A stretch of 64,000 bases of DNA, from the NCBI GenBank assembly GCA_036867785.1, contig CP145415.1, positions 496,001 through 560,000 of the forward strand. Reading direction: 5' to 3'. Shown here one piece after another: positions 1-64,000 of the stretch (position 1 is its first letter; the number at the start of each line of letters is the position of its first letter). The position numbers and the translations under genes are program-made. The stretch is from Plasmodiophora brassicae. Lineage: Eukaryota. The notes beneath the pieces were generated by a model. That model had not been told where the DNA came from. It worked only from the letters and a program-made list of their open reading frames with translations, and did not search any database.

Positions 1-1152
1 CCCTTTACGTTCTGTATTAACACTCGTTCAGGAGACCTCAACTACAGAGTCATACAGGAGTTTTCCCGCGTCTGTTCCGCAATCGCAGCGGGCGCCCTGG
101 ATGCGTTAGTCAGCTCCGATCAGCTTCAGGACGAGATCGCGCAGAAGGCGATCTTCCTCGGCTATCACGAAGGTATGGGGAGGACCTGGATGAAACGAAT
201 TCAACCGATGAGCTTTGTTCGGCGTGGCAGGGGCGTTGGCTTTCGCGCCTACGTATCGCATGGAACGGAATTCCTCCGAATATTCCAACAAGCGAGAGCA
301 GTCACCTTCTTGGACTGATCGTATTCTGTATAAATCGCGCCCGGATGCAGAGAACGAGTTCGTGCTCAAGGAATACAGGTCTCACCCTACGGTGCTCGGG
401 TAGTGGGCTTCTGAACCCCCTCCCTCGAAATACTCGCTGACGCCTGCTTGCAGATCGGACCATCGCCCAGTTAGCGCCGTGTTCAACCTGAAACCCAGAT
501 CCTCGCTTCACTGCGGGTCGCTGGGAGGTTCCCGAGGGCCTCTTCCTCGGATAAGGTTCCTGTACATCGACGTCTGCGTACCGAACATTAGCTTGGTCGA
601 TGAGGACCTGGACCCTGCAGAAACCCCCGTTCATCTGCGGATAAGCTCTGAGATCGAGCAGAATTCTGTCAGTTGACTCTGATTCGGGCCGGGTGCCCTG
701 AATGCTGACTTCTTTGCCTTTTTGTGGTCGCAGTTGAAAAGCAGGGCGGGGACAATTGTGCAGACGCCTGATGAGGCAGTCAGGTTACACTGGAATGCGT
801 CTGACTTGCCGCCTCTCAATTCCCTGATAACGGCTGACGAGACCTATATCGCGTCGTCCCACATAGAATTTCATGTATATTCGTTGAACTCCAGGCTCGG
901 TACACAGCTCTGAGTACGCTCTATGCCCCCTTACGATTTACAAATGGTTCGTTGGACAGGTTCATCCATTATAGCGTTGACTACGCTGTTCGACAGCGCG
1001 GATGCCGAAACAGGAGGAATGCAGTTCTCCGCCGATATCGGCTTGCACAGCCAGTTTATCGGAACGGTAGGGCACGGCACAGCCGGTGTGCCCATCTGTT
1101 CTGACATATCCTTCAGTTGAACGGTGCGGTTATGTTGGAACTTCCGCTATAG
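1..1152 (+). CDS. Inositol polyphosphate 5-phosphatase, 5'-truncated by the window edge, with a C-terminal C2-like domain; multi-exon
   Basis: Spliced exons give the 5-phosphatase motifs GDLNYRV (~32-50), FAPTY, PSWTDRILY and SDHRPV. The last exon after the 1066-1117 intron reads LNGAVMLELPL* (TAG 1150-1152). Confidence 0.85.
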
Positions 1153-1385
1153 CACGGGATTCTTCTACGCGTCAATCACGATGCGAATTAGTACTAGGTA
1201 CATACATCATAATACATTACCGCTCGACGTGGTATACAGCGTTCGTCAGCGGGAATATGGCCGCAATTCAGCAACCCTGCCGTGGTCGGGCAGCACTATA
1301 TGGGGATGCGCTAATATCCGATGGAGGCAGTCCGCCACGGAGTCCGTAGGGCGGCGTTCCCATCGCCCAGCACAATCGAACAACC

Positions 1386-1986
1386 ATGACGTCTACGGAC
1401 CCGGTTCCATCCGTCCAGGTCTTCGGACGCAAGCGATCGGCGGTCGCCGTTGCCTACACGAAGCGCGGCAAGGGCCTGATTAAGATTAACGGCACGCCGA
1501 TTGAGTTCGTGCAGCCGGAGGGCCTCCGCATCAAAGTCATGGAGCCCGTCATGCTCCTGGGCTTCGAGAAGTTCTCCAGCGTTGACATCCGTGTCCGTAT
1601 CCAGGGCGGTGGTTTCACCTCCCGTGTCTACGCCATCCGTCAGGCGATCGCCAAGAGCCTGGTTTCGTACTACCAGAAGTGTACGTTGTTTACGGCGCTT
1701 GCGCTGCCCTGATGATTCCTTTGTATTTTTAAGTTTGAGATCCAACATGTCGTGCTGGACAACATAACGTTTATGATTGGGAACATTGCTTCTGATATCG
1801 TGCGTATCGGGAACGTACACTGACACCCATGTCGATACAGTTGTCGATGAGGCGTCGAAGAAGGAGATCAAGGACATCCTGATCTCGTACGACCGATCAC
1901 TGCTCGTTGCCGACCCGCGTCGTCGTGAACCCAAGAAGTTCGGTGGTCGCTCCGCCCGTGCGCGCTTCCAGAAGTCCTACCGTTAA
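1386..1986 (+). CDS. RPS16: 40S ribosomal protein S16 (uS9), two exons, intron 1681-1840
   Basis: [14 protein letters not shown]...[65 protein letters not shown] is a canonical uS9 sequence. Confidence 0.98.
1709..1796 (+). ncRNA. Candidate intronic box C/D snoRNA
   Basis: The 160-nt RPS16 intron is about three times the local norm and AT-rich. It holds box C TGATGA (1710-1715) and box D CTGA (1792-1795), ~86 nt end to end, upstream of the branch point. Confidence 0.55.
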
Positions 1987-2141
1987 GTTACACGTGCGGA
2001 TTCCCTCGCTGGAATTCTTGTCGCCATTCTATAAACGAACAACGATTCTTCCCCATCGCAGACCGCTGCTGTCGCGTGTGACACGTATACGGAGGCACGA
2101 GGGGCGAAGCGCGTTTATAGGGACGTTCGCGGCGGCGTATG

Positions 2142-3383
2142 CTAATCTAAACGGCGGGGCGAATGTTCCAGCTGGGTGGCCGCGCAGGGCGCCTCCAGCC
2201 ATGCCATATCGGGGCCAGCAGCCACAACCATCGACGGGTTCATCGAGGCGAAGCTTCTGTAGTAATGCGCCTTGATGACGTCGCAGTCGACGGTGCCGGG
2301 CACGCCCTCTGTCTGGTAGACGTGCTTCGCGAGGTCAGCTGTCGGCCCCACCTCAGCATGCGGTGTACGACACGCCTGGCATTCATCCTTACTCAGCTTC
2401 GGGAAGAACGACAACGGCCTGAGGTTGCACTTGAACAGCGAATAGTAGACCAGCTCGAACCGCAGCAGGATGGTGAACAGGGCGATGTCGGGCAGCGTCA
2501 GGTCGGGCCCCAGCAAGAAGCGGCTCTTCGACAGCGCCTGCTCCAGCTGCTCCAAATGCTGTCGGCCACCTTCGGTCACGCTGCCGCTGCTCTGCCGGGA
2601 GGCACCACACCGCAGGCCCTACCTGGAACAGTTCGGCGACGCGGCGATCGTACACGTCCTGGTTGACGGCGAACCCAGCCGCGTATATCGCCGACAACAC
2701 GTCCCTGTTCAAACGCGCCAGCATCGCCTCGCATTGCATCGGCATCGATCGGGGGCACCTGGTCCACAGCTCAGAATTAACGGGACGCGTCCGCAGGCGA
2801 TCGCGCTCCAGCGCTCGTTGTCGTAGCGGCTGGCTGCCTTACAGGTCGGCGCAGGAGGCGCGCCGCGCTTCGTCGTCCAGCAGGAAGTCAAAGTCACGGG
2901 CCAGCATGTGCAGGATCAGCACCGGGTGGTTGTTCACGATCTTCTTCAGCTGCGAATCGTAGAGCGCGGGCAGCGTCATCAGGCCACGGTAGGGGCCCTC
3001 GGCGCCCATCGACCGGTCGTACCTGCCGCATGTCGTCAGACGCCCTGCCACCAGGCACAACAGCGTTCCCGCGACAAGTCATTGAGGGAGGACGTCGGCA
3101 CCGGGCTCCCATCGGGGAAGGTCCACCCGTTGGCGGTCAGCTCCGTGTTCGCCAGGACGACCGGGACGATGCCGTCGAGGCGCTTCAGTTTGTGGACGAT
3201 CAGGGCCTGGTGGGATTCCGGGCAGGCGGCGGCGGCCAGCAACAGGTACCGGCCGGGGCGGAACGAGCGCCCGCCGACAACGTGGCCCTCGAGACGGCCC
3301 GTTCCGCGTGCGAACGGCGCCGTCTCAAGCCAGGCGTGGTACTGGGCGCTGCGCTCCTCCAGCGTCGCCGGCATCGCCGCCAT
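2142..3383 (-). CDS. Glutathionyl-hydroquinone reductase (GST Xi class, YqjG/ECM4-like), copy 1; multi-exon
   Basis: GRYLLLAAAACPESHQALIVHKLKRLDG, TLPALYDSQLKKIVNN, IYAAGFAVNQDVY, LTLPDIALFTILLRFELVYYSLFKCNLR, IKAHYYRS, NPSMVVAAGP. Confidence 0.9.
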
Positions 3384-3980
3384 TGTGCCGCGGGTCGAAG
3401 CTGAGCGAACACGTGCGGGTCGATCAGTCGCCGGCAGGGGTTCGTCTGCAAACCGTTTGCCGGCGTTGGCACGATCCCGTTCCGGGCAGCAATCGCCGAT
3501 CCGACGTCCGGTCCGCCTGTTCTCCAAATGGAACCGCGTTTCTAGCTACGATGTTCCATGGTAAGTCAGGCAGGACGCCTTCCGCACCTAAGCAAATTGT
3601 ATCCAGGCGCCTCACTCTGAGTACCTGGTTTCCGAGCAAGCCTCACTCAGCTCCATTCCATACTTCATCGAAGACGGTCGACCACGTGACTGGCTGGCCT
3701 AGTCCTCATTCCAGCTCGCTCGGCGGCCACCCCCTAGAGTCGGCTGTTCGCCTTTCGCTTCGCGGCCGTCCTAACTCGGTGTCGTCGTTGCCGCGCAACC
3801 GTACCCACCAGCACTTCGAAATATTTCTAATTCCACAGAAAGCGCCCCCCTCCATGAAGAAGGCGCTTCCACGAATTACCAAGGGACATCGTGGAGAAAC
3901 GTTGTCTAACCTAAAGGCAGCGTTCAGGCACGATCGTTCATTCGCGGGAGAAGTCAGGCACTCTGTGACGACGGGCACCG

Positions 3981-5163
3981 TTAGGCGGCCGTGGGTGGCT
4001 GGGTCGCCTTGCAGGGCGTCTCTAGCCAGGTCATGTCGGGGCCAGCGGCCACGATCCTCGACGGGTTGATCGACGCGAAACTCGTGTAGTAATGCGCCTT
4101 GATAATGTCAAAGTCGACCGTGTCGGCCACGCCTTCCATCTGGTAGACGTCCTTGACGAAGTCAGCTGCACACGCACAGAGAGATCTATCAGCAACAGGA
4201 GCCGAGAGCTGGTCGGCACGGCCGGCAACATCGTACTCAGCTTCGGGAAGAACGACAACGGCCTGAGGTTGCACTTGAACAGCGAATAGTAGACCAGCTC
4301 GAACCGCAGCAGGATGGTGAACAGGGCGATGTCGGGCAGCGTCAGGTCGGACCCCAGCAGGAAGCGGCTCTTCGACAGCGACTGCTCCAGATGCTCCAGA
4401 TGCTGTGGACCCACCTTTGGTCACGATGCCGCTGCTCCGCCTGGAAGCATCACACCGCAGGCCCTAACCTGGAACAGTTCGGCGACGCGACGATTGTACA
4501 CGTCCTGGCTAACGGCGAACCCAGCCGCGCGTATCGCCGACGACACGTCCCTATTCAGCCGCGCCAGCATCTCCAGACATCGCGGTTGCAGCGATGGTGG
4601 GCACCTGTCGAAGAGAACCCGCATGATCAACAGAATCGCATCCCCAGGCCGGTCCTTCGTACACGTCCACTGCGGCTTGCTGTACCTCCTCGTCCGACAG
4701 GAAATCAAACTCACGATCCAGCATGGTCAAGATCTGGGTCGGGTTGTTGTTCACAATCCGGCCCGTCTGTGAATCGTACAGGACCGGCAGCGTCTTCACG
4801 TCCCTGTAGGGGCCCTCGTCGCCCATCGTCCGGTCGTACCTATCATCGCACACGTCACTGGCTCGGGGTGACTGGGCCAGATACCCCTCCTGACAGGTCG
4901 TTGAGAGATTGTGATGGCAACGGGCACCCGTCCGGGAAGGCCCACCCGTTGGCGGTCAGCTGCGTGTTCGCCAGGACGATCGGGACGACGCCGTCCAGCC
5001 GTTTCAGCTTGTGGACGATCAGGGCCTGATGCGATTCGGGGCAGGCGGCGACGGCCAGCAGCAGGTACCGCCCAGAGGCGCACGAGCGCTTCGGGGCAAG
5101 GTCCCCCTCCAGGCGCCCCTCTTCGTGCCCAAACGCGTGCTTGGCGCCGACGACGTCCTCCAT
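3981..5163 (-). CDS. Glutathionyl-hydroquinone reductase, tandem copy 2; multi-exon
   Basis: Same motifs as copy 1 (ACPESHQ, TLPVLYDSQTGRIVNN, LRFELVYYSLFKCN, IIKAHYYTS). Long near-identical DNA blocks, e.g. ~2390-2535 vs ~4233-4380. Confidence 0.9.
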
Positions 5164-5372
5164 TGGCGAAACTGATGAACCAGGGGGGACGTTCGGCGCC
5201 GGCCGGGCAAACTCATGAACCTACATAGGACGTTCTAGAACCCGCATCCGATGGCAGGTTGCTTCCCCGGCTGCCAACGTCACAGACGGAAGCGGCAGGT
5301 CAGCGTTCGGTTGCTGGCCGGCCAGGAGCGATGGGAGCGGTTCTCGCGACCGTCCTGCGCCGGGCGGGCGGG

Positions 5373-5704
5373 ATGCAGGTCAGGTGAACGTGGGCGGGCG
5401 GCGGCGAACAGCTTGGCTGACCGCCCCTCGTGCAGTACCCGAAGCTGTCGAACAAGACGTTGCAGATCGCGTGCGGGCTGTTGAACTGTTTCGGCGCGTT
5501 CGGCTGGGGGACCCTGCTGGCCGCCCTGGTCAACAGGTCGCTGCCCGATGCCATCATCGGCCTGCTCCAGTTCCTGACGCCGTTCCTCGGGTACGGTCAA
5601 CCCGGTTTCGCTCGCCGGGTCTCCTGCCGCTGACGCTGTCGGCGAATGATGGCAGGTGGATGTGGAGCATCGTCTGGGGCATCCTGATGATCCTCGACAA
5701 ATAA
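5373..5704 (+). CDS. Small SPEC3/stum-like membrane protein (~70 aa), three exons
   Basis: ATG CAG, intron 5379-5435, then YPKLSNKTLQIACGLLNCFGAFGWGTLLAA...IIGLLQFLTPFLG, intron, then WMWSIVWGILMILDK*. This matches the Spec3 family pattern G(L)LQ...GWxWSIxWG. Confidence 0.75.
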
Positions 5705-5732
5705 AGACGCGACCGGGGGTAGACCTGCACGT

Positions 5733-6647
5733 TTACTCCTTCTTCTTGCAGGCCGCGATCAGCTTGCGGTACCGCAGGCCCTCGTAGTGCACCTTGTCGA
5801 ACTTGCGCTTCAGGTCCTGGATGCCGTTCAGCACGGCCAGGTGCGCCTGCGCGACCCGCCCGATCTCGTTCTTCTCGTCGGCGATCATCTGGTCCAGGTT
5901 GTCTGCGGCGGCACGGTCAGTACGTTGCCGAGGGGGCGCGGGTGGGCCGACGATGACCTACACTGGTACTCGTTCATGGCGGGATCGGATGGCGGCCCCA
6001 CTGGGACAGGCGCCTGCAACAGCCGCGCCGCCAGTTGCTCGTTGGGCTCAACGAACACGAACTCGTCGTAGATCTCGGTTAGCAGCGGCTTCTTGGACGG
6101 CTGCCCTGTTGGCGAACGGCATGACGATTGCGCATCCGATACGCGGGCGAACGGGCGCATACCAGATTGGTGGAACAGGTTAACGGGGTGCGGGAAATCG
6201 ACATGGCGATCGCCCCGATCGTAGAAATAGACCTTGACGCTGGCGGTGAACTCACCCCACTAGAGGAATTCGATCTCAGCGGCCCAGTGTCCATCCGGGA
6301 CGAGGCGCATGGCTGACCCCATATTCGGTTATCTCGAAGGGCGGCTTGTCAACGACTGTACATCGGCGAACGTCAGCGCGGAAGCAATTTTTCGGATGGA
6401 TTGCCGTCGCGCGAATACCTCGAACCGGGCACGCGAAACTGTCATGGAGGTTGAAGACGACCTTGCGGACGATCGTGGACAGGTCATCGTCCCGGGTCAG
6501 GCCCCGGACGTATATCGTCCACTTGTGCGACCGCGTCTGCTCGGAATCGGGCCCCAGCCATTCCGCCAGCGTGCCGTGCACGAACGGGCGCGCGATCACG
6601 CGCTGCTTCGGGCGCTTGCCGGTGCCGTCGACGTCGCCGATCACCAT
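5733..6647 (-). CDS. YAF9: YEATS-domain chromatin reader (Yaf9/GAS41-like); multi-exon
   Basis: HKWTIYVRG, VRKVVFNLHDSFACPVR, VDKPPFEITEYGWGEF, KPLLTEIYDEFVFVEPNE, followed by a C-terminal coiled coil. Confidence 0.88.
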
Positions 6648-6790
6648 CGACAACGACCGGCCGGCCAGCGCCGCCACGGACTTCGGAGCTGCACCCCACA
6701 TGTTCCCGTCGTGCACCTTTCGCATTCGATCCTCCCGGCTGCGCGTGTATTCTATAATTGCCTACCTTCTTTGGCCGGCCGGTGCTGTAC

Positions 6791-9184
6791 CTAGGAGATG
6801 GTTGCCGCCTTGCGCTGGGCGGCGATGATCTTCTGCTTCGTGTCCAGCTCGGCGCGAAGCGCCGTGGTCTCCTTGAGGTGCAAGGTTTCGGTGCGTTCGA
6901 GGAGGCGCTCCAGCGTGCGCTGGTGATTGGACCGGAACCGCCAGAGCGCGTACAGCACAACGGCCGCGGCCAGGTACGGTGCACTGTTACCATGCATCAT
7001 CAGCAGTGCGCGGTGTGCTCTTCGAACGATGTCTGACACGTTGGTGACAATGCTGTACAGAATCGACAGGCCGAACTGTTCCGCGTAGGCCTCGAACACG
7101 TTGACGGGGACGTTGCCCGGCGCGCCGGCAAACGGGCCCAAGTTGCCGGCGCACGACCAGGACGAGTTCAGGAAGTACATGTACGTCAGCAGGCAGGTCG
7201 CCAACGTGACGTTGTAGAAATTGTTGAAGAACGTCGTCGTGTTCTTATCGGACCACGACGACAGCGGCCGGGACATGAAGACCGTCAGCTTCAGTCGCTC
7301 CCATTTGAAGTTCGTGAACAGCAGGAGCACACAGAGGATCGACCCGGCTGGGTACAGTGGAAGGGATATCCAGACCAGCGACTGGAAGTACAGGAGGTCG
7401 ATGATGTTCTGGCTGACACTAGGCGACACGGTGATCAGTCGACGGCGACACATCGTGCCTCGCAGTGCCATCAACTGAACCTGTACTCGCTGAGCTCGAG
7501 ACTCACGAACCGTTTCGCGACCTTCTTGACGATGTAGATGCCGGCGAGGATGATCTTGCTGACGAAGAATTCGGACAGAACCAGGTAGAACAGGCCAGCG
7601 CCGGCGGCGTCGACCCCACATGTGTACCCGTCGTGGGACACTGACAACGACCCCAACTGCGGCAGCAGGGCCTGCCCCTTGGCGATCGTGAAGTACGATA
7701 GGACGTTGATGAGGATATTGAGCTGGCGTCCAGCGTATAGTCGCCACATCTGGTGCTTGACGACGGTCGACGGGTTGTCCCAGCGTTCGAAATCAGTGAT
7801 CAGGAAGGTCAGCATGGGCAGCAGCGACCCAATGACACTGGTGGCGATCGGGGCCACCAGGCCCTGCACCTCATGCGGGAACCTATCCGCCACGGTCTTG
7901 TCGATCGTTAGGACGATGATGACGGTCCAGGAGGCCGCCAGGGCCGTCAGGTTCAGCAACAGCCCGAACGTGCGGCGGGCCCACAGCAGGGCTAGGTCCA
8001 TTGGCGTCCTGCCTCGAATTTTCTGCTGCAGGACATGCTCGCTCAACAGGATCTGCAATTGCCCAGCGACAGCGTTGCGACGATCGCTGGCCGCTTGGGG
8101 GTCCTTGATCGTGAAATCCCACAGGTTCAGCGTTCGCGAACTGAAATGCTTCGGGTTGTTCGAAGACTCCAGGACCTTGGCCCTGATGACATCCGCATTG
8201 TCGGCGATCGTCTTGCGAATCGCTGAGATGGCCGCCAGTGCAGCGCAGGCCACCAGAGCACTGACGTACAGGATGTCGCCTGAAGAGCTCGACGGGAACC
8301 CACTGTGCAAGAGGTATCAGCAAGGGGTCCGATGATCGGCGCTCTAACCAGACCTGAACAGCGTCCAGGTCGGAAGGACGCCCGTCAGCTGTGTGAACGG
8401 CGTCGAGCTGTTCAACCGCAGGCGAATCAGGTTGACGCCCCAGATGATGGTGTAGAAGAACGACGCCATGCATGTGGATTTGACAAATCCGAAAACGGCC
8501 AGGACGCCTTCCCCGTACCGGGACGACACGTAGCTGCGACACAATTGTTAACATGTGCATGAAGGTCGGGCCAGCGGCCAGACCTGAGATCGCGTCGGAA
8601 TGGGTCCACCCTGTACACCAACGAGTTCCACTGCTCGATCACGCTCGCAAACATGCCTGACGGTGCCGGCCCTTCGCCAGCACCGTCCAGGTGCGCTTCG
8701 TGCTCATCGTTGCCGGCGATAAGCTCCAGGCCCCTGAGTAACTCGCGGCCTGGATCGTCCAAGTCAGGATCAAGGACGCTTTCGAAAAGCAGGGTCGCCT
8801 ACGAAGCTCAGCGCGGCGTCGCTCGGCTTCGGCATCAACGGTTTCGCCGTTGGCGCCGCGTGTGGCAGGTAAGGCCCTGAGGGCTGCGAACGTGTCCGTC
8901 GCTTCCGACGTCAGTTTCGCTTCGGTCAGCTCCTGGACTAGGCTGGCCAGCCGCTTGTTCTCAGTCTGAAGCGCTTCCGTGCGCTGCATCGCCCTGTCCA
9001 CTCGTTTCTGGACGTCATCCAGCCGCGCCTTCATCGTCCGCTTCAACGTCTCCAGTTCGCCCATTGTCATCGTGATCATGTCGGTCGAATGCGCCGCCGC
9101 GAACAACGATGACGATTCATCGTCGGGCGGGTCGGGACTCCTCGCCCCTGTCGCATTCCTGCCGGTTTGCCACGATGCTGACAT
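6791..9184 (-). CDS. Transmembrane channel-like (TMC family) protein; multi-exon
   Basis: N-terminal coiled coil, then SRYGEGVLAVFGF, several TM helices, ITDFERWDNP...MWRLY, and the TMC-domain pattern EYRVSQNIIDLLYFQSLVWISLPLYP. Confidence 0.8.
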
Positions 9185-9269
9185 CGCCGACCGTTATCGA
9201 CCAGTCTGGGTCACACAGGCGTACCATGCGCGCCCTTCTAATGGTCGTGCAGGTGACTGCAGTAATAGC

Positions 9270-9512
9270 GCAGCTGCTGCTGCAGTCAACAGAGTGCCCG
9301 CAGCTGCAGTCATAAAAGACGTACCCGCAGCTGCAGACAACAGAGTGCCGCAACTGCAGACAACAGAGTGCCCGTACCTGCAGACACAGCACAGTGCCGC
9401 AGCTGCAGACACAGCAAAGTGCCGCAGCTGCAGACACAGCAAAGTGCCGCAGCTGCAGACACAGCACAGTGCCGCAGCTGCAGACCGCAGAGTGCCGCAG
9501 CTGCAGAGAGCT
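9270..9512. repeat. Minisatellite, ~9-10 units of 23-28 bp (consensus GTGCCGCAGCTGCAGACACAGCA(C/A)A)
   Basis: Tandem units are directly visible, nearly all containing (G)CAGCTGCAG. The array lies in the divergent intergenic region between the TMC gene and the CRN-like gene. Confidence 0.95.
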
Positions 9513-9645
9513 GTCGACCGCGAGCTGCGGGCCATAAATACAGGTGGCCGGGCGGATGTGGTGGTCGTGGATCGGGCGCCCCAGTAGCATCCGACATGTG
9601 TCCCAGCCCGGTGTCCGGCGACGATTCTTCGACATCAAACGTCTG

Positions 9646-11577
9646 ATGGCTGCGAAGAAGAGACGTCGGCCGACGAAGAAGAGGAAGGGGCCGGAGCTGA
9701 ACTATGGCCTGTTCCGGTCGCCAGTCCTGTACCCAGCCGGGCCGGTCGGCCAGGAGTTCTGGGAGCTGTTCCTGTCGTTACAGCCGAAGGAGCGCCCCGC
9801 GTTACAGCCCTGGGACGAACCACTGCGCTCGGCGCCGTTCGTCGAAGTGGACCGCATCGAGGACCTGCCGCTGCAGTCGCCAGACAACAATCTGACCCGA
9901 TGCCGCGTCCACCTTCCTTCGTCTTCTCCCTCAGGCTTCTCCACATGCCGGTCGTTGCCACCCTCTGGACGCGCCGTCGATCATCCATCGTTCGTCGACG
10001 TCGTCTGCCTGCCGTTCGCGATCGTCGGCCTGAAGAAGGCGGGGAACCCGTGCCCGCACGCCCTGTTCATCTCGGAGGACGACTACCAGATCGTCGGCGA
10101 CATGCTGAGCGTCGCGACACCGAATCTGATGGGCAACCCTGGCATCGGCAAGACCTGCCTGCACTACAAGATCCTGGCGTGCCTGATCCGACGCCCCGAC
10201 CTGCTGTCGCTGAACACCTGGCCGGAGACGCACCGGGTCGTCGTTCGCGTCGAGGGCACCCCGTCCGACTTCCAGACTCATTTCCATTACCTGGACGGCG
10301 GCCCGGTCCACACCTTGGACTTGCTCATCATCCCATCCGACCTGATCGAACGCGGCGACGTCCTGCTGCTGTACGAACCGGACCCGACGATGGTGTACCA
10401 GGCGCAGCAGATGGAGGTGCAGACGATCGCCACGATGCCGATCGCCGACTGCCCCGACCCGACCCGAATCGTGCTGCCGCCGTATGCACGACGCGACCCG
10501 GTCGCTGACGTATCCTGCTTCTACATGGCGAACCCGTCCGTCGAGCAATGCCTCCTCATGGCCGACGTCTTCCGTCTGGCGTCGTCCGACGACAACCACC
10601 ACCGCCTTCTGGATCGCCAGGCGGTCCTTGATCGCGTAGGGCAATTCGGCCCCGTCCCGAAGTACGTCCTGCCGACGAACGACGCCGCCGCCCGCCTGCA
10701 CAGCGACCTGCAACGCAGCAAGCTGACGACCATGTCGCTACAGGGCGCCCTGCAGGCCAAGTCCATCGTCGCCGATCGCAACTACGACGACTTCGCCGAC
10801 CCGTTCCTGCTGTCGCTGCATTCGAAACGGTCGCAGCCGGACCGGTACCGCAAGTTCCACCTGGACCTGGCCAGTCGCAAGGTCGAGGACGCCATCCGCC
10901 TCGAATTGCCCAAGTTCGACCTGAGAGCCGCCGCGAATCACGTGATCCGCTTCGGCGCCGGTGACACGTCGCTGTCGACCTGCCAGGTGACGCTCTGCTA
11001 CCAGGCGGTCTTCCTGCAGCTGGCGTGCACATCCGGCCTCGCCTGGGAAGACGCCACAACGACGTACTCGATGGTCTGCCACGAGCTCGACTGGCAGGGT
11101 GGCATCTACCCGCCCGTGTTCCGCGCGTTCGCCGTCAAGAAGCAACGTTGCCTTCAGGACGGGTCCATGACGTTCGCCAGCCTCGATGCCAGGTTCCTGT
11201 ACTTCCCGTCGGACTCGTCGTTCCCGTTCTTCGACGCGTTCTGGGTCGACGACCACAACAACCTGCACGGCCTGCAGACGACGGTGGGCGACCCGCGCCG
11301 GTTCCAGCTCGACGATTTCGTCGGCATGCTCGACCGGATGCAGATCACGGCCGAGCATCGCCCGAGCAAGATCGTCGCGCATTGCCTGCCGCTTCGCAGG
11401 GACGCGGACGCCATCGCCAACCTGAAGCCGGGCGCCTTCTGGGACAATGTTGACGACTACGCGCCGATCAAGGACACGGTCGGCCGGTTCGGCCTCGAGT
11501 TCCACGTCATCCGTGCCGCGCCGGGGTACCTGACACGGTCGTTCGACACGTTGCACGAGCTCGCAACGACGTCCTGA
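9646..11577 (+). CDS. Intronless Crinkler/RHS-type protein: basic NLS, P-loop NTPase and C-terminal restriction-endonuclease-like domain
   Basis: MAAKKRRRPTKKRKG; Walker A GNPGIGKT; Walker B-like LLLYEPD; FGPVPKYV; C-terminal YFPSDSSFPFFDAFWVD...LHGLQTTV, resembling the CR-REase FPxxD...QxT pattern. Confidence 0.75.
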   Translation: MAAKKRRRPTKKRKGPELNYGLFRSPVLYPAGPVGQEFWELFLSLQPKERPALQPWDEPLRSAPFVEVDRIEDLPLQSPDNNLTRCRVHLPSSSPSGFSTCRSLPPSGRAVDHPSFVDVVCLPFAIVGLKKAGNPCPHALFISEDDYQIVGDMLSVATPNLMGNPGIGKTCLHYKILACLIRRPDLLSLNTWPETHRVVVRVEGTPSDFQTHFHYLDGGPVHTLDLLIIPSDLIERGDVLLLYEPDPTMVYQAQQMEVQTIATMPIADCPDPTRIVLPPYARRDPVADVSCFYMANPSVEQCLLMADVFRLASSDDNHHRLLDRQAVLDRVGQFGPVPKYVLPTNDAAARLHSDLQRSKLTTMSLQGALQAKSIVADRNYDDFADPFLLSLHSKRSQPDRYRKFHLDLASRKVEDAIRLELPKFDLRAAANHVIRFGAGDTSLSTCQVTLCYQAVFLQLACTSGLAWEDATTTYSMVCHELDWQGGIYPPVFRAFAVKKQRCLQDGSMTFASLDARFLYFPSDSSFPFFDAFWVDDHNNLHGLQTTVGDPRRFQLDDFVGMLDRMQITAEHRPSKIVAHCLPLRRDADAIANLKPGAFWDNVDDYAPIKDTVGRFGLEFHVIRAAPGYLTRSFDTLHELATTS

Positions 11578-11732
11578 GGCGGCGTTACGTGCCGAAGATA
11601 CTTTCGTTCGCCTGCCGACTGCCCGTCAGCGCCGCTGGCACCACGATACCGCTCAGTGTAAGATTACACGCCACGCGACAGGGTTGGCGCATCCGACTGT
11701 TCTCACTCTCTTGCCCTTCACTTCACATATCG

Positions 11733-13516
11733 ATGATGCGGACGGTGCTGCTGATAGTGGTGGTGGTCGGCGTCTCGTATGGGCAGCTGGCCGACTGGTA
11801 CACGTGCCCAGCGTATGCCTGCCGCCCGCCCCACTGCCGCTGCGCCTCGTCGCGGTCGCCCGTCGACTCCCCGCCCATGTTCATCGTCCTCACGCACGAC
11901 GACGCCGTCCACAGTTTCTCGACGAACACGGTTCTGAACGGTGGGGCCTCGCATGCATTGCTCGGCAAGCGGCCCCCCACTCGTCGCCTGATATCGTATC
12001 GCAGTGGTTCGCGGGTTGTCGAACCCGAACGGGTGCGACCTGCCCGTCACCTGGTACGTGTCTGTCGAGTACACGCTGCCGCACCTGGTTCGGCACGTGT
12101 ACGACATGAACCATGAGATCGCGACGCACACGGTGCACCATGTCGGCCTGCCCGACCGGGACGAGATCGTCGGGTGCCGCAACTGGCTGCGGGACCAGGC
12201 CGGCATCCCCGAGCACGAGCTGCGAGGGTTCCGAGCCCCCTACCTCATGCACGACGTCCGGCAGAGGCGCACCCTGCACGACAACGGGTTCGCCTACGAG
12301 TCGTCCATCAACCAAGCCGCCGACAAACGGCAGTTGTTCCCGTACACGCTCGGTAGGCTGGTCCCCTCCCGGCGCGGGACCGGTGTAGTAGTACTGACAA
12401 CGGGATAGACCATGGCGTGGCGATCGACTGCTCGAAGGGGACAGGGCCGTGCGCCCCCGAGTAAGTCGTACAAGCGCCGGCCCCACACACGAGGGGGCAG
12501 CCGCCTGACCCGTTTCGCAGGGAATCGTATCCGGGAATGTGGTCGGTCCCGCTCTGGACGCTGCCGGGCGCCTCCAACTCGATGGACATCATCGGGGACG
12601 CCTACGAGCAGTACATGAACGAGGTTCGTCCCTGGGAGACGCGCACCTCCTTGCGACCGGCCTGCACTGACCGGCACGACAGTTCAACTCGAAGTACCAT
12701 GGCAACCGTTCGCCGCTGGGCGTCTTCTTCCACTCCGGATGGCTGGACGCGCACAGCGACCAGGTGCGACGGTTCCTCGCCGAGGTGACGTCGGCGCACG
12801 ACGACGTCTGGGTCGTGACCAACTGGCAGCTCATCGAATGGATGAAGAACCCGGTGTCGGCTGCAGAGGTACGTGCATCGCCGTATCACATGTTGGACCT
12901 GCGTGCTGATCGCCGGTTGCCCCAGTACCGATGGCAACAGACGCGGGCCCGGTTCTGCCCGCGATCCCCGCGTGGCCCCTTGCCGCCCGCCTCCGGGTGC
13001 CTGCACGGGACCTGGGACGGCGCCGCCTACCGCTGCGTCTGCCTCGGCGAAGGGAACCCGTCCGCCAACGGCTTCTGTCGCGGGTCGTCCGGTGCCTGCG
13101 ACGTCCCCAAGTCGTACGCCGACGGCGCGTTCACGTGCGACGGTGAACCAGAGGCGCCTGCCCAGCCCGATGGCCCGTCGTCGACGTCGGACGAGACGGA
13201 CGCGTCGCACAGCGAGCCGGCAACGACGGAACCGCCATATGCGAAACCGAAACTGACGATCCGCATCGAGATCAGCAAGGAGCGTCGGTCGTTCTGCGCC
13301 GACCTGATCGTGAAGAACGCCGGGCGGCAGGCATTGCAGAAGACGGTCCGGGTGCGTCGTGCGTTAACGGGTCGGTACGCGATCCGCGACGACGACAGCG
13401 ACGGCGGCATCGAGACCGATGGCAGGTCATACGTCGCGTGGCGTGTCCCGAACGGCCTGCGACGGGGACGTACCCATACGGTTTCCTTCTGCGCCGATGG
13501 GCGCCTGCGTACCTGA
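11733..13516 (+). CDS. Secreted chitin deacetylase-like polysaccharide deacetylase (CE4), with Cys-rich/EGF-like and possible carbohydrate-binding C-terminal modules; multi-exon
   Basis: Signal peptide MMRTVLLIVVVVGVSYG; CxxPxCRC; LTHDDAV; NPNGC; HEIATHTVHH; GFRAPYL; FPYTLD; NRSPLGVFFH; VWVVTNWQLIEWMKNP. Confidence 0.9.
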
Positions 13517-13900
13517 CAGCGTCGTCTGTCGATAAACCATATCGGAGTAGCCACTGTTTCCTTCCACGAGGCAGGAAACGCGAACGCCTGGCAGCGGAGC
13601 GGGCTGCTGCCAGCGTCGTCGTGCGTTCCCTCGGTTCCGTGCGCTTCAATGCCATCGGTTTCTATCACGAAGTACTTCTTCAGCGTGTCGGATGGTCGAG
13701 TCTGTCTAGACGGGTGCGCTGTTCGAAGGTGAGACGGTCAGAGATTGCGCTACTTTGATGCTTCGTGCCACGTCGATTCCCGTGTCAGTGTTGACGTCAG
13801 GCTCGTTCATAAAAAATCACCACGGAACAGTTATACGACGCGGTGCCCTAATATCCGCCAGCGGGCACGTGCCCGTCGTACACAACACTTCTTGACGTCG

Positions 13901-14143
13901 ATGCTGGCAGGGATCGTCGTTGCATTATGCGTACTACCGGGAACATCGGGGATGGACCTGCCGCAGCTGAGCAGCGACGTGTCGTTCAACCTCCCGCCGG
14001 GAACTAGCGTCGTGGCCATCGCGGCAGCCATCGCCATCATCATCGGCATCGTCATCATTTGCTGCATCTGTCGACGCCCGGCGTCCTGTTGTGCGACGCT
14101 GGCATGTTGCGTCGCCGGCGAGACCGTCTGTTGCTGCTGCTGA
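13901..14143 (+). CDS. Small single-pass protein with signal peptide, TM helix and Cys-rich tail (80 aa)
   Basis: MLAGIVVALCVLPGTSG...VVAIAAAIAIIIGIVIICCICRRPASCCATLACCVAGETVCCCC*. Confidence 0.65.
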   Translation: MLAGIVVALCVLPGTSGMDLPQLSSDVSFNLPPGTSVVAIAAAIAIIIGIVIICCICRRPASCCATLACCVAGETVCCCC

Positions 14144-14183
14144 CGATATTGCCCATCCAGTGAATGTATTCGGTTGGTCAGAG

Positions 14184-15322
14184 TCACGTCGGAGCGGGTG
14201 GCATAGGAAGAACAGCACAACACGTCCGTCGGGCGGGATCGACAGGACCAACCATGGCCCCACGCCGCCTGCTGACCGAATGGGTCATGAGCTGGCGCTG
14301 TCGATGTGCGACCTTGGCGGATAGCACGAATGAGGCGAGGCGATTCGCGGCGCTGATCGTTGTTCTCGCTGCGGATATCAGCGACCCCGGGTACCCGAGC
14401 AGCACGTCCACGAACAGGAACAGGACCTCCGTCGTCGCCAGGCCGTACTGCACGAATAGGAGCCAGATCGTCCAGTAGGCTGGCCTAGGCTGCTGTCCGG
14501 ACCTGGCCACTCCCGCCTTGGTCGCATTCTTCGTGAATGCTCGGAACACTGATGCCAATGGAATCAGTCAGCGGCGTTCGTTACCATATACGTAGAACTC
14601 GTGAGGACTTTCATAGGCCACCACGAACATGGTGGACATGTAGACCAGGTAGATTGCAACAAGGATGCAGAGCAGGACGGGGACGATGGTGACGTCGTGT
14701 TCCGGGTGGTTGTGGATGCGCACGAGATAGCAGCAATATTCCTTCGGCGTCATGCGCCCAGATAGCCGGGCGCCCAGGCACGCCGTCGCCACACTGAATG
14801 CAAAACTCCCCCATAGCAGGATCTGCCTGGCGTTGTTGAGGCGATTCGTGACGGTGGTACCGAAATAACGGCGACGAACCTCGGTGCACAGGTTGACGAT
14901 CAGAGAGGCCCGTGCGTCGTCAGCGAAGAAGCAGTGGTTGGTGCGACTGGCGAACAGGGACACATGTCCTATCAGGTCTACGAGCCAGGTCGTCAGCAAA
15001 TCGGGACCCGAATGCGAACCGACAAGGCCGGACCGGTGATGAAGACGGTGCTGTAGAGGGAGCAGAACCTCGGCACGACGAGTAATGCCATGGATGCCAT
15101 GCACGAGAGCAGGCAGACGACCGACCATTCCCGACATATTCGTGTAGCGGACCCGTTCATGACGGGTCGTATTCTCGTGTTATCTACCCAGATACGGTCA
15201 GCCCGGGGACCAGGTTACCCGGTACCCTGCAAATTACACGAGTGCAACGTCGCGAACGTGAGAATGATGACGGCCAGAAGCACGTTCTCCAGCGGCGCTG
15301 ACCAGGCACCGGACAACGACAT
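14184..15322 (-). CDS. Multi-pass membrane protein (7TM/GPCR-like); multi-exon
   Basis: Spliced model from ATG 15322 (MSLSGAWSAPLENVLLAVIILTFATL...) through ORFs 14568-15137 and 14184-14558 gives ~6-7 hydrophobic segments. No specific family recognised. Confidence 0.55.
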
Positions 15323-15563
15323 GCCGAGAGCACCGGCGACGACAACGTTCAGGTGTGCACTCCCGTAGCGGTCGGCTTAGAAACCAGTGAATATGTTTGG
15401 CAGGCACAGTAGGTAAGGGTCAGAACAGGTCGCGCGCCCCATAACTCAACAAGCGACCCTTTCCCGATCCGGTGGCGTGGCGGGACACCCAGTGACAAGG
15501 ACGGGCCTCAAACCGACAGTTATGATAGAATCGACCAGCCGTATCCCGAAACCGTGCCGTCGC

Positions 15564-16905
15564 TCAGAAATCGTCGAAGGCTGCCTGGTCGGCGTCGTCG
15601 ATGGCATCCTCGTCATCATCGGTGTCGTCCGGATGGGCGAACGGGGGCCCTCGTCGGCGAAACACCGAATCGTCTAACCCTGCCGGGGCGACTGTTAGGC
15701 GTTGGGTGGCAATACAGGTAATGGCGGCGAGCACCTTTCAGGAACTCATGGGATGCCAACTCGCATGCCGTCGGGCGATCGTGCTGGTCAACCGTCATGG
15801 CGGATCGCAGGAAGCCTTCCAGAGTGGCGTCGCACTGCTCCGGGAACATCAGATCGCCTCTGAGGATCTGTAACCCCCGCTCAGCACGACGAATGACGCC
15901 GGTGGTGCCAGGCGACCTTGTTGAAGACGCCTTCCGCGGATGCGTCTTGGAACGGGTGCTCGGAGAAGGCCATCTGGTAAATTGTGACGCCGAACGCCCA
16001 GATGTCGACCCTGTCGTCGAACGGCGCCCCCTCAGCGCTCAGGTCCCGATGCCGGCGAACCATCTCGGGTGCCCAGTAGATCTCTGTGCCGCACAGAGTG
16101 GTACATCTGCCATCACGACGACGCATTAGAGCCCAGTCACGACCGAGGCACCTCTCGAGACGGACCTGGCGTCCGCCACGATCCGCTTCGACAGGCCGAA
16201 ATCGCATAGCTTCAGGTGGCCATCGTTCGTCCTGGATCAGCGTCAGCCTGATGTGTCCCAGCAGTCGGAGCGGTTCCCTCCCACAGGAGCAGGTTGCCCG
16301 GTTTGATATCCCGATGCAGAACGCCAGCGGTCGTGTGCAGGTACCTGATGGCGGACAGCAGTTCGTAGGCGTACACGCGCAGCGATTCGAGCGGGATCCC
16401 TGAATGGCATCGCTGGAGCAAACGGCGTGTCGTCGCACGCGACGTGCCGCTGTACCTGAACCAGATCGTTCGATCTGGTTGGTGATGCACCCGCCCGAGC
16501 ACCACTCCATTGCAAGATACAGGTACGCGTCGTCCTTCATCGTGCAGAACCTGAGAGCACGCGGGCGACGCCGCTTGAGACGACGATGGGGCCGAGGCGA
16601 CGTGGGCGACTGGTCCGTACAGGCGCACGATGGCGGGATGTGCGATGGACATCAGGATGGATTTCTCGTCGAGGACGCGCTGCGGGTTCGTGATCGTCGC
16701 GCGCGCTATGCGCTTGACGGCGAGCTGGACGCCTGCCTGCCTGGCCGTGTAGAGGAAGACCTGCGAGTTCGCGCCGCGCCCTGCGCGCCATGGCGTCAGA
16801 CGGCGGCAAGGTGTTAGCAGGAGCAGTAGACGCCCGACCAATGGGCCGTTCCCGGGCGAGGTCCAGGTCGGCGAGCTGCCATGGCGGGCTGCCGATGTTC
16901 GCCAT
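15564..16905 (-). CDS. Ser/Thr protein kinase (AGC/Aurora-like, cytosolic); multi-exon
   Basis: IGRGANSQV, LAVKRI, HPAIVRL, VLHRDIKPGNLLL, LKLCDFGLS, TLCGTEIYWAPE, DIWAFGV; acidic tail ending AFDDF*. Confidence 0.92.
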
Positions 16906-17114
16906 TGGAGGGACCTGGGCACCTGACGGACGTGTCGTCGTATGCGGCGCCTGCACTGAGACGGACAGTTCAGGCTGGCGGCGGCATCCGGGACGGGTTC
17001 CCCCGCCGCCTTGGCACACACACACTCATGTTGATCAGATCCGATGGTCTACGGGCGCGGGGCGTTCTAACCAACGAACGGTACTTCCGGAGGATCGCCA
17101 TTGCGAATTGTTTC

Positions 17115-17212
17115 GGACCACGCGACAGGCCAAGCCAGGTGCCTACAACGTCGTTGTCGTCCACCATTCGTGGACAGCTGATAGCCCCCTGGCTGGGCCT
17201 GTCGCGTGGACC
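17115..17212. repeat. 25-bp inverted repeat (23/25 match) with a 48-nt spacer
   Basis: GGACCACGCGACAGGCCAAGCCAGG (17115-17139) pairs with CCTGGCTGGGCCTGTCGCGTGGACC (17188-17212). Confidence 0.9.
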
Positions 17213-17367
17213 GTCCTGCAAGCTATGCGGTAAGCGCGGGCACAACTCGAGGACGTGTCCCCGGGGAGACTCTTCACATCAGGAGCCCCTTGCCGGATAG
17301 TCGAGCGGCCAGCAAAGTATTCCTGAGGTGTGCTGCGTTCGAGCGGGCGCACTTTGCGCAGCTGCAC

Positions 17368-18268
17368 ATGCGATCCGTGGCGCGTGCGGCTGCAGCTGCT
17401 GCGTCGTTCGACGAGCGCAAACGCCGCATCCTGTCATGCCGCGGTGACAAATCGCCCAAGGGGTCCATCGATGACCTCGTCCTGCCCATCATGGACGTCG
17501 TCAATCAGTGGTGGGGCACGGGCGTCGATGTCGTCGTCGTTGCTGGGGCACTGACGCGTTCGGTGCAGTGACGACTTTGTCACGACGTCGAGCTGTTCCG
17601 GCAGGGTGGCCGTCTACGTCGACTGTGACCCGGAGGATGTGTCCCGCAAGGTAAAGAAGGGCGGTGTGTGGCTGTTCGTCAGTCATGACGCTCTGCCAGT
17701 CGACGATGTCGTCTGCACGATCTTCCCGCGTCATTCCGAAGGCGACGGCACGCTGCGCTTCTGCGTCGACGAGTACCCGGACGCGTCCGCTCCGCTGGTC
17801 TACTTCAAGTTCGAACCGTTCATCCTCCATGTCGCATCACGATCCGAGCAGGCCGCCCAGGCCTTCCTGGCAACGTCCCTGCGGGCCGGTTATGGCAATT
17901 CCGGCATCCAGAAGCTCAACGTCCAGGTGCGGGACACGCTTAAGCTCGACGTGCCCATTGGCACGTACTCGGGCGACACCATCAGCCTGTTCGTCTCGAA
18001 GCCGTACATCGAGCTGCTCTCCCGGTTGGCGAACGATAAGTTCCGGGAGAACGTCGCCAAACTCGACAGGTACCAGGCGATCATTGCGAGCGGCCTCGTC
18101 TTCGGGCCGTCGATGACGAGCGAAACGCGCGCGGAACGCATCGAACGGAATCGTTCGGCCGGCATGGTCGCTGGCGCCGGTCGGCGGGAACAGAGACGGC
18201 ACGCGCGCGACAGCGACAGCGACAGCGAACCGTCAGCCGCCGATGACGAAATGAACCCATTCCCGTAG
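17368..18268 (+). CDS. TYW3: tRNA wybutosine-synthesizing protein 3 (methyltransferase), two exons
   Basis: FDERKRRILS...DKSPKGSID...FVTTSSCSGRV...GGVWLFVSH...FKFEPFILHV...AGYGNSG...ANDKFREN. Confidence 0.93.
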
Positions 18269-18404
18269 CGTTGCTGTCCTGTGCACGTCCATAGGTAGTC
18301 GGGTCGGGGCAGTGGGCAAACGGTCACAGCCCAGCGAAAGGCGGGGCCACCGGGAGCGCGCAACCTCAGCACCTGGTTGACGAATGCTCCGACAACGTCG
18401 CCTG

Positions 18405-19770
18405 ATGTCGCCGATCTGGCTGGTGATCGTCGCGGGCGTCCTGGTGGGATCTGGCAACAGTGCGGCCACGTACCCGAAGGCGTTGCACGTCGTCGTGACC
18501 GCACAGGCGCAAACAGGTCTGTCGCGTTCGACGGCGCCTGAGCGGCGGCAACGACGGCTAACGGGGGCGAATCCAGACATCGTGATTCAGCTGCTGCCGA
18601 ATGCCACGGGCGGGTACCCGATCCTGGCGACGCAGATCGGGTCGGTGCCCTCGTCCGGGGCACTGTATCAGCTGTCCCAGGTGAGGACTATCGTGCCGAC
18701 CGGGCGCTGGGTCGATTGACGATGATCCCAGGTGTACGCCGTCTACGGGTACATGCCGCAGAAGGGGACCCAAATCACGTCGTCGTATACGAACGTGTCA
18801 TCGCTGGCGTCGAACCGTGTGCTGTTCTCCGCGCCGATCGGCTTCACTGGTGCGAATTTCACGTACTACGCCATCAACAAGTATGGCATGTCGACCAGCG
18901 CGGGCATTGTGTACATCACGGTCGACGGCAGTGCCGTGTCGAGCCCGTTCACGACGAGCAACGAGAACTGGTTCGTCGTGTACGACGCCACTGCCAGCGC
19001 CGGGTGGAGCGCCACCAGCATCGGTCAGCGCTTGCAATCGCTCGGTGCCGGGCGGCGACCGATTCACGTTCCGATAGGGAACCTGAACCATTTCATATAC
19101 TCCGATTCGATCCCGTACGTGGTCGGCTCGGCGAACACGGCAAGGTGGTCGTTCACGGCGCCCAGCAAATTCAGGTACGGCGATGCACACATCTGCCCAG
19201 ACGGCCCGACCCGAACGCCAACGCGCGACCACAGCGGAAACTTCGAGCGTGCCTACAACGGGTACATCTCGTTCTGGTTGACGAGTTTCGCCGGGGACTT
19301 CACGACGAGCGTGTACCCGAACCCGAAAACGTTCGTCGCGTTAACGTGTGCGACGTGCGCCTCGGGCGCCGGGATCACCCTGGCCCAGCGTAACATCACC
19401 TGGGTTGGCGACACGCGACTCTTCAACTTTACGTTGAACGAGCAGCCGATCAACGGCTGGAAGAAGGACCCGAAGAGCGTTTTCCTGGTGGGGTTGACGA
19501 ACGGCGCGTGTCGCAAACGTCCACCGGTCGCTGACGGCTGGTGTCGCAGTCGTGGACAACGCCGACGAACTGTGATTTCTTCAACGTGCTGTCAGGGCTG
19601 TCGTCGGTCGCCATCTACCCGGACGTCTCAACGGGCCAGGAATCCGTCGGCCTCGATGACGTCCGCATCGTCTTTGGGCAAAGTAAGCAGACGCGCACGC
19701 ATGTGCCGATTCCCGTTCCGTCTAACCGCTTGGGCTCGCAGCTGATAACTCGGTTTCCTGCTACCCTTAA
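18405..19770 (+). CDS. Secreted protein with an Ig/cadherin-like repeat and a laminin B (domain IV)-like domain; multi-exon
   Basis: Signal peptide MSPIWLVIVAGVLVGSG; ANFTYYAINKYG..SAGIVYITV; WSFTAPSKFSGNFERAYNGYISF; FFNVLSGLSSVAIY...VGLDDVRI. Confidence 0.65.
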
Positions 19771-19859
19771 TTCTAATAACAAAGCCGCCGAGGTTTCATC
19801 CCAACCGGGAAGCGATGCATGTGTAAGTAGGTAGTGGATTGATATGAGCGCCGGTGGAT

Positions 19860-21867
19860 CTACGGCGAGCAGCGACCGACGAATCTGGGGTACAATGACA
19901 CCTCGCGAATGTGATCCAGTTTGAGGATCCAGCACAGGAACCTGTTGACGACAACACGCTCAGGCGAACGTAGCCGTCACAAACGACGGTGTCTACCTTT
20001 CCAGTCCCAGACCGAAGCCACCGTGAGGGCACGTCCCAAACTTCCTCAGGTCGTTGTACCAACCGTAGGGAGTCGGGTCAAGGTTCTTTGCCGCATAAGC
20101 GTCTTTGAGCCTCTGCAAATCCCATTCACGCATGCTGCCTCCAACGATTTCACCAACACCCTGGCAAGGGTTAGGTCCAGTCAGTAAAGCGGCCGATGCG
20201 ATGATGGGCGCTATTAACCGACCGGCATCAGAAGATCGACACTCTCCGTCATGTTGTTGTCGAAATCGGCGCGCGACATGTAGAACGGTTTCTGATCGGC
20301 CGGGAACCCGTACAGGAGAATGGGCTGCCCTATTTCATCGTTCATGTGGCGCTCGGGAGCTTCGCTAATGCCGTCGCCAATCTTCCACGGCTGCTTCGTT
20401 TCCTCGTTCGGCACGTTGTGTTCGTTCAGCCACGCGATAGCCTCCGAGTACTTCATACGCAGGAACGGTCCCTTGGGTGGCTTGAAGTCAGGGTTGACAG
20501 AGTAGAGCAGTGGCCCTTTACCACACAGTCGTTAAACGTGGCCGATACTGCTGGCTCTCACGTGATTTACCGGCTTTGTCAACGACGATTTGCGACACTG
20601 TAACGACCATGTCCTCGACAAACTGGAGCAATTTCTCGAAAGTGTAAAACGCCATTTCCTGAAGCAAGTCAGCTGTGGACGCGGAAACTCCTTCATCCCC
20701 AACGATCGTACGCCTTCAACATGCGTGAACTCGGAGAGGTGACGTCTTGTCCGCGACTTTTCAGCACGATACGACGGCATGATACAGAACGCGTTGCCGA
20801 GCGATGGAATGACGGTCTCCAGGTACAGCTGCGACGACTGGGTCAGATATGCGTCCTCGCCGAAGTAGTTGACCGTAAACAGGTCCGCTCCGCCTTCGAC
20901 CTGGAAAACACGTCTTAGTTCAGCGCTAGACCTATCCGTCACGTTGCTTGCCTCAGTCTGGACAAGGGTCGGCGGCGTGACTTCCGAGAAGTCTCGAGAG
21001 TAAAAGAATTCGCGGAACGCCGCCGTCGTAATCGATCTGAGACGCAGAATAGACGAGAAGCGAACCGAGCGGATGTGGAGGAACCGCTGATCAAGAAGGA
21101 CATCAGGATGCGAGGACTCGTTGAACCTGTCGTAAACAATTACCCCTTCCAGCGAACCAATATATATCCTAACAACACGTACCGCTCCTCTAGTTCGGGA
21201 TCGGAAGGGCCAACGACGTTCCAGTAATCGGCCTTCAGCTCCACGCCATGAGGTGCACGCTCATCGCTGACGACGGTACCGAATATTTCCACAGCTGTCT
21301 CACGTAACAGCTGACGAGCCTGCCGCATTTTGGTTAGCACCATTAATGAAATACATGCACAATTGGAGTACCTCTGCAGTCTTGGCAAGTTTCCCTGTCA
21401 AAACGCACTGAAGAACAGGGGGGACGGCACCGCTGCCGTCACGCAAATCAAGGAACACCAGCGAACCCTATAGTCATTCTTAGGCACAATAGGCACGGCT
21501 GACAATAGCATATATGCTTCACCTGGTCACGAACGTACTGAACCCAGGCGAACACCTTGACGCGCTGGCCCGTATGCTTGTGAACATCCACAACGCGGAC
21601 TTCGGTAGCAGGGGGTAGGGACGTGTCGAGGACGAGAGCAGGAACCTCGTTCGCCTGCTTAGTCCCAGCCTGCGACCGAGGTAAACAAAAAATGTGGCCT
21701 GATGGCGAACATGGGCGAACCTGGGTGGGCGTGGCAGCGGCGGCGGCAGCCTTGGCAGCCTGCTTGGCTGCCTTCTGCTCCTGGATCTTCTTCATCTTCT
21801 CCATCTTCTTGCGCTGGCTCAGGCTCATCTCGGCGACGCCGTCGGCGACGTCCTTCGGGTCCGACAT
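19860..21867 (-). CDS. NARS1: Cytoplasmic asparaginyl-tRNA synthetase; multi-exon
   Basis: [83 protein letters not shown]...[10 protein letters not shown]. Confidence 0.95.
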
Positions 21868-22086
21868 GACTTCGTGCAAATGCGCAGTCGGGAGCTGCCG
21901 CCTTCCACGGACTTGGACCTCGGACCCTGCTGCAGTCACAGCGGCGATATTTTTGAACTGCCCTACACGGGAGTGCGGGACAGTCGGGATCGACTGGCAG
22001 TCACGGACTGGCTCGGGCCGTCGAGCGGGCACTGCAGTTGCGCCCACTGGCCGCTGGTTCGTCGTTTCTATTCTGGGTCTCCTCAA

Positions 22087-22473
22087 TCACGTCCACATCG
22101 TATGCGCTGTGCGATACACGACGGTGCAAACAAGGCGCCCTTTGTATTCGTTACGAAACAGAATATGGTCCCAGGTTTTGCCGGAGATGAGCACCACGGC
22201 CGAAGTTCGACCATGCGATACTGGCGTGGACCGGTTGGCGTCCAAATTGCAGGTGACCTAATAAGCCACCCCGTAATATGGCGAATTGACTTTTCCTTGG
22301 CGGTAGACCAGGCTGTGGTCATCTCCCAGCGCGAACGCGTCCTGTAACGAGAAACTGCCCAGGGGCAGAGAGGACCCACCGGCATTGGTCTTATCCGCCA
22401 ACGTCGTCAGCTTTGCATGCTGTTGTGCGGCAGCAACGCCCACGATGGCTACCAGGGCTGACAACAGGGACAT
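22087..22473 (-). CDS. Small secreted hypothetical protein (~110 aa), two exons
   Basis: Signal peptide MSLLSALVAIVGVAAAQ. One short GT-AG intron ending near 22258 restores the frame VTCNLDANRS...VCTVVYRTAHTMWT*. Confidence 0.45.
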
Positions 22474-23327
22474 TGGGGGTTGATGCGTGTCATCGAACCG
22501 TCCCAATTCCTACGTTTGGGATTTGGAGAAGGCATCGATCGTGAACAATCTGTGATGGCAGCGGTGCTAGTATTGGTTCTCGAGCCTTCCTGGGCATTGA
22601 CCCTGATGTCGTAGATCACTCCGTGCGAATGAGCATCTCGTTCATTTATTGAACCTCACCACCCACGATATTAGCATCGCCATTCGCAACGGTGAGGACG
22701 AATCGATGACGCGGTACAAGTTGTGTCACGTTGAACCAGGCGGGATGCTTCCAGAGAAACAGCTGAACGGGATCAGGAAGAAGCGCGTTGAATTTATGAT
22801 TGCGCATCTGCACTGACTGCCCTTGGTTGCTGTCTCGAATTGGGGCGTATCAGACGTCCCGGTGTTGTACTGTCATACGATGTCTGTCGCGGTGAGTTCG
22901 CAGGGGACGTCTCCTGGTGGGTGGTGTCGCTGCGATGTACGCGCAGTGCCAGTTTCATCCTGGGAGTCGATTCTGATGTGACGATCAAGGTCGTCGGTGT
23001 GCGCTCGGATCCTCAGTAGTTTATGGCAGGATTCGCCACCGGTGCCGTGCGATGGCGGAGTCGTTCATGGGATATCAACGCGACCTGCTACGGGTTCTGC
23101 TTGTTCCTGTTGACCAGGGCTTTATGCTGCTGGATCCTATCCTGTAATTCATCGTTGCCCCGATTCCGGCCAGAAAGGGCCCCGGTTGGATTATTCGGGT
23201 CCGAAACGCACCGTGCCCCACACAACGACGGATTCTTTGGGCCCTCCTGTCCCATGCTGTATGAAGTACGGTAGGACTCTGATTTCTGACAGAAGGCTCA
23301 AGGCTCGCCGCAACATCCTTTGAGCCG

Positions 23328-24146
23328 ATGCCTCGCTGTACTTGCCGGCTGCCGCCGGTAGTCGTCGTCGGCATGATCGTCTGCTTGTGCTGCGCATCAG
23401 GGGAGCCCGCGAGGAGCACCCGTGACCCGCCAGATGGTGGCAACGTAGTGAAGCAGCACCTGATACAATCTGTGATCGCCCAGGCCCTTGCCGACGTTGC
23501 TTATTCGACTGGAAATTGGTCAGAAACGGGCCGACCACTGAAGGAACGTTGTCGCAGGCGCGAACTGAATCGTGGCGACGTCGGCATTCTGGCGTACTGG
23601 TCGCCGGTCATCGCCGCAGATGCCTACGCACAATCCCAGTTCCATCTGGGCATCGCCGAGGCCATCCTGCAAGACATCCACAACGATTTCATGTACCCGT
23701 CACCGAACATCCGTACCGCTAAGAAGTTCATGCTCGCCGCTGGAACCAATATCCTGCTGAAACGCAAGCGCGCGCTAGCCGCCCCGTTCCTGTCGGCTGG
23801 GGCTGTGATGTACACAGCAAAGGCGGCCATCTTCGACCGCTTTAAACGGGAACCTACTCACGCGTTGCAGAAGGTCCCCCGGCGGTTCATGACTGACGCA
23901 GGGATTCTTGCAGCGGCTGCTGCTTCTGGTCTGGTCATTGTCAATACTGACTGGATTGTACGCAAGTTCGGTGAGAGGTATGTGGCTCCATTTCTATACG
24001 GGAGCAGGTGCATCGGAGGAGAAAGTCAAATGGGGCCGGGAGCCGGAAACGCGCCCAACGGCGCCCCACATGGGGCATCCGTTGCACCAGCGAGCGTGAG
24101 CACCATCGCCTTCTCTGCGTTCATAATCTATTGCGTTGCCGTCTGA
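23328..24146 (+). CDS. Intronless secreted or GPI/membrane-anchored hypothetical protein (272 aa)
   Basis: Hydrophobic N-terminus (LPPVVVVGMIVCLCCASG), a Gly/Ala/Pro/Ser linker and a hydrophobic C-terminal tail (TIAFSAFIIYCVAV*). Confidence 0.65.
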   Translation: MPRCTCRLPPVVVVGMIVCLCCASGEPARSTRDPPDGGNVVKQHLIQSVIAQALADVAYSTGNWSETGRPLKERCRRRELNRGDVGILAYWSPVIAADAYAQSQFHLGIAEAILQDIHNDFMYPSPNIRTAKKFMLAAGTNILLKRKRALAAPFLSAGAVMYTAKAAIFDRFKREPTHALQKVPRRFMTDAGILAAAAASGLVIVNTDWIVRKFGERYVAPFLYGSRCIGGESQMGPGAGNAPNGAPHGASVAPASVSTIAFSAFIIYCVAV

Positions 24147-24828
24147 TTCATGCTGACACTGTCAATAATTGTGTGGTCATTCCTCATGTCGTAACATAAA
24201 CAGCCATCGTTAACAGGCCGATGAACAGACATCGGGAGAGTAGGCCGATGTGGGGCAATTTCATGCGATATCATCGTCAAACATCCACAGCGACAAGAGG
24301 ACAGTTTAACGTCAGAGAATCGCGCGGGTATTCGGGTTCGGCTATATCTTACAACGGGCGCGCTTGACGTTCTGTCTTCGCGGTCGCCAGTATGGGTAAC
24401 TGCAATGCCTCGTCGTTGCTGGTTGTTGCCATTCTTATCGACCTGTACTGCGTGAGCAATATCAATCCTGGACGACTCGCTGATGGCGGCAGCGTGGCGG
24501 AGCGCCCCCGCGACCCGTTCTCTGATCACAGGGGCTGTCGTCCTGATTGGTTGTTTACCTTCGAAACGCACGTGCAATACATCGTATGACCTTGAGCAGG
24601 CGGCCCTAAATAGACCGCTCGTCAGGTCACGCCGCGTGACCTTCCTGGGCTGGCCGGGTGAGCGGGATCTGCGGAATGGCGATAGCAAATGACTGGCTGT
24701 CCTGTGGTTTGGTGGCGCCGGATCCACGGACCAACCCAGTCCGTGCCAGACTGCCGCAGAGGGCCCTCCCAGTCGCCAAGAGCTATTTCCGGTAGACGGG
24801 AGTGCGACTGGGGGCCCGCGTCGTGAAG

Positions 24829-25969
24829 ATGTCGGCTTGGATCGTCGTTGCCATCGTCGTGCTTCACGTCACCGTGCTGGGCGCGCCTGCTGCACACCGA
24901 GATCAGAACAGCACCAGTGTGCCTCGATGTGTTGCACAGTGTGACGACGACAACTCGCATGCTGCCATTCTGGGTGATATTCTCGACGAAGTATCGTACT
25001 GTGATGGCGGGTTCTCCACCGGTCCTCTTCGGCCACATGTTGACTGGGTCAGCGCGAAGTGCATTCGTTGGCGCCGTAACGACGACGGCAAACGTGTTCT
25101 TGTCGGTCAAGGGTCATTTGGCAAAGTCTACCTGGCTCGATTCGGTGCTGACGATGTCGCCGTTAAGAAGTTCAAGGAGCAGCATTCGTGTCGCCACGAA
25201 CTAGAAGCCAGTATCGCGTGTAAAGATATCCCAGGCATCATTCCTTTCCTGGGAATCACACCGTTAGACGACCGCCAATACGGTCTCGTCACACTATTGG
25301 CGAAACACGGCACGCTGCGCCACATCATTCATTCATCAGATGTCTCGTCGGAATGCCTACTTCAGCTGATGATCGACGTTTGCAGTGGCGTCGCGGCTCT
25401 GCATTCGCTGGGAATCGTACACGGCGACCTTACCCCAACCAATATCTTCGTCAGGGATTCTTTGTCAGGGCCGAAGGCCCTAATCGGCGATCTGGGAACC
25501 GCCGTTTGCCTTAAACGCCATCAGCCTATTCCGGACCGCTGCTTCTTCCAAACCGTAATCGAGCAGAATGTTGTCGACGCCGCCTATTCCGCTACTGATT
25601 TCTGTGCCTCGGCAGTGTACCGTGAATTATGCAGCACCAGAGCAGCTGGCGGCGGGAGCGAAGCACCCTTACGGGATCGGAAGTGTGTGCTGGGGAGCGC
25701 CAGCGGATATCTGGTCCCTTGCCGTCATCCTTATCGAGACCCTCACTCGCAAGATGTGGTTGCCGTTCCATCGTGATCACGACCCGCGCCGGTACTATAG
25801 GCACATCGTCCGCGATGGCAAACGCCCCGTCCCGCCTGCCCATGCAATGTCGGCCCCCTTACAGCACACTGTTGCTCGGTGCTTAGACATTGACCCGCTA
25901 TCCCGGCCCACGGCCGCCTGCCTTCAGGCAACTCTACAATTCGAGCTCAAATACCGAGCCGCCACGTAA
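24829..25969 (+). CDS. Signal-peptide-bearing TKL-like protein kinase (non-RD), two exons
   Basis: MSAWIVVAIVVLHVTVLG; LVGQGSFGKVY; VAVKKF; IVHGDLTPTNIFV; IGDLG; intron ~25554-25616; CTVNYAAPE; ADIWSLAV; CLDIDPLSRP. Confidence 0.88.
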
Positions 25970-26482
25970 TGAAATACAAGGCACGAGTTCAGCGTTATCC
26001 ATTGCATATGCGTGCTAAACGCACTGCATTCGTTTGCTGCCCCACTGGGCTATGCGGAAAGTTTATGGTACGTCTCCAACCGAACGCAGTTGCCTCATGC
26101 GTAGGGGTGCTGCTCGAACTCGTCGAACGAATAGTGACACCAGACGAGACGGGCGGTAATGAGGCGATCCGCCACGAAGTCGCCTAGCGATTGGAGCGGC
26201 TCCGTCTTCGTAGGCTAACGGGACGTCCACGACGTGTCGAGCCCAGTGGCCCGATCCCCCGACCGTCCGTGTCAGCGAGCGGCGTGCCGCTGGCCCAATG
26301 GCGCTCCTCGTTGCAGTCCGCAGGTGGACTGCACCGCCACGTTGGCGCAGAGCTGCAGCAGGTGGCTGCAGCTCCGGCGTTTGTCTGCACACTGCAGTCA
26401 ATGTGCGCGTGGGAGTGTGCCCCAGGTGCCCCAGTGCCGACCTGACTGCACGATGCAGTGCCGTGACTGCGCCATTCGGCAA

Positions 26483-27509
26483 ATGACGCTGTTCGACGAG
26501 GTCGTGCGGGACGCGGCGGCTGCGGCTGCGCGGTCGGCGGTCGTGACCGTCGACGAGGAGCGGGTGCGCCACCTGGCGAAGTCGCTGCACGCGCCGGGCC
26601 CGTCGCCGATCGGGCAGCGTCTGCCGCTGCGGTTCGCGTCGGCCGACGACGAGATGACGTTCATGGCGCTGGTCAGCCTGCTGTCATTCGGCGCGTCGTT
26701 CCGGGATCGGTATCGGGAATGCCTGGGCCAGGATATGTCCCCAAAGGAGGTCGCTCAGCGTGGCGTCATTGGTATGGAGACGACCCGGGCCAACCAGCAT
26801 CTCCTAGTAATGCGCGTCGTGTCTAGGTCTGTTCCTTGCCGGAAAGCTGGACTGTGATGGATTGCAGAATCTGGCACTGACGGATATTGAGACCGCGTTC
26901 GGCCTTCCCCTGTCCAGGGAAGAGCGCCTGCCGAACCTGCCTGCGTACATATCCGTCGATTCCGCGGTCAAGCCGCTGGCCCGCGATATTCTCTCGTCTC
27001 TGCATGAGACCGCTCGCGTGCTGCGGTGCCGTGATGTGCCGTCGCTGGGCGCGTTCATCCACAGAGAGGTCCTGGCGCTTGCCCGCAAATCGTCGACGGG
27101 GACCTGCGCCGCTGCCGACGTCGTCACGCTGCTGGCGTCAACGTTCCCGGGGTTCAACGACGTCGGATTCTACAGCAACGCCGTCGGTCTGGTCGCCGAC
27201 CTGTTCTGGCGGTTCCACGACGACGTGGCCGAGTTCCGGTTCCCTGACATCGACGCGGCCGTTCCTCGCGTCGACTACGACATTGTCGACGTCCTATTCG
27301 ATAACGGCGTCCTCAGTGTGCGCGAGCAGCCGTCCGCAGAGCACCTCCGATCGGCGTCCATGCTCGCCTGCCTACGTCTTCGCGAGGCGGTGGCGCCCAA
27401 CTGGCCGCATCCGGCTACGAACCTCGACCTCGACCGGGCCCTTCGTGACCTCCAACGCGACGCCCGGGCCGAACGCCCGTATTCGGTTGCGCAGTCGCTC
27501 TTCTATTGA
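26483..27509 (+). CDS. Queuosine salvage (DUF2419/QNG1)-like protein, divergent; two exons
   Basis: VTVDEERV, LPLRFASADDEMTFMALVSLLSFGASFR, LLASTFPGFND, LVADLFWRF, FRFPDID, LRSASMLAC, DLDRAL follow the motif order of the Q_salvage family. Confidence 0.65.
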
Positions 27510-27693
27510 CCTTCAGTAAACCGTTACGGGATCGGTCGCCGCCCGACTGGTTCAGTGTCCTGCTGCCGGACACTGCGCGACTGCAGCGACGCGCCGCAGT
27601 GGGGCCAGTGACGCTGCGCACGCGACAACGGCTGCGTAGCGACTGGGTCCGCGCGGTGACGGTGCGGTGTGGCACCTGTCGATTCCATTTGTC

Positions 27694-28563
27694 ATGATGA
27701 TGGTGATGATGTGGCGGCTCGCGGTGGTCGTTGTTGTTCTTGCCGTGTCCGCGAACGCGATCGGGTTCCTGCGAGGGTTACGGGGCGCACAGCGCCTCGG
27801 GCCGACGCTCCCACGTTATCCTGTGCGCCTATACCAACCGCGACGCTATGCGACCGCAGTGGACCCGCTCCTGCTCTCGACCTGTGCGCACGTCGTTGGC
27901 GGCCGGGACAGGATCCAGGTGCTGCTGGATAGGGAACGGCATCAGGTCTTCAGTCGTGACCCCCTGGGACGGACCCAGCTGGTCGTCGCGGCTGTCAACA
28001 ACCTCGCTGACGTTGTCAGCGTTCTGCTCGAGAAAGGCGCCGACCCCAACGAACCATGTTCGCTGACTGGTCTCACGCCGCTCATGCACGCTGCTGTACG
28101 AGGCCACCGCGATATCGCCTGGGTGCTCGTCCGCCATGGCGTCGCCGTCGACGACGCCAGGTCCGGAACAGGGTACACGGCGCTCATGTTCGCTGCTGAA
28201 CGCGACCACCCCGGCATTGCGTCCCTGTTGCTCGCGAACGGCGCCGATGCGAACGCGCGCAGTACGAACAAACGGTCGGCGTTGCACCTGGCTGTGTCTA
28301 ACGGCAGCGATAACGTCGTGCGTCTCCTCGTCAACGCCGCGGACGTTGACCTGGACGCAAAGGACGACGATGGGCGAACGGCACTGCACATTGCCGTCCT
28401 GAAGGATGCCGTCGGCACCGCATTACGTCTCGTTGCATACGGCGCCGATCCAACGCTGACGGACGACCATGGCAAGACGGCCGCCGACCTCGCAGCGGAC
28501 CCGTCGGCGTACGCCGCCATGTTCGCCGGCGTGCTCGCCTCGATCCACAACAGACACGAGTAA
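27694..28563 (+). CDS. Secreted ankyrin-repeat protein (~5 ANK repeats), intronless
   Basis: Signal peptide MWRLAVVVVVLAVSANA; repeats GLTPLMHAA, GYTALMFAA, KRSALHLAV, GRTALHIAV, GKTAADLA. Confidence 0.93.
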   Translation: MMMVMMWRLAVVVVVLAVSANAIGFLRGLRGAQRLGPTLPRYPVRLYQPRRYATAVDPLLLSTCAHVVGGRDRIQVLLDRERHQVFSRDPLGRTQLVVAAVNNLADVVSVLLEKGADPNEPCSLTGLTPLMHAAVRGHRDIAWVLVRHGVAVDDARSGTGYTALMFAAERDHPGIASLLLANGADANARSTNKRSALHLAVSNGSDNVVRLLVNAADVDLDAKDDDGRTALHIAVLKDAVGTALRLVAYGADPTLTDDHGKTAADLAADPSAYAAMFAGVLASIHNRHE

Positions 28564-28585
28564 ACTGGCGCATGGCGCGCACGCT

Positions 28586-29741
28586 TCATAAGGAGAATTC
28601 GGTGTCGGTTTCCTCGAACAGCCACTTGTTGATCGAATCGTCCTGCACGCTCTGGTTCCTTTCCAGGCGCGTCTTCATCTGCTCGTCCCGCTTCGACAGT
28701 TCAGCGCGCAACGACGCGATCAGCTTGTCCTTCTCGGTGTCGCCATACCTGCGGGGGCGCCGTTATTGCAACCAGGTCTGGACGACCCCGCGGGAGCGTC
28801 CCGCTTACAGAAGCTGGTACTCCAGGTTGCGGATCTTCTCCTCGGCGCCGCCCAGCGCAGCGCTCGCCGCCTGGCGCTGTTTGAGATCGGCGATCTCCTT
28901 CTGCAGCGCCATGCACTCCCGCTTGAGCTTGCGGTTCTCGAGGCGCAACCGGTCCATCGGCGCCAGGTCCTGCTGCAGCAGCGAGATCTTCTCGTTCAGG
29001 AACTCGAATTCTGTCGGGCGGCGATTAGCGGGATCCGGTCCGATGCGACGAATGGGCCGGCGGTGTCACCTTTGACGGATTGCTCGACGATGAACTCCAT
29101 CTTCTCGTACTTCTCGGTCAGCTGGTTGATGACGGTCTGCTGGGCGGCGGCTTCCTCTGGCGTCGAGTGCCGCTCGACCGACTTCTGAATGTTCGTGATC
29201 GTGTCGGACAGCAGCCGCGACAGGTTCCTGTCATGCTGAGCACCCACGTGTAAGACTGCAATAGTAGGCAGAGGTAAACCTCACTGACATGCGAAGACGC
29301 TGAGTCCTTGGCGTTGTCGACCTTCAACGTGTTGTTCGGCGAATCGTCATCGAGGTTCGTAAAGGGATTGAACGAACCGTCAGGTTTGGAGTCCATCGCG
29401 GCCGCCGGTTCGCCACTGGAACGTTCCTGTACCGGTTTAGGTTCGTCCGCTGGTTTTGGTGGAGCGGCTTGATCCACAGGGCCCTTCATCGTTGCCTGCT
29501 GTACGCCACGTCGGGCCCTGCTGACACCCAACGGGACAGCTGGTTTCGCTTGGCGGTTCCAGATGACGACAATGACAGCGGCGAGCACGACAGCGATCAC
29601 GACAGAGAAGATGGAGCCGTTGGCGCGGCGATCGGCGAAGCGCCTCAGAGCGTCCAGGACGTTGTCCGGCTGCAGGGCGCTTCGTAGCCAGATGCGCAGG
29701 GCGACAATGTGGGTCCAGGAATCAGCGAACTCGAACACCAT
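28586..29741 (-). CDS. Membrane-anchored coiled-coil hypothetical protein; multi-exon
   Basis: N-terminal TM helix (IFSVVIAVVLAAVIVVIW), Pro/Ser linker, then heptad-rich exons ending ETDTEFSL*. Confidence 0.65.
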
Positions 29742-30288
29742 GATTCGAGGTCGATCAATCTGGAGTGGCCCCCTCCTCCTCCCCACCACTGCTTCAACGT
29801 CACTGGGACAATCACTGTCAGTCGTCGTCCGGGAGCGGCCACCTTCACGTGCCGGACCTCTGGACGGTCCCCGACGACACCCGGCTGACTGCCGTCCTCG
29901 AGTTCTTGCAACGTTGGCGTCCGATTTGGCAGGCCTGCGGAACACGAGCCTGAACCTCGGCGATCCGATGAGGGTTTCGTGGGACCACTCGTGGTTACTG
30001 GTAACACGTGTCGGTGAAAGCTGAGGCCAGTCAGCTGGCGGCGATGGACGAGGCCCAGGCAGGGACAGTACCTGCCTACATACCTAATCGGGAGAGACGG
30101 AAGTCAAGCGGGACACGATGCAGGTCGTCGTCCATGTTGCAGGTCCCACAGAGCGGCGCTGGGCCCAATGCAGAGGCAGGCGGCGGCCTCTGTGACTTGA
30201 CTCCAGAATCGCGTGTGTGACCCAGAGACGACAATCGAGACAAGTACTACCCAACGGGCGCCAGGCAGTTCCGCGTTGCATTGACGAC

Positions 30289-31038
30289 ATGCTGGACGAC
30301 GCCGGTGGCAATGTCCATGGGAAGCCGTTGCCGCAGATCCACGCCCTGCTGCGAACCCTGGAGGAGCTGGGGTCCGCCGCATGCGAACCGATTCCACTCC
30401 TGGGCATCAACTAACGTCCTCTCGCGAAGGTTCGCAGCCTGGTACCTGTTCAACTTCCTGTTCACGATATGCGGTCCCGATGTCGCCTCGATAACATCGT
30501 CGAACCTCCTCGCCGTACGACGGCCCCGTTTCCCTTGTGTGGCATGGCTTGTCATGGTTGCTCGTCGTAGGCCCGGTCGCCGTATCCGGCCTGGCCGCCG
30601 AGCATGGTCATCGACACGCTGACGTACTACGGCGTCTATTTCTCGCCCTGGACGCTGACGCGGCCGAAGTGGATGATCCGCATCTCGTAGCAGAGTACTG
30701 GCCCGTTATCGCTTCACCGGGAATGTGACGCGCGCCTGCATTGCAGGTACTTCAACATGGTCGTGCAGGCGCCGTTCTATGCGTACGCCTGCTGGGTCAT
30801 GCTCAGAGGTCAACGGGAGAAGCCACGAACGCCCTTCACGGTCAACGCCATTGTGACCCTCGGATGCACGCTCCTCGAGCTCGTCCTGCAGTTGCAGGCG
30901 CATCCGAACGTCATCATCGTCATGGCGAACCTGCCGTGGATCATTGTCCCGCTTCTCATCATCTTTCGGGCGATCACCGACCCCCTCATCAACGACGTCG
31001 AATCACAGCGTCTCGACAAAGCCCACAAGATCAACTAA
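30289..31038 (+). CDS. EXPERA-domain membrane protein (TMEM97/EBP/TM6SF-like); multi-exon, start uncertain
   Basis: Spliced product FAAWYLFNFLFTI...WPPSMVIDTLTYYGVYFSPWTLTRPKWM...QAPFYAYACW...MANLPWIIVPLLIIFR; C-terminal KAHKIN. Confidence 0.75.
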
Positions 31039-31260
31039 AGACAACAGCTTCGACGCGATGACCGTGTCCCACATGGGTTGCACGGGGTATGAAGCAGATT
31101 GTTGTACAAGACGTATGGAAGGCGTTGTCGCTGCCATGCCCATGCTGTCATGGACGACTGCATCGGGAATGCGTTGACCAATGCCACAACGCCCAGACAC
31201 GGTGATCCATCGTCTCCATATTGTTCCTGACCCCGTACATCGGCAGATAGGTCAGCCTGG

Positions 31261-32579
31261 TTAGATGTACGTCGACCCAGATGATGCGAACGCGGACGTC
31301 CCAGGGGCGCTGCCAAATTCGACCGTGCATGCGCCATCGTCTGCCACGACAACCCGAGACACGATTTTCATCGGGTCGCTGCTGACACGGGACCAGACGG
31401 GCTTGGTGTCGTCGCCAACAGCAAACCATCCGAACCTCTTTGCGAGGCGCACCAGTTCGGGACAGCCGGCGTGGTTCACAGGAACGGTGATCCCTTCGGA
31501 CCAGGTTCGTATAGAGAATGTCCCGCGACCTAGCCTGTGACGTCGCAGCGCTTCCGTGATCCAGCCAATCTGCACTGGCAGGAACGACCCGGCAAACTCG
31601 ACCACGAATGACTGCCCGAGTAGCCTCGCCCTGTCACCTCCAATTTCTTTCGTCGATACCGTAACCTAGACCGTCATATCAGCAACTAACCCGCCCCTCC
31701 TCAACCCTGTCTGGTAGCAGGACCTGATTGAACGTCGGGCAATGACACTGCATGGAGCTGTTCTTGAACGGGTGTAGGGAAACGAGTTTAGGGACATCAC
31801 CTGGTCAAACATTAAAGGACACGCTTGAAGCGCGCTATAGTACGAACACCGATACCTATGTACTTCCGGTTGATGAGAATATCGAACAGCCCATGGATGT
31901 CGGAGCGTCCTCGGATCACAAGGCACGACTGCGGCGTACCATCGCATCGAAAGTCCACATCGGCGTCATCATCTTCGTCGCGCGCGTGCAGTGGCATTGT
32001 GAAATCCACAGCAGCATTACGAAGAGCGGCACGAAATTCAACATTCGACCGTGTCACTATCGCTACGCCCGGGGCCACGAACAGGACAGCGAACCTTGTC
32101 GCACACAGGTAGAAGTGGTCACAGGCGCCTTCGCGGAACAAGTAATACAGTGAGTGGAATGCAATCTCCCATTGGATGCGCCTGGATTCTTGCGACGCTT
32201 CCTTCATTATCATGTCAGACGTCATTGGGGACGACGGATGTACCCACGAGTAGAGCGCCGAATGGAACAGGACATCGTCGTCGCGGCAAGAACGCTGACT
32301 CTGGTCCAGGAAATGCATCAGCGCTCGGGACGCCGCATCGGCGGACGGCGCCGTCACCCATTCCAGCGATTCGCTGGACGTAATGCGGATCTTGGACCGC
32401 ACCGTGAAATCGAGAACGACGGCCTCGACGGGGACGCTGTTCTCATCGGCGGCGACCGGGCGCGCCCCTGGCACATGAACGGACAGCGTCCGCGACAGCG
32501 ACCGCGATATCGGATCCAGTCCGGCACGACGCGCGGACTGGTCCCCGGCCCTGATCGCGCCGAGCGTCCCGCTCAACAT
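31261..32579 (-). CDS. DONSON: DONSON (downstream neighbor of SON) replisome factor; multi-exon
   Basis: LDFTVRSKIRITSSESLEW, FHSALYSWVHPS, WEIAFHSLYYLFREGACDHFYL, IHGLFDILIN, DVPKLVSLHPFKNSS, VEFAGSFLP. Confidence 0.85.
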
Positions 32580-32695
32580 TGCGTCCGGCAGCCCAACCCT
32601 GACCCGGAACCGCCCAAATTGCAAATGACAGAAGACTGCTCTGCAGACTCAACCCGGATCTGCTGTTGGGGCCGTCGCCGGCGACGTCGCCGCCA

Positions 32696-32751
32696 CCCCA
32701 AAAAAGAACAGATCTCCCCCAAAAAGAGCAGACTCCCCAAAAAAGAGCAGA
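32696..32751. repeat. Three ~20-bp tandem units (CCCCAAAAAAGAGCAGA(C/T))
   Basis: Directly visible between the WD40 stop and the DONSON start. Confidence 0.8.
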
Positions 32752-32807
32752 CGCCATGCTGGCCATTGCATCATTCGATCTGGTTGGACCCACACGGGTG
32801 CTGTGTA

Positions 32808-35212
32808 TCAGATGTCGATGATCTGGAGGAACCCGTCTATGGAAGCGCAGAGGATGGTCCGGCTCGTGCTCCAGGCGATCTTCAGGATGCCGTGGTTGTG
32901 GACGCGAAGCTTGCGCAGCAGGCGGCCGGACGCGATGCGGAACACCGATATGCAGTTGTCGAACGTCCCCGTGGCGACCATGGTGTTGTCTGGAGACACC
33001 TCGATGGTGCGTACCCAACCGCTGCTCTTCAGGTCCCGCTCCAGCATTCCGGTCGCCAGGTTCCAGACCTGAGGACACCCCGGTCAGCATTGCCAGGTGC
33101 CTGTGGAAGACGCTGCCAACCTTGATCGTTTGATCTTTCGAGCATGTGATCGCAACATGCGGCGTTGTTAGTGCTGTGACAATGTCGAGAATGAAGTCCC
33201 GATGCGTATGGATCGTGTGCTTGACCTTGGTCGCATTGGCGGTGAGTTGCCAGATGTGCACCTACACATTACGACCGACATCAGGCAGAGCCCGTTTCGC
33301 TGCTGGGTGCATAACGTCTAGTACTTTCTTGTCCAGGCCGCCAGTGATGACGGTGTGCCCATGATTCGCGAACGCAACCGCTTTTACCCAACCTTGGTGG
33401 GCGGTCAGGACGTGGGTGCAACGGCCTGTTCGTGGCTCCCAAATCCGAACCGTGGAGTCCATGCTTGCTGTGGCGAGGCGTTGTCCGTTGGACGTCAGGG
33501 CCCCATGCAGAATTGCGTCTTGATGGCCTTTCAGCACCTGCTCGCACTCGGCAGTCCTAACGTTCCACACCCTGTTCGGTGGCCAGCAGCTGTGAGCCTG
33601 GAGAGGTTCGAAGGCGATGGCACACGCCTCGTTGTTACCTGACGGTTCCGTCGAATGACGCTGAGTAAACATGGGTGTCGTATTCGGAGAACGTAATCCA
33701 GGTTATGCACGAGTCGTGGCCGACGAATTGCCCACGACAGTTGCCGTTGCGGATGTCCCAGATTCGGCACAAGCCGTCACTGCCGCCCGTTACGACAAAG
33801 TCTGGGCATAGATGAGCAACCGCCACCGCCTTAATCCCACCATCATGCGCTGCGATTCGAGCCGGCAGCACCAAGATGTCCAATGACGTCAGCATGTCAT
33901 CTGTCACCGTCGCGATTAGACGCAGAGAAATGGGTCGGCGCGGTCTCTACGCCTACCGAGAAGTGACGCCTTCCGGATAATTTGTCGGGCGTGCTGCCAG
34001 AAGGCACCCTGGGCGATGCCGGAGAACGACAGCGGAAAGAGGTTCTCCTTGACGAATGACGGATCGACCTGGCAGAACATCTGCTCGAACAGCGGGAACC
34101 CGAGCCGCACCAACTGGGACGACATCATCGTGGTCGCTGCCATTGCGCTCGAGTAGACTCTGTGTGCCAGTGTCATTCTAGGTGGAACGCCTGTACCTGT
34201 GATCATCCCTACCTTGGCTGTTCCATGAGCTCCGAGACAGCAAGGGATACCACATGACATTGGGTCGCGAGAACGTACAGATCCAGGATTTGGGACGCGC
34301 CTTTCATGCAAATTTCATACTGTTCCAGCCAGTCCACCATGGAACCTAGGGAGGGCACCAGGGCATCTGCTGCTGCTCCTGCTGCTTCACCCTCAGTCGC
34401 CGCGTCTGCGTTCCCTCCTTCGTTGCTAGGCGGCCCGTTCTTGCTTTCAAAGTCTCGTGGTGGTGGCGCAATGGTCGGTGCTCGCAGCGATACGATCGGG
34501 TCCGTCACCTCCATTCCTTCGGCTAGAACCTGACGTAAAGGTCAGGGGGCAAATCGAGACGCTGAGCGCATTGAGCACCGACTTCCTGCTCGTCGCTGAG
34601 AGCGGGATCGAAGTAAAGCGTAATCGTTTCAGGTGGGCCGTCCGGGTCCTGCAGCAGGTCTTGGATTGCCTTTTCAACCTCCTCCGCGCCTTCCCGTTTG
34701 CGGATATCGACAGACCGAACTTTCCTGTGTGGCACAATGATCAAGGGCGATCGGGCAACCCACTAAAACTGGGCTTACCTGCGCTTTTCGATGAAGGTCT
34801 CCTGCGCTGCGAACGCTGGTTTCAGTTGCCTGGTGATCTGCATGTGGAGTTTGGCGCTGGCTCCCAGAATCTTCCGGCCCAGCTTGGCTTCCTCGCTGAG
34901 CGACAGCTTGAGGACGGCCTGCTGTGCGCCTTGTGCTCCCCGTCGAATGCCTTCCGCGAACGCCTTCAAGTCATCTTCGAGGGCGTCGACCTTCGCTGAC
35001 AACGGGTTGTCGGGCTTGCGCGTCTTCAGCATCGTCTGCCATCGTTTATCGTCGCCGTCCGGGATCCGCCGAAAGAAATGCTGCAGGAAACTCGACCCGG
35101 TCACATCCTCCAGCAATCGCAGCGAGGCCAGCGGCCCGATCAGCGACCGCGGCACGCCCGCATTCTCGGCCGCGCGCTGCCGCCTCAACAAGATTCGACG
35201 ACGCAGCGCCAT
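32808..35212 (-). CDS. WD40-repeat protein with an N-terminal helical/coiled-coil region; multi-exon
   Basis: VVTGGSDGLCRIWD, GHDSCIT..YSASFDGTVRVWN, LKGHQDAI..LATASMDSTVRIWE, ITGGLDKKVHIWQ, ITCSKDQTIKVW, ATGTFDNCISVF. Confidence 0.9.
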
Positions 35213-35749
35213 CGCCCTGATATCTCATCCTCGGACCGACCAGGGTACCGCCCTGCTTTGCGACACGACCGCGCGTGCCCGTTCGAACTGGGCTTTGGCA
35301 GACGAGTCGAGGAATGATCAAACTCGTAAATAGAGGGAGCAGGCAAGCAAACCCGGAGGCGAATCGGGGGAACCATGTATGCCAACAATGTAGGATCGCT
35401 TTCCAGCACTGGTGGATCATCGCGATGAAGAGAGTATCGCTTACGCGCGGACACATATCGAGAAGCACAAGTGCACTCCTGCTGTTCTAGTAAATGCAGA
35501 TCATACCTCTGGCAGCACTTGCCGAGAAAACTTCTTCAACGAAGTTCAGTAGGTCGGCATGAGGGTACACCTGGGCCGTTTTAGCACCACCGCAGCGCCT
35601 GAATTAGAGCAGCGCCACAATCATAACTTGGACCAACTGCGCGAGGCCAACGCGCCGGACGCGTCGTCGTCGTTGCGCGCAGAACTCTGTCTGGGCGGCA
35701 GTACCTATACGTTGGTCGAGGTCCGGCGCGCGCCCATCGGCAACCGACC

Positions 35750-37083
35750 ATGTCGCGCTATCATCTGTGCATCTTGCCACTTGTGATCATGCTCCTCGCA
35801 TCAGCCGTGAGTTCGCAAGTGGGTCTGACGTCGTTTGGCAGCGCGTTAACAGGAATTGCAGGCGCTTGCGATGAGGAACGACACGTCAGAGCCTGGTCGG
35901 ACCCTAGGCAAATGTCGAAAGGAGGACTTCGAGGAACTCGGCGTGATAGGGTGCGGAATGAGCGGCGTTGTGTTCTTGACACGGCATCCTGCAACGCAGA
36001 GGTTGTTCGCAATGAAACGGGTTTGCTGGGTTCGATGCCTCTGCGTTGGCTATGCCTGATATCCACCGGCTTACAGATCCCGAAAGCGCTCATTCAGCAG
36101 AACGGCTCAATATCCGATGAGTTGCGACTGCTGAAGTCGCTGCGAGGCATCCCGCTTGTCGTTCAGTTCTACTGCTCCATGGATGACTCCAACTACCAAT
36201 ATCTGGTTGTGGAATTCTGTCAAGGCGGGGAGCTCTTCGAGGTCTGATCGCTTCTTTCCCAGTGCTGGCAACGGAACGCTGACGTGCCGCAACAGCTGAT
36301 TGTTAGGAAAGGTCGTTTTCCAGAACGGCATGCCAAGTTCTATGCCGCAAGTATTGTCCTCGCACTGGAACAGTTGCACGAGCGAGGGATCGTCTACCGT
36401 GATCTAAAGTCGCAGAATGTTCTCCTGACCGGGACGGGGCACGTCCGCTTGACAGATGTCGGCCTGAGCAAGGAACTCGCGGTGGGTGAGCGTACCAGTT
36501 CGTTGGTTGGTACGCCGGAGTACCTGGCCCCTGAGGTATGTTGGGCGTTGCCGATGCCGTCCATACGTCTCCAATCATGTTTGCTGACCGTTTCGTCACA
36601 GATGTTCAATTGTCCCGACTACGCCCATCCGGTCGACTGGTGGGCGCTTGGCGTTGTCATCTACGAAATGCTGTTCGCGAAGCGTCCCTACGAATTTCAG
36701 GATGGCGACGGTCCCGCTCGCTGGGAGCAAGTCATCAATCGGAGGGTTCACGTCGGTGCGGACGTCTCACTCAGTGCTCAGCGCATCATTCGGGACCTTC
36801 TTCATGCGACACCCGAATTCCGCCTGGGTCGGTATCCCATCAAACGAGCCAATGGCCTCATGTTATTTACGGGCGCGATGCGACAGGCTTTAGAGGAGCA
36901 CACGAAGTCAAGCGCCACGAATGGTTCGCCGATGTTGACTGGGACGCTCTGGCAGAAGGGGAATTACCTCCGCCATTCGTTCCGCCTGTTAGCGATCCCC
37001 TTGATCGGTCATGCTTCGATATCGATTGGGTTCGGCGGAACCTCGACGATGCACACAATGAATCGCTGTTCAAAGATTTCTGA
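35750..37083 (+). CDS. Signal-peptide-bearing AGC-group Ser/Thr kinase, tandem copy 1; multi-exon
   Basis: [87 protein letters not shown]-tail PPPFVP...FKDF*. Confidence 0.92.
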
Positions 37084-38153
37084 CTGCAACTGTTCTGTTT
37101 GCAACTCTCTATGCATAGTACCCGACATTACCGGACCAGTGAAGCATACACCGTTGGGAATGAGCGTGTAGACCCCTGGGAAGGTGTGCCGGGCTGTTGG
37201 AAATGTTTGGCTTTGACACGATGGACTGCAAGATGAGTGTGGACTACAACAGGTCCAGCACTTTAGTTATGATGGTAATTAATGGGACAATGGCTTGCCA
37301 AGATGCAGTAAAGGGAGCGCCGTCGCCCATGGAAAAGGCGATATGAGCGGCTGAGAAAGGAAGGGACGCAGCAGCCATCGTTGTCCAGTGATTAGACCCG
37401 ACGATATGGTAGCTTCGGCGCCGTCGTGGCTTTCGAATGTACTGCCATCGACAAGGTTTTCAGGAAGCGCGATATAATCAGAACGCGTGTCGATAACACG
37501 CGCGGGCCCGCGCCACAGTAGAGACCTCCATTCATTCCATGTTTCGAGACCGTAGGTTCAGCAACAGAATGTAATTAGCATCTGGGGTCTTCTCAGTAGG
37601 CCTGTTTCAGTGAATATGATCCTGCGCGAGTGTGTACATTGCTACACAGTTTACTGTTTCCTACGTGAGCCAGTTTATCTGCGCGTGTTGCAACTTCGTC
37701 GTACACGCGTCAGGGTCGCGTCGGGCACCGTCATCCGCGTATCCGATACCTTGTACGTAATTGTGCTCTGACGACGTGGAGCAATGCTGGGCAAATGGGC
37801 ACCTTCTCGGTAGCCCTGGCGACGTGTCACACCTGGATTCCCGGCATTCATCAATCCCAATCCAGGGGCCCTGGTATTAGCAGTCCTGCCGAGCTGGGTC
37901 TGTCCGACGGTCCGTGGTCTGTCCGTACGTGGCGAGTGGCGACCGCAGGCCATTGCTCCCCGTAGACCAGCGATCCAGAAATAACATCCTGCCACTGTGG
38001 CCGCCAGCGCCGTCGTCCTGGTCGGATCACGCCGGCGGAGTCAGAACTCAGAACCCAAACGCCTTGTCGACGCCGATTGTCGTGGTTAGCGGAGCTCGGT
38101 CTGGACAGTGTTCGACAACCAGGGGCAGACGAGATCGGAGCAGCCGGCCCAGC

Positions 38154-39495
38154 ATGCCGTCCCACCGCCAGTGCATCGTGCTTCGTGCGATCGTGTTCGT
38201 CGCCATTGCTGTGAGTCCAAATCGTTATGACGTCGTTGGGCCCCTTTCTGATCGTCCCCGGCAGTCTCTTGCCAGGAGCCGCCCCGAGCCTGCGTCTGGG
38301 TTCACGCAACCCGTTCAAGATGAATGTCAAAAGGAGGACTTCGAGGAGCTTGGCGTGATCGGGGTCGGGACGACCTGCGTTGTGTTCTTGGCGCGACGCC
38401 ATTCAACGGGGAAGTTGGTCGCAGTGAAACGAGTTTGTTTGGGTCGATGCCCCTGCGTTGCGTTACATCTGAAACCCGCCGGCTTGCAGGTCCCGAAAGC
38501 GACCATTCAGCAGAGCCCGTCGCTACCCCGTGAGTTGCCATTGCTGAAGTCGCTGCGAGGCATCCCTTTTGTCGTTCATTTCCACTGCTCCATCGATGAC
38601 GCCCAATACCTGTATCTGGTCATGGAGTTCTGTCAAGGCGGAGAGCTGTTCGAGGTCTGATCGCTTATTTACCAGTGCTGGCAACGGAAAGGTAATATGT
38701 CGCAACAGGTGATTGCTAACAAAGGCCGTCTAGAAGAACCTGCGGCCAAGTTCTATGCCGCAAGTATTGTCCTAGCACTGGAACAGATGCACGAGCGAGG
38801 GATCATCTACCGGGACCTAAAGCCGCAGAATATTCTCCTGACCGGGACGGGGCACGTCCGCCTGGCAGATGTCGGCCTGAGCAAGGAACTCGCCATGGGT
38901 CAGCGCACCAATTCGTTTGTTGGTACGCCGGAGTATCTGGCCCCTGAGGTATGCGGAGCGTTGCCGATGACGTCTTCGATCATGATTGCTGACGTTTCGT
39001 CACAGATGCTGAGCAATCGTCCCGACTACGCTCATCCGGTGGATTGGTGGGCGCTTGGCGCTGTCATCTACGAAATGCTGTTCGGAAAGCGTGCCTTTGA
39101 ATATCAGGATCAGGACGGTCCCACTCAATGGGAGCAAGTCATCAATCGGGGGGTTCGCATCGGTAAGGACGTACACGTCTCAATTGACGCTCGGCGCATC
39201 GTTCGGGGACTTCTTCACCCGACACCCGGCCTCCGCCTGGGTCAGTATCCCGCCGACGAGCCAGTGGCCTCACGTTATTTACGGGCGCAATGCGACAGGG
39301 TTTAGAGGAGCACACGAAGTCAAGCGCCACGCATGGTTCGCCGATGTCGACTGGGACGCTCTGGCAGACGGGGAATTACCTCCGCCATTCCTGCCGCCCG
39401 TTAGCGATCCCCTTGATCGGTCGTGCTTCGATTTCGGTTGGATTCGGGAGAACCTCGACGACGCCGACAATGAACCATTGTTCAAGGATTTCTGA
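38154..39495 (+). CDS. Signal-peptide-bearing AGC-group Ser/Thr kinase, tandem copy 2; multi-exon
   Basis: [68 protein letters not shown]. Same intron positions as copy 1. Confidence 0.92.
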
Positions 39496-39604
39496 CCGCA
39501 GACCTGTCGTTTCTATACAACCCTCTGCGCATTGTGACACGCCGCGACAGTATCGACCTATGTCGATCGCCTGGATTCCCGGAAGTCGCCTTCGTAGAAC
39601 GCCT

Positions 39605-39842
39605 GGGTTCCCGTAAGCGACCTTCATGGGTCGGCTGGATTCCCGTAAGCGACCTTCATGGGTCGGCTGGATTCCCGTAAGCGACCTTCATGGGTCGGCT
39701 GGGTTCCCCGACGCGGTCGAGCGCCGTCCAGGCGTTCCTGGGAACGGTTCAGTCCTGTTGCGCTGCACCCGTCCCGTCCGTGGCCTGTCCGTCCGGCGTC
39801 CGTGGCCTGTCTGTCCGGCGTCCGTGGCCCGTCTGTCCGTAC
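39605..39842. repeat. Two short tandem arrays upstream of kinase copy 3: ~3x 32-bp (GGGTCGGCTGGATTCCCGTAAGCGACCTTCAT) and ~3x 22-bp (CCGTGGCCTGTC(C/T)GTCCGGCGT)
   Basis: Directly visible at ~39605-39708 and ~39778-39842. Confidence 0.9.
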
Positions 39843-40050
39843 GTGGAGAGTGGAGACCCCCCCGGGGCAATGTTCCCCAGCGGACCCCGGTCCAGAAATA
39901 TACTTCCGGCCACTGTGGCCGCCGTCTTGGTCGGACCAAGCCGGCGGAGTCAGAGCGCAGACCCTTGTCGACGTCGATTGTCGCGGTTGGAGGAGCTCCG
40001 ATTGGACGCCAGTGGCCGTGATCAGCCGAGGTCAGGTCGATCAGCTCAGC

Positions 40051-41434
40051 ATGCCGCCCCGCGGTCAGTACATCGTGCTCCGTGCGATCCTGTTCGCCGC
40101 CCTTGCTGTGAGTCCAAAGCGTGCTGACGTCGTTGGGCCGCTTGCTGATCGTCCCCGGCAGTGTCTTGTCAGGAGCCGCTTCCCGCGCCCTGCGCCTGGG
40201 TCCGCGTCACGTTCGGGCCTAGGCGAATGCCGCAAGGAGGACTTTATGGAAATCGGAGTGATAGGGACCGGAGAGACCGGCGTTGTGTTCTTGGCCCGGC
40301 ACCCTGCCACGCAGGAGGTGTTCGCGGTCAAACGTGTCGGATGGTTCGGATGTTGCTGCTAGTTGATCGTACCTCTAAACCTGCCGCTGCCTGACAGATT
40401 CCAAGGTCGCTGATGCAGCCGTCCAACTCGGTAGCCAATGAGCCGCGGCTGCTGGAGTCGCTACAGGGCGTCCCGTTTGTCGTCAAGCTCTTCTGCACCA
40501 TGTCCGACTCCGACAACGTATACCTGGTCATGGAGTTCTGTCAAGGCGGCGAAATGTTCGAGGTAATTGCCCGGTTAATGTCCCAGCGCTGGGCAACGAA
40601 ACGCTAACACGTCGAGCAGCGGGTTGTTAAATACGATGGGTTGCGGGAACAGGACGCCAAGTACTACGCTGCAAGCATCGTTCTGGCCCTGGAGCAGATG
40701 CACGAGCGAGGCATCGTCTATCGAGACCTGAAGCTGCAGAATGTCCTCCTGACCGCCACCGGGCACATTCGATTGGCGGACGTCGGCCTCGGCAAGGAAG
40801 TCGCTGCCGGTGGGCGAGCGGGCTCGTTTGTTGGTACCGCGGACTACATGGCACCCGAGGTATGCACCTTGAACTGAACGTTTGCCATGCCGTGCCCGCT
40901 CTTCAGTGCCCATGACGCGCGTGACAGATGTTCAACGTACTGAAGGGCAAGGATTACGTCGCTCATCCGGTCGACTGGTGGGCCCTTGGCGTTGTCATTC
41001 ACGAGATGCTGTTGGCAGTTTCCCCGTTCCGGTTTCCAAGTGGCACGTTCCCCCATCACTGGGAGGAAATTATCCTCAACCGGGACATTCCTATGGGCCA
41101 GGTCGACGTCTCAGATGCTGCCGAGCGCATCATCCGGGAACTCCTTCACAAGACACCCGAATCCCGATTAGGTAGATATATATGCCAGCAACGGCCCAAT
41201 GCCAGTGACTTTCCTGACTGCAACGCGGCAGGCTTCAACGGAGCCGACGACGTCAAACGCCACGATTGGTTCGCCGGTATTGACTGGAACGCACTGGCGC
41301 AAGGGAGAGTACCTCCGCCAGCACCGCCCGCCGAGCTCCCACCTCTGGTCGGGCCCACCGATCTATCCCGCTTCGACATGGAATGGGTCGAGGGGAACCT
41401 CAACGCTCCTGGACGCCAGTACACTGAGTTCTAG
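40051..41434 (+). CDS. Signal-peptide-bearing AGC-group Ser/Thr kinase, tandem copy 3; multi-exon
   Basis: MPPRGQYIVLRAILFAALA|CLVRS; GTGETG; AVKR; YRDLKLQN; RLADVGLGKE; SFVGTADYMAPE; VDWWALG; YTEF*. Confidence 0.92.
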
Positions 41435-41739
41435 TCGCCGGCCGGATCGCGTTCGCCAACACACACACAGAGACACACGCACACACATATAGCTTCGATA
41501 ATCGATACATCGAACGTCGGAGGTTTCAGTGTTCGAAATGCAGAGGGCGTCTGGCTGGCCCGGGACTCCGTTGCGACACGCGACGGATCGCAAGTCTGGC
41601 GAACAAAAACGGCACGGCGCCGACGAGTACCTACGACTGACGCTGAGTGAGGGTCGAGTCCGTGTCAATATATTTTTGGGCGTCGGTCAGCCTCTCGGGG
41701 GAAGCCGTCGATTGTCGATCCAGACGACTACTGGCTCCC

Positions 41740-42505
41740 ATGTCGTTCGCGGCGGCCGGCCCGCCCGGGGCCTTCGGTGCACCGGCGTCGATCCCCGAAC
41801 CGGCGTTCACCGAGCGCCTCCTGAAGGAGCTGTCGCGCAAGTTATCACGGTCGGCGGCGCGGCTGCGTGCGGCCGGATGCACCCGTTGCTGACGGCCCGC
41901 CAGGTATCTGGACGCGTCCGTCCCTCACATAGGAGCCCGGTGGGCCGCGTTTGCGGTCTGCTTCGTGCTGATTACGATTCGAATCTTGGCGCTCCAGGGA
42001 TTCTACATTGTCGCGTACGCATATGGTGGGGAGCGTCATGCCGAACGGGTGCAGCGTATTCTGAACGATTGCTCTGCGCGTTGTGCAGGGATCTACCTGC
42101 TTCATCTGTTCATCGGATTTCTGTCGCCGCAGGATGACCCGGACCTGGATCCGTCTGATGAGCCGGCGCTGCCGGTACACGATTCCGACGAGTTCAAACC
42201 GTTCGTGCGGCGCCTGCCCGAGTTCAAGTTCTGGTACTCGGCGTTCAAGGCGTCGCTCCTCTCGCTGACGTGCACGTTCTTCTCAATATGCGACATTGTA
42301 CGATGTGGTGCCTCCGTCGGGTTCCCGGCTGCTAGCTGACAATCTGATCTAGCCGGTGTTCTGGCCGATTCTGCTGATCTACTTCATCGCGCTCGTCGTC
42401 CTGACCATGAAAAGGCAGATCAAGCACATGATTAAGCACAAGTATGTGCCATTCTCGCTGGGCAAGAAGAAATTCGGGAGCCACTCGCGGAGCGGCAGCC
42501 GCTGA
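41740..42505 (+). CDS. RER1: RER1 Golgi-to-ER retrieval receptor; multi-exon
   Basis: [76 protein letters not shown]. Confidence 0.97.
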
Positions 42506-43047
42506 TCTGACGCACGGCCGCTTTTAAATACAATGGTCTAGTCCAACAGCACGCTGGATGGCTCTGTCCCGTTTGCGGCATGAGTCAACCACTGTCCCGA
42601 GTTCCGGTGCCATGTCTCCGGTTCAGCCCGCGTACCGATTCGTTGAAGGGGTGTCGCCTTCCCAGCCGCAACGTGAGTCAACGTCCCCGGTCCCAGTCTC
42701 TGCATTTCACAGCGGCGGGCTGCCGGCCCCATAACGCAGGCGAGCTTGCAAGCCGGCAATGGGATCGTGCCAGTCGAAGCCCACGGTCGGATCGCGGATG
42801 ATGGAACTTCGCGCCGCGCAGCTGAAACCGCCCGCCGAGGCCAGCAACGGTGGCGATCGCGGCGCGCCGCTTCATGATACAGATCGCGCTGTGGAAACGC
42901 TCCCTTCTATCGTTGCATGCCGCTGACGACGACGGGCCGCATGCGGATTTCAATACACGGGCGAACGACGCCTGTCGTGAACGGATATTATCGCAGCGGT
43001 TGTAGTCATTTGTGTGGTAGGGAGACGGACGGTCGTCGACGAGAGCA

Positions 43048-46000
43048 TCACCGGGTGACACGACGTATCACTGGCTCGTCATCCGAATCGGATGGCGTTT
43101 CTGCACCGGAGGAACTCGCGCTGTCCTCGCCGTCCGAACGATTGGCTTCCGGTGCGGCAACCGCACTGGCGGTAGAAGCGTTCATGACGCTCTCGACGTC
43201 ACGCAGCAGCAGACTGAACGGGTACGAAACGTATTTCGCCCAGAGCGGATGCTTGGACCACTCTTTGTAGCCGAACAGTGGGCTCGACATGCCGTGTAAG
43301 ATACGCGCCACCTACGATGTACCCGTGAGCTGGCATTGACAATGACACCTTGAGCAGTCTGCTGGCAACCTGACGAGGCCTTTCGAATTTCGAGGACCAC
43401 TGATGCAGAAAGAGCTTGACGTCGGCCAGCAAATGATCGGGACGTTTCCGGTCGTTGCATTGCGCTTCTAACCGTTCGTAGTCGGGCAGCTCGCATTCAA
43501 CCTGACACCGAGGTCATGGTCACATTGACGCGAACCTTTCGCAACACCCAGTTGTACCGCTTGCAATAAATCTTCGTCTGAAGGGGATGAAAAGTAGACT
43601 TCAATAGCGCGGCGAAGTTTCGTCTGGTTGTCTTGCCGACAAATTCAGTTGCTCTGCAACGCTCGCGTCGTAGGACCTTACCTGGGTTACATTGGCCCAC
43701 TTTCTCGGTGGCAGCCGACTTCAAAACCTGTGCAACCACGTTGACCTTCCTCAGCTGCTGAACCTCGTGCAAGCTGCGTTATTGCGGGTAATCAGCCATT
43801 GTGATCCAGCACGTTCCGCGACACGGGATTCACCTGCAGAACTGGGAGACCTCTCGCGATAGTTCGTCAATGTTGTCAGGATGCCTCAATACTTCCATAG
43901 CGAAGCTGTAGTCCTTTGACGAAACGCTCTCGTCAGACGTTGCAATCTTCGGGCACTCCGATGACGTAAAAACCTTCCACGTCAGTTGCGCTTCCCCTAC
44001 ACCCCTCAGTGAAAGCAGGGTATGTTGTACGTCAGATATGGCCACGTTCAATTTGTTAGCCACGTCGACGATGTTAACCTAAGGACTCTTAGTTGCAGAT
44101 GACTCCAACTTGGAGAGCATTGCAGGGTTACCGAATAAGAACCCGTGCGGAACGAGCTGTTCTCGATAATCCACGCCAGGATACTGCTCTGAGCAGCCAA
44201 CCGTTCTGGAGGACTTTTACAAAAGCGCATCGTACACGTGTTATGCAAGTTAGGCAGCGCACGAACAAACGGCGGCCTACAAATCGACTCAGCTAACAGG
44301 ATAGAGGAAGTTACAGACAGGGATACCGGCACTGAAGTTCGAGGAATGAAAGGAGCGTTTCACTGACTTCATCGCGGACGTCGAGACGGGAAAGTTGTCG
44401 TTCCCGGGATAGCGCCACGAATCGTTGATCGGAGGAGAATATGAAATCCAGAAGTTCACGGATCTGAGAGACGCTGTGGTTGGAAGCTACGGTGCTGCTG
44501 ACAGACTAACCGCAATACCTGGGGGGTATCAATGCCATTGGAATGCGACAATGACCTAAAACGGTCAACGTCGTCCTCGTCGTAGAAAGCATGGCAGTAT
44601 GAGGGCAAGCCGTCACGCCCGGCTCTTCCAATCTCCTAAAGTGCGTTGGTCATGTACGGGACAATGAGCATCGTCCAAGAGTAACATACTTGGACGTAGT
44701 GCTCCATGGACTGCGGCAGGTTAAAGTGTATCACGGAACGGACGTCGCTCTTGTCGAGACCCATCCCTGATCAACTACGTCAGTTACCGCAAACAGACGC
44801 AAGCGCCCACGATCTGCAACATGCGCTAACCGAATGCAATTGTCGCGCATACGATCCGAAGGCGGCCGCTCATGAACTGATCGAGCACTGCCCGTCGTTC
44901 TTTCGCGGGTTTTCCAGCGTGATAACTGGCGCTCACTAATCCCTGGGCCCTCAGCCGTAGAACCAACTGAGCGCTTCCCAGTGAGCATCGGCAGCAATGG
45001 AGATGCACCAGAATGAATACTGACTTCGTCGGCGGTCCGCTGCAAGTGGACATAGATGATGACAGAGTTCAGCGCCGAAAACCGTTCCGAAAGCAACATC
45101 CGATGCAACGCGCCGAACCTGAACCTGAGTCAGCGAACAGAAACGCAGGCGACCATCCTGGTTGACCTGTCGTAGTCTCGGGACACACTTAGAATGAGAT
45201 TGTCTCGACTAACAGGTTGTTCGATAAAGTATCCGTCATCGCAGCGCAGGGACAAATTCTCGGTTCTGCCACATACATCATCAGGTATCTGTTCAAACAC
45301 TTCGACACGCGGTACACACATGGAGACAATAGTACGCTGCGTCGCCGTCGCGGTAAGCGCCAGTATACACTCGACACCCAGCGATTCTCGCACAATCCTG
45401 TTAATACGAAGGAATGTCGGACGGAAGTTATGCGACCTAAACAGGAAACAGTGTTTGGTAAAAACGTCATGAGTCTGTTCTCCGTCTTACCATTGCGAAA
45501 CCTATTCCACAAGAAATGTCACGATAATGAGGACAACCGGACACAGACACTGGCTTACACAATGAGCTTCATCAACGCAGACAAATGCAATTCCGTCAGG
45601 GACGACACTGTCGGCAATGAATCAGCCCTTTAAGTGGTGGAAACCGAAACCCGTTCTCAGCGATACCGCATGATTCGCTGGAAACCAGCAGTGTGAATCC
45701 TTTCGGGGGACACGAAGAGGACTTTGACCGTCCCCTCTCGAAGACGGCGGATAAGCGCGTCAATCGCAGCAACAGATTGCTCGCTGGACCAGATGGCACC
45801 AGGAAGGCAAGCTGGCAGTCGTGAAAGGTGGTCTTGCATTAAAGCAAGTAACGGCGTAACGACAATGGTTATTCCAGGGAGCATGAACGCAGGCATTTGG
45901 AATATCAGCGACTTTCCGCCGCCAGTAGGCAGGACTGGCAACACGAACGAAAATCAGAGAGCTGCGTTGGATCACCATTAAACGACACGTGCCTGCTAAG

Positions 46001-47362
46001 GTCGACTTCTTGTTGAGCACCCGTTCGATTGCCTCAAACTGACCGGGCCTGAAAGACTGGAAGTTGAAGATCTTGGATAAAACGCCAGTGGCGGATTCCC
46101 TATCGTATCCGCCTTCATAGTTGACGGGTTGGGGCTCATCATCTACAGTGGGAGCGTCGCCCATTCTGCCACCATCAGGTGGCGACACTTCCGCCGTCGC
46201 AATCGATGACATTGCAACTCGTCGCTCATTATCGTCCAGGATATCCGAGTACAGTGAATCGTTTACAGCCTGCGATCGTGCTTAGCAGCGATATACACGA
46301 TGTTAAACACCCGTACCTGCTTCCGTTTCCGTAATTGTTCCATTTTAAATGCCTTCGCCGACATCCAGCCTCCTGTCCGACTTCGCTTCCTGCTGGACGT
46401 ACCCTTGGATTTCCACGGATGCTTGAGATCCGTCTTGACGAAATTGTTCGTCAGCATCAAGCGAGGCTCTGCTGTCGACTGCAATCACCTCATCTCATCA
46501 ACAATGGGGAACGATGCGTTAGACGCGTTCTGACCTTCTTCTTTTGACAAACCCTCGCCTTCTTCCGAGTTGGGCGCGGGTCACATGATGTTGACGGTGC
46601 CGCTTTCGCTTGGACCACCCGTTCCGGAGATCGCCCTTGTTTTCCACTAATCCCTGAGGTTTCCGGCACGACAGCTTTGCTCGCCTGGCTCATTGACGGA
46701 AGGACATGTTCCACAGCTTTGCTCGCTTGGCTCATTGACGGAAGAACATGATCCGGAACAACCCCGACATAATTCTTTCGCGTGTTATCCTTGGGGTGCG
46801 CGTTCTCCTTTCCAAAGTTATCGAGTAACCGATCAGGCTCGGCATCGTGGACACTGGGGTTTCGCATAACGATCGAACCCGAGTGCTTCGATCGCATTAA
46901 CGTGTTCAGAGGAGAAATGATCGACTAACAGTAGAATTAGCAAGAACAGCTTGTAGCATGTATGGACGTACCGTGTTCGGGCGTGGTTCTACAGACTTAG
47001 GAAGCACCGTTGCTGACGATACCACCTTGTGTTCGGGCTGAATGACGACCCGGTCAATTGCCGCTAGAGACATGCGAGACCCGACAGGGTATACTGACCT
47101 TGTCACCTTCAGGGACGTCGCGACGTTCACTTTGTAAGGAATTTTGTCGAACAATCGATGGACCTTGCCGCAGTCGACGAAGCTGATCGTCGGAAAAGCG
47201 CGGCCCGGGCGCGCGCTTCATCGACTCGTACTCCCTATAGCAGTGTGCGATCTCTGGGCACGCATTGATGTCGGCACGAGCCGGCGGGCGTCCTTCGTTC
47301 GCTGCGAAGTCCCGCTCCCATGTCTTCAGGCGCAGCTTCAGGTCCTGCACCGTACTGCCCAT
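43048..47362 (-). CDS. RECQL4: RECQL4-type RecQ helicase with an N-terminal Sld2-like domain; multi-exon
   Basis: LKTWERDFAANEGRPPARADI (Sld2/RecQ4 N-terminus), NNFVKTDLK, FRPGQFEAI, LPTGGGKSLIFQ, ILALTATAT, YHAG, CATIAFGMGLDKSDVR, RILHGMSSP...W. Confidence 0.93.
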
Positions 47363-47593
47363 GGCCGGGCCCCACCAAAACTAACCAGTCGCTGCGGGAA
47401 AAGACGGGGCGTCGGGGAACCCACTGCAGGTGCAATACACCGATAGTCCACAGGTTGAGAATCACGTTGCATTCCAGGAAACCAATCGTGATTTGGAGGT
47501 AATTCGGTGAGTGTTTGTCCAACCATAGCAATGGTGGTAACGACTGTGAGGAAACTTGAGCGAGTTTATGAACAGATGTGCACGGACTGGCTA

Positions 47594-48222
47594 CTAGATG
47601 GGCTTGATCTTGAAGTGCAGGGCGATTAGGGAGAATACGAGGCACTTGAGATCCTGAACAAGGAAATATAACGCCTTGAAACCTTCCGGGTCGCTGCATT
47701 TCTCGACGTCCATGAGAGCGCCGATCTTGGCGGTTTCGAACGAGATGTGGTCGTTGCCCATTACGATCTCCAGCTGCTGCGACCCGACGCGATCAGGCAC
47801 AGGCCACTTGCTGTCGTCTTCCCTGCGGAACACAATTAGCGCTCGAGAATGTCGTCCTCGATCGACCAGCAACATACTTCATGACCTCCGACGTCTCAAC
47901 AATTCGCTTGAGTTCATTCAGGACGCTCTGCGATACGTGAACTATGGGGAAGTGTTACGCGAGCGTAAAATCAGGAAGACGAACCTACTACCCACCCTCT
48001 TTCCTAATCATGTGGTCCTTCTTGTAATTGGAGTTGTTCGCATATCGCAGCAGGCCGTCCGGGCGAACCTCGAACTCCAGGAACTCATGGCCGAACTTGC
48101 CCTTGTGTCCCACACTGCAACGCCACACCCACGTATCAGCACCCGCGTTCGCGTCGCATTCGCCGACCGCTGCTGCCCTACTAGTAACGGAGGTAGAACT
48201 CGTCAGCGCCACCCGTGACCAT
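47594..48222 (-). CDS. MAGOH: Mago nashi (exon junction complex); multi-exon
   Basis: DEFY...[33 protein letters not shown]...[19 protein letters not shown]...[22 protein letters not shown]. Confidence 0.98.
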
Positions 48223-48391
48223 CGCGCGCAAATGTCCGCCACGGATCGCCACCGAAAGTGCCTTCCGCCGACGGGGCCGTAACGTTAACGCCGTGTAACG
48301 TGCGCCTGGATGTGGGTTTTCGAGTGCAGTCCGCCAGTCAGTTGACGGCAGCGGGTGCCAGTCTCGATATCGGGGTGGCGCTGGCTGCAGC

Positions 48392-50029
48392 ATGCTGGCC
48401 TGGGTGTCGATGCTGGTCGGGCAGCAGCTGCTGTCCCGGTGCCTGACGTTCCTGTTGAATGTCGGCGTGACGCGGGCGATGCCGATCGACGAATACGGTG
48501 TGACCGTGAACCTCGCGCTGCTGGATGCGACCGTGCTGTTCGTGTCGCGCGAGCCGCTGCGGCGCATAGCAATGCGAGGCACGTCGCCTGCGCATGTTCG
48601 CTCTTGTGTCAACCTGTCGTGGTTCGTGTCGATTCCGGTTTCTGTTGTGATTACGATGGTGGCGTCTTGGTTCTGGACTGCACCGAAATATTCAACGTGC
48701 ATGTCACTATACAGTTTCGCGCTGGTTATTGATATGCTGTCTGAGCCGTTTTACTTGGTCACGTTAATCGAGTCGAGGGTCGGACGTCGCGTTGCGTTCG
48801 AGTCATTTGCGACAATTCTTCGCGTTACTGCGACATTTGCTCTCGTCGTTGCCCCGTTCGCAATGGGCATTAACGCATTCGGATGGGCTCAGCTTGTATA
48901 TGCGATTACCAAGCTGGCGGCTTTCGTTGGCGATGCGATAATGTGGCGCTCGACCCTAGCTCTCCCGACATTCCTTGATAATGGCAAGGCCTTTGATGCC
49001 GATGTGTCCGGACTTGGTGGAATGTTTGCTATTCAGACGGTCGAAAAATACCTATTGACAGAAGGAGAAAAGATTGTCCTTGTCGGCATCGGCAACGATT
49101 TGCAAGCACAAGGTGTCTATGCACTTGTCCAGAACCTGGGTTCCCTCGTTGCCAGGTTCCTACTGCAGCCGATCGAAGAGGTTGCCGCCATACATTTCTC
49201 GAAGGTCTGTGCCCTGCCTTTGCTCCGTCGGAATTCAGCTGACGTCCATCCAGGAAGGGCGGTCTGCTGCGGCGTTTCAGGAAATAACGTTTCTGACCAA
49301 ATTCATGGTCCTTCTCGGATTGGTGTTTGTTGTGTTTGGCCCTGCATATTCCTTCGTCTTGCTCCACATCCTATATGGGTCCCTGTGGAGCCAAGGCAGT
49401 AACGCAGCCAGTGTCCTCTCGCTGTACTGTGTCTACGTGTTAACGTTGGGTGTAAACGGCGTAACTGAAGCATTCATGCTCTCGCTGATTTCTAAACAAG
49501 AATTGCAAACGTATAGCATTCTGCTGGTACCGTTCTCAGGTACTTCTTCGTTGCGCTTGTATGGCATTTGTTGTTAATGTCGATACTCCAGGGCTATACC
49601 TTTTGCTGTCTACCGCCCTGATGCCCTTTGGAGCAACTGGCTTGATTCTGGCTAACTCGTTGTCAATGTCGTCCCGCATTGCGTACAGCCTGTGGTTTAT
49701 TCGCAAGCATTTTCAAACGACATGGAACGACCTACTTGCTGCAATATTGCCCAAATTTTCAACAGTGTCCCTGATGGCTGTGGTTCCTATGATTCTATAT
49801 GCAAGCTATTCTGGTTTCAAGGTTCGTCCTTGTCGTGTTTGCATTCGTGGTTGTGAGACGATCCCGGTAGGTTCGTTCGGACCCTTCTTTATCCGGGTTC
49901 GCATGTCATATCGCTGTCGGCATTGTCTGCCTCATATCTTCCGCCGCAACTGTTTGGAAACGCGAGAGAGAGTTGGTAGCAACTGGGCGCTCCCTGTTTG
50001 GAAAGCGTGCACGGCAGCATGCCGAATAG
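48392..50029 (+). CDS. RFT1: RFT1 (Man5GlcNAc2-PP-dolichol translocation protein); multi-exon
   Basis: QLLSRCLTFLLN, LLDATVLFVSREPLRR, KYLLTEGEKIVL, QGVYALVQNLGSLVARFLLQPIEE, YCVYVLTLGVNGVTEAF, GLILAN. Confidence 0.96.
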
Positions 50030-50136
50030 CCTGTTGGTTTCGACAACCTTCACGAGACTATCCACAAAAGCAAAGACATGGCGTAAACGGTTTTTAAACA
50101 GCTGATTTTATGAGCTACCTCGTAACTGGCGAACGT

Positions 50137-52433
50137 TTATCGCTTCTTGAACCAAGCCGGAGTGCCTCCTGCTCTTTGCGAACTGGGCTTGCGAGGAATG
50201 ACGGGGTTGACCGCTGGTGCGTCGGAAGATTCCTTGACTTCAGAGTCAACATCATCGTATGTCAGTTTCTGAAGCTTATCCTTAGCGTCGCTCGTCAGTA
50301 GCTCCTCCACCTCTGTTGTGTCTTCAGCAGAGTCGAACTGAAGATACAGAATTGCTGACGGCACCAAGTGTAGAGTGTGCAGCGTTTCAGAGAACGATGT
50401 CTGGGAAAACGTCAGTCACTCGAAATCAATGTTGACTGAGATGATGCAGACCACGCCAAGTATTGTTGCGGGCGGCAATACAAAATGAAAACTGGAATCA
50501 GGACGAGCAAGAACACTTCGGACCACCTCCGCAACATCTCCAAGCGTCTCGCTTGCCTTGAAGGTGGCCTGCACGACGAAACGACGCATGATGCGAACAC
50601 GAATTCGAGCCCTCTGAAGATATGTCAACTTCAACGAAGTACCTGTCCGGACTGTCCTTACGGTTCGTGGCTGCGTATGCAGCGCCGCCTGCATCTGCTC
50701 CCTTACGTAAGACTTGGAAACCAACAGTTCGGCGAACTTTGCGCGACGTTGGAAGGCCTTGTGCGCTCCTGCAATTAAGGCGAGGTCGCTAGGGTCTTCT
50801 TCAATGAATTCCTCTTCACGAGCGCTTAGCTTTGCTGTAGAGTGGCGGTCAGTCATGCAGACAGTATCGCTGATGAAAACCCATTACGATTGTCTTGGAC
50901 ACCTAGCGCCTCGTCGTACAGAGCGAGCTGCCGATCTACAGGTTCATCATCATTTTCTACATCGGTGCTTCCAAGCTGAACGCCACAGCGTTAAAGCCCT
51001 GACAATGGGGTTCCATCCTGACAGCATACCGCATTGATCTGAGCAGCAACAGCAGCTGGAGGTCGACGAATAGGTGCGTCCTCGTGTCGGTAATGTCTGT
51101 ATAATAGGTCAGCGACCCGTGGAACGGCCTGTGCTGGATCAACCTTTCAATTATTGACAGCGCACGCTCTAGGAGGTCTCGGTTGATCTGGTCCGTGCAG
51201 GAACGGAACGGTTGGCCGTCAGCATCAACCTCTTCGCGGAACCCAATCAGTTCCAGATACTTGACCGCGGAGTCGCGCTGGAAGACGTTCGTATTAAGTG
51301 CTGGGTTCGACACGCGGAGACTGCGATAACGCGCGTCCTCGGGGTGATCGAGCAAGTTTCGCGTGATGATCCTCAACGTGCGAAGGCACGTTTTCAAATC
51401 AGTCTTCGCAGGGACTTCTTTCCGTAGGTTGCTGACAAACACCGTTAGGCACATCGAGTTATTCATGGATCTTCAAAGAGCGTACTGCAAGGCCCTGTCA
51501 ATGCCTCCAGCCTTTCTTTCCGCTTCGGTCCGCCAGGCAGAGAAATCTGATCACAGCATAAGGATGCGTCGAGTCACAGACGGTGACGCACATGTACCAG
51601 TTTCCCTAATTTCTGTGAACGGTTCAGAAGGTCCTTCATCAGAACCGGCACCAACGCCAACGTCAACAGACGGGACCTGAGAATCGCCTTCACTACCCAT
51701 AATTTCGGTACGTGCGCGCTCCTCCATAGCAATGATCGTTGCAACCTGCGCAGCAGGCATCATCATCATCATCATCAATACTAACGACAATCTGCAAGAC
51801 GTATCCTACAGATAAATCGCTGGGGACGTGCGTCACATGGAGAAGAATACTCGATATCGACGCAAGACCCAGTATTTCCTTCACGAAGAGTCGGTCAGCA
51901 CTTGCAGTACGCGTGCTCATCGCGGTCCCGCGTACCAAGTTAAGATCCATGAGTGTCTTCACGTCGGTGAAATGCGCCCCTCCATCAATGCGAACTGTGG
52001 GCACGTAGACAACCGCACTGTCGTCGGCAGTAAAGTACGTGAATCGGACGCTTGTGCTGAGCTTGAGCATGTCCCATAGGGATTGACGAACCGAGCACGA
52101 TCCTTCGAAGCGGCCTGCAGGACCGCGAAGCGCCACGCGACACGTACGACCGGTTGGCTGACGACCTGATTGACTGTTAGGCGTCGATGGAGAACCAACG
52201 AACCCCAGAAAGGCCATACTCCGCTGAATAAGACGAGCGGTCGGCTCCAGATGCTTGGCGGGACAATACAACGTGACGGGCTGGCGGTCTCGGGACGGCC
52301 ACGCCAGCGCGTACTCGGCCGGGTTCAACCCACGTTGTCGGCACGCGCGCACGAGCAGCGGCCCCAGCGCACCGCCGTCGCCAGGCTCCAGGTGGACGGG
52401 GACGGCCCAGTCCGGCGTCGCCGTCGAACCCAT
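50137..52433 (-). CDS. p97/Cdc48 cofactor with UBL-like N-terminus, PUB and UBX domains (TUG/UBXN6/PUX-like); multi-exon
   Basis: RACRQRGLNPAEYAL (TUG UBL-like); CLRTLRIITRNLLDHPEDARYRSLRVSN...YLELIGF (PUB); RARIRVR...VVQATFKASETLGDV, LHTLHLVPSAILY (UBX); GTPAWFKKR*. Confidence 0.82.
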
Positions 52434-53310
52434 TCGAACCCGCTCTGCACCTTTCGTCGCCCCGGGGCGGCGGACCCACGAAAATCACACCGCGGCGGAC
52501 AAGCTGCAGTGCGACGTGCGAACTCGTCCAGGGCCCGGGTTACCGCCTCCGGTACCTTCCGTCTTGGGCGCCCTGACGATATTGTGCGGGGGCACGTGTG
52601 CGGCGCGCGGGTGTGCCGAGGCGCCCATATCTACACCGGAGTCCATGGTATGCAAGGGCGTGTGCCGACGGCGCTTTGCGCCCATGACGCTATGACGTGT
52701 TCCTGGAACTGGATCTCGCGGTGAGAGGGACCCCGTCCCAGACCGTGCATCAAGGCATATACGTGCAAATGTGCCAGTCACGCCGGTATGCGAAGTCGGC
52801 GGTTATTGCAGGCCCGATCGGGAATTTGGAAACGGTGCGACAGGCACCGCGTTCTTTCCCAGTTGGCTGGCAGGTGTTGACCAAAGCAAAGCAGCACATA
52901 TTGTACGTTGTCACTACGTGGTGAGCCTCAACGCACAGGGGAGCGATGTTTCTACACGATCCTTATCTTGCGCGCCAAAGGAGCGTATAAAAATACAACT
53001 CCCCTGCACGTTGAGTACAATGCCACACCAACGGGTCCTGACAACTTGTAGCCCACACAGAAATCGACTGCGCTCAATTTGGCGCATGTCTTTGTTTGAC
53101 TTTAAAGTGGTCCTGGTGCGGCCGTTTGTCAAGAGTTGCGATGACATGTTGTGGTGGGTCAACCTACCGTCACGATGATTTACCTACGTACCTCCCTACC
53201 TATGTATGTACTGTAGGTAGCTGACCACGATCATAATGACCAACGACCACACTGCCGTACGGATTCCGCGGCGCAGTCCGTCATCGGCGTCCGCCCCGCC
53301 GAGAGCTGCC

Positions 53311-54219
53311 ATGGCAACGGCGCTTTCTGACAGTGCGAAATCATCCGCCGCCGCCGCCGCATTGTCGAAGGCCGAGAACAAATTCATTCGACTCTGTGAG
53401 GAATTCCCCGACGGTCTCCCCGATGACGTCCTGCAGTCTCGACTGGAAAGCGTGCCGATTGAAGTTCGCGCCAAGATTATCAACTCGCTGTCGGGCCGCG
53501 GCCGGCTTGTCCTGCTGCAGGGCGCCAATACGATCTTGTACAAGTTGATCAGTGCCGAAGATGCGGAGAAATTCACAGGCCTGGACCATGAAGGGATCCT
53601 AATCTATCGGCTTGTCGAACAGGCCGGCGATCGAGGCGTCTGGATTCGGGAGCTGCGCGTGAAGTCTGGCCTCACCCAGCAAGTCGTCACGAAGCTCATC
53701 AAGATGCTCATGCAGAAACGTCTGATCAAGGAGATCAAGTCCGTTCAGAACAACCGAAAAGTGTACCTGAAGTTCGACGTCGAGCCTAGCCGCGACCTGA
53801 TTGGTGGGGCACTGTCGCAAGGTGCGGACCTGGATGCTGAGTTCGTCAAGATCCTTCGTCAAGCCTGCGTGAAGTTCATCGACAAACAGTCGGCAGCGTC
53901 TGCGGAAGACATCAGCGCGTTCCTGGTGTCGTCGAAGATCTCCAAGATCGCATTCGAGGGCGACGACATTCTTCAGATCATCAACTCGCTGCTGTACGAC
54001 GGCACCATCGAGAAAGTGCCGGAAAGCTCGTCAGGCGGCGCCTTCTCAGGCAAGCGGAAGCGTGAGGAGACCCTGTATCGGATTGCCAAGCTACCTATCG
54101 AGGTCGACTATTATGCATCAACGCCATGCTGTGTGTGCGTCGTCGCCGACATGTGCTTCGACGGTAGCGATATCTCGCCTACTGCCTGTGAATACTATCG
54201 GGCATGGCTCGACTTCTAG
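53311..54219 (+). CDS. POLR3F: RNA polymerase III subunit RPC34/RPC6, intronless
   Basis: IYRLVEQAGDRGVWIREL, LIKEIKSVQNNRKVYLKFDVEPSRDLIGG, LLYDGTIEK; C-terminal Fe-S motif PCCVCVVADMC...ISPTACEYYRAWLDF*. Confidence 0.96.
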   Translation: MATALSDSAKSSAAAAALSKAENKFIRLCEEFPDGLPDDVLQSRLESVPIEVRAKIINSLSGRGRLVLLQGANTILYKLISAEDAEKFTGLDHEGILIYRLVEQAGDRGVWIRELRVKSGLTQQVVTKLIKMLMQKRLIKEIKSVQNNRKVYLKFDVEPSRDLIGGALSQGADLDAEFVKILRQACVKFIDKQSAASAEDISAFLVSSKISKIAFEGDDILQIINSLLYDGTIEKVPESSSGGAFSGKRKREETLYRIAKLPIEVDYYASTPCCVCVVADMCFDGSDISPTACEYYRAWLDF

Positions 54220-54290
54220 AACTCATGAAACCTATTTATACAACGTCCAACTCGGAGACGGCGAACAACGAACTCAGGGGGGCTGGGGAT

Positions 54291-55676
54291 TTATTGATGC
54301 TGCATGTCTTCGGATCCGGCGCTGGAGGACAACGAATCATTGTCGCTCCCAGTGTCGTATCGCGTCCTAATGTCTGGGATGATTCTGATGTCCGTTGGCT
54401 GCTGCTGGATGCCTTTCGGTCGCGACAGCGACCTCATGAACGCGTTCTGGTCACCGAACACGTCGGGCGACGACTGCTCGGATGACAATAGTAAGGTGTC
54501 GGACCCCAGGTCAGCACTTCCGCAATTCAGCAGCAACGCGTCCGACCTATTCGGAAGGCAGAATAGAGTTCGCCAGCCGAACGAAGTTGCTGGAATCTGC
54601 AAGCGAACGGGATCAGGATGATGTAACAGGTCGGGACAGTAACGGGAGGTACTTCGCGAAAGTATATCAGCACCATTGAGGTCGGTATAACCTCCCAGAT
54701 AAACAGGAGGAAGAACGCCAGGCCAGATATGTAGCGTTTCCCGTTCTCGCTGCCGATTTGCACTTGGATCACATCGAACCTGTGTTACAGCGATCAGGAC
54801 GGACATCGCGCGTATTCTCTGTATACCCGCCGTGCATTACGTGGTCAAGAAGTTGAAAACGCAGCGCGAAACAAATATGAGCCACGTCATGATTGTTATT
54901 GACAGAATCATTCGCGGCGACAGCTTCCTCAGGTTGTTGGCCGGCTTCTACGCCGTCGTTCAATTCCCAAGCATACCCGGCGCCGACGATACACTTACGT
55001 CAGGCGAGGACGACGCCAGCATTAGGCGGACTCCATAGTAGGCATACGTAATGACGAGGATCAGGAACTGGAGGCTCATGAACAGATGATGCGTCTTTTC
55101 CAGGTCCGACGAGGGATCCACGCCATGCTTCCAGGACAGGATAATGTACACTAGTGACACCTCGTCAAACGATGCCAGCGCTGCCCTCCCGGGGGCGAGG
55201 ATACCTGTCGTCAGCGCCAGGACCGTTCCGTTTGCCAGGGCGTACATGATCCTATAGAAATGTCGAACGTGCAGCCACATCCGTTCGTAAACCAGGAACG
55301 CGTAGAACATGCACACGAGCGAAAAGGTAGCGAACTGAAGATCGATAGGAACCTGCGGCATCTTTGTTATAGTCGCACTGTGCGAAATTGAGGCGTACAG
55401 GCACCCAGTAAAGGCAAAGGTCAGCGACATCAGGACGGTCGGTTGGGCCAATGAAGAAGAGCACGCGAAGAACGGTCCAGAGCAGCCCAATAGTCAGGAA
55501 CGCCGTCTGGAAGCTGAATAGCGAGTGGCGGAACAGGAGAATCCGCCCAACTGCGTACCCCCAAATATCAGCCATGCGCTCGTCGACGCCCGCCGGGGCC
55601 ACTGACGCTGCACGGCGCAGGCCACGATGAGCGTCGCGTACGCAGCGATCAGCACGTGGACGAGGATATTCTCCAT
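54291..55676 (-). CDS. THH1/TOM1/GPR137-like multi-pass membrane protein; multi-exon
   Basis: QLGRILLFRHSLFSFQTAFLTIGLLWTVLRVLFF, LYWVPIDLQFATFSL, FFLLFIWEVIPTSMVLIYFR, FGDQ...RYDTGSD. Confidence 0.8.
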
Positions 55677-55858
55677 GACAGCGCCCGGGAGCGATCACGC
55701 CACCAGCGCCATCCTGATCGACAAGCGACGACGCCGACGACTAAATGCCCCCCACCGGTGTCGCCGTAACGTACGCTCTGCACAGCGGACTTTGCGCGTT
55801 CGTTCGGTGTTCCGTCCATCTTGATACCGATCCATATCCACGATTCGTGAAGAACATG

Positions 55859-56249
55859 GCCGCGAGCGGCGCCCACGTCGCGAACGAGTCCTGCGTGCCG
55901 TCGAACTTGGGGAACTGCGGTCGACCGGCGTCTGCACGACCAGACATGTCCGCGATCGGCGCGTGGAGCGGAGGTGTGCGGGCGTCGTGGCCGAGGGCCA
56001 GTCGGCGCAGACAGTCGATGACGACTTCGCATCCCTGTCAGACCTCGAATCTAGACACCGTGCTGGCGGAGACGAGGGCAGCCCACGACCGGCACCGCAA
56101 GATAGCGTTAATCCGGTCGATGCAGCACCAGATGGCTCATCCCGAAACGCTCCACGCGCCGATCGCGGTCGTGCAGACGCCGGTCGACCGCAGTTCCCCA
56201 AGTTCGACGGCACGCAGGACTCGTTCGCGACGTGGGCGCCGCCCGCGGC
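55859..56249. repeat. Long inverted repeat, arms 55859-55970 and 56148-56249
   Basis: 55866-55941 is the exact reverse complement of 56167-56242 (76 bp). The match extends 20 bp inward after a ~10-nt insertion and a few bp outward. Confidence 0.95.
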
Positions 56250-56900
56250 TTAACAAGCGAGGTGGCGCGTATTCGTGAAGCGCGCGGCCGTGAGCAGACG
56301 TCCTTCGAAACGGCGAACCAAGTCGCGACGGACCCGCACACCACATCGTTAAAGCGCCACGACCCGTTCATGCTGCACCCGGATGCCAACCCGACGCACA
56401 CGAACGGCAAGTGCGCGCCCAGCGTCATCTGTGGCACACGAATATTAAGACATCGTCGGACGCGTACCCCTCTGTTCGAGCAATGTCAGCCCGTCATCCC
56501 GTCGTAGACACGACCTTAGTTGGCCTACTGGATTCCGCCTGTTCCACAACGATGACACCCCCTGCGCCGGCAACTCAGCTGCTATCGACGAGGCTCTGGA
56601 CCGGAAGTCGAACTAGCAGCCCTGTCGCGTACGAGCACTTCCGATCGAGGCGGTTTGACGCTCATTCGGCAAGGATTCCCAGGCGACGAGTATCGATTCG
56701 CTGCACGTTCCACGACTTGGCCAAGCGCTCGTTTCCATCGGCCAGATCACCCGATCTGGACACAAGATCGTGTTCGACGGCGCCACCGCGACGATCTACT
56801 CGAAGGACAGCTGGAGGGCACCTACCGGACAGCCAGTGGCGATCATCAACCGTGGAGAAGACAACCTGTACCGGATCGCACTATCAGCTCCATCCACCAA
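55859..56900 (+). mobile_element. Degenerate Ty1/copia LTR-retrotransposon relic (gag to protease), with an inverted duplication of the gag start
   Basis: Gag-like PQFPKFDGTQDSFATW (~56190-56235); knuckle-like LHPDANPTHTNGKC (~56370-56415); protease LLDSACSTTMTP (56525); after a frameshift LHVPRLGQALVSIGQITRSGHKIVFDG...RGEDNLYRI (56701-56880), matching copia L(Y/H)VP.L..NL.S..Q...G..V.F...NLY. Confidence 0.75.
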
Positions 56901-57347
56901 CAACACGCAATCGACTGTACGAGCCTGTTCCCTGATCGTATCCGACATGGCCTATCGCGCCGCAAAGGTCACGGCTCCGTCGTGGGGGTCGCTGGATTTG
57001 TTGTCGTCGTCGTCGTGTGAGGGTGACGTGGACGACGGTAACGGCCCAGTGGAGCTACGTGCTCGCGCGCAATCATTTTGGATGGCGAGCGGCTACTTCA
57101 TTCGGGAGAATGCGACGGGGATGTTCGTGTCGGCGGCGGGGGCCGCCGGAGCGCTGAGGGCCGCGGACCGGCAACCCGCCGAGGCGTTCCAGGCCAGTGG
57201 GAACCCTGTCGTCGCGTTTCGTGTTGTACGTTGGCTCTGACAGTTCGGCTGTAGATTGAGTTTCGCGCTGCCGTCGTTGTTACTGTACGCGCTGTTGCAG
57301 CAGATCCACGATACTGGCGCGTTCGCGACGACCATCATCCAGTAACA

Positions 57348-58217
57348 ATGTCATCTGCTGCGACATCCAGTTTTACTGTGCACATCCTGTCAACTAGCAA
57401 TCATGACGGTACAAAGCCTCGTACGAGCTGCGCAATGATCTCTGAGTGGTGCAAAGGGTTCCGGCTGTATGATCATCACGGACGACCGATTCTCGTCTCT
57501 AGTCAAGGCGAGTTAGCGCCTGGGTCTCCCCACTTGGCACCTGCGACATTCTCGCTCGTCTCAGCAACTGCCGTCCCGTCCCTGTGCAACTTTCCGACTT
57601 TGTCTCCAGTCGCAGCATTGGCCGCCGTCGCAGACGAAGCCTTCCGAGCAAGAATCTCCAATCCATATTCAGGCACTGCTACGCGTGAAGCACATTCGAT
57701 TCGCCCGATCCTGCTTCGTCAAACGATCCTCATGTCTGGCTGGCAGTTGCGCTTCTCGATTGCCAAGCTGGCATCACTTCTGAAGACCAGCGTCATCCCT
57801 GATGGCTGTTCCGAGTTTCATGGTGCTAGACAGGCCATCGTTCGCCGTCTCGTCACGTCCCTGCTGGCAACAGACAGCAACGATTGCGACGGCGGAGGAT
57901 CCTACTGCATGCCGGTATCGATGAACCCCATCCCCCATCATGACGACCCATTTCCAGCTGATGTACCCTTGGAACATCGGAACACCTATGGGTGGAGTGC
58001 AAAGACGATACGCTTGGTACGTTTGAGATTGCTGCTGGAAGCCACACGCCTGCTAGTGGTAATAGTCTGCGATTGCAGGCAACTGAGCTTAGCACGCGGG
58101 ACGCCACGAAAGACTTTGTCCCAATCGACGACCGTCTTGCCGCCCTATTTCGAAATTAAATCAGGGATGGTTCTCGGCCATGCGGATTGGGACATCCGTT
58201 CTACACAATGCAATTGA
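57348..58217 (+). CDS. Hypothetical ORF (289 aa), possibly the remnant of a disrupted gene
   Basis: Uninterrupted ATG-initiated ORF with no recognisable family. It lies immediately downstream of the copia relic. Confidence 0.3.
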   Translation: MSSAATSSFTVHILSTSNHDGTKPRTSCAMISEWCKGFRLYDHHGRPILVSSQGELAPGSPHLAPATFSLVSATAVPSLCNFPTLSPVAALAAVADEAFRARISNPYSGTATREAHSIRPILLRQTILMSGWQLRFSIAKLASLLKTSVIPDGCSEFHGARQAIVRRLVTSLLATDSNDCDGGGSYCMPVSMNPIPHHDDPFPADVPLEHRNTYGWSAKTIRLVRLRLLLEATRLLVVIVCDCRQLSLARGTPRKTLSQSTTVLPPYFEIKSGMVLGHADWDIRSTQCN

Positions 58218-58485
58218 CGCCAGTTCGGGTTCGGGGCCTTGTCAGGACCAACGTCACAGTTTCATGGTATTTGTAGAAGGAATGTCGGAATCGTGACTGA
58301 CATATCCAGAGACCTTTCCCTCGTTTTCACGGCCCGCCTACCAAGAATGCTATCGCACCAGGGGCCCCTGCACATCCGAGTCTGTGTGCATGGAAGGTTG
58401 CTCCATGCCCGGCACAGACTTTGTGGTTTACGGTGCTTGACGACTCCAGGAGCACTCGCATCTCGGCGCGCCTCTGCCAGAGGAG

Positions 58486-61400
58486 ATGGCGGCGGAGCCA
58501 TCTCCCGGCAACCTGACGCGGCAGCAGCGCATCGCCATGTTCGGCATTGATTGCGGGAGCTCCCTCGTCTGGCGAGGCTGGTAATCGTTCGACGGCGGGG
58601 TTGCGACGTGGCTCACAACTCACAACGCCACTGCCTGTCAGGACAATCGGCGGCCAGTTCAACAAGGTCGTCACGTTTCGCAATGTGTCGTCGGGTGTTA
58701 AAACCTTATCCTACAAGCTGCCATCCACGAAAACATTCTATATGGAATACCCGCAACCCGTCAAGTTGCACCCGGGTATGTCCTTCTCGACGACGGTCTC
58801 CTTCCGTCCCACCGCCTTCGAAGCGTATTTCGACGTCATCGAGGTCGTTGCCCTCGCTGGATGACGGCCCACTATCTGATTCACGGATCCTTGCAGGTCA
58901 CAACGAACGGTGATACGTTCCTGTTGCCGATTCGCGCTTGCATCCCGGGCATGTCGATGACGCTGCCTCCGGCCATCGACTTCTCGTTCCAGGCCGTTGG
59001 GTCGTCTGTGGTGCGCGCATTCTCGATCACGAATTCGGGCGACCTCGATTTCCATCTGGCATGGGACATCCAGGAGCCATTCCGGATCGAACCGGCCACG
59101 ATGCTGTTGGAGTCGGGCAAGACTGTTGAGGCACAGTGCCATTTCAACGCCACAGTCGCCTCCGTCTTCTCTGTTAGGGCAACCTGCACGGTAACGTCAC
59201 GACGCGGTTAATGTAAACACGTCAGGTCTGACGTTAACGTCGTACTGTCCAGATTAAGCATGGCGACCTGCAGCGCGTGCATCATGTAGGCTTTTCTGCC
59301 ATTTCAAAGTTCGTACGCATGCGACAACAGCGGCGTCGTCGGCCCCTGATCGATTGTCGCTTTCAGGTATCCACACGTGATCGCCGACGTGACTGATATC
59401 GATTTCGGACGAACCGCGATCGGCAAAGTTGTGCGACGCGAAGTCAGTTTGAGGAATGTGTCACCTGTCCCCGCCCAGGTCACCATTCGTCCGGTCCAGA
59501 ACGACCATGCGCCTGTTTTCGTCCTGAAGCTTCCCACGAAAACCGTATCGTGCCGATTGTTCCAGATGTGCTTCATCTGAATCGCATTTGTCAGATTCCG
59601 GGTGAAGGCCATCTTGTCGTCCCGGTCGTGTACACGCCGCACACGCCAGATGCTGCGGTCGTCGATCATTTCGAGATCGCTTGCACTGGTGGCAATACGA
59701 CCGTCCTGACATGTCGGGCGAGCTCACTGATGGCCGATTACACCATCGACGTGTCGTCAGTGGATTTCGGCGATGTTCGTCGGACGGAACAATGCGAACG
59801 ATGTGACAGCATCACGACTAACGTGTTTGCCTCAGGTCGAGCTGGGCGGGTCTGCCCATCGAAACATTGTCCTGTCGAACATGTCGAAGAAGGTGATGGC
59901 GTTCTTCCGGTTCGAAGGCGGACACGGAGCGTTCCGGTTCAGCCCAGCGTTCGGCGAGATCCGCCCTGGGTTGACCGCCTGCGTTAAGGTCCTGGACCAT
60001 GCGTACCGTTTGGAATGTCTTTCTGTCTAATACCACATGAACAGGTCTCGTTCCATCCAGGCGATGCTATTAACTTTTATGAACGCGCGTACGTTGTCGT
60101 CGAGCATGGCGCCCCGCAACAGATCGATCTGCTGGGCACCTGCTTCAGCGAGCACTGCCGTCCTGCACCCTTCACCCAGGATCAGGTAGAAGCGACGCAG
60201 AGTCTCCCGCTGTTGGTTCGTCCTCGGGTGACGCCTACCTCGATTAGGTCGATGCGTACCTGCGACGATGTGCTGTTGGCCTCGGCGGCGTCGCTCCTGA
60301 GACTGTCGAGCGTCATCAAGCCGAAGCCGAGTATGCAATGCATCGTCGCACAGTTAACATGTACTGAACATGGACACAGCGCAGCGTGTCGGTTAACGAT
60401 CACGAACTCGTCGCCCGCGTCTGCCCGTTTCGACGCTCTAATAACGAGCAGAGATCGCGCTCCAGTGACAATTGTCGAAGCCGTCGAAGGTGTCGATTTC
60501 GGAAGCTGCCCGACGATGGCAGGGACCCAGACGCGCGTCGTCCACGTCCGAAACAATTCTGACAGCAAGGTCAAGCTATCGCGTGGCACCCACCGCTCGC
60601 GTTAAACCCCTTCTGTCAGATCTGCGTCGTCTGGGAGCAGCCGTCTCGCAACGGCACGTTCATCGTCGCGCCACGCCAGCGCGACATCCGCTCGCTAGCC
60701 ATGGCTCAGTTCCAGGTCCTGTTCCGCCCACAGCACGACAACTATTACTACAGCGCCCAGCTGACCTGCGACGCCTACTTCAAGGTCAACCGTTCGTTCC
60801 GGCTCGTCTCGCCGGCGTCGTTCACGCCGCCATGGCACCTGACTGTCCCTGTTCTCGGCAACACGTTCCGACCCGCCGCCGTCCAGTTCCTGCCCAGCGG
60901 TGGGTTCAGACAGCACCGTGTCGAGTTCCCACCGACACGCCCGAACTCGCCCGTCTACCTCGCCGTCCGCCTGTCCAACACCAGCAACGCCCCGATGCAT
61001 TTCCGCTTCACCGAACGTCGATCACCGAACGGTAACGGTTGGCGGTGCCAATGCCACTGCTCCTTCTTGACTGTTGCCCCCAGGATCGTTCATCGTGCAC
61101 CCGGTGCTGGGGGCGGTGGACGCGGACTCGTTCGTCGTGGTGACGTTCGGGTTCATGGCAGGCGGTGCGGGCGCGTCAACGCACTCGTTCGTCTGCATCG
61201 TCAACAACGCGCACGACTGGCGTGTCGATGTCGCTGCCTGCGCGCATCGCGCCCTCGTCGTTGCCGACAACGATGGCAGGCTGTACTTCCCGCCAACCTG
61301 CATCGGCAACGTCGCCCAGCGCCCCTTGACACTGTTCAACCGCTCGCGAGTGCCCACCAAGTTCCGTGTTGAGGTTCGTGGCAGACCAGACGCGCTAGGC

Positions 61401-63982
61401 ACCCGCTGATGGCGTGCGCACAGGTGCCCGACGAGATCAAGGACGTCCTGCACGTGTCGCCATCCGAAGGCGAGATCGGTGGTAACGACCGGCAGGAGTG
61501 CGTCTGGAAGTTCACGCCCAACGCGGAGGGGCCTGTGAAGGCGCGCCTGTCTGTCGAGCTGCTCGACGACGACAACGTCATCGTGCAACACGTCCCCATC
61601 CGTGTTCGTGGCATGTCGCCTGTGATCGCCGCCGAGATCGAAGAAGCCGACGGGACCAATGTGCCCGGCGTGGTCGGCGATGCCAGCAACAGGCGCATCC
61701 GAGTCATCAACAGTAGCGACGTCGACGTTACGTTTACGCTGGCGTCACAGGCTAGTTCGAGGAGGTCGCCGACTACGATGTGACTGATGTTTGGATCGGA
61801 TGCACAGTTCGTTGGCGCTCAAGTCGACGGGGAGGTCACTGTCGAACCGGCAACGGTGGCCATTGCAGGCCGGGCTTCGCTGGTTGTCGACGTCTGGGTG
61901 ACGCTCTGGGCGCGATCCGCCTATCGGGTTCGCGTCACGTGCAGCGGGGGCAGCGGCGGCACGCCAGCGTCGGTGCAGAAGGTCCACCCCCCGGTGTCGA
62001 GGCATCCGGAAACGCGACGGCCGACTCTGTGTGCTCGCAGGAGCTGTGCCATTGCGTGCTGGACGGCGACGTCGTCCTGCCTGTGGCGCGAATCGTCGAC
62101 GTTCGCTGTGACGATTTCCCGCTAACGACGTCGTGGCGCCTGGCCAACCCGGACCCCATCAACGCGCTGCTCGACAGCGAACTCTCGCCCATGGAACTGA
62201 AGCTCGTATTGCAACCTGGAAGCGCCTGATTGCAAGTGGCGCATCTGACGTTGGTGGCAGAGGCGTGATGGGCCGTCGGCGAGGACGCCATCGATCGAGG
62301 ACCTGCACAACGCGTTGCCGTCCTTCGACATGCGGCTCATGCCTGGCCTGCTCGGGCAACCTCCCAGCGAGCTTCGAATCCGGGTCGGCAATGCCGGCCG
62401 GGTGCCATTCGACTGGGACCTACGCGGGCCGGCCACGCTGGATCTCGACCACGAGCTCTGGGTCGACCCGGAACAGTTGTCGGAGCAGGAACGTCAGTAC
62501 CAGGAGGTGGTCAAGGCACGCGTTCTGACGTTCTCGCCGACACACGGCCACCTGGGCGTCGGCGAACACGTCGACATTGTCGTCGGCAGCAGCCATGTGT
62601 CGATCGGGACGCCGGCGCTGGCATTGGTGTTCGATGTCGACCGCGGCAAGAAGGTCGTCTGGCATGTGTCGTCCGAGACGGTCTTCCACAGCATACGCCG
62701 GCTGACGTTCCTATCGTCGTCATTCGACCTGCACCCGATGCCAATCGGGCTGCAGGCCGACGATGTCCCTGTCCAGACGTACCGTTTGTTCAACAACTGC
62801 CCGTCCACGATCGCCTTCCGCATCGACAACGGCGCCTGGAACGCGCTGAACAAGGCGTCCTGCGAGTATCCGGTGCTGGAATGCCTGGACCTCGACGGCA
62901 CCATCGACCCGCATTCGTACTTTGACGTTCGAATACGATTCCGGCCATTGCAGGCGATTGAATACCGGTAGGTCGAGGAGAGCGGGCTGTGCATGGAGGG
63001 ACACATGTTGAGCGCGCCCACAGCGCGGTACTATCAATCGACGTTGTGGACGGCGACACTGCTGCCGACCGGATCGAGTTCCGAGGCGTCGGCCATCATC
63101 CCAAGGCGACGATCCCCGTTCCGGTGACCAGCCGACCCGTGGAACCGGTGCCGTTGCCGAGGCAGGTCGCGGTCCTGTCGCCCTACGTACTGGACTTCAG
63201 CTCTGTCCACCCCCATTCGGTAACGCCGTTATTCGCCCGATGTGCTCATGCACGGGCCTGACACAGCTGCGCCTCAGGTGACGCATAAGGTTGCCCTGCT
63301 CGAGAACAGGAGCGCTGTGGACATCGCATTCGAGGTCGCCGAATTCGGCCGATCGGCGTCAATGTCCCACGTGGTGGTGGAACCATGCGTTGGTCATATC
63401 CCAGCTGGGCATCGTTGCCTGCTGCACGTCATGCTTCGTGCCGGGTCGGCACCTGAATTCCTGTCGGGCGCGTTTCGGTGCACGGTCACGGCGGTCGGCG
63501 AAGGCGACGTTGATGCACAAGATCCGTCGCCGACTCGTCCACGGGTGCCTGTTGCACGACAGAACACGGCCCGGTCCAGGTTGTCGTGTGCGACCAGGAC
63601 GCTGGACGCGCCGGTCGTCCAACTGACAGCCCAGATGCGGTCACGACGACATGTCCTGTGGATGGAGACGACAGGTCGAGTGGAATCGACAGGTGCGCCA
63701 GGAGCGTTTCTGGCGCCCTGCATCGACTACGACAGCAAGTTGGAAGACGCGGCGCCCGGTCAGGATCTGGTCGAGGAGATCAGAAAAGCGCTGGCGCGAA
63801 TTGTCGAATGCGTCATCGACAAAGACGTGTTCACGGAGGCGCACCAAGGCAAACCCGTCGAGATCCCCTACTTCGTCCACCTGCCCAAGAACGCGGAGGA
63901 CGGCGAACGACGGGCAGATCGGCTTGAAGACGTTCTTGGCCAGGTCACAGGCAACAAGCTCGAACGGCACGCTGTGGCGTAA
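58486..63982 (+). CDS. CFAP65: Cilia- and flagella-associated protein 65 (ASH/MSP-like Ig repeats); many exons
   Basis: MFGIDCGSSLVWRGWTIGGQFNKVVTFRNVS...YKLPSTKTFYMEYPQPVKLHPGMSFSTTVSFRP, then repeated DFG..(V/L)xN ASH units, INFYERAYVVV, FRLVSPASFTPPW and LYFPPTCIG. Confidence 0.9.
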
Positions 63983-64000
63983 GGCGGACCGGTGCGCTCA

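Follow-up and report, generated by a model that had tools for sequence, protein, structure and literature searches.

The known systems closest to the gene reported here include the Crinkler/RHS-type (CR) proteins, for which three reports set out an architecture of NTPase, HTH and restriction-endonuclease-like (REase) domains (PMC5289972, PMC6131194, PMC11342252). One of them derives NTPase+REase modules from mobile elements and says that true CRNs lack real signal peptides (PMC5289972), and another counts Medea1 among the CR-NTPase+REase elements (PMC11342252). CRN-related proteins have been named as candidate effectors of Plasmodiophora brassicae, in passages citing only Zhang 2016 (PMC5772912, PMC7415369). 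Trypanosome RHS proteins are described as nuclear proteins that work with Pol II and chromatin, and offer a precedent for domestication (PMC6393297). CR-ATPases have also been placed near mS29/Dap3 and RNA12, both of them STAND proteins of mitochondria (PMC8195603); two AUGs flanking a mitochondrial signal are a documented dual-targeting layout in Pif1 (10.1101/2024.01.21.576553); and the mitochondrial genome of P. brassicae is reported as intron- and ORF-rich, about three times that of Spongospora (PMC6823432). No organelle-targeted CR protein or mitochondrial RHS protein appeared in the literature that we searched by titles and abstract openings. Zhang 2016 may list the present protein and discuss its header.

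Here we describe a CR gene in a 64,000-nucleotide stretch of the P. brassicae genome (contig CP145415.1, the window). Our tentative reading, a little short of an even chance, is that it encodes a CR NTPase domesticated to act on organelle nucleic acids of the parasite itself. A target among its own mitochondrial, perhaps nuclear, nucleic acids is more likely than use as a secreted weapon.

A transcribed single-exon gene of the CR family

The CR gene of P. brassicae is real, consists of a single exon and is transcribed. A preliminary description of the window had given it as one exon of about 643 codons from 9646; the single exon stands, and the open frame extends upstream to an in-frame ATG at 9556, giving 673 aa (Table 1). 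The 643-aa frame (9646–11577, forward strand) is open, has a GC3 of 0.88 and contains all the motifs listed in that description (KKRRRPTKKRK, GNPGIGKT, GPVPKYV, FPFFD and LQTT). An identical 673-aa protein, a gene prediction that does not itself prove the start, is found in NCBI/UniRef/nr/Logan, a collection from which the 643-aa form is absent; that the public model is the longer form favours the organelle reading.

Contigs from four runs (four studies), taken as RNA-derived because they contain spliced joints, show in 4/4 runs the introns of both neighbouring genes removed and no joint within the ORF; they tell neither strand nor transcript start. An intron suspected in the Ser/Pro-rich stretch at about 9880–10000 (GC3 0.63) was rejected, this stretch being unspliced in all four. 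The ORF carries one SNP across the runs, a synonymous one, which fits domestication for the organelle; low polymorphism spans the whole 6-kb region and therefore gives no sign of selection on the CR gene specifically. Twenty listed sequence sets carry 0.91–1.00 of the sampled words of the gene, a kind of listing that cannot show absence. Among 494 kb sampled, 27 coding-like open stretches reach at least 450 aa, some possibly antisense shadows and 3 belonging to this CR family, and mS29 of this genome likewise lies in an uninterrupted frame (520 aa). Because long exons are common in this genome, the intron-free state, singled out in the preliminary description, is not unusual.

The genome holds at least three old family members, a lower bound since the search scores best candidates only; the two paralogues, one full-length (L002) and one without a nuclease domain (L003), are 32–35% identical. 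The protein itself matches no Pfam family, and neither TIGR01631 nor PF07999. Among its phmmer relatives, TIGR01631 (trypanosome RHS) is matched by 9 of 19 aligned, at best with E 7.7e-7, and PF07999 by 4 of 16, and the nearest Atlas clusters are CRN/RHS (0.94–0.98 by features). A CR NTPase + REase architecture is supported, with sequence kinship drawn indirectly through relatives; the original family call, which included the lack of an oomycete header, held up.

Other searches added little. Profiles PF07999 and PF20147 matched nothing in the genome nor in 14 controls, and are therefore uninformative. Neither the protein nor the family alignment retrieved anything in word-indexed homologue searches, and residues 200–760 of a relative (P0009) retrieved six proteins. 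With one short pattern, whose silence does not imply absence, relatives numbered 0 among 264 candidates from viral contigs and 0 among 175 from prokaryote genomes. PADLOC gave two weak single-member hits, and a PDB sequence search nothing better than E 0.064.

In the AF2 model of the 673-aa protein (pLDDT 74.1, pTM 0.76), the NTPase is predicted to be of the STAND/AAA+ fold class. Foldseek gave 37 matches at E ≤ 0.001, with Clp/Hsp104, NLRC4 and CED-4 at the top, a VIA structure search gave a best Z of 9.4 (rmsd 5.5, 239 aligned), and a viral fold library returned generic ATPases only. Both Walker motifs are kept in our conservation table. The module preceding the NTPase is common to paralogues and outside relatives (BLASTP with a paralogue from residue 75), and is family core, not header. 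Six mitoribosome chains, which would be mS29, stand among the top 14 VIA fold matches (Z 8.1–8.8, rmsd 4.1–4.6, over residues 100–381); these matches and the reported kinship with mS29/Dap3 and RNA12 (PMC8195603) argue for the organelle reading. The protein was rejected as an mS29 replacement: PF10236 matches one other locus, named mS29 by its sources, and the hhalign probability is 0.3.

Table 1 Features of the CR gene and its upstream region, in positions of the window
Feature	Position	Strand	Remarks
25-bp minisatellite, 9.3 copies	9279..9507	.	fills most of the 372-bp divergent intergenic gap
TATA-like CATAAATA	9533..9540	+	23 nt before Met1, 113 nt before Met31
Whole ORF, 673 aa, single exon	9556..11577	+	CR-type NTPase, helical linker, REase-fold domain
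Residues 1–30, Arg/Ser/Trp-rich, nearly acid-free	9556..9645	+	resembles a mitochondrial presequence
Out-of-frame uORF, 16 codons	9596..9646	+	TGA overlaps second in-frame ATG (TGATG)
Second in-frame ATG (Met31) and NLS-like basic run (residues 34–44)	9646..9687	+	possible short nuclear form
Pre-NTPase alpha/beta module, ~residues 60–185	9733..10110	+	alignment, BLASTP, model
STAND/AAA+-type P-loop NTPase, lid and helical linker, ~residues 186–470	10111..10965	+	
Walker A	10132–10155	+	inside NTPase
Walker B-like LLLYE	10363–10377	+	inside NTPase
C-terminal domain, probable PD-(D/E)xK/REase fold	10966..11574	+	FPFFD 11221–11235, LQTT 11272–11283

Candidate targeting signals at the N terminus

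The first 30 residues have a net charge of +6, one acidic residue and a hydrophobic moment of 7.7, and contain RRFF, which we take to be a cleavage-like motif of mitochondrial presequences. Their codons have a GC3 of 0.73, compared with 0.53 and 0.57 for the two alternative frames, and model pLDDT is under 50 for residues 1–24 and 34–49. The preliminary description correctly saw neither LxLFLAK nor a signal peptide, and missed this presequence-like header. The N terminus of the CR protein has no signal-peptide-like hydrophobic stretch, the AF2 model no ubiquitin-like header and the protein no match to PF20147, and LxLFLAK/HVLVxxP is lacking in 25/25 family N-termini scanned.

Several comparisons argue for mitochondrial import. 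Presequence-like starts occur in 3/3 family members of the genome, in N-termini that are mutually unalignable, and L002 offers no in-frame ATG other than this one upstream of the conserved core. A loose rule asks that 30 residues carry a net charge of +4 or more, no more than one acid and more R than K; it is passed by 6/8 mitochondrial-enzyme starts of this organism, with the same Arg/Trp-rich style, versus a background of about 20% (coding-like ORFs 6/35, 1/20 and 12/61; non-coding-like 58/261). In one outside relative (P0012), known from one metagenomic prediction and perhaps a chimera or an insertion, the CR part follows a presequence-like start and a lipoyl domain of mitochondrial PDH-E2 type (TIGR01349, E 1.6e-26).

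Other observations weaken the organelle reading. Our rules are home-made and were set after the three family N-termini had been seen, the control starts were picked by eye, and under a strict rule 0/8 controls pass. Position −3 holds a pyrimidine in each of the three family starts, against a purine in 7/8 mitochondrial controls, and older public models of both paralogues (P0020, P0006) have different 5′ ends. Relatives outside the genome pass the loose rule at about the background rate (3/22); in two of these 22, Phe and an acid-poor stretch come after a signal peptide, much as in diatom plastid signals.

The NLS-like run begins directly after the second in-frame ATG, so mitochondrial and nuclear forms are both possible, and the two-AUG layout of Pif1 (10.1101/2024.01.21.576553) lends weight to the organelle reading. 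The same arrangement, with G at +4 of the Met31 ATG, is what would be expected of a domesticated CR/RHS protein that starts at Met31, resides only in the nucleus and works in chromatin or transcription as RHS proteins do (PMC6393297), the upstream ATG being incidental. We consider this unlikely, though further points favour it: in a genome this rich in GC, the loose rule accepts some 20% of ORF starts taken arbitrarily, and the TATA-like box, together with a main contig of one run that starts at 9579, could put the transcript start past Met1, which also tells against the organelle reading. If functional, the box would weakly favour transcripts missing Met1; such motifs show no enrichment before coding-like starts here (34/153, versus 35/159 in a reversed control). 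However, a transcript starting past 9558 would first meet the out-of-frame ATG at 9596, which is in better context as the sole one of the three ATGs with a purine at −3, and the 30-codon extension has coding-like GC3. Moreover, both paralogues are without an N-terminal NLS-like run (the Arg run of L003 lies internally, at 112) but do have presequence-like starts. Of the nuclear targeting first proposed, the NLS-like run behind Met31 remains; the header and the paralogues speak against the nucleus as sole target.

The C-terminal domain and the surroundings of the gene

The model weakly suggests a PD-(D/E)xK restriction-endonuclease fold for the C-terminal domain. The best 12 Foldseek rows all have E ≥ 0.23 and TM of about 0.2, with no significant single match; 11 of these 12 we take to be PD-(D/E)xK-fold nucleases (BamHI, Hef/XPF, YaeQ, NucS, SduA, OkrAI). 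Above 100 aligned residues, VIA matched only the N-terminal domain of Avs3 (Z 4.2, 139) and McrBC (Z 4.1, 120), scores level with helical noise, and this wide search gave no Z ≥ 5. Against Atlas CR/RHS clusters, this part reaches TM 0.57–0.68. Of the two folds originally named, that of the NTPase was borne out, and that of the C-terminal domain leans towards yes.

By residue pattern, the active-site set is partly eroded. Positions 560, 574 and 576 match the family, keeping the core Asp, Gln and Thr of the motif; helix-1 position 483, invariant in 17/17 outside relatives, and positions 581 and 583, each kept in 11/15, are not kept. The nuclease positions are more eroded in L002, and L003 has no nuclease domain. 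This erosion favours the organelle reading and makes the active nuclease toxin first proposed doubtful; the retained residues 560 and 574 weaken the case for loss of cutting.

A host-delivered protein of CRN type, an effector or toxin that enters the plant nucleus or mitochondria without conventional secretion and there binds or harms host DNA, is improbable. P. brassicae is an intracellular parasite with CRN-related candidate effectors (PMC5772912, PMC7415369), the architecture is of CR type, the gene is covered by contigs in the four runs, and a missing signal peptide would be no obstacle if true CRNs lack one (PMC5289972). However, LxLFLAK/HVLVxxP and a ubiquitin-like header are missing as well as the signal peptide, and just three old copies, almost no variation across runs and eroded nuclease positions speak against such a role.

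Just as improbable is an active conflict nuclease turned inside the parasite against foreign or partner DNA, or a Medea-like selfish killer. The kept nuclease core and both Walker motifs would suit it, as would Medea1 among the CR-NTPase+REase elements (PMC11342252) and the enlarged, intron- and ORF-rich mitochondrial genome (PMC6823432), but the three lost positions would not; nor do we see an antidote-like partner, or presence/absence variation among the 20 sequence sets, in which absence could not show. Mobile elements, viruses and a partner's mitochondrial DNA after cell fusion are possible targets of such a nuclease.

The minisatellite upstream was considered as a family mark (an iteron or element end) and rejected: its pattern occurs at two genome places, the other beside a PQ-loop gene, and the array upstream of L002 has period 27 and L003 has none. 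An autonomous transposon or recent retrocopy is very improbable, recent mobility being largely refuted: NTPase+REase modules do come from mobile elements (PMC5289972) and metagenomic relatives are multi-copy, tandem and often broken, but no terminal repeats bracket the gene, its spliced neighbours lie only 372 bp and about 155 bp away, a DNA search returns the gene and, beyond it, one 228-bp match to a paralogue at 71%, the genome search found neither young copies nor an intron-bearing parent, and long exons are common. The selfish or retroposed origin floated in the preliminary description, which looked to paralogue numbers and terminal repeats in their flanks, is not supported, with at least three old members and no such repeats at the gene. 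Together with the missing signal peptide, these observations leave the toxin, transposon and retrocopy readings weak.

Proposed role and comparison with known systems

In the organelle reading, the parasite would have domesticated a CR NTPase-REase gene for its own cell. Translation from Met1 would yield a precursor with a mitochondrial presequence, to be imported and cleaved; the short basic run, if retained on the mature protein, could help nucleic-acid binding. A second form, beginning at Met31 with the NLS and entering the nucleus, could arise by leaky scanning, by re-initiation behind the uORF or from transcripts that start further downstream. The NTP-switched STAND module would bind or remodel organelle, perhaps nuclear, DNA or RNA, and the REase-fold domain would serve mainly in nucleic-acid binding, with weak or no cutting.

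A broader proposal, which we regard as rather unlikely, is that plasmodiophorids re-addressed a toxin- or transposon-derived CR NTPase-REase to their own mitochondria, a second AUG supplying a nuclear form. Near-intact, nuclease-eroded and nuclease-less members might then work together on the unusually intron-rich mitochondrial genome, whether by handling nucleoids, by processing intron RNA or by controlling how mitochondria are inherited. Organelle-targeting peptides, with three presequence-like and two plastid-like starts among the 22 outside relatives, would form an unrecognised class of CR header.

CR proteins have been described as nucleus-directed toxins, effectors and selfish elements; import into a parasite's own mitochondria, if true, would widen the family's range and tie its function to that of its mitochondrial relatives mS29 and RNA12, as another domestication of the STAND branch in mitochondria; it would also suggest a candidate factor for the clubroot parasite's mitochondrial genome, which is poorly understood. 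With purely nuclear targeting, this is simply one more domesticated RHS-like protein. In practice, the gene should not be counted as a CRN effector candidate.

With oomycete and chytrid CRN effectors (PF20147 header) the protein shares an NLS-like motif and, probably, the type of C-terminal enzyme module, but it lacks LxLFLAK, HVLVxxP and the Ubl header and shows no sign of secretion or rapid diversification. Like CR proteins in general, it has a STAND/AAA+ P-loop NTPase, then a helical region, then a probable REase-like domain; it differs in a short presequence-like peptide and NLS-like run without a ubiquitin-like or helical header, in its eroded nuclease positions and in its three old copies, not an expanded family. 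Trypanosome RHS proteins (PF07999, TIGR01631) form a large nuclear family, neither of whose profiles matches this protein, and set the precedent for work in an organism's own nucleic-acid metabolism (PMC6393297), a domestication in line with the organelle reading. Pif1 and RNase H1 are reported to have a 5′ end laid out alike, with a presequence behind the first AUG and a nuclear form from the second, and are unrelated enzymes, an analogy for the targeting mechanism alone. mS29/DAP3 has no REase domain and no sequence-profile similarity to this protein; with it and RNA12 (also called Yme2), the likeness lies in the presequence, putative in the CR protein, and in the mitoribosome chains among the best fold matches.

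Gene model and transcription of the CR gene

The Crinkler/RHS-type (CR) gene was initially read as an open frame on the plus strand from 9646 to 11577, and this frame, with all the motifs quoted for it, is confirmed in the sequence. Its start is probably wrong, as an in-frame ATG lies upstream at 9556 and yields a 673-aa ORF. The exact 673-aa protein is found in NCBI, UniRef, nr, MetaClust and Logan as a database prediction whose start remains putative, while the 643-aa form has no entry in the same protein collection; the cluster of the protein there contains no variant. GC3 of the added 30 codons is 0.73, compared with 0.53 and 0.57 in the other frames and 0.88 in the remaining ORF.

RNA evidence consists of contigs from four of the 24 runs listed, which are RNA-derived because they skip the GT-AG introns of both neighbouring genes. 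They show no splice joint inside 9556–11577, in agreement with the single exon first described, and differ in the ORF by only one synonymous SNP, in one run. The intronless state is ordinary for this genome, since 494 kb of it hold 27 coding-like open stretches of at least 450 aa, three of them from the CR family. Two contigs carry unplaced ends and are probably chimeric: 31 nt before 9579 in run X16, where no splice site fits, and 43 nt after 10580 in a single contig of run X2.

Presequence-like N-termini

Residues 1–30 of the CR protein have a net charge of +6, one acid and a hydrophobic moment of 7.7. Starts of the two paralogues carry +7 with no acid (L002) and +7 with one acid (L003); neither N-terminus aligns with that of the CR protein, and in L002 the presequence-like start is the only in-frame ATG ahead of the conserved core. 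All three pass a loose presequence rule (net charge of at least +4, at most one acid, more Arg than Lys), an outcome with a chance of about 1 in 100 at a background near 0.2, although the rule was set post hoc. Among ORFs from 494 kb of the genome, this rule passes 6/35, 1/20 and 12/61 coding-like and 58/261 non-coding-like ORFs, and a strict variant passes 2/35, 1/20, 2/61 and 11/261, respectively. As controls, eight proteins of this genome that are presumed to be mitochondrial (two of the citrate-synthase family, five with lipoyl domains, and mS29; starts picked by eye) share an Arg/Trp-rich, Lys-poor style with the CR-family starts; the loose rule admits six of them and the strict rule admits none.

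The reading that we favour, held at somewhat under even confidence, is that a domesticated CR protein made from Met1 would be imported into the parasite's mitochondria, with a possible nuclear form translated from Met31, and would act as an NTP-switched factor that binds or remodels nucleic acid, its nuclease domain being weak or dead. At the second start, an NLS-like run sets in three residues past Met31, and the Met31 ATG is also where a 16-codon uORF terminates.

Several observations speak against this reading. The –3 position is a pyrimidine at all CR-family starts and a purine in seven of the eight controls, a TATA-like box (a motif not enriched before starts) is found 23 nt ahead of Met1, the contig of one run starts at 9579, after the Met1 ATG, and older models of both paralogues use different 5' ends. 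Outside this genome, only 3/22 relatives pass the loose rule, the metagenomic protein P0012 among them; another observation is that 2/22 start like a signal peptide plus transit peptide.

A nucleus-only RHS-like protein appears rather unlikely to us, and the nuclear address of the preliminary description is probably wrong, given presequence-like starts in 3/3 family members. Delivery to the host as an effector is improbable; LxLFLAK and HVLVxxP are absent from all 25 family N-termini scanned, and the CR protein has no signal-peptide-like stretch. The reported absence of a secretion header therefore holds for LxLFLAK and the signal peptide, but overlooked the presequence-like residues.

Family, predicted fold and catalytic state

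The CR protein itself matches no Pfam family, and its placement in the CRN/RHS family was right: the trypanosome RHS model TIGR01631 is matched by 9/19 and PF07999 by 4/16 aligned relatives, and ESM Atlas searches by features (0.94–0.98) and by structure (residues 470–673, TM 0.57–0.68) lead to CRN/RHS clusters. Exhaustive phmmer gave 17 proteins at E≤0.001, namely its own fragment, the two paralogues and distant relatives (20–37% identity), the named ones being Amphimedon, Aphanomyces and one Batrachochytrium-labelled record. Metagenome relatives are multi-copy, often broken and, in L073, tandem (13 loci/378 candidates), with two copies ~2.9 kb apart there. Those at L073 and L070 (GC 0.36–0.41) start with a hydrophobic signal peptide, then Phe and an acid-poor stretch, resembling diatom plastid-targeting signals. 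P0012 (898 aa) joins its presequence-like start to a mitochondrial PDH-E2 lipoyl domain (TIGR01349) and then a CR NTPase-REase; this single metagenomic prediction may be a real fusion, an insertion or a chimera.

In the AF2 model (pLDDT 74.1, pTM 0.76, 19 sequences), the first 50 residues have low confidence and are followed by a pre-NTPase module, a P-loop domain and a C-terminal alpha/beta domain. Structural matches of the NTPase part are STAND/AAA+ proteins, including NLRs, TnsC, Cdc6 and archaeal ATPases (Z 9.4 and 8.8), as well as six mitoribosome chains (Z 8.1–8.8, rmsd 4.1–4.6), at Z values just modestly over the tool noise level of 7–8. The suggested AlphaFold-Foldseek comparison supported the NTPase but gave no significant match, by Foldseek or VIA, for the C-terminal domain (pLDDT 74.7 when folded alone). 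Eleven of its best 12 Foldseek rows are nucleases of PD-(D/E)xK fold, all at E of at least 0.23, and VIA aligns more than 100 residues only with Avs3 and McrBC (Z ~4); by its model, the domain probably has an REase fold.

Scored against 20 outside relatives, the CR protein retains its two Walker motifs along with positions 293 and 360/365, and has changed near-invariant NTPase-side positions 295, 369 and 415–416. Its nuclease domain keeps 560, 574 and 576 and has changed 483 (17/17 relatives), 581 and 583 (11/15 each); losses are greater in L002, and L003 lacks the domain entirely. These residues suggest that NTP binding is retained and that nuclease cutting is weak or lost across the P. brassicae family. 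We give little credence to an active conflict nuclease, whether Medea-like or acting in mitochondrial inheritance (PMC11342252).

Copies, genomic setting and precedents

Across the 25.3-Mb genome (20 contigs), the CR protein and P0012 as queries recovered the same three loci, and protein P0004 and the C-terminal domain recovered two of them. L002 is full length and 32% identical to the CR protein (BLASTP), and has two allele classes differing at 11/676 residues, all within the N-terminal 384; L003 has 484 aa and a degenerate Walker A. The three copies form one clade (94/91, not starred), a grouping made unsure by long branches and skewed composition.

Locations of features in the window and at related loci
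Feature	Sequence	Positions
GCAGCTGC-rich minisatellites, 25–27 bp period	window	9279–9507
	L012	5274–5452
	L013	5033–5199
Head-to-head upstream gene, spliced	window	6791–9184 (–)
Polysaccharide deacetylase (PF01522), spliced	window	11733–13516
Protein kinase	window	24829–25776
Ankyrin-repeat protein	window	27694–28563
Rft1	window	48392–49402
RNA polymerase III Rpc34	window	53236–54219
Other tandem arrays	window	32696, 39567, 39775, 46671
CR paralogue L002	L002	1318–3348
Metagenomic CR relatives	L073	3650–5113
	L070	139–915

The CR gene lies 372 bp from its head-to-head neighbour, which has a coiled coil at its N-terminus and weakly matches a TMC domain (E 0.014), and in which all four runs deviate from the window sequence at 8484–8485. 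The deacetylase gene, its start signal-peptide-like by eye, begins ~155 bp downstream; RNA contigs of 4/4 runs continue unbroken from the CR gene into this one, as overlap or read-through and not a single transcript. Minisatellites lie just upstream of the starts of the CR gene, a PQ-loop gene and L002, itself head-to-head with an SRF/MADS-box gene; the array in the 372-bp gap has no CR-family specificity. In two runs, 75 nt of this array (three units) are missing, reflecting either a length allele or assembly collapse.

With three loci counted, no terminal repeats bracketing the CR gene, no young copy by DNA search of the genome and close, ordinary gene neighbours, unlike the multi-copy metagenome relatives, an active transposon or retrocopy is unlikely, the selfish or retroposed origin first suggested is probably wrong, and a mobile element is scarcely credible.

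Both the CR class and its occurrence in P. brassicae are already known: the architecture fits the class as summarised in PMC5289972, and CRN-related proteins of unknown function were reported in PMC5772912 and PMC7415369. Crinkler-like selfish genes with degenerate headers (PMC12957317) and Rhizophagus CRNs that carry an REase domain (PMC6131194) have also been described. No CR protein with an organelle-targeting header was found in the literature searched, most subscription papers being outside its scope, and such a header is provisionally new. Each step of the proposed mitochondrial role has precedents. PMC8195603 places CR-ATPases close to mS29/Dap3 and RNA12; identity of the CR protein with mS29 is ruled out, as the genome has a separate mS29 protein. 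RHS proteins reportedly serve the trypanosome's own transcription (PMC6393297). The mitochondrial genome of P. brassicae is large and intron-rich (PMC6823432), and the Met1/Met31 arrangement is similar to that of Pif1, a dual-targeted protein with a two-AUG layout (10.1101/2024.01.21.576553).
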